From the NCBI GenBank assembly GCA_964426185.1, contig CAYRPF010000068.1, positions 1-18,405 on the forward strand: a DNA stretch of 18,405 bases, written 5' to 3'. A model generated the notes under the pieces. The model ran no database searches. It was not told the origin of the DNA and saw nothing but the letters and a program-made list of their open reading frames with translations. How positions within the stretch are numbered: the first letter of the stretch is position 1; every line of letters begins with the position of its first letter. The translations under genes and the position numbers were made by a program. This document shows positions 1 through 18,405 of this stretch, one piece after another. Origin of the DNA: an uncultured archaeon. GTDB lineage: Archaea; Asgardarchaeota; Lokiarchaeia; Sigyniarchaeales; Promethearchaeaceae.

Positions 1-163
1 TGAAAACAGAATGTGATTTTTAGCAAAACCAAGTGGAAATTTGGAACAGAAGTTATAATTCTATGATAAATTAATAAAAAGAAATTTTAGTTGGAACTAA
101 AAAAAATGAACTTTTCGAGAAATTCTCATAGAAGGCTTTTAAGATTTTGAAATAGAATAATTT

Positions 164-1630
164 ATGGAACGAAAAAAAACCACAATGGTCATTATTTTTG
201 CAATATTCGGGTTAGCAAGTATTTCTGGGGGTATTTATCTCGGAGTTTGGAATCATGCAAATTCAACCTATGTAGACCCAATTCAAGTTTCTGGCATTTA
301 TTCCATCTCAAAACAAGAAATAAATGCAGATCATCTTCAATTAATATTGAATATTAACAATTTGGATATCAAAATATTCCCTTTACCTAAAGAATCGCCT
401 AAATGCTTTTATGCTGAATGGAATTTCAATTATACTGGTTTAGTCGCTCAGAAGAGGTTAAGCATTGACTTTTTAACCGAAACTACCTCAGAATCAATTA
501 ATATTTCTTTGAAGGACTTTAATGTAAAAATTCTTGATGAAATAGAGTTTACCATTTCAAAATTTAATATTTATATTAATCCATATCTATCTTCATATTC
601 TTTTCTATGTGAAACTAACACCACTAAAATTAAAGCACATTTCTTTAACATGACATTTGATTCATTCAAGATATCCAATCAAGTAGCAAATACATGGGTT
701 AATTTCACGGATTGTCAATTGATTGATGGAGCCAATATCTTCTCTCAAGCAGGTAGAATCTATACTGAAATGACTTATGGCAGAATTGATAACGATATGA
801 CGATTATTTCTCATGAAAAGGATATTTCCACTGATTTTTGGAATGTTAAAACCGCTCCTTATGCAAAAATCAACTTTTCTGCCCCAAAAAGTGTAGTATA
901 TCTAAAATGGATGCAACACACTCGATTAGATCATACAATCAACATTTCTGCTTTTAGTTTACTTTCGAGTGAAGCAGATATATGGATCCCATTGAATATC
1001 TGCAACTATAGACTTAATTTATATGGAGAAACGGGTCATCGCCTAGTTGGGAAGAATTTAGACCTTTATACTAATATAAGTCAACATCATATCGAATATC
1101 TTAACCCTTATTTAGGAGCTGATTGGCTTAATTTGAATTTCACCAGTCATATAGGTGACCTTAGAGTTCATATTAATCCGTGTTTTAAACCGTTACGCTA
1201 TTGCGGATCTCATCCAAATCTTGGACTTCCTGTTGAACATGTAATTAATGGAACTGTGAATTTTCACACCTCTGATCTTGAAAAATTGAAATTTGATACG
1301 GCACAGCTTGAAATAAGGAATTACTTACCTAATGTGGAATTCAATATCAAAACTTTTATTCCAGAAATGGACGACGCAAAAATCGTAGAATCTGCTTGGA
1401 ATCTTTCCTATTATACTGGAAGCGGTTTAGGATACGGAGATATCAAAGTTAAAGTTAATTTCACAATCGAAGAGTCAAAAATTGTCATGGAAATCTTTTG
1501 TAATTTTGCTTTTGATAAAATTCTACCATATTTTCCTCAACAAAAATTTGATATCATGATTAATTCCGATTTGGATTGGACTTTGCTGGATTTAAGCCCA
1601 AAAATATATGCCCCCTATCCAGATATTTGA
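164..1630 (+). CDS. Membrane-anchored, beta-rich extracellular/surface glycoprotein of unknown function
   Basis: 488-aa ORF. Basic N-terminus (MERKK) then one hydrophobic helix (VIIFAIFGLASISGGIYLGVW). The rest is rich in I/N/F/S with alternating beta-strand patterns and 13 N-X-S/T sequons counted by eye. Confidence 0.75.
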   Translation: MERKKTTMVIIFAIFGLASISGGIYLGVWNHANSTYVDPIQVSGIYSISKQEINADHLQLILNINNLDIKIFPLPKESPKCFYAEWNFNYTGLVAQKRLSIDFLTETTSESINISLKDFNVKILDEIEFTISKFNIYINPYLSSYSFLCETNTTKIKAHFFNMTFDSFKISNQVANTWVNFTDCQLIDGANIFSQAGRIYTEMTYGRIDNDMTIISHEKDISTDFWNVKTAPYAKINFSAPKSVVYLKWMQHTRLDHTINISAFSLLSSEADIWIPLNICNYRLNLYGETGHRLVGKNLDLYTNISQHHIEYLNPYLGADWLNLNFTSHIGDLRVHINPCFKPLRYCGSHPNLGLPVEHVINGTVNFHTSDLEKLKFDTAQLEIRNYLPNVEFNIKTFIPEMDDAKIVESAWNLSYYTGSGLGYGDIKVKVNFTIEESKIVMEIFCNFAFDKILPYFPQQKFDIMINSDLDWTLLDLSPKIYAPYPDI

Positions 1631-1695
1631 AGATAAATGCGGTTATAATGAAGAAAAAAGATGAAGATGAAATAGAAGTAGAAAAAAAACTCGAT

Positions 1696-2271
1696 TTAAT
1701 TTAAGATTTCACCCTCGGGCGGCTGCGGGAAGCCGCGATGCAAAATCTTACGCAGTGTCTCCAAACGATCCTCGTTCACATTCGGATCTATCTCCTCAAT
1801 AAAGATCGCTCCCTTCGGACAATATTCTACGCACTGTGGCTCTCCATAACTGGTACTCGTGCACATATCACACATTATCGCCTTCTTATTTTTCGTATGC
1901 ACCGTTATCGCACCGAAGGGGCAACTTCTTACGCATGCCCCACAACCATCACATTTGGATTGGTCAACTTCCAAAATACCCGTTTCCAAGTTTTTGGTAA
2001 TGGCGCTCAACGGGCATGCTTTCACGCACTCAGGATCGTAGCAAGAGACACAACTGATGCTTGAATTTATCACCGGTTCAATCCGAACCCGGTGGATACG
2101 GGAATTCATCGGGTTGAATACTCCATCATGAACCATACCACATACTGATTCACAAATTTCACAACCGGTACAGCGGACGGGATCGACTACTAGAATCTTG
2201 TGCACGATGGCGGCGGTGTCGGGTTTGGCTGATTCGTTATTTTTTACGGATTTATTTACTTTTGTTGCCAT
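1696..2271 (-). CDS. 4x[4Fe-4S] electron-transfer subunit (DmsB/AorA/WOR small-subunit type), partner of the adjacent AOR
   Basis: Motifs CTGCEICESVC, CVSCYDPECVKACP, CDGCGACVRSCP and CDMC...CVEYCP. Lies 10 nt downstream of the AOR stop. SD AGGTGA precedes the ATG. Confidence 0.9.
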   Translation of the reverse strand: MATKVNKSVKNNESAKPDTAAIVHKILVVDPVRCTGCEICESVCGMVHDGVFNPMNSRIHRVRIEPVINSSISCVSCYDPECVKACPLSAITKNLETGILEVDQSKCDGCGACVRSCPFGAITVHTKNKKAIMCDMCTSTSYGEPQCVEYCPKGAIFIEEIDPNVNEDRLETLRKILHRGFPQPPEGEILN

Positions 2272-2281
2272 GTTTACTCAC

Positions 2282-4168
2282 CTAAATTTTCCCAATTACG
2301 AAATTCAAGCCTCTGGCTTTAAGTGTTTCAGGGGTGGGAATTCCTTTTTCATCCCAGCCGCGGGCGAGATAATATTGCCTTATACCTTCACGGAATCCGG
2401 CTTCATCGTTGTACCAACCTTTGGTGGGTCCATCAAAATTGGGTTCATGGAAGTTGCGCCACGGAAGGGTGTCCTCACTGGCTGGTTCTATCCCTTCGAA
2501 TTGACATTCCCGGATATTAAAACATTTGGCAAGGTCGTGAATGCGATGCCCGGCCATTTCGATCTCATCTCCCGTCATGGGAATTCCGGTTACCATTTCA
2601 TAAACTTCTGCAATTTCCGGTAATCCTCGATGATAAATACCACGGGTAAATTTGCAAACCACCAGTGAATCAATAACTGCCATAAAAGCATCCTGACCAG
2701 CTAAAGCTATACCCCGTTTATCGAGTTCATCATATTTCTTGCGGTCAAACTTCTTTTTCATATCATAACCGTATGAGCCGTTTCGAAGATGGCAAGCACC
2801 GCGCAGAGAGACAGCAAATCCAATTGAAGCAGTGGATAATCCTTTCAATTCATAACCAGGAATACCTAATCCTTTAATTTCACATGAGAATTTCCATGCA
2901 TCTCCGCCTAATTTTTTAGCTGCATCGCGTGATCCATCAGCTAATAAATCACCGGCTGGGGTTGCGCGCAAGCACATATCCTCAATCATTTGGACTGCTG
3001 CTTTATAATCGCCCCATTGAAGCCCATTTTTATAGACAGAGTTGTTTCCCAGCATTTCTTTGGTGATATATCCCTTTTCATAGGCTTCCATAGCAAAACC
3101 CAAGGTAGTTCCACCTGACATGGTGTCTATGCCCATCCGGTCGCATATTTCCACCATTTTTATCAAGGCAGGGAAATGATCGATAAGACACACCGATCCT
3201 AAGGCGTAAATACTCTCATAATCTACACTTGAGACAATATTGGGATAATCAGGATCGTCGGGTTTGGTAGCACAGAGATGATCGCAAGCAATAGGGCACT
3301 GGCTACAACCTGTTTTCTTAACCACCCATTTTTCATCCATAGTTTCACCGGAAATTGCATCCGCTTTATCCCAATAGCCGGTTTGGAAATTCTTTACGGG
3401 TAAAACCCCTAAATCATTAAATTTCATTACGTTAATCGGCGTGCCCAAATCACGATACTTTAGGGTATCTTTTCCATTGGAGAGTTGGATTAATTCTTTG
3501 GCTTTTACCATAAATTCATCCGGTTTGGCAATCTTGATGGGTTTGGTTCCTCGAAATGCCATAGCTTTCACATTTTTAGAGCCCATTACCGCACCCAGAC
3601 CAGTTCGACCAGCTTGTCGAGCACGGTCGTTTGTAATACACGCCAATTTTGCCAATTTTTCTCCTGCTTGGCCGATACCCATTACAGAAATACGGTGATC
3701 GCCAAACATGTTCCGAATTTCTTCTTCTACAGTCCAAATATCCCTTCCCCATAAAGTATCTTTGCAAGGTATTATGTTTATCGCATCATCATCAAAGAAG
3801 ATGAAAACCGGCTCCGGTGCCTTACCGGTCAAAATGATCATATCGATCCCGGCTCGGCGCATTTGGGCTCCACATGAACCGGAACTGATGGCAAAACCGA
3901 TTCGATTTGTAAGTGGTGATTTTGCCCCTACACAGTATTTTGAAGAGGTTGGCACGATAGTTCCAGGAAAAGGTCCAATTGCCATTACAAAAGGATTGCG
4001 CGGATCAAAAGGATTGACACCTTTTGGGCATTCATCCCATAAAATTTTAGTTACGAATCCATATCCTCCGATGTAGTTCTTGCAGAATTCCTTATCTAAG
4101 GTTTCCTTCTTAGTCTCACCGGTCGTTAGATTGATTCGCACACACGTTTGAGTATAAGCTTCTACCAT
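2282..4168 (-). CDS. aor: Tungsten-containing aldehyde:ferredoxin oxidoreductase (AOR/WOR family), catalytic subunit
   Basis: Family motifs AKSPLT, GRTGLGAVMGSKNVKA, CSQCPIAC, DYESIYALG, DRMGIDTMS, RGACHL and YYLARGWDEKGIPTPETL. SD GGGTGA upstream. Confidence 0.93.
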   Translation of the reverse strand: MVEAYTQTCVRINLTTGETKKETLDKEFCKNYIGGYGFVTKILWDECPKGVNPFDPRNPFVMAIGPFPGTIVPTSSKYCVGAKSPLTNRIGFAISSGSCGAQMRRAGIDMIILTGKAPEPVFIFFDDDAINIIPCKDTLWGRDIWTVEEEIRNMFGDHRISVMGIGQAGEKLAKLACITNDRARQAGRTGLGAVMGSKNVKAMAFRGTKPIKIAKPDEFMVKAKELIQLSNGKDTLKYRDLGTPINVMKFNDLGVLPVKNFQTGYWDKADAISGETMDEKWVVKKTGCSQCPIACDHLCATKPDDPDYPNIVSSVDYESIYALGSVCLIDHFPALIKMVEICDRMGIDTMSGGTTLGFAMEAYEKGYITKEMLGNNSVYKNGLQWGDYKAAVQMIEDMCLRATPAGDLLADGSRDAAKKLGGDAWKFSCEIKGLGIPGYELKGLSTASIGFAVSLRGACHLRNGSYGYDMKKKFDRKKYDELDKRGIALAGQDAFMAVIDSLVVCKFTRGIYHRGLPEIAEVYEMVTGIPMTGDEIEMAGHRIHDLAKCFNIRECQFEGIEPASEDTLPWRNFHEPNFDGPTKGWYNDEAGFREGIRQYYLARGWDEKGIPTPETLKARGLNFVIGKI

Positions 4169-4290
4169 TGTATTTCACCCAGTTTATGTTGGTTGTAACA
4201 ATATCTCCTATTATTTGATTTTCAATTAACTTATTTTAAATTGGTTGATTTGAAGTGAATTTAAATCTTTTACTAAGATTAAAGTAAAGA

Positions 4291-5370
4291 TTAAAATCTG
4301 TTATTCATGCCGAAAAATATTCTTTCACCATTATAGTGGTCAATTAGTGCCAAAATCATGTCTTTCACATTTTTTTTCAGCACAGGTCCAAAATCTTCAG
4401 GCTTTAAGTATGATTGAGCCTTTAAACGCTCGCGAGCTTCGGCTTCAACTTTATCACTCAAAATCCATGCGGGCATGTTTTTCTTCACCCATTCTCGAAG
4501 ATGTTCAGTGTTTAATTTTTTAATTTGTTCAGGGACCAGTTCCCGTAATTTTTCCAAAAGATTTTGGATATAATCCATACTGAAAGGTTCTTCCCCGCTC
4601 AAAGCCTTAAATATATCTTCTAAATAGGCTTCCCGGTTAAATGTGTCTAAAGACGAAATAATGGTCTTCAAGCTAACTTCCAAGAATTCTTCTGGAATAA
4701 TTTGTTCCTTGTTTAATATGGCCATTGTTAAATAATAATTAAGTTGCATGACTTTTCGATTATCCCAGAATTCCTTACCGAGTGGATCCATATTTTTGAT
4801 TTTATCTACGATTTTATCTACCATAGAATTAACGGTTTTTTCATCGGGATTATCTAAATTCAAGGCAATAACATTATGAAGTTGACCTACTTGAGATTTT
4901 ATAGTTGGTGGATTTTTTTCCAATATTTCCATCAATGTTTTTATGTTCTGATCATTCAACTCGAGAATTAGAAGGTTATTATGGGGATAGAAACCAAGTT
5001 GAAGTAAAAACCGTTTAAATTCTGGATCTTCAGGAGAATCGATGGATATTTGGGCAATATCAGATAAACCGAAATATTCTAACAATCGGACAAATACATA
5101 AGCTAATATATTCCGATAAATATGCGATTTGTTCAATCCTGTAGGTCCAAAATGTAATTCATTCTCCCTGCGTTCGATGCCTACAAACATACCGATATGA
5201 ATATCATTTGCATAAATATCAATGATTTCAGTGGTAGTTTTACGTGGGCGTTTGGTTATTTTCAGCGTTTCCTTATCGCCGAAATTTATTTCAATAGGAA
5301 AGTATTCCCGAGTATGGAAAAATTTCGACGTCAACGCGTTAGGTTCTGCAGTTATTTTTCGACACCTCAA
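4291..5370 (-). CDS. Hypothetical protein: possible degenerate GNAT-like N-terminal domain plus helical C-terminal region; start codon uncertain
   Basis: 359-aa ORF with a TTG start. The segment ELHFGPTGLNKSHIYRNILAYVFVRLLEYF...ISIDSPEDPEFKRFLLQLGF has the GNAT motif A/B layout but lacks the R/Q-x-x-G-x-G glycines. Confidence 0.55.
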   Translation of the reverse strand: MRCRKITAEPNALTSKFFHTREYFPIEINFGDKETLKITKRPRKTTTEIIDIYANDIHIGMFVGIERRENELHFGPTGLNKSHIYRNILAYVFVRLLEYFGLSDIAQISIDSPEDPEFKRFLLQLGFYPHNNLLILELNDQNIKTLMEILEKNPPTIKSQVGQLHNVIALNLDNPDEKTVNSMVDKIVDKIKNMDPLGKEFWDNRKVMQLNYYLTMAILNKEQIIPEEFLEVSLKTIISSLDTFNREAYLEDIFKALSGEEPFSMDYIQNLLEKLRELVPEQIKKLNTEHLREWVKKNMPAWILSDKVEAEARERLKAQSYLKPEDFGPVLKKNVKDMILALIDHYNGERIFFGMNNRF

Positions 5371-5631
5371 ATCCGTTTCGTGAGTGAAGAATAGATATCA
5401 CTCATTCAATTATATCTAGTAAAATATGTAATACTATTAGAATTTTTATTTGTGCTTTTTATAAAGAGCTTGCACACTTTTTTTGGGAAGAATAATGAAA
5501 AAGGCAAAAAAAAAGGGAAATTTTCTTTATAATCCCCACTGAACAATTTGAATATAAGAATCTTGGTAATCTGAATGAATTTTTAGATATACCAAAAAAA
5601 AAAGGATAATTCTCGCTTCAATTTCTGGATT

Positions 5632-6096
5632 TTACTTTTTTTTTTTTATGGGATTTGGCCCTATCTTTTTTAATATATCCACGTACTCTTTTACAATCTC
5701 GGTAAGTTCGGCACCCTCACTGGCGGAAATATGCCTTAACCACACCCGATTGGGATTAAAACCGTATTGCTCGATTAATTTCACTAAAACCGGCATTCGG
5801 CGTACTGTTTTATGATTGCCATTTACATAATGACAATCTCCTATATGACAAGCTCCAATCAACACGCCGTCTGCTCCGAGTTTTAGGGCTTCTATTACCA
5901 TTTCCGGTTCCACTCGACCGCTGCACATCACCCGCATGACTCGCAGGTTGGGTGGCCTTTGCATCCGCGAAGTTCCAGCTTGATCACAACCAGTATAAGT
6001 GCACCAGTTACAAAAGATGCCTAAAATGAAGGGTTCGTAATCTTGATTTTTTTCCGAATGTGCATTTTCTGCTCCGTTTACAATAGTTTCTACCAT
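5632..6096 (-). CDS. mvhD: MvhD [2Fe-2S] subunit (hydrogenase/Hdr linker), 154 aa
   Basis: Motifs FCNWCTY, RVMCSGRV, GADGVLIGACHIGDCHY and ISASEG. I moved the start from the ORF-track 6213 to the ATG at 6096, which follows SD AGGAGG and lies 2 nt after the hdrA stop (TAATAATG). Confidence 0.93.
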   Translation of the reverse strand: MVETIVNGAENAHSEKNQDYEPFILGIFCNWCTYTGCDQAGTSRMQRPPNLRVMRVMCSGRVEPEMVIEALKLGADGVLIGACHIGDCHYVNGNHKTVRRMPVLVKLIEQYGFNPNRVWLRHISASEGAELTEIVKEYVDILKKIGPNPIKKKK

Positions 6097-6098
6097 TA

Positions 6099-8108
6099 TT
6101 ATTTGCCTCCTAAAACACCTTGAATTATGGCCATAAGCTGCTTGGTGGTAAAATGATTCTGCATGATAGCCTCCGAGGGACAAGTAGAAACGCAAGTACC
6201 GCAGCCTTTGCACTTAATTGGATTAATGTTGGCAATATTCAGCACTTGGTCAAACGTAATGGCACCAAATGGGCATTGATTTATGCAAGATCGGCAGCCT
6301 GAACAGAGACCTGGTTGCACTATGGAGAAATATGGATCAACTTCAACTTCACCCTTTGCCATCAATATTGCAGCTCCCGCCGCTGCGCCTTTTGCTTGAG
6401 ACACTGCATCTGGGATATCCTTAGGACCTTGCGCGGTTCCAGCAATAAAAATACCATCGGTAAGGGAATCTACCGGCCGCAGCTTGGGATGAGCTTCCAT
6501 GAAGAATCCATCAGAAGATTTTTGAATGGCCAATAAAGAAGCAATTTGATCCGAGTCTTGGGTAATCTCCAAGCCAATGGAGAGAACTACCATATCCACA
6601 TTCAACTCAATTGGTTGACTTAAGAAAGTATCTTCAGCTCGAATAAGCAGGGATTTATCGGGATTTTCTTGGATTTCTGCCAAGCGACCCCGCATAAATT
6701 TAATTCCAAAATTATGCCCGGCTGATTCGTAAAATTCTTCATAACCTTTCCCGAAAGCGCGAATATCCATATAAAAAATATAACACTGAGCCTCGGGGTG
6801 TTTTTCTTTGTACTGCCGAGCTTGCTTTATGGCATACATGCAGCAAACTCGACTACAATAAGGATGATAGCCTTCGCGCGTATCCCTACTTCCTACACAT
6901 TGAACCCACACAATTGATTTTGGGGAAGTTCCATCTGAAGGCCGTACAGGATGCCCTAAATTCGGTCCGGTGCTGCTTAGATTCCGTTCCATTTCCAAAC
7001 CGGTAATCACGTTGTCAAAGCGACCATAACCATAATTTCCTAAGTTTGTCGGGTCAATAGGATCGTATCCCGTTGCCACAATGATGGTACCAACTTCAAT
7101 TGTATCGATTTCATCTTGATCATTAAAATTAATGGCTTGTGGTTCGCATACAGTAGTTTGTGCGCAGATACCGCACTTTATACAAGCATCCATATCTATG
7201 GTATACAATCCAGGAACGGCTTGCGGAAACGCAATGTAGATGGCTTTTCTGGGACTTAAGCCTAAATCGAACTTATTTCCAACCAAAACTGGACAATGAA
7301 GTGAGCATTCTCCACAACCTGTGCATTTGCCTTGGTCCACGTAGTGGGCTTTTCGGCGGATTTTCACTTCAAAATTTCCTACAAAGCCATCGACCGATTC
7401 CAGTTCAGAATAGGCCATTATAGTAATATTAGGATGACGGGATACGTCGACCATTTTTGGAGTGAGAATGCAAGAAGAACAGTCCATGGTGGGGAAAGTT
7501 TTATCCAACTGAGCCATGTGGCCACCGATAGTGGCATCTTTCTCAAGTAAATAGACTTGAAATCCTTGATCGGCCAAATCGAGAGCAGTATTTATCCCAG
7601 AAATTCCAGCGCCTATGATCAATGCCGATGGGCGTACCATTACTTTCTGAGGTTTAAGGGCTTTCAACTCACGGGCTTTAGAAACTTGCATGCGAATATG
7701 ATCTTGAGCAATTACTTGAGCACCAGCTGATTCATACATATTAACCCATGTGGCGTGCTCACGAATGTTTGCTTGCACGAAATAGAATGGATTCAGCCCA
7801 TTTTCTAATAGCACGCGACGGAAGGTAGTTTCATGCATTCTAGGACTGCAAGCGGCGACTACTACCCGGTTAACTAAGCCGTCACGAATATCCCGGCCAA
7901 TTTCCGCTTGACCATTATCCGAGCAGTAGAATTTATATTGACGCACTACGACCACGTTCGGTAGGGTTTTAGCATAGGCCACCACTTCATCTACATTGAT
8001 AACCCCAGCTATATTAACCCCACAATGGCAGACATAGACTCCGATGCGAATGTCTTTGGATTCGGGAAATGAAGCGGGAGATACATCGGTTGTTTGAGAT
8101 TTACTCAT
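6099..8108 (-). CDS. hdrA: Heterodisulfide reductase subunit A (electron-bifurcating flavoprotein), all-Cys form
   Basis: GVYVCHCGVNI, AACSPR, FAD motif IIGAGISG, DKTFPTMDCSSCIL, QCVGSRD, YCSRVCCMYAIK, and inserted plus C-terminal 2x[4Fe-4S] ferredoxin domains. Confidence 0.96.
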   Translation of the reverse strand: MSKSQTTDVSPASFPESKDIRIGVYVCHCGVNIAGVINVDEVVAYAKTLPNVVVVRQYKFYCSDNGQAEIGRDIRDGLVNRVVVAACSPRMHETTFRRVLLENGLNPFYFVQANIREHATWVNMYESAGAQVIAQDHIRMQVSKARELKALKPQKVMVRPSALIIGAGISGINTALDLADQGFQVYLLEKDATIGGHMAQLDKTFPTMDCSSCILTPKMVDVSRHPNITIMAYSELESVDGFVGNFEVKIRRKAHYVDQGKCTGCGECSLHCPVLVGNKFDLGLSPRKAIYIAFPQAVPGLYTIDMDACIKCGICAQTTVCEPQAINFNDQDEIDTIEVGTIIVATGYDPIDPTNLGNYGYGRFDNVITGLEMERNLSSTGPNLGHPVRPSDGTSPKSIVWVQCVGSRDTREGYHPYCSRVCCMYAIKQARQYKEKHPEAQCYIFYMDIRAFGKGYEEFYESAGHNFGIKFMRGRLAEIQENPDKSLLIRAEDTFLSQPIELNVDMVVLSIGLEITQDSDQIASLLAIQKSSDGFFMEAHPKLRPVDSLTDGIFIAGTAQGPKDIPDAVSQAKGAAAGAAILMAKGEVEVDPYFSIVQPGLCSGCRSCINQCPFGAITFDQVLNIANINPIKCKGCGTCVSTCPSEAIMQNHFTTKQLMAIIQGVLGGK

Positions 8109-8282
8109 ATTATTTTCAACTTTTTTGAATTTTATTATATTTTTCTGGATTATTGGACCAGATAGCTAAATTTACGAGTGGATTGAAAAATTTTGATTGA
8201 TTTATATGATTTTAATTTTATTTTTAAATTTGATTGAAATTTAATAATTTGATTTTTGGTTTGATTTAATAATTTTGATGCA

Positions 8283-9074
8283 TCATTCAGCAGATTTTTT
8301 ACGAGATCTACGGCTGGTCTTGCGTATTGAGGTTTTTTTTACCTTAGATTTCTTTTTAGAAGCGGTTTTACCCTTGTTTTTTTTTTCTGTTTGTTTAGCT
8401 AATTTTTCGGTTGGTTGCTTTTTGGTTGCTTTTTTTTCTGATTTTTCTACAGTTTTTTCTGCTTTTTTTTCCCCAGGCTTTTCCATTGATTTTTTTTCTG
8501 GATTTTCCTTTGATTTTTCCACTTCCTTCGGTTCCCAGCCTACCAACTTGTCAAATTCAGTGGAACGCATCAGCTCTTGAATATCATGTACCGCCTCTGG
8601 ATGACTATGCGTCGTTGGGGGTATATCGGGTAAACCATAGACGGCTCGTAAATTGCTCCAGTTATTGGGTTCTCCCCCTTTTTTCGTTCCCAAAGGAACT
8701 CCATGACCAGTATCTGCCAAAATATGGGTAACTGCTTTATGTGGGGGTTTCATGTAACCTCGTTGACTGGCTAGATTACGTAACATAATAATTATATCGG
8801 TCACTGGAATGTGGCGCGGACATCGTTCAAAGCAAGTATAACAGGTAGAGCATAACCAGATATCATCGGACGAGAGCACCTCTTCCAAACCCAGCACCGC
8901 TTTGCGGATAATCTGTCTGGTTCGAATAGCCGTTCTGCGACCCGATGGACAACCGCCAGTGCATGTTCCACATTGGAAACAAGCGCGAACGAAAGCGAGT
9001 GCTTCATCTTTTACGAGTTTTTCGGTGATGGTATCAGAAATGTGAAGAATTTGGCTTCTTTGAATTTTTTCCAT
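8283..9074 (-). CDS. hdrC: Heterodisulfide reductase subunit C with an 83-aa Lys-rich C-terminal tail
   Basis: CFQCGTCTGGCPSGRRT, IWLCSTCYTCFERCPR and TGHGVP...PPTTHS are methanogen-type HdrC motifs. Preferred start is the ATG at 9074 (GAGGG upstream); the ORF-track TTG at 9107 is the alternative. Confidence 0.92.
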   Translation of the reverse strand: MEKIQRSQILHISDTITEKLVKDEALAFVRACFQCGTCTGGCPSGRRTAIRTRQIIRKAVLGLEEVLSSDDIWLCSTCYTCFERCPRHIPVTDIIIMLRNLASQRGYMKPPHKAVTHILADTGHGVPLGTKKGGEPNNWSNLRAVYGLPDIPPTTHSHPEAVHDIQELMRSTEFDKLVGWEPKEVEKSKENPEKKSMEKPGEKKAEKTVEKSEKKATKKQPTEKLAKQTEKKNKGKTASKKKSKVKKTSIRKTSRRSRKKSAE

Positions 9075-9323
9075 ATATTGTCCCTCGATACTGCGTATTC
9101 CCGCCAATTTCGAGTAATATTAATAGAGCGGGTAGAATTTCATTCCATGATGTTAAACTTACATGTAATGAAAATCGAGATTCGATGGTGTAGTGTTGAA
9201 CGCCAGATATAAAAAGCTTAATTTATTCAACTTAGTGAAAAGATTGAGAAAGATCCAAAAATCTATCAAAATAGCTGATTTAAAATAAATTTGTTAAAAA
9301 AGTATCATAAGACGCACGTAAAT

Positions 9324-9368
9324 AGGAGGAATAATCATGGCAAGGAGGAATAATCATGGCATTATTCC
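9324..9368 (+). repeat. Perfect 19-bp tandem duplication (AGGAGGAATAATCATGGCA x2) with an overlapping 8-bp hairpin
   Basis: Copies at 9324-9342 and 9343-9361. GGAATAAT (9347-9354) pairs with ATTATTCC (9361-9368). Each copy is SD + 7 nt + ATG. Confidence 0.9.
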
Positions 9369-9426
9369 AAAAAGAGTGATAAAAATGCAACATGAAGATA
9401 ACCCACAATTTTGTCGCAATAAATAA
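9337..9426 (+). CDS. Candidate 29-aa small ORF / leader peptide (MARRNNHGIIPKRVIKMQHEDNPQFCRNK)
   Basis: AGGAGG SD 7 nt upstream of ATG 9337, stop TAA at 9424-9426. No homology recognised. Confidence 0.25.
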   Translation: MARRNNHGIIPKRVIKMQHEDNPQFCRNK

Positions 9427-9582
9427 ATTTTTTATAATTCACCCAAAATTATAGAATAGGATGAAAGAAATCTTAAATAGATCCCGTTTTGAACGGATAT
9501 TAACCTACGAAAATTAACCTTCGTTTTTCGTAAATATAGCTTAATAGCTACGTATAAATATAGCTACACCGAGCGAATTATT

Positions 9583-11469
9583 ATGGTAGAAGTCGAACAA
9601 GAAATCACACACCTTCGTCGAATTGCAGAATCATTTGATGATTATCTGAAATTGGGGGATCTTTATCTTAAACTCCATAAATTCTTGGAAGCGCGCTATT
9701 ATTATTCCCAACTGATCAAACGTAATCCTAATGATATTCGCGGGTTTCTGAAAATGGGGTTTTTATCCATCTTATTGGATAATTATCGGGAGGCAAATAA
9801 TTATTATTCCGACGCTTTAAAACTGGACAATCGCAATATACATGCACTGATGGGTTTAGCCAAAGTTCATCTTCACTGGAATGGGTTGGAAAAGGCATTC
9901 TTTAATTTAACAACCGCTAATAAACTCATTTCACAGAATCCTGAGATTTTATTTCTTTTGGGAGTGGTGCATTTCCGCCGACTTGAGATCTTTTATGCTG
10001 AAAAATACCTACGTGAGGCTATAACACTGCTTCAAGTCGGAAAAACCACACTTAAGAAAGAACAAAGTAGTAAATTGGAATTTTTACAGGATGCGGCTTC
10101 ATTTTACTTGGGAACTGTCGAAGCTCAGAAAGGTCTGTATCAGAACGCCCTAAATGAATATACAATGTTGGAAGATCATACTTTCTTTAATACTGAACAC
10201 GCAGAAAATTACCAAGCCTTGTGGAACAATATTGGAATCGCCCAATACCGCTTAGGAGAATATGCTTATGCTAAAATTGCTTTCCAAAATGTGCTGGATA
10301 AACTTGAACCTTCGCAAGTAAAACCCCAGATTTGGGTAAATTTAGCCATGATTCATTGGATGCAAGAAGATTACAATTCTGCTACCCAAGCCTTGGAAAA
10401 TGCCCACAGAATTGCACCCACACTTTGGCCGTGGATGAAGGAACTGAAAGCATACCAGTCCCAAGGCTCTGCATGGTTGAAAGAAAGATTAGGGAACATG
10501 CTCACCGAAAATCCCGATCCAGATGGTGTAAATATTGGATTATATTTGGGTTGCGTTATTCCCAACCGTTATCCTTTTATCGATGCTGCCACCCGGCATG
10601 TGCTGAATGCACTTCAGGTAGGAGTAATGGAAATGGAAGGGGCGGGATGTTGTCCAGCTCCTGGTGTCTTTCGCTCCTTCGATATCAACACATGGCTCAC
10701 CTTAGGCGCACGTAATATTACCATCGCCGAAGAGATGAATCGAAATCTCTGTATCATGTGCAATGGCTGTTACGGAACTTTAAACGACATCAATACCGAA
10801 TTGAAACACGATACTGGTAAGCGAGAATATGTTAATGAAAAATTGAGCAAAATCGGTAAAACATATCAAGGTTTGGTTGAAGCAGAGCATTTAGTCTGGA
10901 TTTTATATCATGATGTGGGAATGGAAAAAATTAAGAAAATGATTACCCATAAACTGGACTTAAAAGTTGCAATCCACTACGGTTGTCACATCTTGAAACC
11001 CACTCACAACAAACCTTGGAAGGATGATTTTGAAACTCCCACCTTCCTTGACGAAATGGTGGAACTCACCGGTTGCACCTCCGTGGATTATCGAGATAAA
11101 CTAATGTGCTGTGGTGCAGGAGGAGGATTACGCGGCTCTGAAAAAGAAGTATCATTGGATTTCACCCGGGATAAATTGGAAGCCATGCGTCAGGCGGGAG
11201 TGGATATCATTGTAGATTGCTGTCCTTTCTGTCATCTACAATTTGATCTCGGTCAAATGGAGATTAATAGCATTTTCAAAGACCAAATTTCCAGCCCATT
11301 CTCCATCCCGGTTATCTATATCTCACAGCTACTCGGACTTGCAATGGGCATTGACCCTTTCTCCCTGGGTATTTTACGTCAGCCGAAACGAAATGGCGTG
11401 CCACCTTTTACTCCAGTAGATCCCCTTTTCACGCGACTGCAGCGAGATTTAGATCTCACCACCATTTAA
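9583..11469 (+). CDS. hdrB: TPR-repeat / heterodisulfide reductase subunit B fusion protein
   Basis: aa ~18-281 contain about 7 TPR-like 34-aa repeats. aa ~316-end is HdrB with both CCG domains intact (LGCVIP, GCCPAPG, CNGCYG; HYGCH, MCCGAGGG, CPFCHLQFD). No stop between the domains. Confidence 0.92.
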   Translation: MVEVEQEITHLRRIAESFDDYLKLGDLYLKLHKFLEARYYYSQLIKRNPNDIRGFLKMGFLSILLDNYREANNYYSDALKLDNRNIHALMGLAKVHLHWNGLEKAFFNLTTANKLISQNPEILFLLGVVHFRRLEIFYAEKYLREAITLLQVGKTTLKKEQSSKLEFLQDAASFYLGTVEAQKGLYQNALNEYTMLEDHTFFNTEHAENYQALWNNIGIAQYRLGEYAYAKIAFQNVLDKLEPSQVKPQIWVNLAMIHWMQEDYNSATQALENAHRIAPTLWPWMKELKAYQSQGSAWLKERLGNMLTENPDPDGVNIGLYLGCVIPNRYPFIDAATRHVLNALQVGVMEMEGAGCCPAPGVFRSFDINTWLTLGARNITIAEEMNRNLCIMCNGCYGTLNDINTELKHDTGKREYVNEKLSKIGKTYQGLVEAEHLVWILYHDVGMEKIKKMITHKLDLKVAIHYGCHILKPTHNKPWKDDFETPTFLDEMVELTGCTSVDYRDKLMCCGAGGGLRGSEKEVSLDFTRDKLEAMRQAGVDIIVDCCPFCHLQFDLGQMEINSIFKDQISSPFSIPVIYISQLLGLAMGIDPFSLGILRQPKRNGVPPFTPVDPLFTRLQRDLDLTTI

Positions 11470-11661
11470 ATTTAATTCCATTTATACGACTGGTATCATG
11501 GCCATCACTATCATTGGGATATCACTACCGTTGGCACTGTTATTATCAATGATACCATTACCCTTTTTTAACCCCAAACGCTATTGTTAATTATCACGAT
11601 TGCTCTCCAATCGAAGTAATTAATTTATTAAATAACCAATTAACTTTCTGAGGATAAAATC

Positions 11662-12417
11662 ATGACTTTCCCTAAACGATCAAAAAAAATTGATGATACT
11701 GAAATTAAAATCACCCACAAATACCTTGTAAAACAATACGACTTGATTCTCGATCGTATGAAATGCACTGGTTGCGGACAATGCTCAATTGTCTGTCCGA
11801 AAAATGCTATTCTTTTTGGTCCAGCCTCGGCAGTATACGAATCGAAACCTAAAGATTTAAACGCCGCCGTGGTCGACACGGTAGATCCCGATCTCTGTGT
11901 CATGTGCGGGACATGTCAAATCTTTTGCCCTTTTGATGCCATTAATTTGTATGAAGACGGCGAACTGGTAAAAACGGATTCTTTGGATTTGATCAAGCAC
12001 CATTCGGTTCCGAAATTGGAATCACGCGCAGTTCCTTGCTCCCGCTTAGGGCGTGATGGTAAAATTTACTGGGAGGGCAAAATTGAGGTTACCTATGAAA
12101 TGCCCATCGATAAAGAGGAATTCACGAAATATTATATGAATAAATGCCCGGGCGATTGCCACAAGTGCGAGCAAATATGTCCCACGGAGGCAATTACCTT
12201 TAAAGAATTGGAGGTTGCATGGGAATCGAAGAGTTTTATCGAAATCGATGATGAAAAATGTATTAAGTGTTCTGCTTGCATGAATGTTTGCCCTCAAGAT
12301 AATTTCAAGGTGTGGTGGACGGAGATCAACACAAGCGGGCCTTACAACCAGATATTTTGGGATCCGATTAAAAAGAAGCTGCTAAAGCAGGAAGTAGTAT
12401 TCACGAAAGAAGAATGA
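11662..12417 (+). CDS. Polyferredoxin (4 [4Fe-4S] motifs), resembling the N-terminal part of FwdF/FmdF
   Basis: CTGCGQCSIVCP, CVMCGTCQIFCPFDAI, variant CPGDCHKCEQICP, and CIKCSACMNVCP. SD-like GAGGA upstream. The FwdF likeness is recalled from family sequences, not searched. Confidence 0.8.
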   Translation: MTFPKRSKKIDDTEIKITHKYLVKQYDLILDRMKCTGCGQCSIVCPKNAILFGPASAVYESKPKDLNAAVVDTVDPDLCVMCGTCQIFCPFDAINLYEDGELVKTDSLDLIKHHSVPKLESRAVPCSRLGRDGKIYWEGKIEVTYEMPIDKEEFTKYYMNKCPGDCHKCEQICPTEAITFKELEVAWESKSFIEIDDEKCIKCSACMNVCPQDNFKVWWTEINTSGPYNQIFWDPIKKKLLKQEVVFTKEE

Positions 12418-12438
12418 TGAGGATGAATTATTTTTTTT

Positions 12439-12624
12439 CTAGTTGAGTTTTTTCTTATCAATTTTTTCCAGTTGATACTCCAAGGTTTTTTTGATTTTCA
12501 TTAGCCAATCAATTCTGTGGTTAATTATAGAAAGTCTTCTTTGAATTAACTCCCGTTCTTCAATAGATTTAGAGATTTCGCTAAAACGAGCAATATCATC
12601 AGAAGTATTCGAAAATTCTTGCAT
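12439..12624 (-). CDS. Small coiled-coil hypothetical protein (61 aa)
   Basis: Fills the gap convergent with the polyferredoxin. ATG start and heptad-like LIQRRLSIINHRIDWLMKIKKTLEYQLEKI. Confidence 0.55.
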   Translation of the reverse strand: MQEFSNTSDDIARFSEISKSIEERELIQRRLSIINHRIDWLMKIKKTLEYQLEKIDKKKLN

Positions 12625-12835
12625 TTAATCCACTTTTTAATTTTTCAAGATACTAATTAGTAGTATTATTTTATTTTTTGTGGGTCCTATAAAATTGTTT
12701 CTATACGTAATATAAATCTTGCTTTAAACAATCCAAAATGTTTATTAGAGAGAATAGAGTTTAATTTTCTGTAAGTAATTACCGAAATATATCGGAATTT
12801 TCTTCTACGGAAAGATTTGAAAAAGGAGCATATAG

Positions 12836-13660
12836 ATGACGGAATCGATCTCTTCCCGAATTTCATTAACGAAAGAATTCTCACTCCCTCCTATTGGATT
12901 AGGAACATATTCCTTAAAGGGAGAACGTTTAAAATCAGCTTTAGACTATGCACTGGAAATTGGATACAGATTAATAGACTCTGGTTCTTATTATGGAAAT
13001 GAAGAAGATATAGGAAAAGTAATTAGAGAATCAGAAATAAATCGTGAAGAAATTCTGCTCACTACAAAAGTCTGGAATACTGAGCAAGGATACGAATCGA
13101 CCTTAAAAGCTTTTGAGCGAAGTCGCAAAAAACTGCAGGTAGATTATATCGATCTTTATTTAATTCACTGGCCAGTCCCGATTTTACGGGAAGAAACTTG
13201 GAGGGCTTTAGAACATCTATATGATGAAGGTTTGTGCCGTGCAATTGGTGTAAGTAATTACTATTTCCCACATTTACAAGAGATTATTGATAACGGCCGT
13301 ATAGTTCCCATGGTAAACCAGATAGAACTTCACCCATTTTTAAATTTATCTGAACTTCTGGAATTTTGCCGAAAAAATAATATAATGGTTGAAGCATATT
13401 CACCGTTAACTAATGGATACATGCTCCGAGATGATAAATTATTGGAAATTGCGAAAAAATATCAGAGAACTCCTGCCCAAATGATGATACGTTGGAGTAT
13501 CCAAACAGGAGTAATTCCAATTCCAAAATCACAGCGTTTAGAGCGCATTGCTGAAAATGCAGAAGTTTTTGATTTCGTGATCAGCGCTAAAGATATGGAA
13601 ATGATGAATTCTTGGCATGAAAATCTCCATACTGATTGGGATCCTTCCGATGTACGCTAG
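12836..13660 (+). CDS. Aldo/keto reductase (AKR5 / glyoxal reductase / 2,5-DKG reductase-like)
   Basis: IGLGTY, catalytic tetrad in IDSGSYYGNE (D,Y), TTK (K) and LIHWP (H), plus AIGVSN, NQIELHP, AYSPL and IPKS. SD AAGGAG. Confidence 0.93.
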   Translation: MTESISSRISLTKEFSLPPIGLGTYSLKGERLKSALDYALEIGYRLIDSGSYYGNEEDIGKVIRESEINREEILLTTKVWNTEQGYESTLKAFERSRKKLQVDYIDLYLIHWPVPILREETWRALEHLYDEGLCRAIGVSNYYFPHLQEIIDNGRIVPMVNQIELHPFLNLSELLEFCRKNNIMVEAYSPLTNGYMLRDDKLLEIAKKYQRTPAQMMIRWSIQTGVIPIPKSQRLERIAENAEVFDFVISAKDMEMMNSWHENLHTDWDPSDVR

Positions 13661-13769
13661 ATAATGAAATATGGAAAAAATTAGTTATATAAACTATAAA
13701 TAAACGATTCAAACGAACTTCTACTTTCTTTTTTCTCTTCTGTTCCATTCTGTTCTTTTCTACTATTTT

Positions 13770-14633
13770 CTATACTTTTTCTTTAACTTCCGAGGTTTGG
13801 GTTTGGTTGTTTTCGATTTTTCTCTCACCTTTTCCTTTCAGTTGGTTTGAAAATCTGAGGAATAGATATCCACCTCCGATTAGAAACATCCAATAAACTA
13901 TCATTTCAATTAACGAAGGATTTCCGTTATAACCGAATAAACCTTTCAATATGCCTCCAAACACCCCATTTTCATCAAAAATTGGATTAATATCATAAAT
14001 ATGATCTATTATTATGGGTATAACTCCGGCTTCCTGGAATTCATGGATTCCATAAGCAATTAATCCTGCGGCTACGAAAATCAAGAAAATAGTGGTAAAT
14101 GCAAAGAATTTCTTGAGGTCAATTCTTATTGCACCAATATAAAGTAATACGCCTAATATAAGTGCAAATATTATTCCTAAAACAGCACCAATCAGAGAGT
14201 TTTCCGCAGAAAGTAAGGATGTTGAACCCAAGAAAATAACAGTTTCAATTCCTTCCCTTAACACAGAAACAAACACTAATGCGAAAATTCTCCACCGGGG
14301 AACCCTCTGAATGCTGGAATCTATCTTTTCTTCTAACCTTCGAATATAGTTAGACTGTTTCATCATCCATAAAATTAGGGTGATGATTAAAATCGCCCCT
14401 ATTGTCATAGTTATTCCTTCAAATATTTTTTCAGCCTGCCCTGTAAACCCACCCATTAATTGGGTGAATAAAAGGGCTCCGAATAGACTTACTAAAATAC
14501 CCGTTAGCACACCAAACCATGCGAATTTTCTTAAATTCGATTTGCCGATGCGGGAGAGATATCCCAAAACAACACCTACTATCAAAGCGGCTTCCAACGT
14601 TTCTCTAAATGTTATTATCAAACTTGTGATCAT
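13770..14633 (-). CDS. FTR1/EfeU-family iron permease
   Basis: Two RExxE motifs (RETLEA, REGIET), multiple hydrophobic helices, GIHEFQEAG and GLFGYNGNPS. Confidence 0.92.
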   Translation of the reverse strand: MITSLIITFRETLEAALIVGVVLGYLSRIGKSNLRKFAWFGVLTGILVSLFGALLFTQLMGGFTGQAEKIFEGITMTIGAILIITLILWMMKQSNYIRRLEEKIDSSIQRVPRWRIFALVFVSVLREGIETVIFLGSTSLLSAENSLIGAVLGIIFALILGVLLYIGAIRIDLKKFFAFTTIFLIFVAAGLIAYGIHEFQEAGVIPIIIDHIYDINPIFDENGVFGGILKGLFGYNGNPSLIEMIVYWMFLIGGGYLFLRFSNQLKGKGERKIENNQTQTSEVKEKV

Positions 14634-14694
14634 AGGGATTCACTTCTTCTAATAATTAAAAGAGGAAATTAAAAATATAAAGGAATTTAGAATA

Positions 14695-14710
14695 ATTAGA
14701 CATGACTAAT
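14695..14710. promoter_or_regulatory. Candidate DtxR/IdeR/MntR-family metal operator (TTAG-N6-CTAA) upstream of the FTR1 gene
   Basis: ATTAGACATGACTAAT near-palindrome 62-77 nt upstream of the FTR1 start, just downstream of a minus-strand TATA-like TTTATA (14722-14717). Confidence 0.45.
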
Positions 14711-14912
14711 ATTAAATATAAACAAAAAACTTAAATCACTTATTTACCACTTATCTCACTTAAATTAAGATATCACACAGATCGAAATGCTGAATAAATT
14801 TCCGCCAATTTTTCAAAAAGATAAAAAATTGTGGATTTCACTAAAAAATCATTAAAAAAATAAAAAAGATTGAAATTGAAAAAATAAATGGAAAATTATT
14901 AAATTAAAACTC

Positions 14913-17237
14913 TTACTCAGCATTCTCTGTATTCTCTGAATTCTCTGTATTATCATTACTGTCATTATTTTCGGAATTATTTTCGATTATTTCTGCGTCC
15001 TCAACCTTAGAGTTTTCGCTACTGCTCATTTCTTCAGCCTTTCTTGGGATATCGGTGATTTTTTTACCGGTGACCATCAGCTCGAGAATTTGGTTGAGGC
15101 GCGGAACCATATTAGCCGGTTCAGGAAGATCGCCTTCCGCCAGCAAGCAGTTTTCGAACATCTGTTCGATAACTGGGTCGATCATTTCATTATCGGGATT
15201 CTCTTGATATAAGTTAACCAATTTGGAAACCATTTCATGATCTGGATTGAATTCGAAGATTTTTCGGGGAATCTGGAATGATTTATCTAAACTGGTTTGA
15301 GTCCAATACCTCATCGCACGTTGCATGCTGGAAGTCATACCTGTGGATGGATTTGCCAATCGACATGCATTTTTATACAACCTATCTGAAACTCGTGCAT
15401 CGATGATTTTATCCCCTAACAAGGCTTTTACATGATCTAAAAACACTTTCATTTCAGGAGAACCCGCATCACTTTCTTCGTCATCAGATGTTTTTTCTGA
15501 TTCATCATCTTTTGCTTCTCCTTTCTTCTTATCTTCAGTAACATCTATGGGTTTGAAGGGATATGTTTTTTCTTTAACTTTTTTATCTTCTTCACCTTCT
15601 TTTGCCTCATCTTTCTTTTCTGATTCTTCAGTTTCTCCACTTTCTTCACCTTCAAGTTCTACTGTGTAATCGTGGACATTCATCATCAAGAAATTATCAA
15701 TGGGTTGATCAAAGAAAATAACTTCATAGTCTTTCTGTTCATAATAACCTAAATGAGGAGATAATCGCATGCTATCAAGATTTTCACCAATTAAATAATA
15801 GATTTCATCTTGACCTTCTTGCATTCGATCTACATATTCTTTTAAGCTGATATATTCATCTTCTCCTGTTTTATTTGTGCGGAATCGCAAAAGTTCTAGA
15901 AGTTTTTCTTTACGTGCAAAATCGGTAACTATTCCTTCTTTAACAAAGGGACCAAATTCTTTCCAGAAAGTTTTATATTTTTCGGGATCATCTTGGGCGA
16001 GTTCCATCATCTCTTTAAAGAAGCGTTTAACAATAAGACCTTCAATTTTCATGATTAATCGGTCGGTCTGAATAGTTTCTCGGCTGATATTCAAAGGTAT
16101 ATCATCGGATTCTACAATTCCATAGACAAACCGCATCCATTGAGGCACGATTTCCTTAGATTTTTCCATAATCATTACATTTTTAGAATAAAGTGCTAAA
16201 CCGTATTCTACCTCGGGACGGAGTAAGTCTTGCGATTTTGATTCTGGTATAAATAGGATTGCCCGGAATTGAACTCTACCGTCAACTTTATAGTTAATTA
16301 CTTTAAGGTAATTATCATACCGTTTCGAGATATAGTGATAAAAGTTTAAGTAATCATCATCGGTGATTTCTGATTTACCACGTTTCCAGATAGGATTGAT
16401 CTGATTTACAGGAGTTCGTTCCGGTTCTTTTTCTTCTTCAGTAGCACTCTCTGATGCACTTTCTGAACCACTTTCTGATGCACTTTCCGGGGAACTTTCC
16501 GAATCTGCTGAATCAGCTGAATCCACTTCAGTTTTAGATTCTTCTTCTAAATCCACTTCAACTTTTTCTTCCGGTTTCTTAATCTCAGAAACATATATTG
16601 GAAATGGGACAAAATTCGAATATTTTTTAATTATACTCTCAATCCGATAGCTTTGAAGATATTCTGAGTTGTCTTCGTTTAGATATAAAATGACATCAGT
16701 TCCGCGATGAGATTTTTCAGCTGGATCAATTTCAAATTTACCACTACCGTCTGAAACCCACATATAGGCAGGTTCTCCCTTTTTGTAGGATTTAGAAAGA
16801 ACTTCTACCTTCTTAGCCACCATAAATACTGAATAAAATCCAATTCCGAATTGCCCAATGATATCTAAATCAATTTCTTTTTTCTCTTGAGATTCTTGTT
16901 TGGACTGTTCAAGTTGTTCTAAAAACTTTTGCGAGCCACTTCCTGCAATAGTTCCTAAATTTTGAATCATTTCATCTTTAGTCATCCCAATTCCAGTATC
17001 ACGGACTATCAGTTTATTTGCTTCTTGATCTAAAATTATTTCAATTTCTTGAGGCAAGTCGGGATCTTCAATATCTTTTTCAGATAATCCTATAAAATGC
17101 ATCTTTTTTAACGCATCAGAAGAATTACTGACTAATTCTCGCAAAAAGATCTCTTTGTGTTGATACAATGATTTACTCAAAATATCCAGAAGTTTCTTAA
17201 TTTCAGCTTTGAATTCATGTGTTTGTGCTTCAGTCAT
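14913..17237 (-). CDS. htpG: Hsp90-family chaperone (HtpG) with extended acidic linker, second acidic insert and acidic C-terminal tail
   Basis: FLRELVSNSSDA, DTGIGMT, NLGTIAGSG, IGQFGIGFYS, IPLNISRE (catalytic Arg), YVDRM and EFNPDH. SD GGTGAT. Confidence 0.95.
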   Translation of the reverse strand: MTEAQTHEFKAEIKKLLDILSKSLYQHKEIFLRELVSNSSDALKKMHFIGLSEKDIEDPDLPQEIEIILDQEANKLIVRDTGIGMTKDEMIQNLGTIAGSGSQKFLEQLEQSKQESQEKKEIDLDIIGQFGIGFYSVFMVAKKVEVLSKSYKKGEPAYMWVSDGSGKFEIDPAEKSHRGTDVILYLNEDNSEYLQSYRIESIIKKYSNFVPFPIYVSEIKKPEEKVEVDLEEESKTEVDSADSADSESSPESASESGSESASESATEEEKEPERTPVNQINPIWKRGKSEITDDDYLNFYHYISKRYDNYLKVINYKVDGRVQFRAILFIPESKSQDLLRPEVEYGLALYSKNVMIMEKSKEIVPQWMRFVYGIVESDDIPLNISRETIQTDRLIMKIEGLIVKRFFKEMMELAQDDPEKYKTFWKEFGPFVKEGIVTDFARKEKLLELLRFRTNKTGEDEYISLKEYVDRMQEGQDEIYYLIGENLDSMRLSPHLGYYEQKDYEVIFFDQPIDNFLMMNVHDYTVELEGEESGETEESEKKDEAKEGEEDKKVKEKTYPFKPIDVTEDKKKGEAKDDESEKTSDDEESDAGSPEMKVFLDHVKALLGDKIIDARVSDRLYKNACRLANPSTGMTSSMQRAMRYWTQTSLDKSFQIPRKIFEFNPDHEMVSKLVNLYQENPDNEMIDPVIEQMFENCLLAEGDLPEPANMVPRLNQILELMVTGKKITDIPRKAEEMSSSENSKVEDAEIIENNSENNDSNDNTENSENTENAE
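14922..14948 (-). repeat. 9-bp coding tandem repeat x3 in the HtpG tail (TEN/SEN/TEN)
   Basis: ATTCTCTGT ATTCTCTGA ATTCTCTGT on the plus strand. Confidence 0.8.
16444..16503 (-). repeat. 12-bp coding tandem repeat x5 in the HtpG charged linker (SESA/SESG units)
   Basis: GCACTCTCTGAT GCACTTTCTGAA CCACTTTCTGAT GCACTTTCCGGG GAACTTTCCGAA on the plus strand. Confidence 0.8.
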
Positions 17238-17536
17238 TATTAATCACCATTTGGTTTGTAAATTGTATACGTCGTCATCAATCATTAAGGAAGATTAAAA
17301 AACGTGTCTTATATAATATAATGAAAGATCATATTAAAACTTCTACCGAAGTCTTCAAAATCAAATTTCAAAGAAACTTATGGAATATAATGATTTTTTT
17401 TCAAATCTTTAGAAGAATATAATCTGTCAATTCTAATACTGCCTTGAAATTCACGAATAATTAAATATATTTGTAGGGTTAATCTAAATCGAGAAATTTT
17501 ATAAAAAGGCAAGTCATAATAAATTATAAGAATATA

Positions 17537-18292
17537 ATGCCAGATCTAAGAAAAAATCAGATTTTTTTGGGAAATGCCTTGGAAATTTTACCCATTATTC
17601 CAGATAAGTCAATTGATTTGATGATTACAGATCCTCCCTTTTATATTATGACAAAAAAAAACATCAAGTTCAAACATCGCACCGATATAGTTCAAACCGC
17701 TCATTTTGATCAATTTGATAGCTACGATAATTTTTTACAATTTACAGAATCTTGGCTTAAAATTATTGTTAAAAAAATGAAAGATGATGCTTCAGCATAT
17801 ATTTTTTTTGGTGCTCAATATATTACTGATTTAATTAGAATTTGTGAAAAATTAAATATGCGTTATAAGGGAATTATAGTATGGCATAAAACGAATCCTG
17901 CTCCTAAAATACGAAAATCAGGATATCTTTCTTCAACTGAACTAATATTGTTTATGGTGAAAGGTAAACCAGTTTTTAATTTTCTAGGTCAAAAAAAAAT
18001 GCATAATTTAATCGAAACCCCTATTTGTCAGCGTCCAGAACGACTGGTAAATCCAAAACCAAATTCAAAGCGAAAATACAAAACTTTACATCCAACACAA
18101 AAACCAGAATCTTTAATAGAACATTTAATCCTGGTCTCTTCAAACCCGAACCAATTAGTTTGCGATCCTTTCGCAGGAACTGGAACAATAAACAAAGTGT
18201 GTCAAAAATTGAATCGATATTGCATAGGGATTGAAATTAATCCAGATTATTATCAAGCAGCTATCGAACGACTTAATCATTTAAATAAATAA
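17537..18292 (+). CDS. Orphan beta-class N6-adenine/N4-cytosine DNA methyltransferase
   Basis: Motif IV TDPPF near the N-terminus, HPTQKP, and motif I DPFAGTG near the C-terminus. No restriction enzyme gene is adjacent. Confidence 0.9.
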   Translation: MPDLRKNQIFLGNALEILPIIPDKSIDLMITDPPFYIMTKKNIKFKHRTDIVQTAHFDQFDSYDNFLQFTESWLKIIVKKMKDDASAYIFFGAQYITDLIRICEKLNMRYKGIIVWHKTNPAPKIRKSGYLSSTELILFMVKGKPVFNFLGQKKMHNLIETPICQRPERLVNPKPNSKRKYKTLHPTQKPESLIEHLILVSSNPNQLVCDPFAGTGTINKVCQKLNRYCIGIEINPDYYQAAIERLNHLNK

Positions 18293-18340
18293 CTTCACTT
18301 CTAAATTTAATTTATTCGATTATATTTTTGGTATTAATTA

Positions 18341-18384
18341 GGAAAAAAAGAAAGAAATGCCCGAAGGCGATTAGCCTTCGGTGC
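18341..18384 (-). terminator. GC-rich hairpin plus U-tract directly downstream of the 16S 3' end
   Basis: CCGAAGGC (18361-18368) and GCCTTCGG (18374-18381) form a perfect 8-bp stem with a 5-nt loop, followed on the minus strand by TTTCTTTCTTTTTTT. Confidence 0.65.
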
Positions 18385-18391
18385 GTGTTGT

Positions 18392-18405
18392 AGGAGGTGA
18401 TCCAG
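18392..18405 (-). rRNA. 3' terminus of 16S rRNA (partial, at the window edge)
   Basis: The minus strand reads CTGGATCACCTCCT, the conserved 16S 3' end including the anti-SD. Only 14 nt are visible. Confidence 0.7.

Follow-up and report, generated by a model that had tools for sequence, protein, structure and literature searches.

Electron bifurcation of the Hdr type is regarded as a core part of the syntrophic, hydrogen-producing metabolism of the Lokiarchaeia, and the published reconstruction of strain MK-D1 invokes MvhADG-HdrABC (PMC7015854). Despite having Hdr, these archaea show no coenzyme M/B system. In the stretch of Lokiarchaeial DNA analysed here (18,405 nucleotides, hereafter the window), the catalytic subunit HdrB raises a further question, as the initial annotation proposed that it is fused to about seven TPR-like repeats; HdrB copies of the cultured strains also carry such an arm of 300 residues, a candidate protein dock. 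What might an arm of this kind do for the enzyme, and which disulfide would the enzyme then reduce? On balance we think that the protein, here called TPR-HdrB, is the HdrB of a bifurcating complex, extended once by a TPR superhelix that most likely docks a protein or peptide. The initial annotation knew of no characterised TPR-HdrB, and our literature search found no paper mentioning the fusion; TPR-HdrB is a known enzyme in a hitherto undescribed form.

Architecture and integrity of the fused gene

The gene occupies positions 9583–11469 of the forward strand as one open reading frame of 628 amino acids plus a stop codon, just as first described, and has 44 other full-length homologues at 36–67% identity. 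From its N-terminus the product consists of a helix, seven TPR hairpins (residues 18–277), a WPW cap and a complete HdrB. A Pfam scan, which had been called for at the outset, returned TPR families together with two matches to CCG (PF02754, 113 bits). The AlphaFold2 monomer model (pLDDT 91.8, pTM 0.89) has one N-terminal helix, 14 helices in the seven hairpins and two capping helices (residues 285–304), after which the HdrB fold begins, so the original count of about seven repeats was correct; the three repeat peptides quoted at the time lie at residues 21–49, 213–238 and 250–279. The high pTM suggests that the modelled orientation of the arm relative to the catalytic domain is fixed. Since the HdrB part aligns from residue 3 of the solved methanogen HdrB, the whole arm is extra sequence.

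Could the arm and HdrB be two genes, or could an ordinary HdrB be made solely from an internal start? All that favours this is an in-frame ATG at 10498, correctly numbered as Met306 by the initial annotation. Against it, the frame is continuous in the 44 other homologues, which come from independent assemblies with closed genomes among them: those of Promethearchaeum syntrophicum MK-D1 and Lokiarchaeum ossiferum hold two fused copies each. Met306 is not conserved, being kept as Met only in the two closest sequences, and no A/T-rich box lies ahead of its ATG. A TATA-like box read from the sequence (TATAAATATA, 9553–9562, forward strand) does precede the first ATG, with its centre about 26 nucleotides upstream of 9583, and the MK-D1 and L. 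ossiferum orthologues have A/T-rich boxes at the same upstream distance along with a common GAGTCGA-like spacer. An mRNA that is leaderless, or has a very short leader, and begins at the first codon of the arm is thereby suggested. Compared with its nearest relative, the arm has a pN of 0.29 and a pS of 0.76, given in this form as synonymous sites are saturated for a proper dN/dS. A word-based search, the sensitivity of which is limited, turned up no short protein related to the arm that stands on its own. A profile of the arm alone, run against 1.84 billion representatives, mostly retrieved giant proteins with many TPRs, too unspecific a list to trace where the arm came from. The fusion is a genuine single gene and an assembly artefact is ruled out. 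The comparisons of sequence further support one translated unit with its arm under purifying selection, in agreement with the architecture first proposed, and the idea of separate products is scarcely credible.

The TPR arm and the HdrB domain

The seven hairpins are encoded at 9634–10413 (forward strand) and span residues 18–47, 52–81, 86–115, 120–153, 159–194, 207–240 and 248–277, the fifth being atypical in its long helix A. Pfam assigns residues 21–280, approximately, to TPR_2 (69 bits; cut-off 27), TPR_1 (43.5 bits, above cut-off) and TPR_16, and Foldseek matches the arm to 8-repeat consensus TPR superhelices (CTPR8, E 2e-10) as well as to the TPR domain of OGT. The arm thus has what defines a TPR domain, namely 34-residue helix-turn-helix repeats that carry the small and large signature residues and stack as a superhelix. 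Polar positions are kept at E36, N216 and N253, and within the window's own subclade of fused proteins also at R38, Y40, H96, N209, R223 and W259. The repeats closest to the catalytic domain carry N216 and N253 at TPR position 6, and these residues are 94–100% conserved; in OGT this position lines the peptide-binding groove, where Asn residues contact substrate peptides. Most of the conserved positions of the arm, however, are residues of the TPR signature with a structural role (Ala, Gly, Pro), and the arm evolves at about three times the rate of the catalytic domain, so that no one ligand groove common to all the fused proteins is apparent.

Arm and enzyme are connected by a W-P-W motif (residues 282–284) and two capping helices (285–294 and 296–304), together encoded at 10426–10494 of the forward strand and identified from the alignment and the model; among 35 sequences, 94% keep P283 and 80% keep W282. 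The alignment places a linker next (residues 305–316; 10495–10530, forward strand), which includes Met306. The arm joins the first beta-strand directly, about 8 residues ahead of C324, the first cluster-binding cysteine.

The catalytic domain comprises residues 317–597 (10531–11373, forward strand). It scores 387.4 bits against the NCBIfam HdrB model TIGR03288 over residues 319–597 (equivalog cut-off 345.15), superimposes in Foldseek on 5ODC_B and 8RWN_B with a TM-score of 0.93–0.94, an rmsd of 1.6–1.9 Å and 48–51% identity, the TM-score and rmsd for 5ODC_B being 0.93 and 1.9 Å, and matches 8RVV_B in phmmer with an E-value of 4e-96. The initial annotation had counted a full HdrB with ten CCG-domain cysteines, and all ten (C324, C356, C357, C393, C396, C468, C509, C510, C547 and C550) are indeed invariant in the 35 aligned fused homologues. 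They form two CCG motifs, C324...C396 and C468...C550, of the pattern C-X31-40-CC-X35-36-C-XX-C, which is the set that an HdrB needs for two non-cubane [4Fe-4S] clusters. Alignments to the solved methanogen HdrB stop short of a C-terminal tail recognised from the alignments (residues 598–628; 11374–11466, forward strand) with a G-x-P-P-F...F motif. The tail does not go with the arm, since unfused Lokiarchaeial HdrB carries it as well.

Gene neighbourhood

The locus reads hdrC-hdrA-mvhD-unknown-AOR, divergent from TPR-hdrB-polyferredoxin, an order conserved in MK-D1 and L. ossiferum. Directly 3' of TPR-hdrB and co-directional with it lies the polyferredoxin gene (11662–12417, forward strand), the product of which has 251 residues, Pfam Fer4 matches and four CxxCxxCxxxCP motifs. 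Three of the four subclades of fused proteins have this same gene next after TPR-hdrB, and strong orthologues (318–467 bits) are confined to the fusion-bearing family, adjoining the fusion in every case in which both are on one contig.

All remaining genes of the locus are on the reverse strand. HdrC and HdrA, which are expected to be encoded with an HdrB, are both adjacent to it. The hdrC gene (8283–9074) matches TIGR03290 at 189 bits against a cut-off of 160 and likely starts at the Met at codon 12 of the reading frame 8283–9107. Its product has a Lys-rich C-terminal tail of about 75–80 residues in the window, which MK-D1 HdrC is without. The hdrA gene (6099–8108; 669 residues) scores 863 bits with the HdrA2 NCBIfam model over 640 of 777 positions and has Pfam Fer4 and FAD/NAD families. 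It is followed by an mvhD-like gene with an FlpD domain (5632–6213; PF02662, 153 bits), the frame of which overlaps the end of hdrA, so that the true start is probably further downstream; the MK-D1 orthologue has 148 residues. An aldehyde:ferredoxin oxidoreductase of the tungsten type (AOR; 2282–4168; AFOR_N and AFOR_C) and its iron-sulfur subunit (1696–2271; Fer4_11) are both ordered as in MK-D1 and L. ossiferum.

Between mvhD and AOR, and at the same position in MK-D1 and L. ossiferum, is the gene for a conserved protein of 359 residues (P0065; 4291–5370) that has no Pfam or NCBIfam match and for which full-length orthologues occur in the fusion-bearing family only. Its predicted structure (pLDDT 68) has a weak GNAT-like N-terminal domain with weak GNAT matches. 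We considered this protein as a disulfide substrate and rejected it, as it has no conserved cysteine.

Unfused HdrB occurs with much the same partners. In a second hdr operon of the source genome (contig C38) an unfused hdrB accompanies hdrC, hdrA and mvhD, and operons of the sister family combine unfused HdrB with HdrC, HdrA, MvhD and a homologous polyferredoxin. The arm should therefore not be needed for binding any of these four proteins. In the portion of the MK-D1 expression table used here, unfused hdr operons stand at about 250–320 RPKM (PMC7015854, Supplementary Table 3).

Distribution and origin

The arm is present in 12 of the 14 genomes of one Lokiarchaeial family and absent from all 147 genomes of the six remaining families of the class, where HdrB is unfused; across a sample of 201 genomes of the phylum the fusion was likewise found in that one family only. 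Arm scores in fusion-bearing genomes are 278–368 bits, compared with at most 119 bits for generic TPR. In a tree restricted to the HdrB domain, one branch (SH-aLRT 90) has every fused protein on the same side of it, which fits a single fusion followed by duplication. What was at first taken for a one-off gene is instead a family-wide paralogue group with four subclades. The possibility had been raised that the architecture was already widespread and characterised: widespread it is, within the one family, and characterised it is not. Gene contexts differ between the paralogues, which lie with AOR, with an NAD(P)H-type module, with FdhA/NuoEF, or alone, so that no common genomic partner is visible; the subclade encoded alone is apart from hdrA and hdrC.

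Proposed role of the arm

In a soluble, flavin-based electron-bifurcating complex of the HdrA/HdrC/MvhD type, TPR-HdrB would be the terminal subunit that reduces the disulfide; a single event in an ancestor of one Lokiarchaeial family would have added the seven-repeat superhelix at its N-terminus. We expect the arm to leave the catalytic chemistry as it is, with electrons moving from HdrA via HdrC to the two non-cubane [4Fe-4S] sites of HdrB and a disulfide being cleaved there. The conserved WPW cap links the arm with the initial strand of the HdrB fold. We infer that the arm binds a partner, which is the most natural reading of a TPR superhelix of seven repeats. Its likeliest role is that of a docking platform holding a protein or peptide beside the enzyme, and the ligand may be either a macromolecular thiol/disulfide or persulfide substrate or a lineage-specific module of the complex.

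The first of these options is proposed because the genome shows no CoM/CoB system. ComA (PF02679), McrA (PF02249) and DsrC (PF04358) were not found in the 92%-complete source genome; the negative results for the first two make the classical substrate CoM-S-S-CoB unlikely, and the substrate is probably another one. Genes for TusA and DsrE are present in the genome on other contigs, unlinked to TPR-hdrB, and in MK-D1 they adjoin an unfused hdr operon. That the arm is specifically a substrate dock, with HdrB acting on a cysteine disulfide or persulfide borne by a protein or peptide (for instance a carrier of the TusA/DsrE type) rather than on a small heterodisulfide, is a conjecture that we consider doubtful enough to hold loosely. 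A complex prediction that took arm, HdrB domain and polyferredoxin as three separate chains gave a score of 0.08 and a mark of 0.32, in a design that differs from the method's calibration, and counts neither for nor against an interaction.

The arm might instead be purely architectural, stabilising or oligomerising the Hdr complex by binding known subunits only (HdrC, HdrA, MvhD, polyferredoxin or another TPR-HdrB) and leaving the substrate unaltered, for example by offsetting the uncoupling of hdrB from hdrC or by bridging two complexes. The fusion does coincide with the exit of hdrB from an ancestral hdrC-hdrB-hdrA-mvhD-polyferredoxin order and its pairing with the polyferredoxin gene, the conserved residues of the arm are chiefly structural, and the pTM suggests rigid packing against the catalytic domain. 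Yet the identical set of subunits accompanies unfused HdrB in the sister family and the source genome, and the fused proteins of one subclade are encoded away from hdrA and hdrC; we regard this explanation as possible, short of probable. Less likely still is a lid or regulatory element that recruits no partner and instead controls access to the non-cubane clusters or responds to a ligand or to the redox state. The direct attachment of the arm so close to C324, and the conservation of the junction (WPW and capping helices), would suit such an element, though a superhelix of 300 residues and seven repeats is large for the role and we know of no precedent among CCG proteins.

Hsp90 (HtpG) had been named among the candidate partners, and an Hsp90 gene with an acidic tail does lie 3.5 kb away (14913–17237, reverse strand), a proximity preserved within the genus, so that the arm could be thought a eukaryote-like TPR co-chaperone module docking the acidic C-terminus. 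We rejected this pairing on gene distribution and tail sequence. Hsp90 was not found in any of the four Promethearchaeum genomes, all with the fusion and the closed MK-D1 genome among them, nor in a second fusion-bearing genus. In three other families, 24 genomes have Hsp90 and lack the fusion, and in L. ossiferum the Hsp90 gene is 5 Mb from the fusion. The tail ends in ...TENAE and not in EEVD, and the arm is a superhelix of seven repeats and not a three-repeat clamp. Such docking is accordingly very improbable.

From its origin in the family the arm has passed into several kinds of Hdr module, linked to AOR, to NAD(P)H or to formate. If the substrate-docking reading is true, TPR-HdrB would be the first Hdr with an acceptor specificity set by a protein-recognition domain, and the reading would name the missing high-potential bifurcation acceptor in cultured relatives of the eukaryotic ancestor.

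Comparison with known systems

The methanogen references were HdrABC-MvhAGD (5ODC), Elp-Hdr (8RVU, 8RVV and 8RWN), Fdh-Hdr-Fmd (7BKB) and NCBIfam TIGR03288. TPR-HdrB resembles methanogen HdrB in its fold, both CCG motifs, the ten cysteines, a score above the family cut-off and the co-encoded hdrC, hdrA and mvhD. It differs in having about 316 extra N-terminal residues with the TPR superhelix and a Loki-type C-terminal tail, in being transcribed divergently from hdrC-hdrA, in having AOR in place of a hydrogenase or formate dehydrogenase at the locus, and in a host that shows no McrA or ComA. Unfused Lokiarchaeial HdrB, from the sister family and from the operon on contig C38, is closer, with a catalytic domain 52–58% identical, the same tail and the same partner genes hdrC, hdrA and mvhD (in the sister family polyferredoxin too); unlike TPR-HdrB it is armless, and its gene sits between hdrC and hdrA.

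Other systems can be set apart. Carboxylate-clamp TPR co-chaperones for Hsp70/Hsp90, of the Hop/CHIP/PP5 type, have a three-repeat clamp that binds EEVD and co-occur with Hsp90, neither of which holds for the arm. The sHdr clusters (hdrC1B1A-hyp-hdrC2B2 with lbpA, dsrE and tusA) differ from the window, which has a single hdrC, hdrA and hdrB and, within its bounds, no lbpA, tusA or dsrE. Nor is the locus of the FlxABCD-HdrABC or DsrC-reducing Hdr kind, in which flxABCD lie alongside and DsrC is the acceptor, there being no Flx-type genes in the window and no DsrC found in the genome.

A similar layout is found in OGT and SPINDLY, where a long N-terminal TPR superhelix also stands ahead of a catalytic domain; the fold of the arm matches the OGT TPR domain, and, as in OGT, the repeats that adjoin the catalytic domain carry conserved Asn at TPR position 6, though TPR-HdrB keeps two such residues and not a full ladder. 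The catalytic domains are unrelated and the sequence kinship is the TPR motif alone, which makes this an analogy and not membership. CCG-domain enzymes acting on protein-borne sulfur include DsrK, with DsrC, and the sHdr of sulfur oxidisers, with LbpA, TusA and DsrE. Though these systems, unlike TPR-HdrB, have no TPR domain, their non-cubane chemistry of the HdrB/HdrD type on a protein-carried cysteine or lipoyl group is a precedent for reading the substrate of TPR-HdrB as a protein.

Architecture and integrity of TPR-HdrB

The TPR-hdrB gene (9583-11469, plus strand) is a single unbroken ORF of 628 aa, in which Pfam finds several TPR families over residues ~21-280 (TPR_2 at 69 bits; cut-off 27) and the CCG domain PF02754 twice (113 bits), and NCBIfam finds the HdrB equivalog TIGR03288 over residues 319-597 (387 bits; cut-off 345). 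An AlphaFold2 model computed from 35 homologues (pLDDT 91.8, pTM 0.89) leads from an N-terminal helix through seven helical hairpins (residues 18-277), two capping helices (285-304) and a short linker into an HdrB fold. Foldseek superimposes the C-terminal half on the methanogen HdrB structures 5ODC_B and 8RWN_B (TM 0.93-0.94, rmsd 1.6-1.9 Å, 48-51% identity), and for the N-terminal half its matches are the TPR domain of OGT and consensus TPR superhelices of eight repeats. As the phmmer alignment of residues 318-592 to 8RVV_B (residues 3-272, E 4e-96) reaches back to residue 3 of that structure, the first ~316 residues, here called the arm, are an addition that a normal HdrB lacks. All ten CCG cysteines are invariant across the family, and the initial annotation of TPR repeats joined to a complete HdrB proved right in every detail checked by these means.

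Searching 5.8 billion clustered proteins brought up 44 further full-length ones that combine TPR and CCG domains (581-667 aa; identity 36-67%, coverage 94-100%), the named sources being Candidatus Harpocratesius (67%), Lokiarchaeum ossiferum and Promethearchaeum syntrophicum MK-D1 (two each), and MAGs of Lokiarchaeota/Promethearchaeota. Since several of these lie on closed chromosomes, an assembly join or a frameshift is ruled out as the source of the fusion. That it is a single translated unit is further supported by three observations. In comparison with the nearest relative, pN is 0.29 and pS 0.76 for the arm (pN/pS standing in for a true dN/dS, as synonymous sites are saturated), and pN is 0.087 for the catalytic domain; judged by this divergence, the arm is under purifying selection, yet evolving about three times faster than the catalytic domain. 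The internal Met306 (ATG 10498) is conserved only in the two closest sequences. Finally, a TATA-like box is centred ~26 nt 5′ of the ATG at 9583, with equivalent upstream boxes and a common spacer motif in the MK-D1 and L. ossiferum orthologues, a position that would fit a leaderless or short-leader mRNA beginning at the arm.

Distribution and origin of the fusion

An arm-only profile was run over 161 genomes of the class Lokiarchaeia. Of the 14 that make up the window's family, 12 gave full-length matches (278-368 bits, within open frames of 589-657 aa), the other two being fragmented and 76-85% complete. The 147 genomes of the six other families gave none, generic TPR matches there reaching at most 119 bits. 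As established by coordinates, the fusion-bearing family takes in both closed genomes, MK-D1 and L. ossiferum. In a sample of 201 genomes from the phylum, full-length fusion matches were again restricted to this family, the HdrB of the sister family being unfused, 317-345 aa long and 52-58% identical. A word-based search, of limited sensitivity, for a short stand-alone relative of the arm found none.

A quick maximum likelihood tree (IQ-TREE, LG+G4) of the HdrB domain alone, with 63 rows, arm columns excluded, and rooted on three distant HdrB-like paralogues from the window's genome, places all 35 fused proteins on one side of a branch with moderate support (SH-aLRT 90). They form four subclades, neighboured by unfused lokiarchaeial HdrBs, and several genomes carry two TPR-hdrB copies each. 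At this moderate level of support, the tree is consistent with an hdrB copy that arose by duplication, was fused once and was then duplicated further.

The fusion is nowhere mentioned in the full-text literature covered on HdrB with TPR or on Hdr in Lokiarchaeota, subscription journals being outside that coverage. The paper on the isolation of MK-D1 treats the enzyme as MvhADG-HdrABC and passes over the arm (PMC7015854), as does a preprint from 2025 on isolates of Promethearchaeota. TPR-HdrB is a real, conserved, family-specific HdrB variant, so far undescribed. The implicit view of it as a singleton has to be corrected: the gene forms a family of paralogues with members in cultured Lokiarchaeia, so that the function of the arm can be approached by experiment.

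Gene neighbourhood

The minus strand of the window carries hdrC, hdrA, mvhD, a gene for a 359-aa protein (P0065), a tungsten-type aldehyde:ferredoxin oxidoreductase (AOR) and its Fe-S subunit; the plus strand carries TPR-hdrB, then a polyferredoxin of 251 aa, which has four [4Fe-4S] motifs, and, farther on, an aldo/keto reductase. Gene order is the same in MK-D1 and L. ossiferum. The Hdr module (1696-9107, minus; 9583-12417, plus) is clustered with AOR and its Fe-S subunit, not with a hydrogenase or formate dehydrogenase, an arrangement common to both cultured organisms, and the whole may be an AOR-coupled bifurcating complex. The aldo/keto reductase (12836-13660, plus), which lies downstream of the polyferredoxin here and is close to the cluster in MK-D1 and L. 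ossiferum as well, is a possible member of the module's AOR/aldehyde part. In the divergent hdrC/TPR-hdrB spacer, a AGGAGGAATAATCATGGCA-like unit (Shine-Dalgarno-like plus ATG) is tandemly duplicated (9322-9360, plus). Past its usual end (...FDKLVGW), HdrC runs on for about 75-80 aa as a low-complexity tail rich in Lys (8283-8534, minus), missing from the 190-aa MK-D1 orthologue.

P0065 (4291-5370, minus), between mvhD and AOR, is conserved but of no known family, with a weak GNAT-like fold in its N-domain and no conserved Cys. Full-length orthologues are confined to genera with the AOR-linked TPR-hdrB cluster. Its TKRPRK and HYNG...FFG.NNR motifs are strongly conserved, and a central segment of ~110 aa recurs in sister-family proteins of ~400 aa.

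Elsewhere the surroundings vary. One other subclade ends an hdrC / mvhG-like / hdrA-mvhD / Fe-S / FAD-NAD operon, and another locus lies beside FdhA-NuoEF-type genes with polyferredoxin and hdrC. Two further loci each have a polyferredoxin of ~250 aa directly 3′, one being divergent from hdrC-hdrA and the other on a contig without hdrA or hdrC. In one subclade the gene stands alone; at the two loci examined, an mvhG-hdrC-hdrB(unfused)-mvhA operon lies 0.3 kb and 4 kb away. In three of the four subclades TPR-hdrB has a polyferredoxin gene directly behind it; the fusion-bearing family alone has strong orthologues (318-467 bits), and these adjoin the fusion wherever both share a contig. The sister family has weaker full-length homologues (130-200 bits), and at the one locus examined the gene sits inside an hdrC-hdrB-hdrA-mvhD-polyferredoxin operon, so the polyferredoxin looks like a general lokiarchaeial Hdr component and not an arm-specific one.

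The window's genome also has a second, canonical operon with unfused hdrB (hdrC-hdrB-hdrA-mvhD-ferredoxin; contig C38, locus L033, 2768-14080). A few tail bases of this hdrB are masked, and the neighbours of the operon encode two large MalT-like TPR proteins (686 and 723 aa) and a small GTPase of the Ras family.

Catalysis and the role of the arm

Given how close the catalytic domain is to methanogen HdrB, disulfide cleavage at two non-cubane clusters is the safe reading: electrons would pass from HdrA through HdrC to these clusters, where the disulfide would be cleaved. We found no ComA, McrA or DsrC in the window's genome (92% complete), making CoM-S-S-CoB or DsrC unlikely as acceptor. In MK-D1, the stretch DSAG12_01134-01150 comprises a TusA (SirA)-TusD-DsrE/F-TusB sulfur-carrier gene set flanked by two unfused hdr operons, all expressed at ~200-320 RPKM (PMC7015854, Supplementary Table 3). 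This clustering is a lead for protein-borne sulfur as a lokiarchaeial Hdr substrate; the window's genome has TusA and DsrE genes on other contigs.

The initial annotation proposed that the arm recruits a protein partner, which is plausible, and listed a chaperone among the candidates. An Hsp90/HtpG homologue is indeed encoded in the window (14913-17237, minus; 774 aa, with an acidic, Asn/Glu-rich C-terminal tail), and Hsp90 occurs in seven of the 13 other genomes of the family. Its distribution is patchy (32 of 161 genomes of the class) and does not follow the fusion: neither any of the four Promethearchaeum genomes nor a second genus with the fusion has it, and it is found in 24 genomes of three other families without the fusion. 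Together with a tail ending in TENAE, this disfavours Hsp90 as the partner.

Conserved positions in the arm are mostly structural TPR residues, and the main rival explanation, that the arm is purely architectural within the complex, is possible but rather unlikely, being weakened by the fact that unfused HdrB is encoded with the same subunit set elsewhere. The non-structural exceptions are E36, a WPW motif at the junction, and N216 and N253, which occupy TPR position 6 in the sixth and seventh repeats; R38, Y40, H96, N209, R223 and W259 are conserved within the window's subclade. The first cluster ligand, C324, follows ~8 residues after the start of the first strand. With position-6 Asn beside the catalytic domain and C324 soon after the junction, a docking role is favoured, and on balance we lean towards an arm that docks a protein or peptide, which would be a macromolecular substrate or else a module specific to the lineage. 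In OGT, position-6 Asn line the concave groove as a peptide-binding device, and the arm of TPR-HdrB resembles it in having such Asn in its last two repeats, adjacent to the catalytic domain.
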